Shown: one piece after another, positions 1-56,709 of the stretch
Layout: each line of letters begins with the position of its first letter
How positions within the stretch are numbered: position 1 is the stretch's first letter
Origin: Bdellovibrionota bacterium
GTDB taxonomy: Bacteria > Bdellovibrionota_C > UBA2361 > JBGSMV01
Length of the DNA stretch: 56,709 bases
Direction: 5' to 3'
Assembly (NCBI GenBank): GCA_044356455.1
Contig: JBIKWF010000014.1
Coordinates: 1-56,709 of the forward strand
The notes under the pieces: model-generated
The model's database searches: none
The model's input: only the letters and a program-made list of their open reading frames with translations
What the model was told of the DNA's origin: nothing
Made by a program: the position numbers and the translations under genes

Positions 1-83
1 ACTGGGTGCTGGCTTTCCATGCCTGTATAGAGGGAGCACCAATTTGGCGTAAAGGCGATGCCTGAGCGACTCAATTTCTTTTC

Positions 84-824
84 CTACTCTGAGGATATCC
101 AGCCCCGAGCAATGGACGCCGCCTGAGCTTCTTCTTGGTTTCTAAAGAGACATACTTGCAGATTATAGGTGATGTCTTCGACGCTCTCCTCTGCCGTGCC
201 GGTGGTGCCACCGACTTCTTCCCAGATCTCTTGTATATCTGGATTAGAAATCTCCACCGAAACGTTCGTTCGCTTCTGACCGACGATGACTTCTATGGTA
301 AACTCGGCGAACAAAGCGCCTTTTACTAACGTCTCTTGCTCTTCCTCCTCTTGGTCAAGATCCTCTTCCTCGTGTTCAAGCGCGCCCTCACACTCAATCT
401 CGTCCTCTGCCAGATCCTCATCAATTTCATCAATCTCAACACCATCGGGAGCTAGCTTCATGAGTAGGTCGTTCACCTCATGAATACTGAGGGAGTGTGA
501 GCCGCGTGGTGCAAGAACGATGGTGCGTTCTAAGCTATCGTCATCCGCGGTTGAGTGGTCTACCAAAACAAGAAGTTCGCGGCATTTTTTTATATTGCCG
601 AGCGCCATATTGATTTGCTCGATTTCGGGTGAGAGAGGCGCGACGAGGTCCTCTTTACCATCTGCACCGGATGGAGTCTTGGGCTTCTCGCGCGGATCGT
701 TTGAAGGGCTCATAAAGGATCCAGATTCGGATAAAAACTCTCTTTGCCGAGCAAGCCCATGGCGTAGGGTCGTAGTCCTCTCGCGAAGGGCGCTCCATAT
801 TACATGGGGCTCAGTATGGTTCAA
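84..824 (-). CDS. Hypothetical protein with highly acidic central region
   Basis: 246-aa ORF 27 bp downstream of livF on the same strand; D/E-rich stretch (EIDEIDEDLAEDE...EEEEQE); no recognised motif. Confidence 0.6.
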   Translation of the reverse strand: MNHTEPHVIWSALRERTTTLRHGLARQREFLSESGSFMSPSNDPREKPKTPSGADGKEDLVAPLSPEIEQINMALGNIKKCRELLVLVDHSTADDDSLERTIVLAPRGSHSLSIHEVNDLLMKLAPDGVEIDEIDEDLAEDEIECEGALEHEEEDLDQEEEEQETLVKGALFAEFTIEVIVGQKRTNVSVEISNPDIQEIWEEVGGTTGTAEESVEDITYNLQVCLFRNQEEAQAASIARGWISSE

Positions 825-851
825 CAGAGGGGGCTCACGGAGTGAATTCGA

Positions 852-1568
852 TTATTCCCCAAGATAGGCTTCGCGCACGCGCGAATCTGTTCTTAAGGTA
901 GAGGTGGGGCCCTCAAGGACTATCTCGCCAGTTTCGAGAACATAGCCTCGATTTGCCAGCGATAGCGCAAGGTGGGCGTTTTGCTCGACAAGAACTACGG
1001 TCATGCCCAGTGAATTAAGCTGCTGAATAGCAAGGAAAATTTTCTGGGCGAGCAGGGGGGCTACGCCCATCGAGGGTTCGTCCATAAGCAAAAGCCGCGG
1101 GGCACTCATGAGCGCTCTTCCGATAGCGAGCATCTGCTGCTCTCCACCCGAAAGAGTCCCCCCGAGCTGGCTACGACGATTTTTAAGGATAGGGAAAAGA
1201 GAAAAAATAGTTTCGTACTCATTTGAGAGATTCGCGTTTTTAGGTCGGGAGTAGGCCCCGAGCTCTAGGTTCTCAAGGACGGTGAGACGCGAAAAAATTT
1301 GGCGGCCCTCAGGGACGTGGGCTAGGCCACTCGCTGGAAGCTCGTGGGCTTCTAGGGAAGCAAGGTCTAGGTCACCGAAACGTAGTGCGCCACTGTTAGG
1401 GGGGATGAGCCTTGAGATGCAGCGCAGGAGAGTAGTCTTTCCCGCTCCATTAGCTCCAATGATGGTAACAATTTCGCCCTTGTTTACGTGGAGCGAGATG
1501 CCTTTAAGCACCTCAACTTGCCCATACCCGGCATGCAGATTTGAAATGCCAAGGATTTCTGATGTCAT
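852..1568 (-). CDS. livF: Branched-chain amino acid ABC transporter ATP-binding protein
   Basis: Walker A GANGAGKTT, HVPEGRQIF, signature LSGGEQQM, LLLMDEPSMG, VEQN, C-terminal VREAYLG. Confidence 0.95.
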   Translation of the reverse strand: MTSEILGISNLHAGYGQVEVLKGISLHVNKGEIVTIIGANGAGKTTLLRCISRLIPPNSGALRFGDLDLASLEAHELPASGLAHVPEGRQIFSRLTVLENLELGAYSRPKNANLSNEYETIFSLFPILKNRRSQLGGTLSGGEQQMLAIGRALMSAPRLLLMDEPSMGVAPLLAQKIFLAIQQLNSLGMTVVLVEQNAHLALSLANRGYVLETGEIVLEGPTSTLRTDSRVREAYLGE

Positions 1569-2602
1569 GCGTGCTGGGCTCCGGTCCCAAGATACGCTTC
1601 TATAACTTTAGGATTACTGCGCACCTCGCGCGGGGTGCCTTCAGCGATGAGGTTTCCGTAGTCGAGCACTGCTACGCGGTCAGAAACGCCCATGACGACC
1701 TTCATATCATGCTCAATGAGAACCACGGTAATCCCGCGCTCTTTAATGCGGGAGATAAGTTGCATGAGATGGGCTGATTCGGTGGGATTCATGCCGGCTG
1801 CGGGCTCATCCAGCAGAAGGATCTCAGGTTCGGAGGCTAGGGCCCGCGCAATTTCAAGCCTACGCTGGAACCCATAGGGCAGAGACCCCGCTGCGTGCTC
1901 TGCGATCTCTTCGAGGCCAACAAAATGCAGTAGTTCAAGTGCGCGTGTCCTGGCGGCACGCTCCTGGCGCTTAAGGGCGGGGAGATGAAGCACGCATCTC
2001 CAGAACCCGGTAGAGAGCCTGCGGTGCATGCCAATAAGAATATTGTCTACCGCGGATAGCTGAGGGAAAAGCCGCACATTCTGGAATGTTCTCGAGAGTC
2101 CAAGGCAGGCGCAGACCTCAGGATTTTGCCGCGATGTTTGCCAGACTTTAAGCGTTCCAAGCGCGCCAAGGACACTACCTAGAAGAAGTGGGCCGAGCAG
2201 CGCTGCGCCAGGTTGCTTGAGAAAATATTCCCAGGCCGCCTTGAGTGAGCCAAGCCATTCAAATGGTTGTTGGAAGACAAATCTTGACGATATCGCCGCA
2301 TCCCAGAGGGAAGAGAGGTGATAAACAAGTGTAAAGCCAAGAGCCGTAAAGAGACCTGAAAAAATGAGGCTCGCAAGAAGCTGCAGGGAGAATCCTTTGC
2401 GGGCAATTTTTTCGTTAATATATACATTTCCTGCGGTCGGCTTATACACGCCTGAGATGGAGTTAAAGAGAGAGGTCTTGCCTGCGCCATTTGGGCCAAT
2501 AACAGAAAAAATCTCTCCGCGGTGTATGGCAAGGGACACCTTATTGACGGCAGTCAGGCCGCCAAATTTTAGAGTCACCGAATCCGTAGCTAAAATTGTC
2601 AT
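1565..2602 (-). CDS. livG: Branched-chain amino acid ABC transporter ATP-binding protein with inserted hydrophobic segment
   Basis: GPNGAGKTS, RTFQNVRLF, LPYGFQRRLEIARALA, LLLDEPAAG, IEHDM; about 90 extra residues between Walker A and the Q-loop. Confidence 0.9.
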   Translation of the reverse strand: MTILATDSVTLKFGGLTAVNKVSLAIHRGEIFSVIGPNGAGKTSLFNSISGVYKPTAGNVYINEKIARKGFSLQLLASLIFSGLFTALGFTLVYHLSSLWDAAISSRFVFQQPFEWLGSLKAAWEYFLKQPGAALLGPLLLGSVLGALGTLKVWQTSRQNPEVCACLGLSRTFQNVRLFPQLSAVDNILIGMHRRLSTGFWRCVLHLPALKRQERAARTRALELLHFVGLEEIAEHAAGSLPYGFQRRLEIARALASEPEILLLDEPAAGMNPTESAHLMQLISRIKERGITVVLIEHDMKVVMGVSDRVAVLDYGNLIAEGTPREVRSNPKVIEAYLGTGAQHA

Positions 2603-2605
2603 GGA

Positions 2606-3667
2606 TTATCTCTTCGCCCCGTGGTGTGGAAGGAGACCATGAGGTCTTAGTCGCATCATGACGATGAGGGCGAGCCCAAGGACGAGAAATTTCCAATTAG
2701 AGGGCGCTGCAAAGACGTTCTCTGTTCCAGAGTAACCAAGAGCGCCTAGCTTTTCGGAAAGCTCTACAAGCAAAATAGAATTAAAGCCCACCATGATGAA
2801 CGCGCCCAGAATTACTCCCGCGATGCTTCCGAGTCCCCCGACAATTACAATGCAGAGCGCAACAACCGATAGCTGAAAGTCGTAGTTGCCGGGTTCTCCC
2901 GTCGAACCGAGAAAGCTTGCCCATAGCGCGCCCGAAAGACTACAGAGAGCCGCTCCAAAGGCGAAGGCGAGCAGCTTAGTTCGGACTACGGGAACTCCCA
3001 TGCAGCTCGCAGCGAGTTCATCGTCACGCACCGCAGTCCAGGCACGGCCCACCGGACTACGTTCGAGGTTCTTGAGGCCAAGTGCGATAAGGGCGACCAG
3101 CGCAAGTAGGAGTAGGTAAGAGCCTGATGGATTATCGCTGCCAACGTTTAGCCCAAGAAGGGAGAAGTGGGGCAAAGGGTTGAGGCCTTGGCTCCCTTTG
3201 GTAATCCCTTCTAGATTTCGAAGTACATCTTGAACAATTTCGCCAAACCCAAGGGTAACTATAGCAAGATAGTCTCCTCTAAGTCTTAATGTTGGGAGGC
3301 CAAGCAAAAACCCAGTGAGGGCACCCGTGAATAGGCTTGCAAGCAGGCCTCCCCAAAAGCCAATTTGAAAGGGGTATACCGATACGGTGAGAATCCCATA
3401 GGTATAGGCTCCAATTGCCATGAATGCGGCAACTCCAAGGTTCAGCAGTCCGCAGCAGCCCGTCACTACGTTAAGGCCAAAGCCCAAGATTACAAAAATG
3501 AGAATCGGTCTCAGTCTTTCGGTAAGAGCAAGGCCGGGGAAAATTACTTCAAGTAGCACAGGGAAGAGCGCAGAAATGAGAACCCACGTGAGGGGGCCAA
3601 GTTGAGTGAAGCCAATAGTTCGAAGAAACTTGGTGGGGGGATTTGCTGCTGATGGGGCTTGGCTCAT
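2606..3667 (-). CDS. livM: Branched-chain amino acid ABC transporter permease
   Basis: GLNVVTGCCGLLNLG, LRLRGDYLAIVTLGFGEI, GRAWTAVRDDELAA; start placed at ATG 3667, which overlaps the livH stop (ATGA). Confidence 0.92.
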   Translation of the reverse strand: MSQAPSAANPPTKFLRTIGFTQLGPLTWVLISALFPVLLEVIFPGLALTERLRPILIFVILGFGLNVVTGCCGLLNLGVAAFMAIGAYTYGILTVSVYPFQIGFWGGLLASLFTGALTGFLLGLPTLRLRGDYLAIVTLGFGEIVQDVLRNLEGITKGSQGLNPLPHFSLLGLNVGSDNPSGSYLLLLALVALIALGLKNLERSPVGRAWTAVRDDELAASCMGVPVVRTKLLAFAFGAALCSLSGALWASFLGSTGEPGNYDFQLSVVALCIVIVGGLGSIAGVILGAFIMVGFNSILLVELSEKLGALGYSGTENVFAAPSNWKFLVLGLALIVMMRLRPHGLLPHHGAKR

Positions 3668-4626
3668 ACCTTCTCTCTCGTCCGCGCGCCAAGAAGTCCC
3701 GAGGGCCGAAAAACAAGCACGACGATTAGGATTGAGAAGACCACCGAATTTGTCCATTGGGTGGCGATGTATTGGTCACTGAGTGCTCTAATAATCCCAA
3801 TTGCGATGCCGCCAAGGCATGCGCCAAGAAGGTTCCCAATTCCCCCAAGCACTGCTGCCGTGAATGCATCAATTCCGACCCGAAATCCCATCTGGAAAAA
3901 GACGGTATTGTAGGTCAAGGCATGCACCACACTGGCAGCCCCACCGAGAGCACCCCCGATCATGAAGGTGCGTCCTATGACCCTATCAACATCAATTCCC
4001 ATGAGCTTTGCCGCCGTAGGGTTCTGGGCGACGGCTCGCATTGATTTTCCAAGAGTAGTGTATTTTACGACATAGGAGAGAAGGGCGAGCAGGGGAAGGG
4101 TGACGGCGAAGACGAGAACCTCGCGAAATGTGATGAAGATGTTGCTTTCTCCGAGTAAATTCTCGCTCGATAATAGCGCAGGGAAATCCTTGGGAGAGGC
4201 TGCCGCGTTTCCAAATCCAAAAACCTCAAGGGGCATTCCTCCCCAGAAAAGCCCAATATTGAGTAAGATGAACGATACGCCCAGGGCAGAAACGAGAGGC
4301 GCAAGCCTAGGAGCGCTGCGGAGCGGCCTGTAGGCATAGCGGTCGATGCACCAATTCAGGCCGCCACAAAAAGGGGGAACTACCGCAAACATGAGCACGA
4401 TAGCCCAGATACTGGCTGCGCTTCCGGGATCGGCTCCTGCAAGCCCCGTTGCTCCAAGCAAGGTCAGTGCGAGAAAGCACCCCAGCATGAACAAATCACC
4501 ATGAGCAAAGTTAATGAGTTCAACGATGCCAAACACCATGGTGTAGCCGAGCGCGATGAGGGCAATGATCATGCCGTTGGAGAGGCCGGTTACAAGTTGC
4601 TGCAGAATGACTTCGAGGTCGGTCAT
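3664..4626 (-). CDS. livH: Branched-chain amino acid ABC transporter permease
   Basis: ALIALGYTMVFGIVELINFAHGD, GKSMRAVAQN, AFTAAVLGGIGN, FRPSGLLG. Confidence 0.95.
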   Translation of the reverse strand: MTDLEVILQQLVTGLSNGMIIALIALGYTMVFGIVELINFAHGDLFMLGCFLALTLLGATGLAGADPGSAASIWAIVLMFAVVPPFCGGLNWCIDRYAYRPLRSAPRLAPLVSALGVSFILLNIGLFWGGMPLEVFGFGNAAASPKDFPALLSSENLLGESNIFITFREVLVFAVTLPLLALLSYVVKYTTLGKSMRAVAQNPTAAKLMGIDVDRVIGRTFMIGGALGGAASVVHALTYNTVFFQMGFRVGIDAFTAAVLGGIGNLLGACLGGIAIGIIRALSDQYIATQWTNSVVFSILIVVLVFRPSGLLGARTREKV

Positions 4627-4710
4627 AGTATTTTAGGCAATAGTGAGAGCGAAAATTTCTTCCCTGTTACAAACTGCGCAATGGCGACAGAGAACGTAGT
4701 TGTCATTACT

Positions 4711-4838
4711 TAGCGAACCTCTGAAAAACTCTTCCTTCGTGCTCTTCGCGTCCTTCGCGTTATTTTGCAATTTATCGCGGACCCTCAGTGTTTGGGTTTA
4801 ACGCGAAGGGGAAGAGGAGGTTTTTCAAAGCCTCCCTA
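4711..4838. repeat. MITE-like element, copy A
   Basis: Ends TAGCGAACCTCTGAAAAACT ... GGTTTTTCAAAGCCTCCCTA with internal CTTCGCGTTA/TAACGCGAAG palindrome; related ends at 11481, 15931, 38881 and 43756. Confidence 0.65.
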
Positions 4839-4840
4839 AC

Positions 4841-6115
4841 TTACGCCCCGCCAAGCAAGCGCTCAAACTTAAACTGACCATTCTCGACTACATTACCACT
4901 CATGACAATCAGAGACGTGTCCCCATTCGCATCAAAGGACCATTTGCCCAGAGCTCCATCGAAGTCTTTAATCTCTGATACTGCCTTTATAATGCTGGCG
5001 CGGTCGGCCTTCCCGGCTCGCTTGATGCCCTCGAGCACAACCTGAGCAGCTTCATAGCCGTAAGCTGCGTACGCCTCAGGGGCGGAGCCGAACTTCTTCT
5101 TATAGTTTTCGTAAAATGTTTTGCCCTTCCCTTGGAGCTGCTCAGGGGGAACGCCTCCAAAGGTTATGTACGTGCGGCCATTAAGATTGTCGGCCCCGGC
5201 AGATTGGATAAAGGCTTGTTCAAAGCAGCCATCAGGAACCATGAACTTCGCCGTCACTCCGCTTGCCCTCAGATCTTTCGCTAATTGTCCGGCGTTGCTC
5301 TGGGTCGTCCCTCCAAAATAGACCAAGTCTGGCCGGCGCTGCCGAATTTTTGTTGCTAGGGAGCGGTAGTTTGAGGAGCGGGGATCAATACCTTCAAATT
5401 CAAGAACTTGAATTCCTTGAGCAGGGGCGGAACGCCGAAAAATCTCGGCGACTCCCTTCCCGTAAAGCTCTCGATCGTGCAGCACGTAGGCAGTTTTTAC
5501 CCCTAAAGTCTTTGCCCACTCAGCTCCCACAAGCCCTTGGATGTCGTCTGCAGGAACAACTCGAAAGAAGTTGAGTGAGCCCTTTGGGCGGTAAACCGCA
5601 GGCTCGTTAGCTTCGCCAATGCCTGGTTTTGTAAGTCCCGGCCAGGTAACCGACGGGCTTACATGCAAAAGTCCCGCAGCATTTGTCTTAGGCATTGAAA
5701 TTTTTGCTGCCCCAGAATTATACGGCCCAATAAGCGCCATGACGGAGGGGTCGTTAAGAGCTTTGTCGGCATTGGCAGCTTCGAGCGCAGGATCCCAGGC
5801 GCCCCTTTCAGGCGAAGCATCGTCCCAGTCTTCATAGGAGAGGGGAAATCCCGCTACGCGTCCGCCCGTCTCCTCAAGGGCAAGTTTTATACCGTTCACG
5901 ATAGAAGTGGTCTGAGAATTGGAGCTCCCGGTGCGCGGCAGACTAGAAACTATTTTTATCGGCCGAGTCTCGGCGGAGGCCGAGTATGAAAAGAGATGCA
6001 GAGAACAAGCCACGAGAGAGAGTAAGAGAAGTTGGCAGATCCTTGGGGATGCGGACCATAAAGTAGGAGGCGTCAGCTCTTTTATGGGCAACTTTTTCAT
6101 CAGCAGTGTCCTCAT
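4841..6115 (-). CDS. Branched-chain amino acid ABC transporter substrate-binding protein (LivJ/LivK family)
   Basis: Signal-like hydrophobic segment, IGPYNSG, FFRVVPADDIQG, YGKGVAE, PDLVYFGG, YAAYGYEAA; first gene of the liv operon; exact start uncertain. Confidence 0.9.
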   Translation of the reverse strand: MRTLLMKKLPIKELTPPTLWSASPRICQLLLLSLVACSLHLFSYSASAETRPIKIVSSLPRTGSSNSQTTSIVNGIKLALEETGGRVAGFPLSYEDWDDASPERGAWDPALEAANADKALNDPSVMALIGPYNSGAAKISMPKTNAAGLLHVSPSVTWPGLTKPGIGEANEPAVYRPKGSLNFFRVVPADDIQGLVGAEWAKTLGVKTAYVLHDRELYGKGVAEIFRRSAPAQGIQVLEFEGIDPRSSNYRSLATKIRQRRPDLVYFGGTTQSNAGQLAKDLRASGVTAKFMVPDGCFEQAFIQSAGADNLNGRTYITFGGVPPEQLQGKGKTFYENYKKKFGSAPEAYAAYGYEAAQVVLEGIKRAGKADRASIIKAVSEIKDFDGALGKWSFDANGDTSLIVMSGNVVENGQFKFERLLGGA

Positions 6116-6367
6116 AAGCCAAACGGCTTTGTGCCAAACGGGGGCTCAGTAAGTCGGCAGTTAACCAGCTCAGAGCTATACCAAAACTTCGCTCAAGTTG
6201 CATCAGGAAGAGAGAGGCCTTCGCTCCCCGTGAACGCTGTCCTAGCTCATAAGAAAAAATTCTCAGATTTACCGTTTCCTGTTTAGAGGGGGTCAGCTAG
6301 TCCTAGTACCTTAAGGAAGGGGCCCCCCTTCTTATCCAAGGACAGGTTAGACGTAGTTAGCAGTACC

Positions 6368-7975
6368 ATGTTTCAGCTCCGAGGTTGGCAGCGCGACGCT
6401 TTTTCTCTCTATGAGCGTCAGCTTGCTGCGGGCGTGCGGGTGGCCCTCTGGGAGGCGACCCCAGGCGCGGGAAAGACAACAGCCGCTTTGCGGGTCGTGA
6501 AGCACCAACTGGTCACCAAGCTTGCGAAGACCGCACTTATTGTAGTCCCGACCTCGCATCTTCGCATCCAATGGGCCCGGGCCGCGGCAAAGTTTGGTCT
6601 TCAGCTCGATAGCGCGTTTGGCGGAGATCGGAAGCAACTGAGCTCTGATTTCCACGGAGCAGTGGTCACCTACCAACAGTTTGGAAATCGCAAGAAACTC
6701 TTTAGGGATCTGGCCTCACACTCCGTGGTGATACTTGATGAAGTGCATCATGCGGGGGATGGATTAACGTGGGGTAATGCCATTCGAGAGAGCTTGGAGC
6801 CCGCAAAGTATATTCTTTGTCTCTCAGGTACTGCCTTTCGAAGTGACAATAACCCTATTCCGTTCGTGCATTACGATAAAGAAGGGATAAGTGTTCCTGA
6901 CTTTACCTACTCATATGCACGGGCGGTAGAAGAGGGCGTCTGCCGCCCCACAGCAGTGTTCACCTACGGGGGCGATATCGCGTGGACCGAGCACGAGCGC
7001 GTATTTTCGGCGAGCTTTTCTGACGCCCTTGATAAGTCGCTCTCTGCCCGGCGCTTACGAGCGGCCCTTGATCCCGAGGCGGGTTGGATTCAGCCGCTCC
7101 TTCGAGATGCGCATAAAATGCTGCTTGAGACGAGAGCCGAGCATCCTTCCGCAGGGGGGCTTATTGTCTGTGCCGATCAAAAGCATGCCAGGGAAATGGC
7201 GCGGCTGATAACTGCAGTTTCGGGCGAAAAACCCACGGTAGTGCTTTCGGATGATAGCGGCGCCTCAAAGAAGATTAAGAAGTTTGCAGATGAGGAGAGC
7301 CTCTGGCTTGTGGCGTGCAATATGGTGAGCGAAGGCGTTGACATACCTCGGCTTCGTGTGGGGGTATACGGCACCACCATTCGTACAAAAATGTATTTTC
7401 GCCAGTTTCTTGGCCGCATCGTACGCAGGCAGACCAAGCCCGCAGGGCTACAAGTATCATACCTCTATGTTCCGGCGGACCCTATCCTTCACGCCCTTGC
7501 GGAGGAGATAGAAGAGGAATGCAGGCACTCACTCAATAAAAAGCGAGATTCCTTTTTTGATGAAGAAGGGCGAGACGCGAAAGAACGCAAGACTCCCAAT
7601 GAACGCACCTGGACTGCGCTTCAAGGAGTGAACAGTGGCGTAGACTCAGTAATTGTTCAGGGCAGTCAGCTCGCGCTTTTTGGTCATCACGCAGATGAGG
7701 TGCGCCAAGTAGTAAATAGAGAGGTGGAAGTTCAGCTTGAGGAGCGGCTCACAAGAAGCGAAACAAAAGCCAAGCTCGCCACGGATATAAAAAACTTGGT
7801 GGGAACCTTGCATCGCCGCTCAGCGAAGCCACATTCGGCAATACACACCTTACTCAATAAAACCCAAGGAGTGCGCAGCCAAACGCACTGTACTGAGCAG
7901 CAGCTTAGGGAGCGCGTCGCGCTGCTAGAGCGTTTAATTCTTACCGATGGTAAGCGGTCGAGCTTGTCCTTTTAA
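6368..7975 (+). CDS. Superfamily II DEAD/DEAH-box helicase (ResIII-like)
   Basis: Q motif LRGWQ, ATPGAGKT, DEVHH, LSGTAFRSD, MVSEGVDIP, QFLGRIVR. Confidence 0.9.
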   Translation: MFQLRGWQRDAFSLYERQLAAGVRVALWEATPGAGKTTAALRVVKHQLVTKLAKTALIVVPTSHLRIQWARAAAKFGLQLDSAFGGDRKQLSSDFHGAVVTYQQFGNRKKLFRDLASHSVVILDEVHHAGDGLTWGNAIRESLEPAKYILCLSGTAFRSDNNPIPFVHYDKEGISVPDFTYSYARAVEEGVCRPTAVFTYGGDIAWTEHERVFSASFSDALDKSLSARRLRAALDPEAGWIQPLLRDAHKMLLETRAEHPSAGGLIVCADQKHAREMARLITAVSGEKPTVVLSDDSGASKKIKKFADEESLWLVACNMVSEGVDIPRLRVGVYGTTIRTKMYFRQFLGRIVRRQTKPAGLQVSYLYVPADPILHALAEEIEEECRHSLNKKRDSFFDEEGRDAKERKTPNERTWTALQGVNSGVDSVIVQGSQLALFGHHADEVRQVVNREVEVQLEERLTRSETKAKLATDIKNLVGTLHRRSAKPHSAIHTLLNKTQGVRSQTHCTEQQLRERVALLERLILTDGKRSSLSF

Positions 7976-7987
7976 GCGTGGTAGACT

Positions 7988-8226
7988 CTAGCCTGATCAT
8001 CTCACAGCCCCCAAGGGCTGTGAGATGATCGGGCTAGCTAACGCCGGACGGCGTTAGCAAATCGCGACCAACGGGAGCATCGCGCCACTGGCGCGTAGAG
8101 ACGCGACGGAGCGCACCGGAGAGCGACGCTGTTTAGGCGGCGCTCGCAGGTGCGCGATGTTGGAAATTCGCCTGGATGGAGGATTTCCAACGCAGTCTCA
8201 CGGACCCGTTAGGGATCCCGTGAGAC
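7988..8226. repeat. Multi-hairpin intergenic element (REP-cluster/MITE-like or structured RNA); probable bidirectional terminator
   Basis: 23-bp stem 7988-8010/8015-8037 followed by four more stems, ending in GTCTCACGG...CCGTGAGAC; lies between convergent genes. Confidence 0.65.
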
Positions 8227-8233
8227 ATGACGG

Positions 8234-8767
8234 CTAGCTCTTACGGGCCGCTTTCTGAAGCTCATCAAATACCTCCTCGATAAAAAAGGTTGTTTTGGCT
8301 GGGACTGATTTTTTCGGATAGTAATCTTCAATCAACGAAATAACTTGGCTTGAGGCCGATAGGGCGAGATATTTTATAAGAAAGATTACATCATCCCGGT
8401 CGCTGCTATCCCACCGGGCACTTATGCACTTCATCGCTAGCATATACCGGGCATCGGGCGCCCAGACTCTCAAGTGGGATAACATGAGCACCTGCTGCTT
8501 CATGAATCCCGGTTGTATGAAGCCTTTGGCTCCGTCGTTTAGCCAGTCACTTCGAAGTCCTTCAGCGATAGCAATTTTATCAGCCAATCTACGAATGAGT
8601 GCTGACGGTTCGAAGATGGCATCGACATCTTTCGTAGATACCCGGGCGTTGAAGACCAGGCACATTACAGCGCCACCAACGATTCCGATTTCCCCCTGAG
8701 AGCCTGAAGCCTTAAGTTCCTCATTGAGCAGTTCGAAAAGACGGAGGATATCATTGGTGCCTAGCAT
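8234..8767 (-). CDS. Nucleotidyltransferase-fold protein (DUF6036/AbiEii-like), putative toxin
   Basis: IVGGAVM...RVSTKDVD (GG + TxDxD), WLNDGAKGF, LAMKCISAR...DRDD. Confidence 0.8.
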   Translation of the reverse strand: MLGTNDILRLFELLNEELKASGSQGEIGIVGGAVMCLVFNARVSTKDVDAIFEPSALIRRLADKIAIAEGLRSDWLNDGAKGFIQPGFMKQQVLMLSHLRVWAPDARYMLAMKCISARWDSSDRDDVIFLIKYLALSASSQVISLIEDYYPKKSVPAKTTFFIEEVFDELQKAARKS

Positions 8768-9340
8768 CTATTTTCTCGCAAGGAAGTTGTCTAAGACGAA
8801 TATGTTGTTCGAGCGGAACGCGACTGGGGACTCAACGAGAGCTGAAGCTTTAAGAGAATTCATCCCGGCTAAAAACCATGGCTTCTCCAAGAAGCAAGGC
8901 TGCTGGCTCCAACGGGGCGGTGGCACTGAGCTTTCAAGGCAGAGCTGACGCACAATAGACGACATGAGCGCATACAAGCGCTTGTCCAGCATCTTGCAGG
9001 GCGGAAGCAGAAGACACTCGGTATCAAGGCTGCTTCGGAAATAATCCACGAGGTCCATAAAATGGATCTTCCATGAATCGAAGCCGTCCTGTAGCACTTT
9101 TTGAGAAGCCGAGATGACGCTGATGTCGGAGCGAGAGCTCTCGTCTGGTGCGCTCGAGAGAGAGAGCTGTATCTTAAAGTAATCGGCCAAAGTCTTAATA
9201 CTCTTCAAGGTAGGATTGCCTGAACTGCTTCCGAGGATCGCGCGTATCGCTCCTCGTGAAAGCCCAGTCCTCTGAGCAAGGTCACGCTCTGAAATTCCAG
9301 ATCTCCTTATTAGATCCTTAAATGGAACAAATTGGTGCAT
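8768..9340 (-). CDS. XRE-type HTH protein, putative antitoxin/regulator
   Basis: ISERDLAQRTGLSRGAI...NPTLKSIKTLA HTH; C-terminal P.W...PWF...ESPVAFRSNNIFV; abuts the nucleotidyltransferase start; ATG 9340 preferred over TTG 9418. Confidence 0.75.
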   Translation of the reverse strand: MHQFVPFKDLIRRSGISERDLAQRTGLSRGAIRAILGSSSGNPTLKSIKTLADYFKIQLSLSSAPDESSRSDISVISASQKVLQDGFDSWKIHFMDLVDYFRSSLDTECLLLPPCKMLDKRLYALMSSIVRQLCLESSVPPPRWSQQPCFLEKPWFLAGMNSLKASALVESPVAFRSNNIFVLDNFLARK

Positions 9341-9725
9341 TATACGACTCCGGTCTGGTACATTATAGTGTATCGCATGCTCGTTGTCCAGTCTGTGATT
9401 GATAGGAGCGAGTTTCAACTTACTGAAATTATTGCGTTATGATCGCTTGCGTCTTCCCTTCTCTGGGGCTGTCGGTCTTGGCTGTAAGGCCTCGCCGTAG
9501 GCAATTCGGAGACTGTTTCTTGCGAGGGATTCTCGCGCGGAGGGGTAAAAAAAGGGGGTTGGAGGCGCTTAGCTTCTGTTTTTGTCTTCGCTCTCCTCCT
9601 ATCGCACACGATTTTCAGGAAATGCATAATATCGTCGGGGATTCTGAGATTGAGCTTGGCAGCAGCATAACATTTCGTCCAACAGGGCGAACATCGAGTG
9701 CCACATATGGCACCCGAATAAGAGA

Positions 9726-10490
9726 ATGCTGAGGACTATGCTAAGAACCCAATTCACACCGGCCCCCCAAAGATCTGAAGCTGCGATTTCCCACAAAACT
9801 GCCAGCGGGAATCATTCCGAGGGAGCGCGGGCTTGTCGCCTCACCACGCTGGCGCCGCAGAGAATATCGTGGCGAGCTGAGTCGCTGCAGCGTCTTATTG
9901 AGCATGATGCTGAAGTCCAATCGGGTGCACGAGCGGCACAAACCGTTGCCTATGGGGCCAATAGCATTCATCCGCTACCGATAGTCAGTCTTCTTCTCTT
10001 GCGAGGAGCTGCTTCTAGCCGCGCGCGACTTGAAATGGATATTCGAGAAATTCACCTTGAGTTTGCTAAATTTCTAGAGACTCGAGAATTGCAGACTGCT
10101 CAAGGTACTCGCGACGGTGCAAAGGATAGTTTGATCGGCTTTATTCAAGAACTTCATGCCTGCGAACGTCGTACCCGGCTTAATTTTGGGTTTGCCAGTG
10201 TTGCACTGCTTGAGCTTCTTGGTTCCATGACTAAGACGGACTTTACTGAGAGCCGTGCCGTGAGCTCGGCATGGCAGGAGGTTGGAGCGGAGCTCAATTC
10301 CTTTATTTCGGAGACGTGTCCCGACATGCGTGCCCCTCATCGCACGCCGACAGAGAATAGAACTTCTCCCGTTGAACTCTTCGCACCAAAATTGTCTCCG
10401 GTAGAGCGGGTTATTGGCTTTGAGCTCTTTCATCAGCGAGCGACGAGCGCGGTGGCAAGTGGGGTCATGCGAGCATTTGCGCAGTTATAA
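9726..10490 (+). CDS. Hypothetical protein
   Basis: 254-aa ORF with no recognised motif; 3' end duplicated at 12689-12774. Confidence 0.5.
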   Translation: MLRTMLRTQFTPAPQRSEAAISHKTASGNHSEGARACRLTTLAPQRISWRAESLQRLIEHDAEVQSGARAAQTVAYGANSIHPLPIVSLLLLRGAASSRARLEMDIREIHLEFAKFLETRELQTAQGTRDGAKDSLIGFIQELHACERRTRLNFGFASVALLELLGSMTKTDFTESRAVSSAWQEVGAELNSFISETCPDMRAPHRTPTENRTSPVELFAPKLSPVERVIGFELFHQRATSAVASGVMRAFAQL

Positions 10491-10779
10491 CCGTGAGGCC
10501 TCTTGGGCGCCTTCCTGGGCAGTGCTCACTACGCCACCAATTCCTCGCGAGGCACCGCGATACGAACCAGACCGGAGAACCTTACAAAAAAGTTCAGAAT
10601 AAAAAGAAAATATTTTCGTCGCTCTTTGGCGTCTTGTTGAGTATCTGCGAAAGAAGCGCGCCCTTTTTTAGCCTGGACTATTCCTGTTTTTGAAAAAATC
10701 GAACAGCTTTCAGAAGCAGGGGGGAAACGTCATTCTTTCCCGCACAGATATAAAAAACATAAAAAGAGGAACTAGAAGT

Positions 10780-11442
10780 ATGAAGAAATATTTATTAATC
10801 GCAGCGACGTTCGTGCTCGCATCTTGCAGCGACAGTGATGATAGTGCTCTTGTTCGCATCGTGCATCTATCTCCTGATGCACCGGCGGTAGATGTGCTCG
10901 TGGATGGAGGAAGAGTGCTTGCGGGCGTTTCTTATCCCTCAGCCTCTGATTATCTTGAAGTTTCTGCGGGTGCTCGCGAGCTAAAGGTAAACGCTGCCGA
11001 TACTTCTACCTCGGTCATCACCGCGAATGTTACGCTTAACGAGGAAGAGAGCTACACGGTCGTTGCCGCGAACCGCTTAGCATCGATTGAGCCTTTGGTA
11101 CTTGTAGATGAGCGTGGAGGAACTCCAGGCGACGAGGCGTCTGTGCGGGTTCTCCATGGAGCGCCAAGTGCCCCCGCAGTGGATGTATATGTTACGTCTC
11201 TCGGTGCAGACTTGAATGCTGCGACGCCAGTTCTTACGAATGTGCCTTTTAAGGCCTCGTCTGGATATCTTACTATCCCAGCCGGGACTTATCAGGTTCG
11301 CGTCACCGTAGCCGGAACAAAGACGGTTGCTATTGATTCTGGCTCGCTCACCTTAAAGAAGCAGGATCGGTTTACGGCGATAGCCCGCGATAATGTGGGC
11401 GGGGGAGCGCCGTTTGCGCTTCTCTTGCTCGATGACCGATAA
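10780..11442 (+). CDS. DUF4397-family lipoprotein
   Basis: MKKYLLIAATFVLASC lipobox; two repeats VRIVHLSPDAPAVDV and VRVLHGAPSAPAVDV; AGAGGA RBS upstream of ATG 10780. Confidence 0.85.
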   Translation: MKKYLLIAATFVLASCSDSDDSALVRIVHLSPDAPAVDVLVDGGRVLAGVSYPSASDYLEVSAGARELKVNAADTSTSVITANVTLNEEESYTVVAANRLASIEPLVLVDERGGTPGDEASVRVLHGAPSAPAVDVYVTSLGADLNAATPVLTNVPFKASSGYLTIPAGTYQVRVTVAGTKTVAIDSGSLTLKKQDRFTAIARDNVGGGAPFALLLLDDR

Positions 11443-11480
11443 GCTGCCTCGGCCGCTATGGTATACTGCTCAGCTTGCAT

Positions 11481-11594
11481 CTAGGGAACCTCTGATGCCC
11501 TCCGTGGTGAAATTTTCATGAAGGAATTCACCACGGAGGACACAGAGGTACGCAGAGGTGTATTAAGAATGAGGGTTTTTCAAAGGTTCCCTAG
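11481..11594. repeat. MITE-like element, copy B
   Basis: CTAG-GGAACCTCTGA ... TCAAAGGTTCC-CTAG terminal inverted repeats; internal CCTCCGTGGTGAA/TTCACCACGGAGG stem. Confidence 0.75.
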
Positions 11595-11778
11595 TTATGA
11601 GGATGCAAGCTGAGCAGACCAGGGTAATCGAAGTCGTGTTTGCCATGCGGCTCGAAATGAAGAATTCACGAGCAGTGAGAGATTCCTGTAAGGACTTTTG
11701 GGCATGCTTCGTCTACCCCCTTACGAGAAAGACTGCCTTCCTCTACGAAGAGAAAGATGAAGGTAAGAGGGGTACACG

Positions 11779-12525
11779 ATGACACAGAATACGGGAAGAG
11801 TTCTAATTTTTGGGGGTTCAGGAGGGATCGGGTCGGCGTTGGCGAGACGTCTCGTCTCAAAGGGAGTCTCTCTCACGTTAGTTGGTCGAACCGAGGAGCG
11901 TGTGCGCACTCTGTCTCAGGAGCTTGGCGCAGAGTACCTCTGCGCCGATGTCACAGACTCAGCGCAAGTCGAAAATGTCTTTGCTCAAACACTCGAGAAA
12001 GGCCCTCTGCAAGGCGTTGCCCATCTTGTAGGGTCGATAGTCCTTAAACCTTTGCACTTAGTTTCTGATGAGGAATGGTGGCGTACGCTCTCCATAAATC
12101 TTTCATCAGCATTTTTTGTTTTGCGCTCAGCAGTGAAGGCACTCGGTGTGGAAGGGGGGTCAATAGTCCTCATGTCTTCAACTGCGGCGCAAGTTGGTTT
12201 GGCGAATCATGAGGCGATAGCAGCAGCAAAAGCCGGTGTTGACGGGCTTGTGCGAGCGGCTGCGGCTTCTCAGGCTGCCAAAAATATTAGGGTGAACGCG
12301 ATTGCTCCAGGTCTCGTGAGGACTCCGCTTTCCAGCAAGCTGCTCGCGAATCCTGCAGCGGAGAAGGCATCCATTGCGATGCACCCGCTTCGACGCTTAG
12401 GACTGCCAGACGATATTGCATCGATGATTGAATTTCTGCTCGACCCATCTAACTCTTGGGTCACCGGTCAAATCATGCGCATGGATGGGGGGCTGGCTGA
12501 TCTTCGAGTGAACCATGCCAACTAG
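11779..12525 (+). CDS. Short-chain dehydrogenase/reductase (SDR)
   Basis: GGSGGIG nucleotide-binding motif, MSSTAA, HEAIAAAK in place of YxxxK, IRVNAIAPG, VTGQIMRMDGG. Confidence 0.9.
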   Translation: MTQNTGRVLIFGGSGGIGSALARRLVSKGVSLTLVGRTEERVRTLSQELGAEYLCADVTDSAQVENVFAQTLEKGPLQGVAHLVGSIVLKPLHLVSDEEWWRTLSINLSSAFFVLRSAVKALGVEGGSIVLMSSTAAQVGLANHEAIAAAKAGVDGLVRAAAASQAAKNIRVNAIAPGLVRTPLSSKLLANPAAEKASIAMHPLRRLGLPDDIASMIEFLLDPSNSWVTGQIMRMDGGLADLRVNHAN

Positions 12526-12688
12526 TAAATCAGGTCCGGAAACTGAGAAGCGCGCTTTACGTGCATGACAGGGTTTTTCCCCGGCATTCTGGATAGCTGC
12601 CCGAGTAGAGGAATACCGTAACCTTGAGCAGTAGCCCTTGGCCCCGCTCAGGCGAAGAGGTACTCGTCACGCAGTCCTCTCACCTTAC

Positions 12689-12774
12689 TTGTCCCCCGTA
12701 GAGCGGGTTATTGGCTTTGAGCTCTTTCATCAGCGAGCGACGAGCTCGGTGGCAAGTGGGCTCATGCGAGCATT
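12689..12774 (+). repeat. 86-bp direct repeat of 10392-10477
   Basis: Near-identical copy (4 mismatches by eye) of the 3' end of ORF 9726-10490. Confidence 0.9.
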
Positions 12775-13008
12775 GAGGAAAAAATCGGAGAGAGCAGGCT
12801 GAAAACCTTAGAAACCGAGCAGTCTGAGGGCTTGACTGCCTCGTATCCCTCGAAGAGAAGTATTCAGGAGCACCATACTTAGTTCTTATGGGCTGTCGTT
12901 CTCTTGGTGTCGACAAAGTGTTTTTATAGATTCAGCTGGAGTTGATCGTAACTAGTGGGCAGCACTGCGACTGGCGGATGTCTCACCGTCCAGCCGCAGC
13001 GCTTGCAT

Positions 13009-13461
13009 TTATTGGAAGAAACATCCGGTTACAGTTTTCATCGTTGCAATGCCCTCTCCGGAACCATTGGGTTGTAAGATTCCGAGGCCGAAAATTCTGA
13101 CATCTCTGCCGAATCCGCTCTGACTATTCGCAATATTCTCAACGCGCTGGGTTAGAAGTGCGCCATCGGCACACTTGGCGGCGGGCCCGGTAAGAGGCAT
13201 GCGAACTTGTAGTGCACCGTAGTCAAATTGGTCGTCGCCAGCAGAAACACGCACGTTATTTAGCTCCACGACGTTATTGCTTGAACCGTAGGTAACATTA
13301 AGCACTCGGTGCGGTGCCCCTTCGCGGTATTGGATCATTAATGGGGTCAGTTGAGAAGTCTGGGCGGAAGCGCTGAGGCTACAAAAGAGACTGAAGCTCA
13401 ACATTGTCAAAAGGTTTACGGCACGATTACCAATCTTGGACATAATCCCCCTCAAATTCAT
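13009..13461 (-). CDS. Hypothetical secreted protein
   Basis: 150-aa ORF with signal-peptide-like LLTMLSFSLFCSLSASA; GC-rich hairpin just downstream (about 12962-13002). Confidence 0.6.
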   Translation of the reverse strand: MNLRGIMSKIGNRAVNLLTMLSFSLFCSLSASAQTSQLTPLMIQYREGAPHRVLNVTYGSSNNVVELNNVRVSAGDDQFDYGALQVRMPLTGPAAKCADGALLTQRVENIANSQSGFGRDVRIFGLGILQPNGSGEGIATMKTVTGCFFQ

Positions 13462-13836
13462 CTACTGTTTATAATGAGAGCACAAGCACGCGGCTCGTCG
13501 CTCTGCTTTGAATTTTCAATAGAAGCAAGACGTGTGCCGGAGAAGAGGCAGAGCTTCGGTGCAGATAGTCACTGGTTTTAGTGGTTTCAGCAGGGCGCAT
13601 TCCTTTAACTCTAAGAAGATATCCTAGGAATCTGTGCTGATTTTGAGCTCTACGAGAAATATGATTTTGGGCACCCTTTCATTAGAGGCTTCGCTAACGG
13701 AGGCATGCCTCTTGCTTCGTAGTTTCATCCAGCGGACCTTTACGGAACGTGGTTCGCATTCGCCCCGGGCATTGACCGGGTGCTTTTTGAGAACTTGGAA
13801 TATCGACTTCGATATAGGAGAAGTAGGTACCGTGTC

Positions 13837-15033
13837 TCACGTAAGCCCGTCGCCCTGAATCTCCCGCTGCTCCTCCTTCGAGGTCTCATGAAGAAGACGA
13901 GCGCTTCGTTCATTGGCGCCGATCGCTGACTCGAGGCCAGAAGCACTACGCATTACGAGAATGCGTTTGGCAAGCACCATGGCGCGCCCAATTGCCTGGT
14001 CCATATCATAATAACGGTACTCGCCAAGCCTGCCGCACACCATCAACTTTGACTGGGTAAGAGAGAGCGCGCGATATTCTTCGAAGAGCTTTTTGTTCTC
14101 TTGGTCAGGGAAGGGGTATTCATATTCGCCCGGTTTGGTAGGGGTGCAGGGATACTCTCGCGTGAGAAGTGTCCCTTTGATGCCACCTTGAGAATCTTTT
14201 TGCATCATGTGTTTCCACTCGAGAGTGCGAATGTGCGCACCGCTCGTAAGTCCGGGATTGTTTACTTGCCCGCAAGGTTGAGAGAATTCAAGATCAGGGT
14301 GGAATTCATGCTCGCGACGTTGTCCACGGTAGGCGAGTTTCCCGAGGCGATAGTTGAAGTACTCATCGATAGGGCCCGTAAAGATGGTCAGATATTTAGG
14401 CGCAAAGGCAGTTCTTTGAGCGAGGTAGTCAACATTGGTTATTACCGGGACTCTTTCAAGTATAGCGCGGGTGAAATTGGCGTAGCCCCTCTCTGGTATT
14501 CCTTGAAAGCGATGGCGGTGAAGTCTAAATTCTCCGTCTTCCCGGACTTCAAAACGGCGCGCAAGTCCCGCATCCAACGTCTTCGGATCGACTCCCCATT
14601 GTTTCGCCGTATATCCCTTCACGAACTTCTCGTAGACGAGCGCTGGCATCATGGCGAGGCTCGCCTCTTCAAAGTCCTTTGGAGTTCCATGGAAGCCCGG
14701 GGTCCACGCACTCCCTACGAGCCGCTTGATATACTCTGAATGCACAGGCCACGCTTCGAGGCGGCCATCAACGAGGGTCTGAAGTGCGGCTTCGTATTTG
14801 TAGAAGCGATCAAATTGAGTGACGTAGTTCCAGAGTTTCTCGGATGAAGTTCTAAAATAGTGTGGTCCGTAGGTATGAACACGAATGCCAGAGCTGTGCT
14901 CGTGGTCATGCACATTCCCGCCCACGTGCTCTCGTCGCTCAAGCACCAGCACCGAGAAACCGGCTTGCCGGAGCTCGCGCGCGATCACGGCGCCTGTGAG
15001 CCCTGAGCCTACGATGAGATAATCAATTTCCAT
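13837..15033 (-). CDS. glf: UDP-galactopyranose mutase
   Basis: IVGSGLTG FAD motif, HVGGN, HTYGPHYFRT, GYTAKQWG, FQGIP, TGPIDEYF, GRLGEYRYYDMDQAI. Confidence 0.92.
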   Translation of the reverse strand: MEIDYLIVGSGLTGAVIARELRQAGFSVLVLERREHVGGNVHDHEHSSGIRVHTYGPHYFRTSSEKLWNYVTQFDRFYKYEAALQTLVDGRLEAWPVHSEYIKRLVGSAWTPGFHGTPKDFEEASLAMMPALVYEKFVKGYTAKQWGVDPKTLDAGLARRFEVREDGEFRLHRHRFQGIPERGYANFTRAILERVPVITNVDYLAQRTAFAPKYLTIFTGPIDEYFNYRLGKLAYRGQRREHEFHPDLEFSQPCGQVNNPGLTSGAHIRTLEWKHMMQKDSQGGIKGTLLTREYPCTPTKPGEYEYPFPDQENKKLFEEYRALSLTQSKLMVCGRLGEYRYYDMDQAIGRAMVLAKRILVMRSASGLESAIGANERSARLLHETSKEEQREIQGDGLT

Positions 15034-15273
15034 GGTGCTGCTGCCTTACGCGGTGGGATTTCCTACCTGTGGTTTCGATGAAGGAGAGGGGAGGGGTGTT
15101 ACAGGTTCTTTTGTCAGTTGTTTGCCTATTAATATCAAATACTTGGGTCCGTTTGTGCGGCCTGCATAGGGCGTGGCTATGGCTCGTGAGAGCTCTTTCA
15201 CCCTTTTCTCTGCGGGGAAGAATTAAAGGCCGCAAGACCGCTCGGTTCTGGTGTTGTACTAGAAATAAGAGAA

Positions 15274-15301
15274 TTGACGTTGCGCTTTCGGGGTGTATTC
15301 T
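15274..15301 (+). promoter_or_regulatory. Putative sigma70 promoter
   Basis: TTGACG-16 nt-TATTCT, 21 nt upstream of ATG 15323, which has an AGGCGG RBS-like element. Confidence 0.35.
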
Positions 15302-15322
15302 TCGCCGCTGATTGTAGGCGGT

Positions 15323-15934
15323 ATGATCCAAAGTAAGATAAACTCCCCTCGAATTGAGGACCTCTCAGAAACTCAGCTCGTAATGTTCCTTAAGAATCTT
15401 TCGCGCTCTCCCGCGTTCCCACTCATTGTTGACTCATCAGCAAAAACCGTGAGCTATGCAGGGAGACTTAACCCTGGCATGGCGTTTATGGTTGGACAGG
15501 CGGTTGGTCGCCTGGAGCGGTTCTTTGGTTACAATGGCTACGAAGATGTTTCTCGCCGGGCGGTGCGCGCGTTTGGCGTCGACGATGACAACCTCGCCGC
15601 GGGGGAATCACTCTTTTGGCGTATCGAGAAAGGGGAGCGCGGGGACAGTCTTCTCGTTCACCCGGGGATCCTTAAGGCGTACGCTGAAAAAGTTCCTGCC
15701 GGTAGCAAGGCAATTTCTCTTGTAATTGCAATTCGCGATGATCAAGCGCCACTTCGGGAGAGGTGGTCAGAGCTTGGTATCAAGGGGGACCCTGCTGAGC
15801 AGTTCTCGTCTCTTCTTCGAGCTCTGACCTTGCTATCGGAACCTTTCGCCGCAGCATTAAAAGCGGCCGAGCCACATACGGCGCCGATCGTTTCCGCTGT
15901 GCCCGAAGAGGTTAAGCTTCCTCCAGTGCCCTAG
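15323..15934 (+). CDS. Hypothetical protein
   Basis: About 203-aa ORF with promoter-like and RBS-like sequence upstream; no recognised motif. Confidence 0.6.
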   Translation: MIQSKINSPRIEDLSETQLVMFLKNLSRSPAFPLIVDSSAKTVSYAGRLNPGMAFMVGQAVGRLERFFGYNGYEDVSRRAVRAFGVDDDNLAAGESLFWRIEKGERGDSLLVHPGILKAYAEKVPAGSKAISLVIAIRDDQAPLRERWSELGIKGDPAEQFSSLLRALTLLSEPFAAALKAAEPHTAPIVSAVPEEVKLPPVP

Positions 15935-16007
15935 GGAATCTCGAAAAGACCTTCATTCTTAATACACCTCAGAGGGACAAAGAGGTGAGTTCTTCAGGAA
16001 TCCTTAG
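15931..16007. repeat. MITE-like element, copy C (short)
   Basis: GGGAATCTCGAAAAGACCTTCATTCTTAATACACCTC is the near reverse complement of the right part of copy B; fills the gap between two convergent stop codons. Confidence 0.7.
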
Positions 16008-16642
16008 GTAGCGTATTTAACTGAGCAGCCATAGGCTTGTGTCGAGGCCACGGTGACTGCGCTTCCCGACATGGCTTCATCAAGTGCACGAGCAACATAA
16101 TTATTTGCTCCTTCAATAGAGGAGAGTCTCGTTGAATCATTATCGTCGATAGCTCCTGCGTAAATCAGATTGCCAGACGGATTAATGACAAACATATGAG
16201 GTGTTGCCGAAGCGCCGAGAAGTTTTCCTACGCGTCCTTCAGGGTCCAGTAGAATAGAGGTAGGGGACGCTTTCTTATCTGCAATAAATTCTTTTGCAGT
16301 TTCTTGTGTGAGGTGCCCTTGTTTTCCGATAGCGGAAGAATTTACTGACAGCCACACCACCCCTTTCTCAGTGTACTTCTTTTGGAGCGCCTGCATGTTG
16401 CCGCTTTCATAGTGCTTGCGAACATAAGGGCATTCTGGGTTGAGCCACTCAAGCACTACGAATTTACCCTTAAAGTCAGAGAGCGAATGCTCAGCGCCGT
16501 CCGACCCAGGCAGCGAAAAATTTGGAGCAGCTTTTCCCACGGTGACTTCAGCGAAGGCCGATGCGGTAGGGAAAGCGAACGGTAGGGCCGCGCCCACTAC
16601 AAATAAAAGGACCAAGAGCGTACCAAGTGCACTGCGACGCAT
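16004..16642 (-). CDS. Exported thioredoxin-fold redoxin (AhpC/TSA family)
   Basis: Signal peptide, APNFSL, VVLEWLNPECPYV, ATPHMFVI, YAGAIDD, GCSVKY. Confidence 0.88.
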   Translation of the reverse strand: MRRSALGTLLVLLFVVGAALPFAFPTASAFAEVTVGKAAPNFSLPGSDGAEHSLSDFKGKFVVLEWLNPECPYVRKHYESGNMQALQKKYTEKGVVWLSVNSSAIGKQGHLTQETAKEFIADKKASPTSILLDPEGRVGKLLGASATPHMFVINPSGNLIYAGAIDDNDSTRLSSIEGANNYVARALDEAMSGSAVTVASTQAYGCSVKYAT

Positions 16643-16727
16643 AGCAAACACCCACAAAAAATCATCCTAAATCCAGTGAATGTTAGAAAATAATGCATCA
16701 TGGCACAAGTCGCGGGGCGAGTGCCGA

Positions 16728-18989
16728 TTACGAGAGCGAGGGCTTTTTGAGCTTTCTAAGTTCTTCCAAGACGATAGAAGGAGTTAGAATAGAGGGGAAG
16801 ATATGAGGCGCAGCGCCAGGAACTCCCGAATAGAGCACATTAAGTGGCACGCCCTGCCTCCCATAGCGCGCCAACGCGGCCGTAATCTTCTCGTCCTTAT
16901 TAGTCCAATCTGCTTTAAGTAGAGCAATATTGTGACTTTCAAGTTCGTTTCTTACTTCCTCAGATGAGAGCACTACGCGCTTGTTTACCTGACAGGTAAT
17001 GCACCAAGCAGCAGTGAAATCGATAAAGACCGGTCTAGAACTGTTCAGTAGTTCGGCGAGACGTTCTTCGGAGAAGGTCTCCCACGCAAGGCCATACTTA
17101 TCTACGGTTACTCCAGAAGGAGAGGTTTGAGGGGCATTGGCTGCACCAGGCTCGATTGATGTCCAGGCTCCGTAGGCTCCAAGCGTGACCAGTGTAAGCG
17201 CAAACACTCGGCCAAATATGCGCGTGCGGCGCTTTCGCGCAGGTGAACTCCATACGCCAAGACCCCAGAGTCCAAGACCCGCAGAAAGTAATCCGACCAG
17301 CGAAACAATAATCGCATCTTGGCCCGCTTGAATGCCAAGCACCCAAAGAAGCCAAATCGCGGTGGCGAATAGAGGAAACGCCATCAAATGCTTAAATGTT
17401 TCCATCCAAGCGCCCGGTCTAGGAAGCACCCGTATCAATTGGGGTATAGAGCAAAGGAGCACATAAGGCAGCGCCATGCCAACTCCAAGTGCGGTGAATA
17501 TAGCGATGCCCTCAGCCGCCGAGACGGTGAGCGCAAAGGCCAACGCAGATCCCATAAAGGGGGCAGTGCAAGGAGTTGCAAGAACCACGGCGAGGGCGCC
17601 GCTGCCAATTGCTCCCAAGGCGCCTTCTCCCGTTTGAATAGTTCCCACTGCGCGCTGTACGGAGGAGCCAACTTCGAAAACACCAAGGAGGTTAAGTGCG
17701 ATGATGAACACCACAAAAAGCAATCCGAGAACAAAGCCCGGAGATTGCAACTGGAAGCCCCATCCAAGTCCTTCCCCCGCAGCTCGCAGAAGAAAAAGGG
17801 TGCCTGCAAGGACCCAAAATGAGCCAATAACTCCAGCGCCGAAGAGGAGGCCATGGGTACGCGCGGCGCGCGGACTGTGCCCGGCTTCCGTCGCAAAACT
17901 CAGGATCTTGATGGATAGCACCGGGAAGACACAGGGCATTACGTTTAGTATGAGTCCGCCAATGAAGGCTCCAACGAGTGCGGTCCAAAGGGTCAGCGCA
18001 TCTTCTGATGAAACGGGTGGTGGGGCTGGAAATGCTGAGCCAGGTGCTTGGTTTATTGGTGCAACTTTGGTTGCTGGAGCAGAGGGAACTCCGTTCACTA
18101 CCAGATCCACCGCAAGAGCGGGAGAGCTGCCATCTGCTGACCAGCCCTGATTAGATACCAAAATGCCGCTCAGCCGAGGTGACAGCGCTTCCTCTACCAC
18201 ATTTTTTTCAAGAATAAGGTGATGTTCCTTTCCGTCGAACGTCAACTTCTGTGGCGCAGCATTTTCAATGATGTCTCCCACGTCAGGGAAGAATGCGACA
18301 TCGAACCCAACTTTTGGGACAAAGGGAGGCGAGAAGCTAATGACGTATGATTTGTCATCGAAATGGGAGGACACCGGAATATCAGTTCGAAGAACGGGAA
18401 GGCGTGCGCGCGTCGCCTCGAAAAGGCTTTGCCACTGCGAGAGAGAAGGAGATGATTCGCTTCGCGGAAGCTCAAGAGAAAGTTCCCCATTACCTGGTAT
18501 GCATTCTTCCTTGCAGACGAGCCATTCAGCATCAATTTCCACTTTCAGCGCCCCCTCGCTAGGGAGCTTTTCCGGGGCAATATCTGCAATAAAGAGCGTT
18601 TCTCCCTCGTATCCGTAGTTCATGAGCGGGCCTACGGCAATTCGGCTTGGTACAGGCCAATCAAGGGAAGCAGAAGTGTCTTTGCCGTTAAGTTTCCACT
18701 TAAATTTTGGCGCCGAGCCCGAATCTCCCGCGTATTTCCAATACACGTGCCAGCCCTCTTCCGTTTTCATGCGCACGCCTAACGCAAGAGGCTTGCCTGG
18801 TTGGAAAGAAGTGTTTTCTGAAATCAGCTCAACCTCTACATACGGAGAGACCAGAACATCGGCATGGGCGGATGAGAGGGGCAGTAGCCCCCCACAGAAC
18901 AAAAGCGCGGCGCACCAAAGTATAAATGCACGGAAGGCGGTCATTTTTATTCGCCGTTGAAATGAGAAATTCCCAGGTTGAGTAGTCAC
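16728..18989 (-). CDS. dsbD: Thiol:disulfide interchange protein DsbD family
   Basis: GWHVYWKYAGDSG, WLVCKEECIPG, LNVMPCVFPVLSIK, LATPCTAPFMG, DFTAAWCITCQVN; true start may be ATG 18944. Confidence 0.9.
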   Translation of the reverse strand: MTTQPGNFSFQRRIKMTAFRAFILWCAALLFCGGLLPLSSAHADVLVSPYVEVELISENTSFQPGKPLALGVRMKTEEGWHVYWKYAGDSGSAPKFKWKLNGKDTSASLDWPVPSRIAVGPLMNYGYEGETLFIADIAPEKLPSEGALKVEIDAEWLVCKEECIPGNGELSLELPRSESSPSLSQWQSLFEATRARLPVLRTDIPVSSHFDDKSYVISFSPPFVPKVGFDVAFFPDVGDIIENAAPQKLTFDGKEHHLILEKNVVEEALSPRLSGILVSNQGWSADGSSPALAVDLVVNGVPSAPATKVAPINQAPGSAFPAPPPVSSEDALTLWTALVGAFIGGLILNVMPCVFPVLSIKILSFATEAGHSPRAARTHGLLFGAGVIGSFWVLAGTLFLLRAAGEGLGWGFQLQSPGFVLGLLFVVFIIALNLLGVFEVGSSVQRAVGTIQTGEGALGAIGSGALAVVLATPCTAPFMGSALAFALTVSAAEGIAIFTALGVGMALPYVLLCSIPQLIRVLPRPGAWMETFKHLMAFPLFATAIWLLWVLGIQAGQDAIIVSLVGLLSAGLGLWGLGVWSSPARKRRTRIFGRVFALTLVTLGAYGAWTSIEPGAANAPQTSPSGVTVDKYGLAWETFSEERLAELLNSSRPVFIDFTAAWCITCQVNKRVVLSSEEVRNELESHNIALLKADWTNKDEKITAALARYGRQGVPLNVLYSGVPGAAPHIFPSILTPSIVLEELRKLKKPSLS

Positions 18990-19196
18990 TTCTCGCTCCT
19001 GAGCATTACAACGGTAGTCTCAGATTAGCGCAAGTGATTGAAAATACGCCGGTTCTCTAAGCCTTGCCCAGCCTTGCTCCGTGAACTCAAGTTCTCGTGC
19101 TTTCTGCAGAGCCTCTAACAAGGTCGACGTACCATCACATAACTTTAGCTAAGAAGATTTCTCAGTTTCTCGGCAACTCATCACTTCAGTGGGCGT

Positions 19197-20300
19197 CTAA
19201 AGATCAAGCAGCACTGCTGCAATCCATGGAAATGCCACGGTTACGTCGCTTTGAATAATTTGATAGTAGCTCTCAGTGGAAAGCTTGTCCCAAGTGATCT
19301 TCTCTTTTCCTCCTGCCCCCGAGTAAGAGCCGTAGGACATGGGGGAGGAGCCTATCTCAATAAACCCAGCCCAATCGCGAACTTTAGGAAGCCGTAAGTC
19401 GTGCTTAATCGAAGGCACCACGCATATTGGGAAGTCGGCGGCGATTCCGCCCCCAAGCTGAAGAAATGCGATAGGGTGCTGCTTTGACTCTTTAAGATAC
19501 CAGTCATACATCAAGTGAAAGTAGTCGAGCCCAGATTTCATGACGCTGGGACTTACGGTGACATCCCCTTTCTTCTTATGGGGACCCGCATACGTGTAGC
19601 TCGCAAAGATATTGCCCATCGTTGAGTCTTCAAACCCAGGCACTACTATCGGGATATTCTTTTGATAGGCCGCGTATGCCCAGCAGTCATGTGGATTTGC
19701 TTTCTTATCGGGAGAGACGAGCTTTTCTGCGAAGAGACGACGAAAGTACTCATGGGGGTAATACGACTGCTTCTTCTTTTCAGCGTCTTTCCACATCTTG
19801 AGAAGATGCGGCTCCATGATGCGAACGCTTTCTTCCTCGGGGAGAAAGGTATCGGTGATTCTGCGAAAGCCCGCGTCGCGCAGTTCTGCCTCTTGGTGAG
19901 GGGTGAGCTCTGTGTAGCGTGGTATATGCGCATAGTGAGAGTGGGCCACGTAGCGGTAGAATGACTCCTCGTGATTTGCGCCCGTAGCAGATACTAAGTG
20001 AACCTTATTTTTGCGGATGAGCTCAGCCAACATCACGCCCACCTGGAAAGAGCTAAGGGCCCCAGCGACGGTAACTACGAGCTTTCCGCCTCCCTTGAGG
20101 TGCTTCTTGAGCCAGCGGGCTGCTTCCATGGTTGAGCCACCGTTGCAGTGGTTCAGCGTGCGCTCGGCGTAAGCGGATACTTTTCGGGAGCTCTTGGATA
20201 TCTCCTGAGAGAGAGGCAATTTCCCGGCGCTGCCCACTTTGTCGTAAGAAATAAGTTTTCGGAGTTCAGGAGAGAGCTTCTTTAGGGTGCTGTTTTTCAT
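19197..20300 (-). CDS. Deoxyhypusine synthase-like protein (possible homospermidine synthase)
   Basis: TVAGALSS, SATGAN, PGFEDSTMGN, QLGGGIAADF, SYGSYSGA..EKITWDK with the catalytic Lys position retained, SDVTVAFP. Confidence 0.88.
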   Translation of the reverse strand: MKNSTLKKLSPELRKLISYDKVGSAGKLPLSQEISKSSRKVSAYAERTLNHCNGGSTMEAARWLKKHLKGGGKLVVTVAGALSSFQVGVMLAELIRKNKVHLVSATGANHEESFYRYVAHSHYAHIPRYTELTPHQEAELRDAGFRRITDTFLPEEESVRIMEPHLLKMWKDAEKKKQSYYPHEYFRRLFAEKLVSPDKKANPHDCWAYAAYQKNIPIVVPGFEDSTMGNIFASYTYAGPHKKKGDVTVSPSVMKSGLDYFHLMYDWYLKESKQHPIAFLQLGGGIAADFPICVVPSIKHDLRLPKVRDWAGFIEIGSSPMSYGSYSGAGGKEKITWDKLSTESYYQIIQSDVTVAFPWIAAVLLDL

Positions 20301-20672
20301 GGTGCTGTGCCAGGAATTTTCTATTTTGTAGTTAGTTTGCGTTTAGCGCCCCCCGCGCCAATTTTCGGGGCAACCTTACTGAGGAACGCGCTTCTATGGC
20401 AAGCGGCTGTCTCGGGAAATAGGGAACTCGTGAGAAAGCTAGAAATGGACCTTCCTCTGTCCCGCGTTCCCTCCGCGGCATAGCTTTAGCAGAGTCGGAG
20501 ACCCTGAGTATGCGGAGGGGAAGTTTTCAGAGCCTCCCAGAGCCCGAAAAGGCGCTGCGAAGATTCTGACAAACTGGCTCAAGATTGCCATTCTAGTGGA
20601 TTTTTGGTCTTCCTGTTGGCCTGCTAAGCTGAGACATCAAAGTTAATTTTTTTGGTTCAAGGGAATTGTTCT

Positions 20673-21131
20673 ATGAAAAGCTCTTCTGCCTTGCTGCTGT
20701 CTGTTCTGATTGGACTATTGGTGTTCCCGCCCTTGATTTTCGCTGCGGATAAAGACCGCGACGGAATCTCAGATGAGATTGAACTGCGCGTGGTTCGAAA
20801 AGGTGGCGATCTGGATAGGGATGGCCTCACTAACCGTCAGGAAGCGCGCAAGGGAACCAATATGTTTGATTCGGATAGTGACGATGACGGAATAAGCGAC
20901 GGCTCGGATGCGCATCCCAAGGACCCAGATTTTAACAACAACGGCCGTAAAGATGGCAATGATGATGACGACAACGATAGCGTGAGCAATGAAGATGAAG
21001 ATGACGGAAGCCAGTCAAGCGCATGTGCATCAGAGGCCAGTCGCGAGGATAGCGATGACAATGAAGATGATGATTCGTCAGGCTCCTCTTCAAGTGGAGG
21101 ATCCTCTTCATCCTCATCCTCGGACGACTAG
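20673..21131 (+). CDS. Small secreted acidic protein with TSP3-like Ca-binding repeats
   Basis: Signal peptide; DKDRDGISDEIE, DLDRDGLTNRQE, DSDDDGISDG, DFNNNG motifs; Asp/Ser tail. Confidence 0.75.
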   Translation: MKSSSALLLSVLIGLLVFPPLIFAADKDRDGISDEIELRVVRKGGDLDRDGLTNRQEARKGTNMFDSDSDDDGISDGSDAHPKDPDFNNNGRKDGNDDDDNDSVSNEDEDDGSQSSACASEASREDSDDNEDDDSSGSSSSGGSSSSSSSDD

Positions 21132-21355
21132 GTAGCAGGAAAAGAGCCCCGTCCCAAGATGAGTGCCGCTAGCTGTGCATTGAGGCGCAGGTAAAGAGGA
21201 TAGCCTAGGAGGAGCGCTGAGTAAAAGAAAGGGCGGCTCTTCGTGAGTCCCTCACTCATAGCGGCAATTGAACGGCAAATACGATTTCGTTCTCGTGATG
21301 CGTTCGGGTTCTATCCTCGGAAAGCCGCAAGAGATTAGGCTGAAAGGGACGCTAC

Positions 21356-21556
21356 TCAGCGGTCAGAGGTGAAACCAAGCCTATAGAAATCCACAAAGAT
21401 GCTGCGATGCAGATATTCATGACGGAGTAGCTCCTCCAACGCACGGCGCACCACGTGTTCTTTGTACGGGAGATCTTCGGATAGATTGGCAATAGAGATG
21501 GAGGCGCGATGAGAAGCTTTCTTGATAATGTCGAGATGCTTTTGCGTAAGTTTCAT
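21356..21556 (-). pseudogene. Truncated winged-HTH (Lrp/AsnC-like) regulator fragment
   Basis: MKLTQKHLDII...ASISIANLSEDL...VVRRALEEL...VDFYRLGF matches an Lrp N-terminal HTH and linker, but stops at 66 aa with no effector domain. Confidence 0.55.
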
Positions 21557-21754
21557 ATTGCACTCGTGTCAGTTGGGCACTTCTGAAAGGCTCTCTGGCC
21601 CTTTTTTAGTCCTGGTATTTGCCAAGACTAGGAAGACCCGACGCTTGAGCGGAATCGGAAAGGCTTTGGCCAAACAGGGAAGCGAAAAGCACCAAAGGGT
21701 CGATACCACGGAATGTAACTAGCGCTAGTGAGTCCTAATAACTGATATTGGCGG

Positions 21755-22039
21755 TCAAGGTTTCGGAGTTGGGGATGGTGTTGGAGTTGGTGGAATGGGG
21801 CTGGAACCACCTCCTACGGGCACTGGGTTGTTTGGGTTGCTCGTTTCAACTGATCCACCCCCTCGAAGCGCGCTCTCGAAGGCGCCCTCGAATGAATTGC
21901 TCAGTATTCCCAAATGAAACTGAGCGGCAGCCGCCATAAGAATCGCGCCTGCTATGAGGAGGATGTATTCCACCATCGCCGCGCCAAGTTGCGCGTGAGT
22001 TGTAGGGGTGCGGGCCGAGCGGTGATTTTGACGTTTCAT
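21755..22039 (-). CDS. Flp/type IVc pilin-like protein with Pro-rich tail
   Basis: Basic leader then G|AAMVEY prepilin motif and hydrophobic helix. Confidence 0.7.
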   Translation of the reverse strand: MKRQNHRSARTPTTHAQLGAAMVEYILLIAGAILMAAAAQFHLGILSNSFEGAFESALRGGGSVETSNPNNPVPVGGGSSPIPPTPTPSPTPKP

Positions 22040-22312
22040 GCCCCCCAATCGCTTTTTTTGTGCGGCTGCTCCTGTAGGGGCAGCAAAATACGAAAGGGAA
22101 CTAGAAATTAGGAAAATGCCCTAGTCCCGAGATCCACGCTAAATCACTCGGCGTGAAGCTCGTCGTGAGCGGATTTTCGATAAGAACTATCTTCCCTTCA
22201 GGCTCTCCCACAAAAGCATAGGCGGAACTTCTATGCTGCCAGATGCTGAATAGCTCTTTCCTTGGTTCGAGAAGGGAAAGGTTCGTAACTGGTGGGGGAT
22301 GGTTTGAAAAAG

Positions 22313-22391
22313 TGCGAGGGCCCTAAGAGTTTTTGCTTCGCTGGCGTGGGGTTTGCCGTTGAAACTCTAATGCACTCTTAGGGCCCTCGCA
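22313..22391. repeat. Perfect 18-bp inverted repeat
   Basis: TGCGAGGGCCCTAAGAGT (22313-22330) and ACTCTTAGGGCCCTCGCA (22374-22391). Confidence 0.85.
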
Positions 22392-22734
22392 TGATTGGCT
22401 CGCGGAATCCTTACCGAGAACACATAAGGAGTTATGGGGCTCTGACGAAAAAGGTGCCGTAAGGAGGCACTAATTTTTCGCGACCTAGGAAGAAAGTATG
22501 TAAGGCTCTGTTAATGCTTGCTAAATATTGCTTCCTCCAACCCACAGTATCGTGGCGAGATACCCCATTTAGGTAGTATTCGCCCGTCACAATTTGCGCG
22601 AAAGCTCGCCCTGGGCATCTCTTAAGCCCGATAAGATAAGTAATTGTAGGTGGTTATCTATGTATGCTTAACTTTTTGTTATTGGGTGCCGAGAAATATG
22701 TAACAGGCCGCACTCTCAAGAGAGGAATTGGTAC

Positions 22735-23568
22735 ATGCTGATTGAAGCCCTAGCTCGAATGCTTAAGCCCTTGGTGCGCTTTGCAATTAAGAAGCATGTC
22801 GATTTCGATACCTTTGCGTCGCTTTCTAAGCGCCTCTTTGTGCTCTGCGCAGCAGAGGAACTCACCGCAAGTGGACGAAAGGTGAATGATAGCCGTATCT
22901 CAGCCATGGTCGGGGTGCGGCGGGAAGATGTAGCGGAGCTGCGCAGCGAAGAAGAGATAAAAATAGAGGTAGAGCTTAGTCCTCTCGCGCGCTTGGTCGA
23001 GCTCTGGCTTACGAAAGCGCCGTACCGAGGACGAGACGGAAAGCCTCGCGTACTTAAGCATGCGGGTCCTACCGGCGAGTTTTCAAAATTAGTACGCACC
23101 GTCAATTCGCACCTCAACCCGGGGACTGTCCTTTTTGAGCTTGAGCGTTGCAAGACTGTTCAGCGAACCCCTCAAGGTATTAGGTTGCTTCGTTCGACTC
23201 TGGGAGTTTCAGCGATTCCTGAGCGTGCAATTACCCTGCTGTCCCAAGATGTGGCGGGGCTTTTTGAAACCGTCCTTGAGAACGTAGAAGAGAGGCGAGA
23301 GCCCAAGGCGATGCATATTCATACTGAATTCGATAGCATTCCTGTTCCAAAGCTTATTGAGGTGCGCACCTGGGTCTTGAATGAAGGCCGCGCCTTCCAT
23401 AAGCGTATTCGAGAGTATCTATCGCAGCTTGATTTGGATTCGAGCGCAGAGAGCGTTGATATTTCAACTGAGACGATGCGAGTAGCAGTAACTTCTTTCT
23501 TGCAATCGAGTGTAAAGCCGGAGGAGTTGGGAGAGAGTGAGGCTCAAGCTTCGGCGGAAAAGGAGTGA
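22735..23568 (+). CDS. DUF6502-family protein (putative DNA-binding)
   Basis: LKPLVRFAI, VNDSRISAMVGVRREDV, W...YRGRDGKPRVL, GEFSKLV, PGTVLFELER pattern recalled as typical of DUF6502. Confidence 0.75.
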   Translation: MLIEALARMLKPLVRFAIKKHVDFDTFASLSKRLFVLCAAEELTASGRKVNDSRISAMVGVRREDVAELRSEEEIKIEVELSPLARLVELWLTKAPYRGRDGKPRVLKHAGPTGEFSKLVRTVNSHLNPGTVLFELERCKTVQRTPQGIRLLRSTLGVSAIPERAITLLSQDVAGLFETVLENVEERREPKAMHIHTEFDSIPVPKLIEVRTWVLNEGRAFHKRIREYLSQLDLDSSAESVDISTETMRVAVTSFLQSSVKPEELGESEAQASAEKE

Positions 23569-23728
23569 GAGAGCAGCACGAGAAAGCGGGTGGCTGACGA
23601 AGAGCCAGCCACCCTCTCAAATAGCTGATGCCGAGACAGCCGGAAAGGCCCTAGCCGAGTTGCCGCAGGACGGTTTGAGAGCGCTCCTGATCCGACTCAA
23701 GCGAATCTCGAGTACGATGAGAAGCTGA

Positions 23729-25018
23729 TTACCCCCCATGACCCTCACACTGCAAACTCGACGCGCTGCGCCGGGCAAGTCTTCGAACGGAAGCTGCTGC
23801 CTTTCGATAAACAAGGGGAAAAGAGGCTTGCTTGCGAAGGGCCACTTGCTGCGCCCTTTGAAGCTTCGAAGCAACCCGAAGAACCTCACTTGAAGTGCTG
23901 CGCAGTGTGGCACGGTAAGCCTGGCAAGACGCCTGTTGCCTCAGGCAGCCTTGCAGACGGAACTCGCTTTTTGCGCGCAGTTTTACTGCATTGGCTGCGC
24001 GGAACATTCTCTTAAGGTCCGTACTTGGTACGAAACCAGTCAATCGGGTGATCGACCTTCGTAAGGATCTAATCCGGCTAAGTAGCCTTGCGCGTGCCTC
24101 ATTGAGTGCCCCCTGGGTGCACGAGCCACCCTCAGACGAAGCGCTTGAGCTGGAGCTGAGAGAGGAACTCGGTACCGAGCTACTCGAAGAACTCCCCTCG
24201 CTGGGCGGTTGGGGGGAGCTTTGCTCGGAGGAACTTGCATGAGATTCGGATGAGTTGCTGATGGGGGCGCTTGATGAGAGAGAGCTCCCGGCCGACGCCG
24301 ACGAACTTGAGGATGAACTTAAAGATGAGCTTGAAGAGGAACTGCATACACCAGTCACCGATTGGCCTGTAATGCGAATGCGCGCACCGTCGGCAAGGAT
24401 ACAATCACTAGAGGTCATAATCCTTTGCTGCCCGCCGCTGCACCCAAGTTCAATGCTGGTCTGACGCTGTCCGGAGGGGGCGCCTCTTGTTTCGTCACAG
24501 GCACGGCTCTCAGAGTTTTCTGGGAAACCCTCCCCAAGAATTCCAAACCAGTTTTGGTCGAGTGAGGGTGCGAACTGACTTGCGAGTGAGTTCGTAAGAA
24601 CCTGATTCACGTAGTAGTCCTGTCTGCTTTCCCAGGCTATTTGAGGAGGCATTGGCGTATAGGTGGTCCAGGTTAGGCGCTCTGGACAATTCGGGCTTGG
24701 GTTCGTCGGGCGAGCAATACTTCCTGCTACCGCTCTGCCTGTCCAAACCGGAGTAGCTCCAGAAGTATCGAGCAAATAAAAAGCCCAGCGAACTCTCCAT
24801 TCAGTTGAGATAGCGCACTCTGAATCTCCTGCGACAGAAGGACTCGTGGTCTTTGACCAGTAACCCGAATTTTCGGCTTCGAACTCAGAGGGAGCGACGT
24901 AAAAGTTAGGGTCGTCTAGGTCGCTAAAGTTGGGCGCAGTAGTTTGAGAAAAAGCAGAGATGGGGAACGCAAGGGCAGTTGCAAGCGTAACAAAAAGTAA
25001 CTGATGAGGAACCAACAT
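23729..25018 (-). CDS. Secreted protein with Cys-containing N-domain, poly-Ser linker and basic C-terminal domain
   Basis: Signal peptide (ALAFPISAFS), long Ser-rich tract, Arg/Lys-rich helical C-terminus. Confidence 0.7.
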   Translation of the reverse strand: MLVPHQLLFVTLATALAFPISAFSQTTAPNFSDLDDPNFYVAPSEFEAENSGYWSKTTSPSVAGDSECAISTEWRVRWAFYLLDTSGATPVWTGRAVAGSIARPTNPSPNCPERLTWTTYTPMPPQIAWESRQDYYVNQVLTNSLASQFAPSLDQNWFGILGEGFPENSESRACDETRGAPSGQRQTSIELGCSGGQQRIMTSSDCILADGARIRITGQSVTGVCSSSSSSSLSSSSSSSASAGSSLSSSAPISNSSESHASSSEQSSPQPPSEGSSSSSSVPSSSLSSSSSASSEGGSCTQGALNEARARLLSRIRSLRRSITRLTGFVPSTDLKRMFRAANAVKLRAKSEFRLQGCLRQQASCQAYRATLRSTSSEVLRVASKLQRAQQVALRKQASFPLVYRKAAASVRRLARRSASSLQCEGHGG

Positions 25019-25250
25019 ATAACCTCGAAAGGCAAACCAGAAAAACTCTCTTCTGGATCTGTTATGGGGAAAGTGTCATTCGGCGGCACATTAAAGCCAC
25101 GTGAGAAGAGAGTGGGCATCTAAACAAATTGCTGAGTAAATAAAGCTTGTTAGGACGCGAGAGCTAAGTCACAGTTCGGCAGCAAGCTCGAATAACACCC
25201 TTTGTTGAGCAGCAGTGGCACTTTTTATTCAGTGCCGGTTTTTCTGATGG

Positions 25251-28200
25251 GTGGGAACGATGCTTAAGGTTTGGCGCATAAGATGCATTGCCGCATCTAG
25301 GGCAGCTCGCCCCTTTCTAGTTCTATTTCTTGCGTGCTGGCTTCTTGCGTCCACCTGCGTGGGGCAAGTAAGTAGTCCCATTACTCCAGGGATCGTGGGC
25401 CGGCGTCTCCAGATTGACCTCGATAACGAAGGGCAATCAAGTCTCGTCAGAAATGATGTGCTTGCAAGAGAGCTTGGAACTTCCCTGAATTCCCCCGCAG
25501 TAATCTCGGATTTTGATGGTGACGGTTCGGCGGAAGTCGTGGTGAAGTCGGGACGGAGCCTTAGGGTATATCACTTTTCGGCTCTGGGCTTTCAAGCCGC
25601 TGGAGAAGTACTCACCCGATTGGATGTGGGGCTTATTTCGAACTCCTTCGATCGCTTGCACGCAGCTGACCTTTCCGGCGACGGACTTCCTGAACTTGTC
25701 GTGCTCTTTGATAATGGTACCCTTGAGGCATTTTCACTTTCCTTTGACTCGCGGGGCCAAGTTGCGCAGCTCAGTAGAACTGTCTCAATTGTAAGACCCC
25801 AGGTCCCCGCCCGCGATGCACTCACCTTAGGTAATGGATATTTCTCGGCGCCTGCCCAACATTTGTTCGGTGATTTTAACGGGGACGGCAGAATCGATTT
25901 GGCTACCTTTCGATCCGTAAGAAGAACGGGTGTTCCGAGTCAGGTAGGAGAGGTCAGATTCTTCAGCAACTCCGCAAGCGGCGGAGCCATTTCTCTGGTC
26001 GAAGAAGATGCAAGTCTGACTGACAATTTTACCGCCGAGACTGGATGGTATAACCCAGAACGCCGTAGCCCTCGGCTTGCTGTTGATCTCGATGGTGATG
26101 GCAAAAAGGAGATTGCACTTTTCTACAACCGTGGGGGAGTTTCGCTCATCGCAGCCCCCTCGGGCAGCGGAGAATTTCCCTCTCGTTACAGCTCAATTTC
26201 TGCGACCGATTTGACCTGGGCGAATGGATATTTCGAGAGTGATAATTCAAAAACGGTCGTTGACGTCGACGGGGATGGGCGCGAGGAGATAGTAGCTTTT
26301 CACCCCTCTGGCCGAGCTCATGTGTGGGGAACTCCTCTCGGGGCTCAGAGCTTAGAAGGCTTTCAACTTCGCTATTTGGGGACCACGAGTCTAGGAGACG
26401 AGATTTCTGGGGTCGCCGGGCGCCCAGTGGGAATCTCAGTCGTACGCGACAGGGCGGGAGTAGGGCCAGCACTAGGGCTTCTGTTTGGGACTGGGGAAGT
26501 CGCTATCTTCAGAGGTTTACGCTCCCAGCGCGCGGTTGTCCCTCTACACTACCAGCACGAATTCCTTACTTCTCTTCCCTCCAATTACATTCAGCAGATC
26601 CCAGAAGCTTTTGGATCACTAACATTCGCAAGCTTTGGGGATCCTGGTACCCTGCTTCAGACACCTCAGCGCATGAGGGCGCAGTACATTATGACAAGTC
26701 TCGCGACTGAGGGCGCGCATCTTGAGAACTACCCCGTTCGCGTCGACGCGATCACTCATGACGAGTATGCTTTCTTGCATAGCACAGATCCCGCAAGGCT
26801 TGCGGTGCGCCGCAGCAATCAGGGAGGGGTAGAGTTGATCTGGGCAGCGGATGATCGAGCCGGAGTTCGGGGCTATGCCGTATACGAATTAAGGAATCCC
26901 CCGTCGACCTTTACTCCGCACGACCCCGTGAGCATTGATCCTTCACTTCTTTCCAGAATTGATACTGCCATCGATCAGGAGAGTCCTCGGCTCTTAAGAG
27001 CAAGGATTGAGAGCACCCTTGAGGGCAGTGCATGCTTGCTGGTGAAATCGATAGATTCTTCGGGAAGAATTCTTCCTTATTCACTCCCTTTCTGTGGTAA
27101 TCCCGCAGAGCTTCCTGGGCCTCGCGAAGTATCGGTGCAGGGCGTCCGTATTGTTGATAAGAGCTTGCCGCGCGCCAATCCCCCGTATCGTGCGACGCGC
27201 GCATTTAGAGTAGAAATGAAAGTGCTGCTTGCGCCGAATCAAGTTCCTTCCGAGGCGGTGCGAGTGGTGCCCTATATCTTTCAGCTCTCGGGCCCCTGTT
27301 TGTCGGATGACCCAAATCTGCTCAACTACCATTGTGTCCACGGGTTTCGGCCTGCACCTTTGCATTCAAATGGAGAGCCAAGAGTTAAGGTGAAGCAAGA
27401 GACCTGGGTTCCCTCAGGAGATTCTCCGGATACTTTTCTCTATGCCGTAGACCTCACCGTTGATGATTTGCCGCGCATGGTGAACCATGTCCCGGATGTG
27501 CGCTATGAGAGCCCTGTATTCAAGATCTACGTTAACGATGCATCTGTCGGCGCGCCTCCGAGTGATCGAGAATTTCCCCTGGGAGGTGGATTCTATTCTC
27601 CTAAAGCCAATCAGCGCTTACATGATCGCATCTGGGGCGGAGTGCTCACTAATATCAGGAGTCCCACGTATCAGAATACCTTTGCCGATTACTTTCTTAA
27701 CAATAGGTTTGCGCGTGGCATTAATACAGTTTATCTCGATGAGTGGCGTCCCGAACATACTGTAGCTTGGGAGTTCACCCAAGGGTGGCAAATGGAGGCG
27801 CCGGCAGTTGAGTTGCCCTATCCGGCTCAGTCATTTGACTACTACCGCGACGATGACGTTTTCCCGCGGTATAGAGATAACGCTGTCCCGGGCGATCCTT
27901 CGTTCGAGAACCCGGCGCTGCCAGCAAGGGATCCCTGGATTAATAGCCTTGACCAATTTGCCTCCGAACTTCGTCGCCGGCTCGGAACATCGGTAAAGTT
28001 ATTTGGCAACGGCCTTCAGAAGTTTAGCGCGACGCTAGGAATCAATCAGCGGGCGCTAAGTCGATTGGACGGCGGACTCATGGAAGGGTGCTTCGGCGAG
28101 CCGGCCGAATTCAATAATAATGATTGGTTAGATCAACTTGCCTCGCTCAGCCGTTATTCTGAGGATAACAAGATGGTCGTTTGCCTCAATAGATTAGACG

Positions 28201-28745
28201 ACCAGAGAAAATCGATACAGCCAGGGCGCAGAATGTTTGTCCTTGGGTCTTTCCTTCTCGCGCATGACGTTAACCGAGACCTGAGATATGCACCTCAGGA
28301 AGTTCATCCCAAATGGATTGAGCGAGTACCCGATTATCAGTATTCGCTTATCAATTTCCTACCTGAGTACGATCTTGATTTAGGGGTCCCGCTTGGTGAA
28401 GCCACGGAAGTGGTCTCGCAACCAGTTAATCCATTCATAAGAAAACGTGAATTTTCCAATGGCTATGTAGTGGTGAACGGGTCTGGAAATTCGAGAGGTC
28501 TCAGCGGGCAGACGGTGACTGTCTCGGTGCCTGCAGGAATGCAGCGAGCGATCATCGTTGGTTCGGAAATTGTGTATCCTGAGCGGAGTGGCGGTGGCTA
28601 TATGTATTGTCACCCCGGGACTCCGCCTTGTTCATCTGATAGCTCCTATCGTCTCAATCCAGGTCATGTAGTTCTTGAGCCGCAAACAGGAGGGTCGGTT
28701 ACGCTTGAGCCTGGAACGGCTGCAATCTTTGTCGTGCGGCCATAG
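25251..28745 (+). CDS. Large secreted FG-GAP/VCBS-repeat protein with putative GHL15-like glycoside hydrolase C-terminal domain
   Basis: Five DxDGDG motifs (DFDGDG, DLSGDG, DFNGDG, DLDGDG, DVDGDG); FN3-like WAADDRAGVRGYAVY; C-terminal VYLDE, GGLMEG, DLDLGVPLG, REFSNGYVVVN. Confidence 0.75.
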   Translation: MGTMLKVWRIRCIAASRAARPFLVLFLACWLLASTCVGQVSSPITPGIVGRRLQIDLDNEGQSSLVRNDVLARELGTSLNSPAVISDFDGDGSAEVVVKSGRSLRVYHFSALGFQAAGEVLTRLDVGLISNSFDRLHAADLSGDGLPELVVLFDNGTLEAFSLSFDSRGQVAQLSRTVSIVRPQVPARDALTLGNGYFSAPAQHLFGDFNGDGRIDLATFRSVRRTGVPSQVGEVRFFSNSASGGAISLVEEDASLTDNFTAETGWYNPERRSPRLAVDLDGDGKKEIALFYNRGGVSLIAAPSGSGEFPSRYSSISATDLTWANGYFESDNSKTVVDVDGDGREEIVAFHPSGRAHVWGTPLGAQSLEGFQLRYLGTTSLGDEISGVAGRPVGISVVRDRAGVGPALGLLFGTGEVAIFRGLRSQRAVVPLHYQHEFLTSLPSNYIQQIPEAFGSLTFASFGDPGTLLQTPQRMRAQYIMTSLATEGAHLENYPVRVDAITHDEYAFLHSTDPARLAVRRSNQGGVELIWAADDRAGVRGYAVYELRNPPSTFTPHDPVSIDPSLLSRIDTAIDQESPRLLRARIESTLEGSACLLVKSIDSSGRILPYSLPFCGNPAELPGPREVSVQGVRIVDKSLPRANPPYRATRAFRVEMKVLLAPNQVPSEAVRVVPYIFQLSGPCLSDDPNLLNYHCVHGFRPAPLHSNGEPRVKVKQETWVPSGDSPDTFLYAVDLTVDDLPRMVNHVPDVRYESPVFKIYVNDASVGAPPSDREFPLGGGFYSPKANQRLHDRIWGGVLTNIRSPTYQNTFADYFLNNRFARGINTVYLDEWRPEHTVAWEFTQGWQMEAPAVELPYPAQSFDYYRDDDVFPRYRDNAVPGDPSFENPALPARDPWINSLDQFASELRRRLGTSVKLFGNGLQKFSATLGINQRALSRLDGGLMEGCFGEPAEFNNNDWLDQLASLSRYSEDNKMVVCLNRLDDQRKSIQPGRRMFVLGSFLLAHDVNRDLRYAPQEVHPKWIERVPDYQYSLINFLPEYDLDLGVPLGEATEVVSQPVNPFIRKREFSNGYVVVNGSGNSRGLSGQTVTVSVPAGMQRAIIVGSEIVYPERSGGGYMYCHPGTPPCSSDSSYRLNPGHVVLEPQTGGSVTLEPGTAAIFVVRP

Positions 28746-28995
28746 CCGCGACCACTGGGGAACTTGAATAATGGTACTTTCCCCCTGGTGAGTTGGGTAG
28801 CGCGGAGAGCTCTCGTTTTCTCTGACGTTTTCTCGTGTCGTATGGGGGGGGTTCTTCCTCTTGTTGACACCTGCAGCAGCGAACCTTCTGGCGAGGGGCA
28901 GTTATTTCTGAAGCGCATCCAATAAAACCCTAGGGGAATTGCGCATTCTTATAACTCGCTGGAAGCAGACGTGTAATTCGACCCGATACGTAACT

Positions 28996-29265
28996 ATGCA
29001 ACAGTTTCTTCCTCCATTTCGCGGCAGTGTGCAGAACAGTTCTGAGCGCGGGGCAGCGATAGTAGAGCAGGTAGTGCTTATCGCGGGCATAGTCATGCTC
29101 TTCGCGGTATTGCAGTTGCATTTCGGGCTGCTTAGAGATAGGTCCGCCCAGGCCTTTGTTCGGGCAATGGAGACGGGCGGCGGTTCTACAGAAACAAGCG
29201 GTCCTTGCACAGGAGGCGACCCAAGTAGCTTACCGACAATGTGTACTCTCCCTGAATCAGAATGA
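28996..29265 (+). CDS. Flp/type IVc pilin-like protein
   Basis: SERG|AAIVEQ prepilin-like motif, hydrophobic helix; similar to 21755-22039. Confidence 0.65.
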   Translation: MQQFLPPFRGSVQNSSERGAAIVEQVVLIAGIVMLFAVLQLHFGLLRDRSAQAFVRAMETGGGSTETSGPCTGGDPSSLPTMCTLPESE

Positions 29266-29529
29266 CCGCTTCTTGGGCCAAATGTAATTCCAAGTCTCAA
29301 CTCTCAGAAATCCCTCGCCCTTAGAGCTATATGGGCTCTGAGAAAGCTCTTCACTAATGCCACCTTTGTGGACTTCTGCCCCCTGTCTGTTGAATTTGCT
29401 CATGAATTTTTCAGCTCGGATGAGACAGAGGTGTTTTCAGCGGTCCCGTAAATTGTCCATGGCAAAAAGTGCCAGCTAACGGCACATGCTAACGAGAGTA
29501 TCCATAATACTTGCATACGGCTTCGGTGA

Positions 29530-29739
29530 ATGAGGCAGGCTCGTGCAGCAGTTTGGAGCTGTCTTGCAGGTGCAATCCTTACCTTCAAAAGGACCATGGA
29601 AAAAAATGAGGAGCTAATCAACTTCGTCGCCCGAACTGCAGAACTTCTTCAGAAGCTTTGCGTACAAGGGATCGTGAGCGAAGAACAGAAAGTGCAAATC
29701 CTTTTTCGGCTCGTACAGATTATTTTTTCTGCGAAATAG
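29530..29739 (+). CDS. Small hypothetical protein
   Basis: Short ORF directly upstream of 29756; internal AAAGGA-ATG (MEKNEEL) is a plausible start. Confidence 0.35.
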   Translation: MRQARAAVWSCLAGAILTFKRTMEKNEELINFVARTAELLQKLCVQGIVSEEQKVQILFRLVQIIFSAK

Positions 29740-29755
29740 AGAATTACGAGGTTAT

Positions 29756-31324
29756 ATGGCAGTAAGTAGAATGAAGAAAAGAGGGGCAAGCGGTCTGCAG
29801 GTCTTTGCTTTGCTTCTCGCGTTCATTTTCATGCCAATTGGAGCGGCTAAGGCGGAGGTCTTCTACTGCCAAGCATCAGGCTCTTATTTCAATAATGGTT
29901 TCCCCTTCAGTGTGTTTGGCGCCGGAGTAGACGATCTCGAGGTCAGGGCACAGACCTATGCCCTTATTGAGTGCATGCACTACCAAACACAAGGGGTTAT
30001 TATCGGAAACATTGGTGGCGGCGGGGCTCCGGGAGCTCCGTGTGTTGTTACTAGTTGCATACCCTTTCCGAATCAAGTTCCCGAAATAGTATCGCAGCCT
30101 GAGGACGTTGAAGTGGAGCGTGGTCAGAGCTTTAGTGTTTCGTGCCGGGCGATTGGGGGAGATTTACGGTACACATGGATTGTTAATGGTGAGCATCTTC
30201 CCGAGCTTGTTGGTCGAACGATTGGCTCAGACACAGCGAGCGACATTCTTGATGGGGTTCGGGTCCGCTGCCGTGCCGAAAACTCTTTAGGGTTCGTTCT
30301 GAGTGATGAGGCAACTATACGCGTGGTTGGAGAACTTCAGGCTCCCGTTATTATAGCGCATCCGACTGATATTACGGTTGATGAAGGTGGATTCTTCCAA
30401 ATGGAAGTGCTTGCCTTTGGTGGAGAGCTTAGCTACCAGACTCAATTCCGAGGGCCACAGGATGCAGATTTCGTGGATGTCCCCAATCTTACGAGCAGAG
30501 CTATCGATGTGCCCGAAGCCCCGCTTGCACTCGATGGCGTATCGGTTCGTTGGAGAGTCTTTAACAGAGTGGGGCAGGCAGTAAGTAACGCAGCCCAGAT
30601 ACGTGTAAGGACGCTAGCGACGCCTACTGCGACTGCCACAGCAACTCCAACAGCCACCGCGACGCCCACTAGGACGCCTACTCGCACGGCAACCGCCACA
30701 CGGACTGCTACCAGTACAGCCACCCGCACCCCCACAGCGACCAACACCCCGACTAGGACGCCTACTCGCACTCCGACGCGAACCGCGACTGCTAGTGCTT
30801 CACCAACCGCGACAGGTATGGCAACACGGACTGCAACTCACACCGCTACCCCGTCTCCTTCGGCAACACCGGTAGAAACTCCCTCATTTCCCCCCACGCA
30901 AGTGCCGGAAGTTACGGCAAGCCCGATACCGACTGTTGATTCTACTTCCACGCCAGCCCCGACATCCACCATGCCAAGCCCAGGGTCTACAGAGACGCCT
31001 CAGGCAACACCAACACCGACGTCCACCGCAGGTACCGTAGTGGTTCTGGACGGCGCGCGAGTAGTGGTATGCGGAACTAAGGCCACTGCCTCACTTACAA
31101 AAATTGCCGGCGCGAATTACAGAATCTCGGCCAAACGCACTACGGCTCCTCCTATGGTGCGACGCATCCGCTCCAGGTCTGCGCGCGTGGTATTAAAAGG
31201 ATTGGCGTTGGGCAAATGGCAACTAAGCTATGAGGCTCTTTTGCCATCGGGAGACACACGCCAAAGCCCAAGCGTGAAGTTCAGAATTAGAGAGAGTAGC
31301 GCTCGCTGTCCGAGGAATTTTTAA
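29756..31324 (+). CDS. Secreted Ig-like domain protein with Thr/Pro-rich linker
   Basis: Signal peptide (AAKA), two Ig I-set-like repeats (PEIVSQPEDV..C..W..C; PVIIAHPTDI), long TPTATATPTRTP tract, basic C-terminal domain. Confidence 0.8.
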   Translation: MAVSRMKKRGASGLQVFALLLAFIFMPIGAAKAEVFYCQASGSYFNNGFPFSVFGAGVDDLEVRAQTYALIECMHYQTQGVIIGNIGGGGAPGAPCVVTSCIPFPNQVPEIVSQPEDVEVERGQSFSVSCRAIGGDLRYTWIVNGEHLPELVGRTIGSDTASDILDGVRVRCRAENSLGFVLSDEATIRVVGELQAPVIIAHPTDITVDEGGFFQMEVLAFGGELSYQTQFRGPQDADFVDVPNLTSRAIDVPEAPLALDGVSVRWRVFNRVGQAVSNAAQIRVRTLATPTATATATPTATATPTRTPTRTATATRTATSTATRTPTATNTPTRTPTRTPTRTATASASPTATGMATRTATHTATPSPSATPVETPSFPPTQVPEVTASPIPTVDSTSTPAPTSTMPSPGSTETPQATPTPTSTAGTVVVLDGARVVVCGTKATASLTKIAGANYRISAKRTTAPPMVRRIRSRSARVVLKGLALGKWQLSYEALLPSGDTRQSPSVKFRIRESSARCPRNF

Positions 31325-31569
31325 CACAGCAATGAGAGAGGACTTGTATGGCAGGAGTCGAATCGAGCTTACATCGGGACTTAGAGAGGCTGAATTTCTC
31401 GAAACAGTCTAGAGCTAAAGCCAGCGGAACAAGCAACCTAAGGGTGGCGGATCTAAGGAGCTTCTGAAAAGGTCCACTTTCCACTTGTATTCCGAGTTAT
31501 CGCGGGAGAGTTGCTTGGGAAGAGAGAGATTATGGGTGTCCGATTCTATTCACAGGATTCTGTGTAGGA

Positions 31570-32970
31570 GTGTCTATGTTTGATTCTCTGCGGCCTAATG
31601 ATCAATCGGGTCCTTTGGGCCCGGACCGTGCTGCCGCCTTTAAGACCACAAACTCGGAACAGCCTGGTCCTGTTTCAGAAGCAAAAAGGATCTTTTGCGA
31701 TCAGATCGAAGAAATCATTAACGATACATTCAACGAGGTCTCTAAGCTTATTCCTCATGTCAAAGATGAATTCAAATCGCTATGCATTCATCATCTCGAT
31801 AGAGGCAAAGGGAGTGATAAAGAGCAAATCAAGAACTATAGAGAATTACTCGCGGATACGGCCAAAGCAGTCAGTGAGTTCGCAGGAATTGCACTGGACC
31901 CTCGGAGCTCCCAACGGGAACGCATGTTCGCAGTCACCCTACTTGAATCGTGCAAGGGGCCGAGAGAGGCTTTCATCCACGTCGGTGGCGCAACCTCTTT
32001 AGGCTCCGGTATCGGTAGCCATCGACGACTTGAGATCGATGGCAAAGGTGGTCAAATTGATATTCATGACGCAATAGCACACCAGATTGGGCGCTTACTT
32101 GACCTTGGTATGGAGCGCTTAAGCGAGAAAGCAAAGGATTTCGCCAAGGTGCATAAAGCGCAAGTGGAGAAGATGCCATTTGAACCCGCGGATGTCCCTG
32201 GCGCTTCGGCACGGGAGGCTTTTTTACGACTCAGCAGTCCGCTTGCCGAGAGCTTTCGAGAACTTTTTAACGGCACCATTGAAGTTAGAATTCAGGCTTC
32301 ATCCGATAACATTCGAAACGAGGCGCGAAAAGATTCAAGCTTCTTAAGACAGGTCCTTCCACTGATCGAGTATTGTGCAACCTCTGGTCGCAACTGGGAG
32401 CAATCATTAAAATTATATGCGGACCTTAACTCGAATACCTTAGAAGTTCTGTCCGCGTGTAAATCAAGAATAGAAGAGATTAATGAACAGGATATTGCGA
32501 TATCTCGTCGTGTTAATGCTTTGCCGAAAGAGGTACTTCGAAGATTTAACAACGGGACTATCGGGCCTATGGATGCCGACCGCTGGGCAAGCGGTCTCCC
32601 TAGCTCGAGAACTGTCGCCACATTCTCTGTATACAGTGTTCCGAATGCCGCCAAGGACCCCTTCTTTATAAAGTATTTGCCAGGTGACGATGAATTGCAG
32701 CCAGAACGGATATGGCTGCGCACCGCCTCTTTGGTCGAGCCTGCCCGACATTGGCTCGGTGACGATTCGCGACGGGCAATGATATCTGTCAGTACGAAAG
32801 AAGCTTTAGTAAGCAACCTGCACGCTGCGGGAGAGGACCAGGATCTTCCGTTACTTCGCAGGTGCGTTGCCGAACTTCCGGACTCAGATTTTAAAACTAG
32901 CATTCAGGAATCGATAAGATTCAAGAGCTCATGGTTGAGGCGGTTAGCCGATTTTATTTCCCTTAATTAG
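31570..32970 (+). CDS. Hypothetical protein
   Basis: 466-aa ORF with AGGAG upstream; no signal peptide or recognised motif. Confidence 0.65.
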   Translation: MSMFDSLRPNDQSGPLGPDRAAAFKTTNSEQPGPVSEAKRIFCDQIEEIINDTFNEVSKLIPHVKDEFKSLCIHHLDRGKGSDKEQIKNYRELLADTAKAVSEFAGIALDPRSSQRERMFAVTLLESCKGPREAFIHVGGATSLGSGIGSHRRLEIDGKGGQIDIHDAIAHQIGRLLDLGMERLSEKAKDFAKVHKAQVEKMPFEPADVPGASAREAFLRLSSPLAESFRELFNGTIEVRIQASSDNIRNEARKDSSFLRQVLPLIEYCATSGRNWEQSLKLYADLNSNTLEVLSACKSRIEEINEQDIAISRRVNALPKEVLRRFNNGTIGPMDADRWASGLPSSRTVATFSVYSVPNAAKDPFFIKYLPGDDELQPERIWLRTASLVEPARHWLGDDSRRAMISVSTKEALVSNLHAAGEDQDLPLLRRCVAELPDSDFKTSIQESIRFKSSWLRRLADFISLN

Positions 32971-33054
32971 TATCTAGGAAATCGCTGAAAAACCCGTGGA
33001 GCCGAAGCTCTTAGGGGCACCTTGCTACAGCGGAGAGGATTAGCATTCCCATCG

Positions 33055-33732
33055 CTCTTGTTTGCAGAGACGAATCGCTTTCTCCTCCCAAGCGGTTGAT
33101 TCAAAGAAGAAGCTATACCTTCCTGACTTTTCAGAATGTAATTACGCGAGTCTTGCCGCCTGTTTGAATGCCCAGTTTTTAGCTTTCCCACGGGCGAGCA
33201 GCATAAAACCTTTACGGCGCTTAACGAGCTTGCAGAACGTGCTCTCCATGGAGGAATTGCTAAGCGTAGCTATCTTATTGTTCTCGGGGGAGGGGTAGTC
33301 GGTAATCTCTCAGGATTCCTAGCTTCGACACTCCTACGCGGAATTCGCTTTGTGCATGTGCCTACTCCATCTCGCAGCTCGATAGCACCACGGGAGATAA
33401 GCAGGCCGTAAACACCCGGCATGGTAGCCGCAGCGATGATATCCTCACAGCTTGGACTTTGTGACCACTCATTTGTTGAGCTCCATCGAAGTATCCTTAA
33501 GTCCCATGAATTGCCGACGCGAATTCCTTCAGGCGTTTCAATCGAAAGAGTTCTTGAGACCCTCTCGTTCGATAAGAAGGAGAGGGGTGGAGAGACTCCC
33601 TTCGTTCTCTTGGCGGGGCCTCAGAGGCTTGCGTCGCGAAAGGGGTCGAGCCTTATTGCAGTTCCCTCTGTAATTATCCTCGATGTATTAAGACTTCTCG
33701 CACAGCCTTTAGCGGGATACCTCGCTGCTTAA
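33055..33732 (+). pseudogene. Degraded sugar-phosphate cyclase (3-dehydroquinate synthase / 2-deoxy-scyllo-inosose synthase family)
   Basis: Frame from 33184 reads FPTGEQHKTF...LGGGVVGNLSGFLASTLLRGIRFVHVPT; a shifted frame at 33381 reads DSTTGDKQAVN; a further shift at 33421 gives MVAAAMISSQLG...FDKK; middle of the enzyme missing. Confidence 0.8.
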
Positions 33733-33916
33733 GCCCATCCCAAATATCAAGCTACTCCGAATACCTATTCCCACCGTAAGAAAATTTCCTAGTTTAATGC
33801 TCCGTTCCTGAAATCTCACCCAATATCCCTTTTATAAGACTGGGGCGCCGGTCTCTGAAAGGAGTAAGGCGCCGTAAAAAATGGTGAGTGCATTATGACT
33901 ACTAACAACATTCAAA

Positions 33917-34315
33917 TTGGAGTTCCTTGTGAATACGTACATTATTGGTTTGTGTCAGAGAATCGGCGCCTTTAGGGCTGCTCCTACACGCATGCAGGTG
34001 CAATTCCTGCTCCTTATGACTGGGGTGTCGCTCCTAGCGATGGGAATCGCAAATGAGGCGATAGCTCAAGTGGGGGACCCGGCAGAGATAAAGTACAACG
34101 GGCAGCGACTTACGGATAGTGTCAACGCCATCCTTACCTACCTTGAGGGCAGCTTCGGCGCTCTTGTGATGGTATGTGCTGGCCTTGGCGCTATCATGAG
34201 CTCAGCATTTGGGCAGTATAAGGCCTCGCTGGGCTGTCTGATTGTTGCGATTGGGTCGTTTATCCTGCGGTCCTTTATGGATACGTTCTTTAACACGGAT
34301 GGTATCCAGGAATAA
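33917..34315 (+). CDS. VirB2/TrbC-like pilin or small membrane protein
   Basis: Long leader ending ANEAIA, then amphipathic segment and two hydrophobic helices (GSFGALVMVCAGLGAI; LGCLIVAIGSFILR); start uncertain. Confidence 0.6.
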   Translation: MEFLVNTYIIGLCQRIGAFRAAPTRMQVQFLLLMTGVSLLAMGIANEAIAQVGDPAEIKYNGQRLTDSVNAILTYLEGSFGALVMVCAGLGAIMSSAFGQYKASLGCLIVAIGSFILRSFMDTFFNTDGIQE

Positions 34316-34333
34316 GGTTAAGTGAATTCTCTT

Positions 34334-34370
34334 AGGGGGCACCCCATTTTTAGGGGCGCCCCCTTTTTTT
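34334..34370 (+). terminator. Rho-independent terminator
   Basis: GGGGGCACCCC-loop-GGGGCGCCCCC stem followed by a T run, just after the 34315 stop. Confidence 0.75.
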
Positions 34371-34449
34371 GCTCGGTGAGTTCCACGATGGAGTTCTTAA
34401 GTGGTGGTTGCATGGTTTGCATGGAACTCGCGGCAGAACTCCTCTCGTT

Positions 34450-34911
34450 CTACGGCGGGCAGTCTTTGGCGGAAACGCCCCCAATGTTACTTGCCATCCG
34501 AATCAGATAGCCGTCTGGATCCATGACGAGAAACTGTCTCACAGCAACCATCTTCCCATTAACTCGGTACTGGCGCTCCTCAAGAGGCACCTTAGGAGGG
34601 TAGTTCTGCGCGAGCAGGGAGCGATACACGGAGTCCACATCTGCAATAGTAATTTCTAGATCCAGGCCTCTTCCAAAAGGGTACTCCATGGCGCCGGTGC
34701 GCCATAACCTTTTCTCAATGAAGTCAGAATCGCTCACCGCTTCAAAGGAAGCCATTGTTTCGAGCATAAGGTGGGCACCTTCGCGGTGCACCTCTGCGAA
34801 GCCTTCTTCTGGGCGCTGGTTATAGATGGAGAACCCCAGAGTTCCCACATAGAATGAGAGACTTACTTTGAGGTCTCTAATGAAGAGTTCAGGAACAAGG
34901 GCGGGACGCAT
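34450..34911 (-). CDS. VOC/bleomycin-resistance-like glyoxalase family protein
   Basis: LVPEL..DL..SL.FY...LGF, RPEEGFA, LMLE, YPFGRG, RQFLVMDPDGYLIR. Confidence 0.88.
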   Translation of the reverse strand: MRPALVPELFIRDLKVSLSFYVGTLGFSIYNQRPEEGFAEVHREGAHLMLETMASFEAVSDSDFIEKRLWRTGAMEYPFGRGLDLEITIADVDSVYRSLLAQNYPPKVPLEERQYRVNGKMVAVRQFLVMDPDGYLIRMASNIGGVSAKDCPP

Positions 34912-35074
34912 ACATTCTCACTGGATAAGAGGGCGAGTAATTCATAGGCCATCATAACCCTTAAGGTGTTTCTTTTCTGCCTTAAGGATTCAGAGAAGAA
35001 AGCCGATGAGGTTTTCGGGGTCGCTTCTAAACATGGTGCCGTGCTTACTGGATCGGCTTTAAGAGAACCAGCCT

Positions 35075-35419
35075 ATGAATGAACCTGTGAACCAAATCTT
35101 GCAAGTAATCGCGGGTACAGGTGGCGCTTTGGTGATGGTGATTGCTGGTCTCGGAGCTCTCGTAATTGGCTCACTCGGCCCTGTTGCGGTCTCGCTCTAT
35201 GGTATCCGTGCGTACGGCATTAAGTGGTGGTGGAGCCTGGTGGCCTTTTTCGTACCCTTCGGCAATTTCGTTTTTATTGGTGTGCACTGGAAGTTCCTAG
35301 CGGTAAGACGCCTCGCCTTCGCCATTCTTGGTTGTTTTGGCGTTGCGATTGGGGCTTTCATCTTGAGGGCGTTTATTGCAACCTTTTTCCTGGACATGCC
35401 TCCGTCTGATCCGGCCTAA
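35075..35419 (+). CDS. Membrane protein, paralog of 33917-34315
   Basis: GTGGALVMVIAGLGALV and LGCFGVAIGAFILRAFIATFF align to the 33917 protein. Confidence 0.65.
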   Translation: MNEPVNQILQVIAGTGGALVMVIAGLGALVIGSLGPVAVSLYGIRAYGIKWWWSLVAFFVPFGNFVFIGVHWKFLAVRRLAFAILGCFGVAIGAFILRAFIATFFLDMPPSDPA

Positions 35420-35476
35420 AAGCAATTCAGTGTTGACTTCAAAAGGCTGCGTAGCTTTTCTAAGACGAGGCTGCCT

Positions 35477-35713
35477 CTATTCCTCTGACTCGTCGTCCTC
35501 AGAAGCCATCTCCTCAGATGCCATTGCATCTAGGGCGTCTTTTTCTTTGTCTTGAGATGCTTCCAGAGAATCAACTGCCTTATGTGCCGCAGCTACGTTC
35601 TTGCCAGCCTGAGACTTTGGCTCCCCTGTGTTCTTTGCTTCGGAGGGATTGCCATTGCAGGCGCTAAGGGAAAGTGCAGAGATGAGTAAAAGTACGGTCG
35701 CTACATATTTCAT
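35477..35713 (-). CDS. Small lipoprotein
   Basis: MKYVATVLLLISALSLSAC lipobox; GGAG RBS; acidic tail. Confidence 0.7.
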   Translation of the reverse strand: MKYVATVLLLISALSLSACNGNPSEAKNTGEPKSQAGKNVAAAHKAVDSLEASQDKEKDALDAMASEEMASEDDESEE

Positions 35714-35783
35714 ACTTAGGTCTCCATATTGCTAACAAATTCTGGTGAGCGCTTTTTTGTAAGAAATGATTGGGGCGCAAGTA

Positions 35784-37358
35784 TTAGGGGGCAAAGCCTC
35801 TCCGCATAGTATTTTCGGTCACGGTTCGAGGCTCGAGAAATTGTAGCAGGTAGTCTGGGCCACCGGCCTTTGAACCTACCCCCGACATCCTAAAGCCACC
35901 AAAGGGTTGGCGTCCAACCAGGGCTCCCGTGCAGCCGCGGTTTAGGTAGAGATTGCCTACCTTAAACTGGCGCTTCGCTTGCTCAAGATGTGCCGGGCTT
36001 CTGCTGAAGACGCCGCCAGTAAGTGCGTATTCCGAGGCGTTAGCCATCTCAAGAGCGGTAGTGAAATCAGGCGCCTGAACGCATGCGACGACCGGCCCAA
36101 AGATTTCTTCGCGCCATAGCGAGCTGCTGAGGTTTACGTCCCTAAAAATGCTGGGCGGAACAAAAAAGCCCGAAGGGCAATTCGCAGGAACCTTGCCCTT
36201 AAAAGCAAGGGTGTGTTCACGTTCAGCAAGCTCAATCACGCCAAGAATTCTCGATTGGCTCTCTGCGTCAATGACAGGGCCTATCAGGGTGGCAGGATGA
36301 GAGGCTGCTCCTACGATGAGATCCTGGGCGGCGTCAGCTAAGCGCCGAAGAAGCGGTTCGTAACAGTCGCCCACCGCGATTACGCGAGAGCAGGCCGAGC
36401 ATTTCTGGCCGCTAAAGCCAAAGGCAGAGGAAAGTATGCCCTTAATAGCCTCATCGAGGTCGGCGTCTTCGTCAACGATAATAGCATTTTTGCCTCCAAG
36501 CTCAGCGACCACTCTCTTTAGGCTGCGTTGGCCGGGCCGAACCTCGGCTGTTGAGCGCAGGATTTCAAGACCCACGGGTTTAGAGCCGGTAAACACTACC
36601 ATGTCGACGAGCGGGTGTTGTACGAGGTGCCGGCCAATTACTTCTCCGCGACCCGGAAGAAAAGCGAGAGCATTTTTGGGGAGGCCAGCTTCATAGAGCA
36701 AGAGAGCGAGTTCTTGGGCCACCGCGCCCGTTTGTTCGGATGGTTTGAGGGCTACGACATTGCCCGCAACCAGGGCCGCAGTCGCCATTCCGCAGGCGAT
36801 GGCAAAGGGGAAATTCCAAGGCGCAATAACGGCGCACACGCCGCGAGGCTGATAGAAATAGAAATTCTCTTCACCTGGAACTTCTTGGGTAAGAACAGGC
36901 GCTGCAAGTTTGCGCATGTGTTCGGCGTAGTAGTCGCAAAAATCAATGGCTTCTGCTACGTCGGCATCTGCCTCTTTCCATGATTTTCCGGCTTCGCGAA
37001 TGATGAGAGCCGAGAGCGCATTCTTTCGCTTGCGCATAAGCGCAGCGGCAGAATTCAAAATCGCGGCCCGGGATTCCGGCGCTACTGCTTCCCACTGCGG
37101 TGCGGCATGATGCAGTGATTGCACCGCTTGTTCCGTGGCTTCTAACGAAGCGAACTCGGAAACGGAAACTGTCCGAATGCCATCACTCGGATCGCACCTC
37201 TCGAATTCCTCTCCGCCTTTAAGAGAGACGCCATTTACTATCGGCCGAACGCGGAGAGGGGATACCGTCAGACGCCTGTCGAGCTCGCTGAGGCTTGCCG
37301 CAAACTTTTCACGCTCAGCGGCAATGGTAAAGTCTACAAAGGGTTCGTTCTTAAACAT
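35784..37358 (-). CDS. pruA: Delta-1-pyrroline-5-carboxylate (L-glutamate gamma-semialdehyde) dehydrogenase
   Basis: FKNEP, EAIDFCDYY, IAPWNFP, FTGS, ELGGKNA, GFSGQKCSACSR, EEIFGP, QPFGG, TENTMRRGFAP. Confidence 0.93.
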   Translation of the reverse strand: MFKNEPFVDFTIAAEREKFAASLSELDRRLTVSPLRVRPIVNGVSLKGGEEFERCDPSDGIRTVSVSEFASLEATEQAVQSLHHAAPQWEAVAPESRAAILNSAAALMRKRKNALSALIIREAGKSWKEADADVAEAIDFCDYYAEHMRKLAAPVLTQEVPGEENFYFYQPRGVCAVIAPWNFPFAIACGMATAALVAGNVVALKPSEQTGAVAQELALLLYEAGLPKNALAFLPGRGEVIGRHLVQHPLVDMVVFTGSKPVGLEILRSTAEVRPGQRSLKRVVAELGGKNAIIVDEDADLDEAIKGILSSAFGFSGQKCSACSRVIAVGDCYEPLLRRLADAAQDLIVGAASHPATLIGPVIDAESQSRILGVIELAEREHTLAFKGKVPANCPSGFFVPPSIFRDVNLSSSLWREEIFGPVVACVQAPDFTTALEMANASEYALTGGVFSRSPAHLEQAKRQFKVGNLYLNRGCTGALVGRQPFGGFRMSGVGSKAGGPDYLLQFLEPRTVTENTMRRGFAP

Positions 37359-38799
37359 AGTTAGCTACCTTAGGAGAAGGGGGCATGTGGTCTTCGGGGT
37401 GCATGGCGGGAGCGGAAAGTAGCTCCTCTATCTCATCTGAGTCAAAAAAAGTGTGCCGTAGAAAAGATTCATTAGAGGTGTTCTCAAGGAGCCTGCGAAC
37501 GAGATACCCCATGCCTACAATCATATCTCCGAGCGGAACATACATACGCACGAGGGTGCCTTGAGCAGCAAAGGCGCGCGCGATAGGTTCGGCCATCCCA
37601 AAAAGCATTTGCAGTTCAAAGTCGCGATTTGAGAGACCGCGCTCGTAGGCATAGGAGCATGCGTGAGCCAATGAGCGCACATTGTGAGAGCCAAAAGCTG
37701 GAAGAACGTGCTCGTGCTCATCAATTAATTTGCGCGTAAGTGCTTCATAATTTGCGTCACTACTTTGCTTATGGGCGTATAAAGGGGTCTCCCAGCCGTT
37801 AGCTTTCGCAGAAATAGTTTCTTGATCCCAGTACGCGCCCTTAACGAGTCGGATGGCGATCGGGGCTCCTCTGGCCTTAGCAAAGGCAAGGAGATCGTCA
37901 ACTAATTCGCCGGAGGATTTAGCATAGGCCTGCACCACGGCGCCTGGAAACGGAATGTCTCTAAATTCTGGTGAGCCAAAGACCTTCTTATAGACGGGGT
38001 AGATGATAGGGTTGTTACCGGTATCTTCTGCGTCGACATATACTTGGGCACCGACGCTGCGAGCCTTTCTCACAATGGTAGAGAGCTTATCTGAGAGCAC
38101 TTCTACTGAACGCTCAAAATTAAGAGGACTACATTGAGAATAAAGAGCAGTCAGCTTTACCGAAATACAGCAGGGGGACTGCTCACCAGGATGTCCCTCT
38201 ACTAGTGGCGTAGCCTCTGGCCAGGTTGTTTTCGCTCGGCCTAGAACTTCAAGCGCATCGAGATAGCGATCCACATAGATGTTCGCCTCTCGTTCGCTTA
38301 CAGAAAATTCTCCAAGTAGATCGACCGTAAAGGCAAGACCTTGACTCCGAAGGCTTCGCAGCGCAGGGACCGCGTCAGAGGGATTCTCTCCCGCGATGAA
38401 AAGCCCTGCCATCTGCTCAACTGAACGCTTCACTACGTACGCAACAAGGTTTCCTCTGAGGCTGCCCGGTGGGGCGCGAAGTCCCCATTGGAGAAGGGAC
38501 CCGAGCCTTTCGATGCCACGTAAATGAATATGGTGGTTGCCAAGATATTCACGGACATGGCTTGCCACGGCGGCTTGCGAGCGCAACTGAGGGAGCACAT
38601 CAACAAGGCGAAAAAGGTTTACCTTGAACCTCGGGTCCGACATGGACCAGTTCATCATCTTGGTCGCCCAAAAATTTAGATTAAAGGTGGAGGGACGCTC
38701 AGATCCAACCAATGCAAAAATTTTCTTACCCAGAGTAGTGGGGGTGACTGGTGCGGTAGAGGCGAGGGGAGTGGAGAGCTCGGGGTAGTGTATGGCCAT
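37351..38799 (-). CDS. Proline dehydrogenase (PutA N-terminal-type)
   Basis: LFRLVDVLP, TVDLLGE, ISVKLTAL, IRLVKGAYWD, FGSHN, ELQMLFGM, YLVRRLLENTSNESF. Confidence 0.92.
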   Translation of the reverse strand: MAIHYPELSTPLASTAPVTPTTLGKKIFALVGSERPSTFNLNFWATKMMNWSMSDPRFKVNLFRLVDVLPQLRSQAAVASHVREYLGNHHIHLRGIERLGSLLQWGLRAPPGSLRGNLVAYVVKRSVEQMAGLFIAGENPSDAVPALRSLRSQGLAFTVDLLGEFSVSEREANIYVDRYLDALEVLGRAKTTWPEATPLVEGHPGEQSPCCISVKLTALYSQCSPLNFERSVEVLSDKLSTIVRKARSVGAQVYVDAEDTGNNPIIYPVYKKVFGSPEFRDIPFPGAVVQAYAKSSGELVDDLLAFAKARGAPIAIRLVKGAYWDQETISAKANGWETPLYAHKQSSDANYEALTRKLIDEHEHVLPAFGSHNVRSLAHACSYAYERGLSNRDFELQMLFGMAEPIARAFAAQGTLVRMYVPLGDMIVGMGYLVRRLLENTSNESFLRHTFFDSDEIEELLSAPAMHPEDHMPPSPKVANYV

Positions 38800-38880
38800 A
38801 AAAACCTACAATTCGGCTGAAGCTTAGCGCAATTTGAAGGTGGGCGGAAGAACAGCTCACAACCGAAGGGGCCGGATTCC

Positions 38881-39011
38881 TTAAGGAGCCACTGAAAAAG
38901 TCCACTCTGTGAACTCTGTGCCCTCTGTGGTTGATTTAAATTGTTGAAAAACCACAGAGGGCACAGAGTTCACAGAGAGAAAATAAAGTATTTAGGTTTT
39001 TCAGAGGTTAC
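38881..39011. repeat. MITE-like element, copy D, with long internal palindrome
   Basis: TTAAGGAGCCACTGAAAAA ... TTTTTCAGAGGTTAC ends; internal CTCTGTGAACTCTGTGCCCTCTGTGGTT / AACCACAGAGGGCACAGAGTTCACAGAG perfect stem. Confidence 0.8.
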
Positions 39012-39039
39012 TTCGGTCAGATTTGTTAGGCCAGATTTG

Positions 39040-41163
39040 TTAGGATGGAGCCGCAGCGACGACGAGCAGCAGCTGTCCTGACTGGATAACTTGGCCTGGC
39101 TCAGCCAGCACCTTTTGCACCTGTCCCTTTATCCCAGCTTGAATCCGATGTTCCATTTTCATCGATTCAATGACGACGACGATGGAGTCTGCCTCTACAC
39201 AATCTCCAACCTTGGTTTTGACTTCAAGCACCTTGCCTGGCAGGTGTGAAAGCACTTCCCCTGCATGTGCCTTGGCACTTGCTTCCGAAGTTCTTAAGGC
39301 AGGCTGAGTTCTCGTGACTAGAAACGAGCCCTGGGGAAGGTGGACCCACCAATCAGTGCCGTGGCCGGCTACCTTGGCGGCAAAGCTCTTGCCCGCAATT
39401 CGAAGCTCTACCTCATTTGGTCCACGCCGGCTAAAGAGCAGCTGGGCCCCATGGTGCCCATGGGGGGAGGGGTGAGGCGTGCCCGAAGACCCCGTAATGA
39501 GGACCTCCGAAAGTCTTAAGGATCGTTCGTTCTCTACCTCTGCCTGGACAGAAAATTTTGTCCCGGAAAGCCGAAACTCGCCCGTGATGGAGCCCCGGCC
39601 ATGAAGCCTAAAGCCTCGAAGCGAATTCCAAGGATCTGTGTTTCCCGTCGCAAGAGAAGGAGCAAATTGAGAAGGAGCGATTTGGTGAGCGAGCACTGAA
39701 AGGACGGAGTGAAACTGCGCTTCCTCCGTCTCGGCAGTGGTTGGAACAAGAGTGGCGGCAAGATTTATCTCATGTGAAACGTCACGGAACGAAGAATGAC
39801 CTACCAGGTGCGAGAGGAAGCCACGGTTTACGCGTACTCCTTCAACTTGCACTTGTGAGAGGACGCTGCTCATGGCGTGGAGCGCTTCAAGACGCGTAGG
39901 GGCGTGGACAATAAGTTTGGCGAGCAGGGAATCATAAAAGTGAGTGACCGTGTCTCCCGTCTCAAAACCTGTATCAACTCGCAGCGAAGCTTCAGGAGAG
40001 TTCTCCCTTAGCGTGGAGGAATGAAGGGAAAAGGCAAGCAGTTTCCCCGTTGATGCGACAAACTGCTCCTCGGGGATCTCGGCGCAGAGCCTGGCTTCAA
40101 GTGCCGCGCCCTGCGGCGCGGTGAGCCCTTGAGGAAGAAGGTCTTTTAGTGAGCGCCCTTCGGCTACTCCGATTTGTAGAGCCACTAGGTCCACACCAAA
40201 AAGAGCCTCCGTTACCGGATGTTCAACTTGAAGACGACTATTCACCTCGAGGAAATAAAATCGGCCGTCGGGCGCCAGGAGAAACTCAACCGTGCCGGCA
40301 TTCGAATACCCGGCTTCTTTCATGAGTCTCACTGCAGCAGCATGGATCTCAGAGCGTAGTGATTCCGGCAAGCCGGGTGCGGGGGCCTCTTCTAACACCT
40401 TTTGATGGTTGCGCTGCATAGTGCAGTCGCGATCGTAAAAGTGCATGACGTTCCCATGCGAATCGCCAAGGATCTGAACCTCGATATGGCGAGCCCGTTC
40501 TACCAATTTCTCGCAAAATACTCGGCCGTCTTTAAAGAAATTCTTTGCCTCTCGTGAGGCGCTTACAAGCGCTTCTTCGAGGGCCGAAGGCTCGAAAACT
40601 TTGCGCATGCCGCGCCCACCGCCACCGCCTGCGGCCTTAACGATAAGAGGGAAGCCTTCTTCCTTAATAAAGTTCGCAAGGGCAAGGTCCGACTCTTTGT
40701 CGTGGGGAATTATTTCCACGCTTGGAGCCATTGGCACGTTCGCTCGTCGCGCAATTTTTTTAGCAGAGAGTTTATCGCCCACAAGACGCATGGACGCCGG
40801 GCTTGGACCTATGAAGCGCATGCCTGCGTTGGTTACAAGTTCGGCGAATCCTGAATTCTCAGAGAGGAAACCATATCCTGGATGGATAGCGTCTGCGCGG
40901 CGCTCTTTTGCGGCCGCAAGCACTGCGTCCGAGTTTAAATACGATCGCACCGATTCTGCTTCGCCAATACAAACCGCTTCATCGGCCAGGCGCACATGAC
41001 GGGCATATCTGTCAGCTTCTGAGAACACGGCAATGGTATGTATGCCTTGCTCTTGGCAGGTGCGAATAATACGGCACGCAATCTCGCCTCTATTGGCGAT
41101 GAGTACTCGCGTGATGGGTTGTACCTTAATGGCAGGGGGTGACTTTTGCAGAGATGCTTTCAT
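39040..41163 (-). CDS. Biotin-dependent acyl-CoA carboxylase alpha subunit (likely methylcrotonyl-CoA carboxylase)
   Basis: LIANRGEIA, HPGYGFLSEN, GGGGRGMR, RDCTMQRNHQK, EVNSRLQVEHPVTE, biotinyl motif ESMKME; adjacent to the beta subunit. Confidence 0.92.
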   Translation of the reverse strand: MKASLQKSPPAIKVQPITRVLIANRGEIACRIIRTCQEQGIHTIAVFSEADRYARHVRLADEAVCIGEAESVRSYLNSDAVLAAAKERRADAIHPGYGFLSENSGFAELVTNAGMRFIGPSPASMRLVGDKLSAKKIARRANVPMAPSVEIIPHDKESDLALANFIKEEGFPLIVKAAGGGGGRGMRKVFEPSALEEALVSASREAKNFFKDGRVFCEKLVERARHIEVQILGDSHGNVMHFYDRDCTMQRNHQKVLEEAPAPGLPESLRSEIHAAAVRLMKEAGYSNAGTVEFLLAPDGRFYFLEVNSRLQVEHPVTEALFGVDLVALQIGVAEGRSLKDLLPQGLTAPQGAALEARLCAEIPEEQFVASTGKLLAFSLHSSTLRENSPEASLRVDTGFETGDTVTHFYDSLLAKLIVHAPTRLEALHAMSSVLSQVQVEGVRVNRGFLSHLVGHSSFRDVSHEINLAATLVPTTAETEEAQFHSVLSVLAHQIAPSQFAPSLATGNTDPWNSLRGFRLHGRGSITGEFRLSGTKFSVQAEVENERSLRLSEVLITGSSGTPHPSPHGHHGAQLLFSRRGPNEVELRIAGKSFAAKVAGHGTDWWVHLPQGSFLVTRTQPALRTSEASAKAHAGEVLSHLPGKVLEVKTKVGDCVEADSIVVVIESMKMEHRIQAGIKGQVQKVLAEPGQVIQSGQLLLVVAAAPS

Positions 41164-41171
41164 ACGGTACG

Positions 41172-42788
41172 TTACATTCTAAAGATGCCAAAATCAGAGG
41201 GAGCTGCATTCTCGACCCAAGGTGCGTTCATGCTTGCGCTGATGCCTAAGGCGAGAAGAGCGCGAGTATGGAGAGGATTGATTACGCCATCGTCCCAAAG
41301 ACGCGCAGTAGAGAAGTATGCGCTGGCCTGGTCATTATAACGGGCCTCGATCTCTTTCCGGTACGCCTCTAGCTCTGACTCTGGTACGGCCTCTTTTCGC
41401 TGGAGGTATCCCTCTCGCTTTACTTGCGTGAGTACGCTCGCCGCTTGTTCAGGCCCCATGACGGAAATGCGCGATTGCGGCCACATAAAAAGCATGCGCG
41501 GTTGAAATGCGCGTCCTGCCATTCCGTAGTTGCCTGCGCCGAATGAGCCGCCCATGACGACGGTGAACTTTGGAACGCTGCAACAGGAAACAGCCGTTAC
41601 AAGCTTTGCGCCGTGTTTCGCGATGCCGCCATGCTCGTATTCTTTGCCCACCATAAAGCCGACGATATTCTGCAGGAACACGAGGGGAATGCGTCTTTGG
41701 TTGCAGAGCTCAATAAAGTGCGCCGCTTTTACAGCGCTCTCGGCAAAGAGAATGCCGTCATTTGCCACAACTCCAACGAGAATGCCCTCGATGCGTGCGA
41801 ACCCGCAAATAATTGAAGTGCCATAGAGCTTCTTAAACTCATCGAGCTCGCTGCGGTCGAGAATGCGGGCCAGCATCTCTCGCATGGGAAAATATTTTTT
41901 GCTTTCTGTTGGAATAAGTCCCAAGAGTTCATTGGGATCATACGCAGGAAGTTCAGGAGCGCAGATGTCGTGACGCGTTTTCTGGAAGGCCCCAAGGTTG
42001 GCTACAATGCGCCGGCAAAGTTCAAGAGCGTCTAGATCATCTTCTGCGAAATGGTCAGTAACTCCACTGATGCGGCAATGTACGTCTGCGCCGCCGAGAG
42101 CCTCTGCGGTGATCTCTTCTCCGGTGGCTGCTTTCACGAGGGGAGGGCCGCCAAGAAAGATCGTGCCCTGCTCGCGAACGATAATTGCTTCGTCGCTCAT
42201 CGCCGGAACGTAAGCGCCGCCCGCCGTGCAGGATCCCATGACCACTGCAATTTGCGGAATTCTGAGCGCGCTCATGCGAGCTTGGTTATAAAAAATGCGG
42301 CCAAAGTGTTCGCGGTCAGGGAAGACTTGATCTTGTAGGGGCAAGAAGGCACCGCCTGAATCCACGAGATAGACGCACGGGAGCCTATTCTCAAGCGCAA
42401 TTTCCTGTGCGCGTAAATGCTTCTTCACGGTAAGGGGAAAATAAGTCCCGCCTTTTACGGTGGCATCGTTTGCTACAATCATGCACTCGCGGCCACTAAT
42501 GCGGCCAATTCCCGTGATGAGACCCGCCCCTGGTCGAACTCCTTCATAAAGTCCAAGTCCCGCTAACGGAGCAATTTCTAGAAAAGCGCTTCCTGGGTCG
42601 AGTAAGCGCTCTACGCGTTCCCTCGCGAGAAGTTTTCCGCGCTTTTTATGTCTGACGATAGAAGGATCGTCCGAGGCGCCCGCAGCGCCCTTAAGGTGGC
42701 CATCCAATTCGCCAAGCAGCGTCTCCATGCGGGCGCGGTTGGCACGAAATTCAGCACTGTCTGTTCGCAGGTGGGAGGTCAATTTCAT
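41172..42788 (-). CDS. Methylcrotonyl-CoA carboxylase beta (carboxyltransferase) subunit
   Basis: [75 protein letters not shown]. Confidence 0.93.
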
Positions 42789-43054
42789 AGAGTTCTCGGC
42801 CTGTTAGCTAGCGATAGCCTAGCCTCACTCGGGCGCTGTTTGCAACGATTTTGCGTCCCTTTGCAACACTTGGGCAAATGCTGCATCCCAATGAAACATG
42901 GGTCGAATATCCATGGAGTAGCGCAGCCGTAAACACGGACGGCAGCCTTAGGTCCAAGATCTCTCGGTTTGTAGCAGGTTTTTCCCACGTCGCCTCATTC
43001 TCTGCGAGCAAAGAGCTCGCTGAGGAACCATCTGTTCACTTTTACGAGGGTTTT

Positions 43055-43723
43055 ATGGATTCACCACGCAGTAATGACCGTAGTAGCTCTGCATCCCATG
43101 GCTCTGATTTCGCCCACCGCCGAAGGCATCCTGCTCGCGCGACCTCCCTTGCTCCCGCCAGCGCGCCAGTCGCCCCCTCACAGTCCTCGCCAGGTGCAGC
43201 TTCTCAGGACGGCAGCACAACATTTGCTAGTCTGCGTGGAGTAGGGGCTGGCAGTTCAAGGCTCCCGTTTGCACTTGCTGCGGACCACCCCGTTTCAGTG
43301 ATTCGAGATGAGCTCAGGGGACTTTACGAGCAGCTTGATTCCTTTATTGAAACCAATTCAGTGCGTCCCCATCCAGGTTTTGGCTTCAAGGCGGTGGCCC
43401 TTCCCGCGGTAGAGGCGGAGCCGCTCATTTCGCGCTGCAATCAAGTGCTGACGGCGCTTAACAAGGTCATCTATACGCCAGCACTCGATGCCCTTATGGT
43501 CCAGTCTCATCAGATGGCCAATGACCTAAAGATGCAGATTCTCGGATTTCGAAAGTTTCTCGCAAACCCGCATTTTTCTGGCGGAGTTCCAGAGGACCAC
43601 GTAGAGAGCCTGCTTCAAAACTCAATTATCTTTCAGCGGGTGATTTCGGATCCCATGAATGACGCGACAAGTCTCGCGTTAGGGGTTTCGGTGCGCCGTG
43701 GGCCTGCGCCGTCTTCTGAATAA
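43055..43723 (+). CDS. Hypothetical protein
   Basis: ATG 43055 with GAGGG RBS, in frame with the listed ORF; Ser/Pro/Ala-rich N-terminus, helical C-terminus. Confidence 0.55.
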   Translation: MDSPRSNDRSSSASHGSDFAHRRRHPARATSLAPASAPVAPSQSSPGAASQDGSTTFASLRGVGAGSSRLPFALAADHPVSVIRDELRGLYEQLDSFIETNSVRPHPGFGFKAVALPAVEAEPLISRCNQVLTALNKVIYTPALDALMVQSHQMANDLKMQILGFRKFLANPHFSGGVPEDHVESLLQNSIIFQRVISDPMNDATSLALGVSVRRGPAPSSE

Positions 43724-43755
43724 AAACTTCGGGACCGCGGTTTTTTTGGAGGCCG

Positions 43756-43820
43756 CTAGGGAGCCTCTGAAAAATAGGACAGAAGAAGGTCAACTTCTAG
43801 ATTTTTCAGAGATTCCTTAA
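43756..43820. repeat. MITE-like element, copy E (short)
   Basis: CTAG-GGAGCCTCTGAAAAAT ... ATTTTTCAGAGATTCC-TTAA. Confidence 0.7.
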
Positions 43821-43992
43821 GAATCGATTGGCACGGGAGGTGACCTTTCACCTTTCGTTTTCCCCGTGTGCGTGAATCGGAGCATAGGAAAATAAATCTA
43901 ACTATCCGAGTAGATAACGGAGCGAGTCGTGAGGCAGCGCTCGTGGTTGAAGCTGTCTGAGATTTGATGGTGTAAGCGGGGGAGCGGCCCTG

Positions 43993-46900
43993 TTAGTAGC
44001 TTCTTATCACAAGCAGCGGCTTATCTAATTTGTGATTGTTGTAGACACACTGGTCAGGATTTTGAATGCGGCGCCTTTCACCCTTTCCGTAGGTATCAAA
44101 AACGTGATGCACAACTTCTGGGCGGTTACTGAGGGCTCCTCCTGCAAAATTCTCATCAGGTACGAGGATGCTTTGAAAGGGAACTAAGGGCCTTAGTTCC
44201 TCGAGGTACTGAACGGCGCGTTCAAAGAGAGAGCCTGAATCAAGTATACTGGAAGAGGACCCTGCGGGATTAAATCCCCTTAAGATGAGACAAGGATTCC
44301 CATCAATGTCCTTGGCTTGGAACACAATAGAGCAGCCTTTAAAGAAGGGGTCTTTTAGAGAAGCCTTCTCATCTGCAAACGCAAGGCATGCGGCTCTTCT
44401 TGAAACCTGTCTAACGCCAGTAGCGCAGGTATTTGCAAGGTATCCCGCATATTCGAGCTCAAACCCTTGTGAGAGGTAAAAAGTAATACCGGTAGATTTT
44501 AGATCTTCTGAGGATGGCATTCTACAGGAGCGGATTAAGTGCTCTAGCGTGGAGAGCCTAAACACACCATCCATTAGACGGTTTACTCCCTTCTGATTTG
44601 GGAAGTCGCTTAGCCTTTTTTTCCAGATCTGAGAAGCGTTTGAAAGAATATCCAGCATGTTGCCAGCGCGCTCAAAGGCTTTGCTGCCTCCCTCCGCCTG
44701 CCCCAAATAAAAGGAGGCTCTTGCGCCAATAGATTGAGAGGCAATTAGCGCGCGCCGCATTTCACGAACAAACGTTTGTTCGCTATCTCTAATGCTAGGA
44801 AGATTTGAGGCCACGCGCACGGATTCCTCCATTGAGGAGGCATTTTGAAGGGCGTCCTCACATCCGGAAAGCCTATCAAGAAGAGAGAGCACTACCTTTT
44901 CCGGCATCCCCTGAGCATTAGCTGTGATTTTGAAGCGTGACTGAAGCACCTGCTGCTTTGTGACCTGCTGAGCAATGAGGAATGCATCTTCACTTGTCAG
45001 CTCCATCGCTAAATGTATGTCGATAGCTATCTCTTCGATGAGCTCCAGTTCTTCTTTAGTTGGAAGGCGGTGGGGAGAAGCAGCCGAAACATGAAGGATT
45101 TTCGGCAAAGCATTAAGCGCGGTGCCCCAAAGGTTGCCGCCTCCCTGCTCAGCCTCCTCTTCGACACGCGCATGGTTATGAAGACTATGTGCACGCCTAG
45201 CCCCTACTGCATTTCTCGTTTCAATTTGATAAGTGGCCTTGCCGTGCTCAATGAGCTTTCTAAAGAAGTTCTCGGACATTCTGCCCTCGAATAGGAGGCT
45301 TGGATCGCGGTTAATGGGTTTGCCCCTTATCTTGGTCCAAAAAGAATGCCGCTTATCTTCTACTGATTTGTAAAATCCCTCTGAACTCGAGGTGCTGAGC
45401 TTGAAACCAGGCTCAGATGCCTGTGCGAGCTGAATGCCAAGCGTGGCAGAAATTCCTGAAGCTAATGCAGCTTCTCTGAGCTCTTTGTAGTCTCCGCCCA
45501 GTTGGCTAAGAAACTCCCCCGTTATCGCTGCCTCAACCGATAGGAACTTGAGCTGCGCACTGCTGGAGCTAGTGTCGCGCACCCTTCCTCGGGAGTCCCA
45601 CCCTGGATTAAAAGAGGCGACTACGTGAAAAAAGTCCTCTCGTTCTTGCTCAGAGGTTAACGCACAAGAAGCCTCGTCAACAATCTTTAGCCCTGTGATG
45701 ATAGGTGTGAAGGCAGATGTCGTGTACTGAAACATTCTGCGGAGCCGACGCAAGAGGCCTGATTTTACAAGCTGCACTTTACTCAAATGCTTTAATGGCA
45801 AGGTTGAGAAGAACTCCTTTTCAGCCTCTGAAAGCCGCGGAAAGCTGCCCCACTTTTCTTCCAGCTCATTCTCTACATGAGCCAAGAACCTCTCATCTTT
45901 GCCAGCAATTAGCTGGGCAGTGGCCCCAGAGAAGGAGCCAAGTTGCACAGAATCACTATACCTAGCTACGACATAATCCATGAGCTGTGCGCTTGCTTTC
46001 TGGTAGAGTATTTTCTGAACTTTGGGAGAGTCCATGGCGCCGCTCTGGCGCGTCGCGCCCGTAACCTCGAAAAATCGCATCGGGTCTCTGAACGAATTTA
46101 GGGCAGAGACGAAATCAGACTCAGATGGACTTACACTTCTCTCTGAGTTCAGATGGCGAGCATCTACAAATGTTCTAAGAAGCCCTGGGAACTCAGCCCA
46201 AAGCGCGCCAGTTACCTTTGGTGGCAGTCCCGTCCTTGCGGCGAGGCTTGGAATCACCCCCGCATAGCTTTCAATTTCTGAAATTATCTCATAGGGCTGA
46301 ATCGCTCTCTGCTCTTCGCCCGCTAGGTTTTCAACTACAAGCCCTATGAGGGGAAGTGAAACTATGCCGCCGTCGTGCATGAGCTTATCAAGCCGCTGAG
46401 CGTCCCTTAAGAAAAATTGAAGCTCTTCAAAAATAACTTCCGAAGGAAAGGGCACCCTTCTATCTACGGCCCGGCTGAGGCACTTTAATGCTTCACTTTC
46501 ATGCCCTACTGCTCGCTGAACGAAGTCTCCAAGAGACTTGCGGAGCTCCAGCACGCCATTCGGCGAAAAACCCTGGGTCTTTAGGTCAGAATTGCAGCGA
46601 GAAAATACCTTTTCAACTTGAGACCCTCCCCAAGGACCAAAATAAAGCTCTGCTTGAGAGCTGCTAATGGCGCCTCTTGCATATTCAAAGACAAGGCCAA
46701 CGGGGGGCGGTGTGAAAAACTGCTCTTCTCTAACCTTAAGCTCACGGGTGAAATAGTCATCAAGCCACTTAAGACCTCCAGGCTCGGCGCTAAGAATCTC
46801 AACAACAATTTCTGCCTGCCTGAGGTTGAAGGCTGCAAGGAGAGCATCTCTGTGATCTCCGTTAACAAGTTTAGCCCCAAGAGCAACATATCTATCGATA

Positions 46901-47250
46901 TATTCCTTGGCGCCAATTCTTATCTCCTGCAGGCTAGAGCTATTCCCAAGCCTCGCATTGTGGTGTTGGGCAAGGGTATCTCGCGCAAGAGTCTTAGCTC
47001 TTCGGCTGTCCATTCCGGCTTGTCGCGCGGTCTTTTCTAGACTCTTATGCTGGTCCTCCTCGGTACCCGAGTTTGAAGTGCTAAGGCTATAGTATGCAGG
47101 AGGAGGAGGTTTTCTTAGAAGTGGGGAGGGAGCGGGACCGACGAGTCTGGTCCAGTAATCAAGCGAGTCGCGGGGGTCCCGAATAATTTTAATGCGTGGG
47201 CGCTCTTGCCTGTTGAGGCCTTTTTTCTTGGGGTCCTGAGGCGAGGCCAT
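43993..47250 (-). CDS. Large hypothetical protein
   Basis: 1085-aa ORF; basic/Pro-rich N-terminus, helical body, alpha/beta C-terminal domain; no signal peptide. Confidence 0.75.
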   Translation of the reverse strand: MASPQDPKKKGLNRQERPRIKIIRDPRDSLDYWTRLVGPAPSPLLRKPPPPAYYSLSTSNSGTEEDQHKSLEKTARQAGMDSRRAKTLARDTLAQHHNARLGNSSSLQEIRIGAKEYIDRYVALGAKLVNGDHRDALLAAFNLRQAEIVVEILSAEPGGLKWLDDYFTRELKVREEQFFTPPPVGLVFEYARGAISSSQAELYFGPWGGSQVEKVFSRCNSDLKTQGFSPNGVLELRKSLGDFVQRAVGHESEALKCLSRAVDRRVPFPSEVIFEELQFFLRDAQRLDKLMHDGGIVSLPLIGLVVENLAGEEQRAIQPYEIISEIESYAGVIPSLAARTGLPPKVTGALWAEFPGLLRTFVDARHLNSERSVSPSESDFVSALNSFRDPMRFFEVTGATRQSGAMDSPKVQKILYQKASAQLMDYVVARYSDSVQLGSFSGATAQLIAGKDERFLAHVENELEEKWGSFPRLSEAEKEFFSTLPLKHLSKVQLVKSGLLRRLRRMFQYTTSAFTPIITGLKIVDEASCALTSEQEREDFFHVVASFNPGWDSRGRVRDTSSSSAQLKFLSVEAAITGEFLSQLGGDYKELREAALASGISATLGIQLAQASEPGFKLSTSSSEGFYKSVEDKRHSFWTKIRGKPINRDPSLLFEGRMSENFFRKLIEHGKATYQIETRNAVGARRAHSLHNHARVEEEAEQGGGNLWGTALNALPKILHVSAASPHRLPTKEELELIEEIAIDIHLAMELTSEDAFLIAQQVTKQQVLQSRFKITANAQGMPEKVVLSLLDRLSGCEDALQNASSMEESVRVASNLPSIRDSEQTFVREMRRALIASQSIGARASFYLGQAEGGSKAFERAGNMLDILSNASQIWKKRLSDFPNQKGVNRLMDGVFRLSTLEHLIRSCRMPSSEDLKSTGITFYLSQGFELEYAGYLANTCATGVRQVSRRAACLAFADEKASLKDPFFKGCSIVFQAKDIDGNPCLILRGFNPAGSSSSILDSGSLFERAVQYLEELRPLVPFQSILVPDENFAGGALSNRPEVVHHVFDTYGKGERRRIQNPDQCVYNNHKLDKPLLVIRSY

Positions 47251-47338
47251 AAAAGCTCGAGAAAAAGAGGAGAGAAAGAAGAATAAAGGGGCTCCAGCAG
47301 CTACTCAACCTTGAGAAAGAATCTTTAAGGGTGAGAGG

Positions 47339-47473
47339 TCACTGGGACACCCACTTGCTCCAGGCTCGTCGCGCGCAAGTAATCCTGTATCTTATCGTTT
47401 CAAGGGGTTGTACCGGAGAGCAGAGGCTTCCGGGCGGGTCAGATACCAATGAGTGGGTGTCCAAGAGGTGTTC
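47339..47473. repeat. About 135-bp palindromic repeat unit, copy 1
   Basis: TGGGACACCCACT ... AGTGGGTGTCCAAGAGGTGTTC; colinear with 49055-49188. Confidence 0.85.
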
Positions 47474-47637
47474 CTTTACTGTTCCTTTGCTGAGCCTGTA
47501 GTCGGAGAAATCACTCAAGCGAGGCCTATAACTATCCGAATGGATTACGGTAAGGGTAGAGCCGAGCAGTCCTCTCATGCGCGCGACAGCGGAGTGCGGA
47601 GATATCTGAGCTTTGAGGGATTTTAGCTATTGCTGGG

Positions 47638-49050
47638 GTGGCAACGATGGATGCAAAGGGATTCAAATCTCAGGGGGCGGTTTGCCTATGCCTCACTTTG
47701 CAGATCCTCTTTGGGCAGATGGTATTTGCGCAAAGCCAGACATCTTGGGAAGAAGCAGAGGCAACCCAGAAAGCGCCGCTCGAGTCGAATGTCTCCAGTC
47801 TCCCCCAGCCTCAGGCCGTTTACCCCTTTCCTTCTCCCGGAGGATCTGTCGAGTGGCAATCGAAAACTCCATCCACCAGCACTACTTCATCGGGAGTTGA
47901 TTGCCGCACGATCCCAAAGCTCGTAAGTGAATATCAAAAAAACGCTCGCAGCGGAGGAAGAAGCTCATGGAGTGATGCCTGGGAGTCTCTGATGGAGAAG
48001 CAAAGCCTTGGAGAGCCCCCTCGACCTTGGTGCAAAGACCTGAGTGACAGCCCCGCGTACATCTGTCCGAGTAGTAACCAGTTCCTGATCGCATGTGACG
48101 GCAGGTTCCCCTGGGGAGGAAATTGTCCAGACGGCATGCATTGCAGCTCCTACAACGTCTGCGTCTCAGGGAACGAGACCGGAACGATGCCATCTGACCG
48201 AGTGCTGTGTGACCGCTATCATCAGTGCCTGGATCCCTTCAAGGTCTGCGACGGTATCTTTTGCAGAGATAGCTTCAATGGTTCCGCCTGTCGCAGCAAT
48301 CGAGATTGCCCAGCCAACGCGGAATGTCGCAGGCTAAATGTGGATAATGAGGAGCCTTCGCCAGGGTATCCCTTCATAGGTATTTGCAGACAAGAAAGCA
48401 TGCCGGATGAGTGCATCTCTGATTCGGAATGTGGCTGGGGCAATTACTGTGACTGGGATTCTATGAAATGCAAGAAAAGGGGCCGTGTGACCGACCCTTG
48501 CGAGTCAAGAGGTGAGCTTCGAGATCGTGGCGTGAACTCAACCTGTCTGCCGCCTCTTCGCTGCGTGTCAGGCAGCTGTACGAACTTACCTCTCGTACTC
48601 AATGAAGGAGATAGGTGTGTTCCTGCGTCACCGCACTACGAAGATCCTGATTACTCACTTGATGCGTACTGCGACAAAGGACTCGTGTGTGGGCACGACA
48701 ATCGCTGTCGACGAATGATTGGGCCCAGTGATATCTACCTATGTAATGAGGAAGCATCGACGACGCCCTGTAGGCAGCGCTGCGAGAGCCTCTGTTACTC
48801 GGGCAGTTGCATATTGATTCGCGTGCCACCAGAGGACCCGGATGGCGAACAGCGTCGTCACTACTTATGCCGTGCTATCGAGCTCGATGGCGAATGCTCT
48901 CCTCCGTCGGCCCCCTATACGCGTAGGCGAGGGTGTGCTCGAGGGCAATACTGCGTGCCGGACAACTGGCAAAGTGACCCATATTACCCCTCTAATCGAT
49001 GGCGCTGCACTACTATCCCAGGACTACCCCCTCAATCGACCGGCAGATGA
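47638..49050 (+). CDS. Secreted cysteine-rich repeat protein
   Basis: Signal-like N-terminus (QMVFA); many CxxxxxC modules (CRSNRDCPANAEC, CISDSECGWGNYC, CDKGLVC). Confidence 0.75.
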   Translation: MATMDAKGFKSQGAVCLCLTLQILFGQMVFAQSQTSWEEAEATQKAPLESNVSSLPQPQAVYPFPSPGGSVEWQSKTPSTSTTSSGVDCRTIPKLVSEYQKNARSGGRSSWSDAWESLMEKQSLGEPPRPWCKDLSDSPAYICPSSNQFLIACDGRFPWGGNCPDGMHCSSYNVCVSGNETGTMPSDRVLCDRYHQCLDPFKVCDGIFCRDSFNGSACRSNRDCPANAECRRLNVDNEEPSPGYPFIGICRQESMPDECISDSECGWGNYCDWDSMKCKKRGRVTDPCESRGELRDRGVNSTCLPPLRCVSGSCTNLPLVLNEGDRCVPASPHYEDPDYSLDAYCDKGLVCGHDNRCRRMIGPSDIYLCNEEASTTPCRQRCESLCYSGSCILIRVPPEDPDGEQRRHYLCRAIELDGECSPPSAPYTRRRGCARGQYCVPDNWQSDPYYPSNRWRCTTIPGLPPQSTGR

Positions 49051-49054
49051 TGAG

Positions 49055-49188
49055 TCATTGGGACACCCACTTTGTTCAAGCTCGTCGCGCGCAAGCAACC
49101 TTGTATCTTGTCCATACAAGGAGATGTAACGGCTAGCCGAGGCCTCCGGAGGTTTCTGATGCATAGAGTGGGTGTCCAAGAGGTGTTC
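49055..49188. repeat. About 135-bp palindromic repeat unit, copy 2
   Basis: Starts 4 bp after the Cys-rich gene stop; shares ends and the GCTCGTCGCGCGCAAG core with copy 1. Confidence 0.85.
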
Positions 49189-49189
49189 T

Positions 49190-49363
49190 CGTGCAGTTGA
49201 GGAGATGGGCGCGAAACATGTGCGTGCCAAATGTGAAGACATAGTGCTAGATCCCGTTCATAGAGTGGTCTCGACGCCTGCCTATATGTTGGCGAAAAGT
49301 ATTGCAGAAGTTGAGATAGGAATCTCGAGACTCATTCATGAACTAGTGAAGATGACCTCTTAG
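49190..49363 (+). pseudogene. elbB: 3' fragment of ElbB/ES1 (DJ-1/PfpI) glyoxalase
   Basis: AVEEMGAKHV...DIVLD...VVSTPAYMLAKSIAEVEIGISRL matches the ElbB C-terminus (TPAYM motif); N-terminal three quarters absent. Confidence 0.8.
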
Positions 49364-49372
49364 GAGAATCCG

Positions 49373-49804
49373 ATGGATAGTAATTCGCATTCCGCTTCTA
49401 ACCCACAACAAGATCCTATGACGTGGGCGAAATCCTTTGATGAGTTTTGGCCGCTCTACCTATCGCAGCATATGAATCCACGCACGCGGTGGTGGCACTA
49501 TATCGGAACTCTCGCGGGACTTGGAGTTGGTCTGTTTGTTCTTGGAAGATCGTACGCGAGCTCTTCGCTTGTTGAAAGTTTACTCCTCGCAGTCTTTGCG
49601 GAGATTATTGTTAGTTATGGGATTCTCTTCGTAAGCCATTGGGTGGAGGAGGGTAATCAGCCGGCCACTCTTCAGGCTTTTGGCAAGAGCAAAGGACAGA
49701 TTGCCAGGGAGCTTTGGTGGTCTATTCGAGGCGACTTTAAGATGCTTGGGCTTGCGCTTAGTGAGCAACTTGGGCCAGAGATTGAGAAACAGAATCTGAA
49801 GTAG
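49373..49804 (+). CDS. DUF962/Mpo1-like membrane protein
   Basis: SFDEFWPLYLSQHMNPRTRWWHYIGT, SHWVEEGNQPAT, WSIRGDFKM; AGGAG RBS. Confidence 0.85.
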   Translation: MDSNSHSASNPQQDPMTWAKSFDEFWPLYLSQHMNPRTRWWHYIGTLAGLGVGLFVLGRSYASSSLVESLLLAVFAEIIVSYGILFVSHWVEEGNQPATLQAFGKSKGQIARELWWSIRGDFKMLGLALSEQLGPEIEKQNLK

Positions 49805-49962
49805 CTTAGAGTAGGAGCGCCGCGTATTCTGTTTCGAGTGCTGCAGGGGCTCCCATCGTGCTGAGTGAAGGCGCCACCGAAGGAGGTTTGAACCTCCCCC
49901 GCTTTAGTTGACACAAAGATAAGCGAAAGCAGCCTTTCCTAGAGATGTGATAAAGGAAGGGA

Positions 49963-50253
49963 ATGAGACGAGAGAGAAGGAAGTTCACGAAGGAGTTCAA
50001 GGTAGAGGCTGTTCGGTTAGCTGCGCAGCGAGGGGCGGGACCCGCAGCGGAGAGTCTTGGGATAGACCTATCGCTGCTCTATCGGTGGCAGAAGCAGCTA
50101 GAGCAGGAAGGGCCTGAGGCGTTCCGAGGCAACGGCAATCGCACCGGGCTTGAGGAGGAGAACCGCCAGCTGCGGCTTGAGAACCGCCGACTGCGAGAGG
50201 AGGCTGATATCTTAAAAAAAGCGGCAGCGTACTTCGCGAAGCACCAGCGGTGA
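49963..50253 (+). CDS. IS3 transposase OrfA
   Basis: RRKFTKEFKVEAV HTH, LYRW, coiled coil, ILKKAAAYF. Confidence 0.93.
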   Translation: MRRERRKFTKEFKVEAVRLAAQRGAGPAAESLGIDLSLLYRWQKQLEQEGPEAFRGNGNRTGLEEENRQLRLENRRLREEADILKKAAAYFAKHQR

Positions 50254-51128
50254 AGTACGCATTTATCGAGGAGCGCTTGACGGGGTACCCGGTGTCGACT
50301 CTGTGCCGGGTACTTGGGGTGAGTGCCCAGGGGTACTATGCGTGGGCGAAGCGTCCGGCGAGTACTCGGCGGCAAGAGGACCAGCGCCTATCGGCAAGAA
50401 TCCGGGTTATCCACGCTGAGACCAAGCAGAGCTACGGGAGTCCTCGGATTCATGATGAGCTGCGAGATCAGGGGGTTCGGTGTGGCAAGAAGCGAGTAGA
50501 GCGGCTGATGCGAGAAGAAGCGCTGTGCGCCAAGGCAGGAAGGAAGTTCAAGGCAACAACCGACTCCGCGCACGACAAACCAATCGCACCAGACTTGGTA
50601 AAGCGGGACTTCATGGCGCCAGCTCCGAACCAGGTGTGGGTAGGCGACATCACTTACCTGTGGACTAGCGAAGGGTGGCTATACCTCGCGGTGTTCATAG
50701 ACCTGTACTCGCGTAAAGTGGTGGGCTGGGCGACGGGTCCACGCATCACCAGCACCTTGGTGCGGCTTGCCTTTATGCGCGCCGTGGCGCGCCGTAGGCC
50801 TCCGCCAGGCATCATCGTGCATAGCGACCAAGGGTCGCAGTATGCCTCTGCGGCGTATCGAGCGGCTCTCGCTGAGGTGCAGGCTCGCCAGAGTATGGGT
50901 AGCCGCGGAGATTGCTACGACAACGCGGTAGCAGAAAGTTTCTTCCACTCGTTCAAGGTTGAAGCCATTCAGGGCTCCGACATTGAAACCAGGCGGGAGA
51001 TGGAGGTAGAAGTGTTCGAGTACATCGAGCGATTCTACAACAAACGAAGAAAGCACTCCGCCATCGGATTTCGGTCCCCGGAGCAATTCGAAAACGGAGC
51101 TTTTAGTAACCGAAAGGCTGCCGCTTAA
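50250..51128 (+). CDS. IS3 transposase OrfB (DDE integrase core)
   Basis: YGSPRI, WVGDITY, DLYSR, HSDQGSQY, DNAVAESFF, YNKRRKHS. Confidence 0.95.
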   Translation: MKYAFIEERLTGYPVSTLCRVLGVSAQGYYAWAKRPASTRRQEDQRLSARIRVIHAETKQSYGSPRIHDELRDQGVRCGKKRVERLMREEALCAKAGRKFKATTDSAHDKPIAPDLVKRDFMAPAPNQVWVGDITYLWTSEGWLYLAVFIDLYSRKVVGWATGPRITSTLVRLAFMRAVARRRPPPGIIVHSDQGSQYASAAYRAALAEVQARQSMGSRGDCYDNAVAESFFHSFKVEAIQGSDIETRREMEVEVFEYIERFYNKRRKHSAIGFRSPEQFENGAFSNRKAAA

Positions 51129-51155
51129 GCCATCAATCAAAGCGGGGGAAGATCA

Positions 51156-51878
51156 CCTTGTGGATTTACCACCCCAGCAGTAATAGCCAATTCCTTAGTA
51201 GGCAAATAAATTGCAGTCATACCTAAAGTTGAATATGGAACGGTCAGAGCCATTACTGGATTGAAGCTGAGGGCTGGATTAAGAAACTGCTGGCTACCTT
51301 TGCCATGTGCAAACTCATTCATATCGCCAGCGGTACTGCTGATAGTAGCGAACTTGCCAAGCGCTAAACCAAACTTGGGTGTTAAAAACTGGGTAAGAGT
51401 AACCTGTGGCAACACAAAACTATTATCTGCTTCGGGAAATAAGTCATTGGCGTTAGTTCCAAGAAGCGATCCTGTTTTTTTTGTAAGTGGATTACCGAAA
51501 TTGCCTTCTCCCATTACTGTGATAAGTCCCCCAGGCCAAAGCCCCATCTTACTGGTATCAAGATTCATGGTGGTTTCTCCTCGTCCCGAGTATTCCCATC
51601 CAGTATCGATTCCTCCAGAGACAACGCCTTGAGTAACTTGTGTGAGGTTTAGATCAAAAGTTACTCCTTTATTCGCCCAATCCTGTCTCGTCCCTCCCCA
51701 ATCACCGCTCAATGTCGTTCTATCAGTAAAGTCTCCCCTATAATCCGGCGTAATAAGAATTTGGTCTTTATTCTGAACAGGTGCCTTAGAATTGGTCCCG
51801 TTTTCAGCGCAAATATTACCAACAATTATAAGCTGCGATATTACGTTGACGACTAAAACTGCGATTGTTTTTTTTCAT
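51156..51878 (-). pseudogene. Carbohydrate-selective porin (OprB family), frameshifted and IS-truncated
   Basis: LSGDWGGTR..W..KG, QGVVSGG, GLWPGG, F.NPALSFNP; ATG 51878 overlaps the FGE stop but is out of frame by one base in an A8 run; ends at the IS3 IRR. Confidence 0.8.
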
Positions 51879-52903
51879 ACTTTTGACTTTGCACACCTAA
51901 ACCCAATATGAGACATACCCGTATCTGGAGGCGTTCCACGCCGCGCAGCGGGCCTATAACTTTCACAGTAACTGACATGACACAGAAACGAGCCTCCTTT
52001 GGTTACACGCTCCTCCTGCGCTGGGTTTATTGGATTCGAACTCTTTGTAGGCCCAGCAGGATTGTGACATGAGGGCTCATTGGCACGCTGCACGAAGGTA
52101 TCTGGACGGTACCAATCGCTGCACCACTGCCACACATTTCCAACCATATCGTAAAGACCAAGGCCATTAGGAGGAAAGGATCGGACTGGAGAAGTTCGAA
52201 GATAGCCATCTTGCGCAGTGTTTTTATATGGGAAATCTCCTTGCCAGGTATTTGCCATAAATTTTCCATTAGGCATTGCTTCATCACCCCACGGAAATTT
52301 TTTTTGTTCTAATCCTCCGCGCGAAGCAAACTCCCACTCGGCTTCTGTCGGCAGTCTTTTTCCTGCCCATTTAGCGTAAGCCTCGGCATCAAACCACGAC
52401 ACCTGTACGACTGGGTGCTTCATTCGGCCCTTCAAATTGCTTGTAGGACCTTCCGGATGCTTCCAGCTCGCGCCAGGAACCCATCGCCAGAAATTTGCCA
52501 TGTTACTCAAATCGACTGGGCCTTCTGAAGGAGTGAATACCATCGATCCGGGAACAAGCACGCTCTCGTCCGGCTTCACCGCATCAGGTGGGAGTTGTTT
52601 CTTAAGCGCATCCCAATCTGGCTTGCGCTCCGCGGTTGTTACGTATCCGGTCGCAGTAACAAATTTTTGAAAGTCTTGGTTTGTCACCGCATACTGATCA
52701 ATCCAGAACCCGTCGACTTCTACCTCATGCGGGGGCCCTTCGTTACGCCGACTGCTGTCATCCTGACTTCCCATGACGAATTTTCCACCAGGAATCCAAA
52801 TCATTCCCGGTGGCTTGGATGAGGGTGCGGGGGTAGCGCCCGCTAAAGAGGGGACCGCAAAGATTAAAAGACTAAAGAGAAGAATTTTTAATGTTTGATG
52901 CAT
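51875..52903 (-). CDS. Formylglycine-generating enzyme family (sulfatase-modifying factor)
   Basis: IPGGKFVMGS, HPVVQVSW, RLPTEAEWEFA, GLYDMVGNVWQW, KGGSFLCHVSYC..YR, HIGFRC; start ATG 52903 with signal peptide. Confidence 0.92.
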   Translation of the reverse strand: MHQTLKILLFSLLIFAVPSLAGATPAPSSKPPGMIWIPGGKFVMGSQDDSSRRNEGPPHEVEVDGFWIDQYAVTNQDFQKFVTATGYVTTAERKPDWDALKKQLPPDAVKPDESVLVPGSMVFTPSEGPVDLSNMANFWRWVPGASWKHPEGPTSNLKGRMKHPVVQVSWFDAEAYAKWAGKRLPTEAEWEFASRGGLEQKKFPWGDEAMPNGKFMANTWQGDFPYKNTAQDGYLRTSPVRSFPPNGLGLYDMVGNVWQWCSDWYRPDTFVQRANEPSCHNPAGPTKSSNPINPAQEERVTKGGSFLCHVSYCESYRPAARRGTPPDTGMSHIGFRCAKSKV

Positions 52904-52908
52904 TCGAT

Positions 52909-53886
52909 TCAATCCGGGAACACACTCTTCCAATCGGCTTTCATATCGACAACAGTCCAGCCTTTTGCGCGTGCCTCGTCCCACCCTTTATCAAACTTTC
53001 CGATAGGTGACTCGCGGTCATATGCCCATTCACGTTCGGCATCAGTGTGATGAACAAAGAGACAAAAGCGTGGCCCAGGACCCGCTGCGGTCCACTGCAG
53101 CATTTCCAAATCGCCATCAGAATTTCCAAATGCAGCAATGGGACGACGACCAATGTGCTGATTGATGGCCACAGGCTTGCCGCCTTTATCATCGAAAAAG
53201 TTAAGCTCAGGTAGCCGAACAAGCACCGGCATGCCGTCCCTCATCTCAAACTTGGTCTTAATGCTGCTGCCAATAACCTGCTCAGGTGGAATGCCGTACA
53301 CTCGCTCGGACCAGGGGCGCATGAATTCGATGCCACCACCTGAAACGATGTAGGTCTTAAAGCCATTGGCGCGAAGGTAATCCAATAATTCGCGCATGGG
53401 CTGATAAATCATATCGGTCAACAGCTTACCGCTCTTGGGATGCTTAGCTTTGGCCAACCAGTCCTTTACGATAGTTGCAAACTCTTCGCTGGTCATACCT
53501 GCGTGTGTGGCCATGACCATTTCTAAGAGTGCGCGCTCACCGCCCGCCAGAGCAGCCTTGGTGTCGCCTTTGAGCACAGAAGCAAAGGGTTCCATATTCT
53601 TCCACTCCGGATGCTTCGGTGCGAGTGCTTTGACGCGGTCGATGGCAAAGAACAGCTGAAAATACATGGGCTGTTCGGCCCAGAGCGTACCGTCATTATC
53701 AAATACGGCAATACGATCTGCGGGCTCTACAAAGTCAGGAGAGCCGCGCGTAGTAATCTTCTCGACAAACGCGATGATGGCAGACTTGCTTGGACTATCA
53801 TTCCAGGAACTTAGCTGTTGGGCTTCGGCAGCGCCGATGGCAACGCAAGAAATGAAGAACGCAGCAAGTTGAGCGAGGACTTTCAT
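52909..53886 (-). CDS. Exported HAD-family hydrolase (acid phosphatase-like)
   Basis: AVFDNDGTLW, IVSGGG, GKP, FGNSDGD, HHTDAEREWAYD; signal peptide. Confidence 0.9.
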   Translation of the reverse strand: MKVLAQLAAFFISCVAIGAAEAQQLSSWNDSPSKSAIIAFVEKITTRGSPDFVEPADRIAVFDNDGTLWAEQPMYFQLFFAIDRVKALAPKHPEWKNMEPFASVLKGDTKAALAGGERALLEMVMATHAGMTSEEFATIVKDWLAKAKHPKSGKLLTDMIYQPMRELLDYLRANGFKTYIVSGGGIEFMRPWSERVYGIPPEQVIGSSIKTKFEMRDGMPVLVRLPELNFFDDKGGKPVAINQHIGRRPIAAFGNSDGDLEMLQWTAAGPGPRFCLFVHHTDAEREWAYDRESPIGKFDKGWDEARAKGWTVVDMKADWKSVFPD

Positions 53887-53905
53887 GGCATGATCATTGG
53901 TTCTA

Positions 53906-53947
53906 GGATACCGGGAGCTGATTTTTTTTGGGGCAGCCCCCGGTATC
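53906..53947. other. Intergenic stem-loop within the sulfatase operon
   Basis: GGATACCGGGAGCTG ... CAGCCCCCGGTATCC inverted repeat between the sulfatase stop and the HAD start. Confidence 0.6.
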
Positions 53948-53955
53948 CAATCTAG

Positions 53956-55539
53956 CTATTTACCGACTGAAACCATGCCCTTAACTTGCTTCTCCAGCGA
54001 GTCGAGACTCCAATCCCCTGGCGTCTGGCTCGGTGGAAAGTCCTTAAAAGTCATAAGGAACTTACTCGCTAGCGTCTGCAGAGGAACGAGCACAAAAGCC
54101 CTGTCAATCATCCAGTCGTGGTAGGTATTGGAGTTGTGCTGAGATTTCTCGAACGGATCGCGCCGCAAATTGAAGAGCAACGGGAGACGTAGATGAACGA
54201 ATGGCTCACGCCACACTTGCAGCTGTTCAGCGCGGTTCTCCAAATAAACCGCCTTCCAATCGCCCACTCGGATTGCGACTATTTCACCGGCGTCGTTTAC
54301 ATATATGAACTCCTTTCGCGGGGAGTCCTTCGCTTTGCCACTTAGGTAGTCGAGCATGTTGTAGCCATCAACGTGGTTCTTATAGGTTCGCCCGTTTAGG
54401 GCTACGCCCTGAAGTAGCTTCTCTTTAATATCGGAAGCGCCAGCGGCCGCGGCGAACGTTGGCAACCAGTCTTCGTGCGACACAATGCCGTTGAGAGTCT
54501 CTCCAGCGGGGAAATTCCCAGGCCAGCGAATGAACGCCGGTACTCGGAAGGATCCTTCCCAATTGGAATTCTTCTCTCCGCGAAACGGCGTTGTGCCGGC
54601 GTCGGGCCAGGTATTGTAGTGAGGGCCATTATCAGTCGAGTACTGAACGATCGTGTTGTTTGCAAGCCCGAGCTCGTCTATCAGCTTGAGTAATTCACCA
54701 ACGTGCATGTCGTGCTCGACCATACCGTCGCCGTACTCGTCCTGACCTGAGAGGCCGATGTGCTCAGCCTTGACATGGGTTCGAAAGTGCATTCTGGTTC
54801 CGTTCCACCAACAAAAGAACGGTTTGCCAGCCTTTGCCTGTCGCGTGATGAAATCCTTGGCGGCAGCTAACGTTTCTTCATCAATAGTCTCCATTCGCTT
54901 CTTGGTCAGAGGGCCGAGATTCTCGATTGTCTGACCGCCCTTGCCGTCGGCTCTAGATTTAATCACGCCGCGCGGCCCGAACTGTTCAAGGAAAGTCTTG
55001 CCGTTGGGAAGCTTCATATCCCTCGGATAGTCCCGATTCTCCGGTTCTTCCTCGGCATTTAGGTGGTAGAGGCTACCGATAAACTCATCAAAGCCATGCA
55101 CCGTCGGCAAGTGCTCGTCGCGATCTCCTTGGTGGTTCTTGCCAAATTGGCCCGTCATGTATCCCTGGCTCTTTAAGACCGTTGCCATGGTTACGTCGGA
55201 TTTCTGCCAGCCTTCCTTCGCACCGGGCATGCCCACTTTGGTCATACCCGTACGAACCGGTACGCTGCCGTTGATGAAGGCGGCACGACCCGCGGTGCAC
55301 GACTGTTGGCCATAGTAATCTGTGAACGCCACGCCTTCTTTGGCAATGCGATCAATATTTGGGGTCTTATAACCCATCATGCCGCGGTTGTTATGGCTTA
55401 CGTTCCAGGTCCCGATGTCGTCACCCCAAATAACGAGTATGTTGGGTTTTTTGTCCGCCGCCTGTGCTGGAGCGATGGCGCAAAAAAAAGCCGCGCCCAC
55501 CGTCAGCAGCGATAAGCTGTAGTAACGTAATTTTTTCAT
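53956..55539 (-). CDS. Arylsulfatase (Cys-type, formylglycine-dependent)
   Basis: PNILVIWGDD, SCTAGRAA (CxAxR), GKNH, STDNG, GEKNSNWEG, LFNLRRDPFE; signal peptide; AAGGAG RBS. Confidence 0.95.
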   Translation of the reverse strand: MKKLRYYSLSLLTVGAAFFCAIAPAQAADKKPNILVIWGDDIGTWNVSHNNRGMMGYKTPNIDRIAKEGVAFTDYYGQQSCTAGRAAFINGSVPVRTGMTKVGMPGAKEGWQKSDVTMATVLKSQGYMTGQFGKNHQGDRDEHLPTVHGFDEFIGSLYHLNAEEEPENRDYPRDMKLPNGKTFLEQFGPRGVIKSRADGKGGQTIENLGPLTKKRMETIDEETLAAAKDFITRQAKAGKPFFCWWNGTRMHFRTHVKAEHIGLSGQDEYGDGMVEHDMHVGELLKLIDELGLANNTIVQYSTDNGPHYNTWPDAGTTPFRGEKNSNWEGSFRVPAFIRWPGNFPAGETLNGIVSHEDWLPTFAAAAGASDIKEKLLQGVALNGRTYKNHVDGYNMLDYLSGKAKDSPRKEFIYVNDAGEIVAIRVGDWKAVYLENRAEQLQVWREPFVHLRLPLLFNLRRDPFEKSQHNSNTYHDWMIDRAFVLVPLQTLASKFLMTFKDFPPSQTPGDWSLDSLEKQVKGMVSVGK

Positions 55540-55650
55540 TTTCTCCTTATCTTAACTTTAGATTTTCGAATGCGTAGTATTAAAAAATATCAGGTAAGAA
55601 GTCGACCACTTATTGTGGCGAAAATCAATAGATTGGTAGGGTTAGGAAGC

Positions 55651-55917
55651 CTAGCGCGTTACCAGTTCAAGCTCATTGCCCCAACCAGCCCATCCTGGCC
55701 GACTCTTGCGGCAAAACAACTCTATACGCTTTTCTATCTGTACCGGGGCTACTTCTTTCTTTGCATACCAGGAAACTTTCCTACTTATTCTCCGATACAA
55801 GATCCCCGTGAGGCTACTAAGATAGACGACGCGATAGAGCTGCGTCTGCTCAGGCGTTCTTCGGCGATAATGCTGGAGCGAGTTCTTGGTGCTCTCCCAG
55901 CGGCGACACTGCAACAC
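55651..55917 (-). pseudogene. Possible IS91-family transposase N-terminal remnant
   Basis: HYRRRTPEQTQLYRVV resembles the Y-x-R-R-x-P-E-x-T-x-L-Y start of IS91-type transposases; no Zn-finger or HUH motifs follow. Confidence 0.45.
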
Positions 55918-56002
55918 CTAGCATAATCGGCAATTGGAGCGGGAAGTTGCCTGCCGAAAACTATCGTGTGAGGCGCAAAATTTCCGTAAATTTTACGTAA
56001 AT

Positions 56003-56182
56003 AGCCTCAACACTCTTCAATACCCTACAACACCCTTCAACAAGTTCTTCGTGCTGAGTGGCGACAATGTTTAGTTGAAGGACGTTGAAGGGTGTCGACC
56101 GGTAATGTGCCCAGCAAACTTAAAAGAGATTAGGTCTTGTTGAGGGGTGTTGTAGGGTGTTGAGGCTTATTGAGGAGTGTTG
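56003..56182. repeat. Imperfect inverted repeat array of CAACAC-type units
   Basis: ACCCTACAACACCCTTCAACAAG vs CTTGTTGAGGGGTGTTGTAGGGT; TCAACACTCTTCAATA vs TATTGAGGAGTGTTGA; AGCCTCAACAC vs GTGTTGAGGCT. Confidence 0.7.
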
Positions 56183-56251
56183 ACCGGTGTTGCGCTTGTT
56201 TGCGGAAATTCTCGGATAGCGGGAATGCCTGGAAACAAGAAAGTTAGATAT

Positions 56252-56286
56252 GCCGGGCTGATGGAACTGGTAGACATACAGGACTT
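56252..56286 (+). tRNA. trnL: tRNA-Leu(UAA) 5' exon (intron-interrupted; 3' exon not in window)
   Basis: GCCGGGC-TG-ATGGAACTGGTAGACAT-A-CAGGA-CTT gives acceptor 5' strand, Leu-type D arm and anticodon 5' strand, ending at U34. Confidence 0.88.
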
Positions 56287-56709
56287 ATAGAAAAAATGAG
56301 CCACGGAGCGGCGACGTTCCGATGGGATGCTGGCTAATTCGGTGAAGCCCCTTCAATTTGAATTGAGAGGTAACGCCGAGCTAAATCATCCGGGTAAAAC
56401 CGGATGTAAATGTGTAGAGATCATACACCAGCCATCCCCCGAAGCCTTCTTGTCCACCGCATCTTTAGCGGAGGTGGAGGCGGCGGGGGATGAAGACATG
56501 ATCCAGACCACGAACTTTGAATTGAAAGATTCAAAGGCGGTGAAAACCGAAGGTAAGTTCGCAGAATTTGAAATAATTTCTGCGGCTAGGAGTCTGTCCC
56601 GTAGGACGGGCCAGACTCCATAGGTACAGCGCTCCCCGAAGGTCGCGCGGGTGAAGTAATAGATTTTATAGTCTTACGCGCCTAATTTTTAGGCTTCTTT
56701 CCAATACAT
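56287..56709 (+). ncRNA. Group I intron (IC3/trnL type), 3' end not resolved
   Basis: P1 CUU/GAG; P3 GCTGG 56329-33 with CCAGC 56428-32; P4 TTCGGTG/CGCCGAG; P7 GATCA 56419-23 with TGATC 56499-503; P8 CATCCCCC/GGGGGATG; P9-type hairpins to about 56550. Confidence 0.88.

Follow-up and report, generated by a model that had tools for sequence, protein, structure and literature searches.

The window, meaning the whole stretch of 56,709 nt that was analysed, is the entire contig C101 of a Bdellovibrionota genome assembly (G000), so the structured stretch at its right-hand end, which had been flagged in the original prediction as standing where a tRNA 3′ exon was expected, is cut short by an assembly break. 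The features at this end of the window are:

55911..56121, no strand: island right-arm-like sequence, which elsewhere runs into a stray tRNA-Leu 3′ half (sequence match)
56118..56125, plus strand: att-core-like octamer matching the anticodon loop of tRNA-Leu(UAA) (sequence)
56252..56286, plus strand: 5′ exon of tRNA-Leu(UAA), its last base being the first anticodon U (alignment with C209)
56287..56588, plus strand: 5′ 302 nt of a group I intron, with the whole catalytic core and most of an enlarged P9 region (RF00028, C209 and relatives)
56438..56490, plus strand: extra P8 hairpin, absent from the introns of three relatives (alignment and fold)
56507..56549, plus strand: P9.0 5′ strand (56507-56510), P9 (56515-56536) and P9.1 (56538-56549), from folds; we take these helix names to apply by analogy with known group I introns
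56552..56588, plus strand: relic of an ancestral 3′ end (56552-56557) and start of a 66-nt lineage-specific P9.2/P9.3 block
56586..56589, no strand: CTAG target, the sole CTAG of the gene, with TA or CTAG as the duplicated bases (empty site on C209, reciprocal junction on C69)
56589..56623, plus strand: 35-bp terminal inverted repeat, which forms a 31-nt hairpin at 56589-56619 (same at both end types; fold)
56589..56709, minus strand: right end of a multicopy insertion sequence (IS) of about 1564 bp, putatively of the IS1182 family, inside which the contig breaks
56680..56694, plus strand: weak terminator-like hairpin inside the IS, facing the tRNA transcript (−6.5 kcal/mol)
56689..56709, minus strand: last six codons and stop of a predicted 449-aa transposase, antisense to the tRNA (in-frame arithmetic)

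The group I intron matched RF00028 over the full length of the model (47.1 bits, E = 7.8e−10; gathering score 50), and its core (P3-P8) was nearly invariant across five aligned copies. Matches to the Rfam models L2-leader and mir-616 were under the cut-off and were rejected. An intact paralog lies at C209:10253-10685, where ARAGORN called a tRNA-Leu(taa) gene with a 348-nt intron at position 36/37. The intron is inserted after the first U of the anticodon, as read on C209, and its terminal G stands before the 3′ exon, as read on C69. The window and C209 are collinear at 94% identity up to the CTAG at 56586-56589, and since all of this sequence is also present in the paralog, everything noted up to position 56588 is intron. 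The 5′ exons of C101 and C209 differ at two positions. The insertion point in the anticodon is the same as that of the tRNA-Leu(UAA) group I introns of cyanobacteria and plastids (RF00028), from which the G000 introns differ in their enlarged P8 and P9, their duplication and their island-like settings.

In an alignment, the introns of three relatives (G003, G021 and G117) end straight after P9.1, at the position equivalent to GGTAAG in the window. The P9 extension is not shared by these relatives: the 66-nt P9.2/P9.3 block and the extra P8 hairpin were found in both G000 copies, the block also on C69, and in none of the three. The original prediction had placed the P9-type hairpins and GGTAAG (56552-56557) correctly, as we found on re-reading the letters, and its expectation of an exon at GGTAAG was reasonable, since the introns of the relatives end there. 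In the present intron, however, GGTAAG is not a working 3′ splice site, because C209 reads GGTTAG at this point and its intron ends 66 nt beyond. The further stems that had been described also exist: the flagged 210 nt had a fold z of −4.64, with 0 of 200 shuffles folding as well, and the hairpin at 56589-56619 alone had a fold z of −4.97. The description of the sequence as extra and structured was thus right as to structure but not as to a single insert, as 56558-56588 is intron, with the same sequence in C209, and only 56589-56709 is the end of an IS. The P9.3 hairpin of C209 (10601-10630) has no other copy elsewhere in G000 and matches multicopy short repeats in three genomes of the same order (G087, G105 and G110), which suggests from sequence similarity that it was derived from a dispersed repeat.

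ARAGORN called 0 complete tRNAs in the window and a scan for the start of the exon with a T-loop behind it found nothing on C101, in agreement with the earlier statement that the 3′ exon was missing. Across the genome the same scan found four places: one on C69, one on C198 and two on C209. On its minus strand C69 carries 120 nt of foreign DNA, then CTAG, the last 36 bases of the intron and the whole 3′ exon; beyond the CTAG it shows 1 difference to C209 in 87 nt. The assembly holds two intron 5′ parts (C101 and C209) and two intron tails (C69 and C209), and so C101 pairs with C69 by elimination. We infer that C101 joins C69 through the IS and that the locus goes on there, through the second IS end and the tail of the intron to a 3′ exon which is intact; in the assembly and the Logan pieces no contig, read or record spans from one to the other through the IS. 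The suggestion that a mobile element in the P9 region had displaced the exon was therefore borne out, the second IS end, the tail and the exon all sitting on C69.

The sequence at 56589-56709 recurs identically at nine contig ends, and a second type of end was found at six; both types begin with the same 35 bp, as terminal inverted repeats. All 15 ends lie within 150 nt of a contig end and are preceded by CTA. Only two of them (on C101 and C69) touch an intron, the other 13 being elsewhere; by eye, four are inside miniature elements of the MITE type and one is beside a decayed repeat. The interior of the IS was not assembled in G000, in which the profiles PF05598, PF13358, PF13586 and NF033551 gave 0 matches. 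A single PF01609 match on C213 was rejected as the IS transposase, there being no matching ends nearby. Among 124 genomes of the phylum, only G000 had more than two matches to the repeat. The exact 31-nt repeat was found in 0 metagenome contigs and a shorter pattern in 0 viral contigs, while a looser pattern was found at 17 metagenome loci, all of them short MITE-type pairs going by the ORFs listed. Blastn against plasmids with both IS ends gave no matches or short ones at chance level, including two 20-nt matches to IS630 which were rejected on this ground, and the inner parts of the ends had no match in plasmids or metagenome contigs. A 40-aa frame starting from the left IS end had 0 homologues and is on the wrong strand for a transposase.

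The length of the IS and the state of the site were read from Logan contigs of four lake metagenome runs (X1-X4; 32 of 92 pieces listed). A record of 1554 nt starting at position 56594 was present in X1, X2 and X3, and one of 1414 nt in X4. The depth of the 1554-nt record was 46.8, 80.9 and 25.8 in X1, X2 and X3 respectively, several times that of neighbouring records, although Logan depth is not a copy number. With five outer bases added per end, by symmetry, the IS would be 1564 bp long. Comparison of filled and empty sites fits a target duplication of either TA or CTAG. An empty allele of the window gene is present in one run, X4, where one contig leaves the window at 56589 into a tail of the C69 type and the window-type intron is matched without any difference by a record of 220 nt. 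X3 has an empty continuation of the C209 type at 56589. The intron records of X1 and X2 both break off exactly at 56589, which we interpret as the fork between filled and empty forms; the filled junction itself was not among the 32 of 92 Logan pieces listed.

The IS very probably belongs to the IS1182 family, an assignment made from its terminal codons and not from the whole protein. A search of five genomes which share the repeat found a full-length element in G124 (L343:208-1886, on G124:C164) of 1679 bp with CTA/TAG flanks, the left end of which is identical to that of the G000 IS at 15 of 16 bases. Its 440-aa ORF has DUF772 and DDE domains and scored 366.9 bits on NF033551 (IS1182; cut-off 270). 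The IS5 family proper was rejected on the scores of this relative, the only one scored (74.2 on NF033581, cut-off 140; 20.3 on NF033580, cut-off 110). The left end of the G000 IS stops on a ribosome-binding site and the codons M-P-T, the same start as that of the G124 ORF, and on the minus strand of the window the right end gives ...L-M-Y-W-K-E-A-stop, so that the assembled ends contain three N-terminal and seven C-terminal codons of the predicted transposase. From start to stop there are 1350 nt (450 codons), in frame at an IS length of 1564 bp and not at 1563 or 1565, a test which by itself is passed one time in three by chance. Tblastn with the G124 transposase found an IS1182 N-terminal remnant at C154:89438-89361 of G000, just inside a MITE-type repeat, and the left IS end shares the start stretch with this remnant (69% over 26 aa). 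Upstream of an annotated IS1182 gene of Halomonas are CTA and the same first eight letters. The nearest named plasmid matches of the G124 transposase were Halomonas WP_035561699.1 (58.9% identity) and the transposase of ISKpn6 (50.5% identity).

IS1182 elements are about 1.3-2 kb long and are filled by one ORF. The G000 IS has in common with the family its terminal inverted repeats and a short target duplication, and on the predicted length and reading frame it would also share the size class and the one ORF, of some 440-450 codons with the start M-P/G-T; it is distinguished by repeats which are 35 bp long, perfect and self-palindromic. For comparison, ISPse1 is listed as 1653 bp with IR 16/16 and DR 4 in the available text of PMC3281130, and the available text of PMC8432936 contains no statement on the target duplication of ISKpn6.

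G000 also contains many MITE-type elements: among 261 repeat matches there were 78 paired elements, including 50 of 111 bp and 9 of 263 bp. These share the first 16 bases of the IS, and the C154 remnant ties them to IS1182; they are probably descended from a sister IS1182 element, judging by these sequences. Their flanks lean to TA within YTAR (TTA/TAG in 5 of 78 and CTA/TAA in 6 of 78), with 13 of 78 having no TA on one side. The G124 IS1182 element has a 160-bp MITE family of its own. Solo 31-nt terminal hairpins were found in G000 at C33:7313 and C208:8104, and at L049:1433-1469; these are possibly minimal mobile units or deletion scars. Other repeats in the window are an IS3-family element at 49963-51128 (transposase 357.4 bits on NF033516), which adjoins a cluster of sulfatase and formylglycine-enzyme-like genes (51875-55539), and a second dispersed repeat of about 250 bp at 7985-8237, with copies of 75-85% identity on at least 11 other contigs.

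Both intron-bearing genes lie in island-like settings. The sequence at 55911-56121 was 84% identical to C198:2396-2176 and, over 94 nt, 87% identical to C209:19576-19668, each of which is followed by a tRNA 3′ half, and this arm sequence was also found in G001. The octamer at 56118-56125, which may act as an att core, lies between inverted arms at 56005-56044 and 56136-56175 (a 40-bp inverted self-match of 85%), giving the order arm, core, arm before the tRNA. On C209 a host tRNA-Leu in a core-gene neighbourhood (gene names read from ORF starts) is cut at the anticodon loop; the intron-bearing gene lies 152 nt beyond the cut host tRNA and is followed by an AbiEi/AbiEii pair, with a stray 3′ half 9.4 kb further on. 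All five of the intron-bearing tRNA-Leu(UAA) genes compared (two in G000 and those of G003, G021 and G117) are at a cut half or an att-like junction, and in G015, G029, G033 and G058 the cut half is followed by a second gene with no intron. Layouts of this type were seen at 55911-56251 in the window, at C209:10063-10685 and 19576-19725, on C198, and at loci L141, L144, L146, L143, L111, L301 and L294. No integrase was found at either G000 locus, the four tyrosine-recombinase matches in the genome all being elsewhere. An integrase-like label for the ORF beside the G033 tRNA was dropped as the ORF had no NCBIfam or Pfam match.

By analogy, this layout resembles tRNA-dependent lysogeny as set out in the available text of Guerrero-Bustamante and Hatfull 2024 (PMC10865867): on C209 too the host gene is interrupted in its anticodon loop, with a whole tRNA of the same isotype after it. 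Unlike the system in that text, the replacement tRNA in G000 has a group I intron and neither locus has an integrase. On C16 of G001 (L139, near 14212) the left arm follows a complete tRNA 3′ half, and in G000 (C209:10095-10110) it directly follows the cut 5′ half, as if the G000 3′ half had been deleted between short repeats. At viral loci L148-L267, a tRNA 3′ exon stood behind an intron-end pattern in 42 of 120 among the matches listed, some of which are duplicates, and in 37 of these 42 a 5′ half lay upstream, for the most part at a distance of 197-225 or 495-790 nt. Group I-like introns thus look common in phage tRNA genes, going by these patterns, and the longer ones possibly carry ORFs.

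We consider that the locus is explained by the insertion of an IS1182-family element into one of two intron-bearing tRNA-Leu(UAA) genes, with a probability of approximately 0.87. Both junctions, the empty paralog, the multicopy ends and, in one run, the empty allele were directly observed. A recently active IS of about 1564 bp, with 35-bp repeats and an antisense DDE transposase, would have jumped into the single CTAG of the gene, in the peripheral, lineage-specific P9 extension. This site lies outside the catalytic core, 36 nt before the terminal G. The IS would transpose by means of its own ends and independently of the intron, and because it is multicopy the assembler would have broken the contig inside it. 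The IS would have arrived by ordinary DDE transposition into CTAG and have been retained at a harmless site, and in the simplest account it would be tolerated because C209 supplies an intact tRNA-Leu(UAA).

Out of 7601 CTAG sites, 621 are G/C-flanked, and the chance of nine copies hitting one of the two intron CTAGs is about 0.2% or about 3%, depending on which total is used. This low figure calls for survival bias or some preference for structured DNA; it should not be read as intron targeting, as it is post hoc and 8 of the 9 right ends are elsewhere. Some partners of the ends must be missing, since there are nine of one type and six of the other, and with these unequal counts IS-mediated rearrangement may have taken place at the locus.

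It is possible, although we think it somewhat unlikely, that the filled intron still splices, removing the 1.56-kb IS from the pre-tRNA so that the gene stays working, an outcome which is compatible with the IS insertion and differs from it in function only. In its favour, the catalytic core is upstream and intact, both exons are intact (on C101 and C69) and the introns of the relatives do without the disrupted block altogether. When the two junctions were folded locally with an N linker, the inverted repeats formed a 40-bp helix, with P9.0 pair probabilities of 0.75-0.98 in the filled form and 0.80-0.99 in the empty paralog; this local fold, however, omits about 1.3 kb of the IS, and the filled form lacks the basal P9.2 stem. 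Six RNA runs contained a share of 0.05-0.13 of the sequence words, which is no evidence on splicing. The antisense transposase gene and the weak terminator-like hairpin also lie in the path of the transcript (two terminator-like sites were found against 1.0 ± 1.2 in shuffles, which is not above chance), and C209 removes the need for the filled gene to work. More doubtful again is the further idea that, through such splicing, a DDE IS is hidden in a tRNA intron as a dated first step of an IStron-like symbiosis, with a transposon class that is not known from IStrons and with filled and empty alleles coexisting in the same lakes, and that IS loss leaving a hairpin explains the additional hairpins in P8 and P9. 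As each end is a 31-nt hairpin and solo hairpins occur in the genome, an IS that was later lost could leave a peripheral helix behind. Among the openly licensed PMC and bioRxiv papers listed by literature searches, none dealt with a DDE IS within the group I intron of a tRNA, which is weak evidence of absence.

A chimeric join near 56555-56589 is improbable. The contig does end inside a repeat, X3 and X4 show an empty continuation at 56589 and the junction is uncovered by the Logan records listed. Against this, C101 and C69 are separate contigs whose junctions mirror each other at one CTAG and have the CTA flank found at every one of the 15 ends, their overlap falls well short of an assembly word, and the records of X1 and X2 stop at 56589.

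The original prediction had also offered an IStron, a homing endonuclease or a nested RNA as the cargo of the P9 region. An IStron-like chimera, with intron and IS mobile as a single unit, is very improbable. IS material does lie in the P9 region, as in IStrons according to the available text of PMC4853749, but 13 of the 15 IS ends are away from any intron, the intron occurs with no IS on C209 and in X4, and the IS has terminal inverted repeats, duplicates its target and lies wholly within the intron (36 nt inside its 3′ end), whereas the ends of an IStron coincide with those of its intron. The homing endonuclease is discounted as the insert is a genome-wide repeat and the intron-specific part held no ORF, endonuclease or other, except a 98-aa frame across the ribozyme core; the nested RNA gives way to the end of a terminal-inverted-repeat IS which is found at many non-intron sites.

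Least credible of all is the other proposal of the same prediction, that the 3′ end of the intron served an integrative element for attachment and that the exon was displaced in this way. There is an att-like setting at 56118-56125, but it precedes the tRNA and corresponds to the anticodon loop. The break at 56589 falls in a CTAG, has inverted-repeat ends and lies 36 nt ahead of the terminal G; C69 has both tail and exon in intact form, and 0 of the 4 tyrosine-recombinase matches are on C101, C69 or C209.

The insertion of the IS1182-family element can be compared to two known systems. Like the IStrons CdISt1 and BcISt1 (Tourasse et al. 2014, PMC4227781), G000 has IS DNA in the 3′ region of a group I intron. 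In the available text of that paper, IStrons have IS200/IS605 or IS607 ORFs and no target duplication, and their components are never found apart, whereas the G000 IS duplicates its target, occurs separately from the intron and has ends which point to IS1182. The nearest precedent, by analogy, is the Thiomargarita dsrA “MITEtron” (Flood et al. 2016, PMC4853749), described in the available text as a MITE in P9 of a group I intron. Both cases combine a bacterial group I intron with a genome-wide inverted-repeat element in its P9 region. The MITEtron has a non-coding MITE in a protein gene; in G000 the element is probably a full-length IS, the intron is that of a tRNA gene, and an empty paralog and an empty allele are available for comparison.

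The finding is of a real but ordinary IS insertion in a redundant tRNA intron, which accounts for the contig break, and the parent of the MITEs in G000 is probably IS1182 and not IS5. If the filled intron splices, it would be a natural test of how chimeras of IS and intron begin, a question left open in the available text of PMC4227781.
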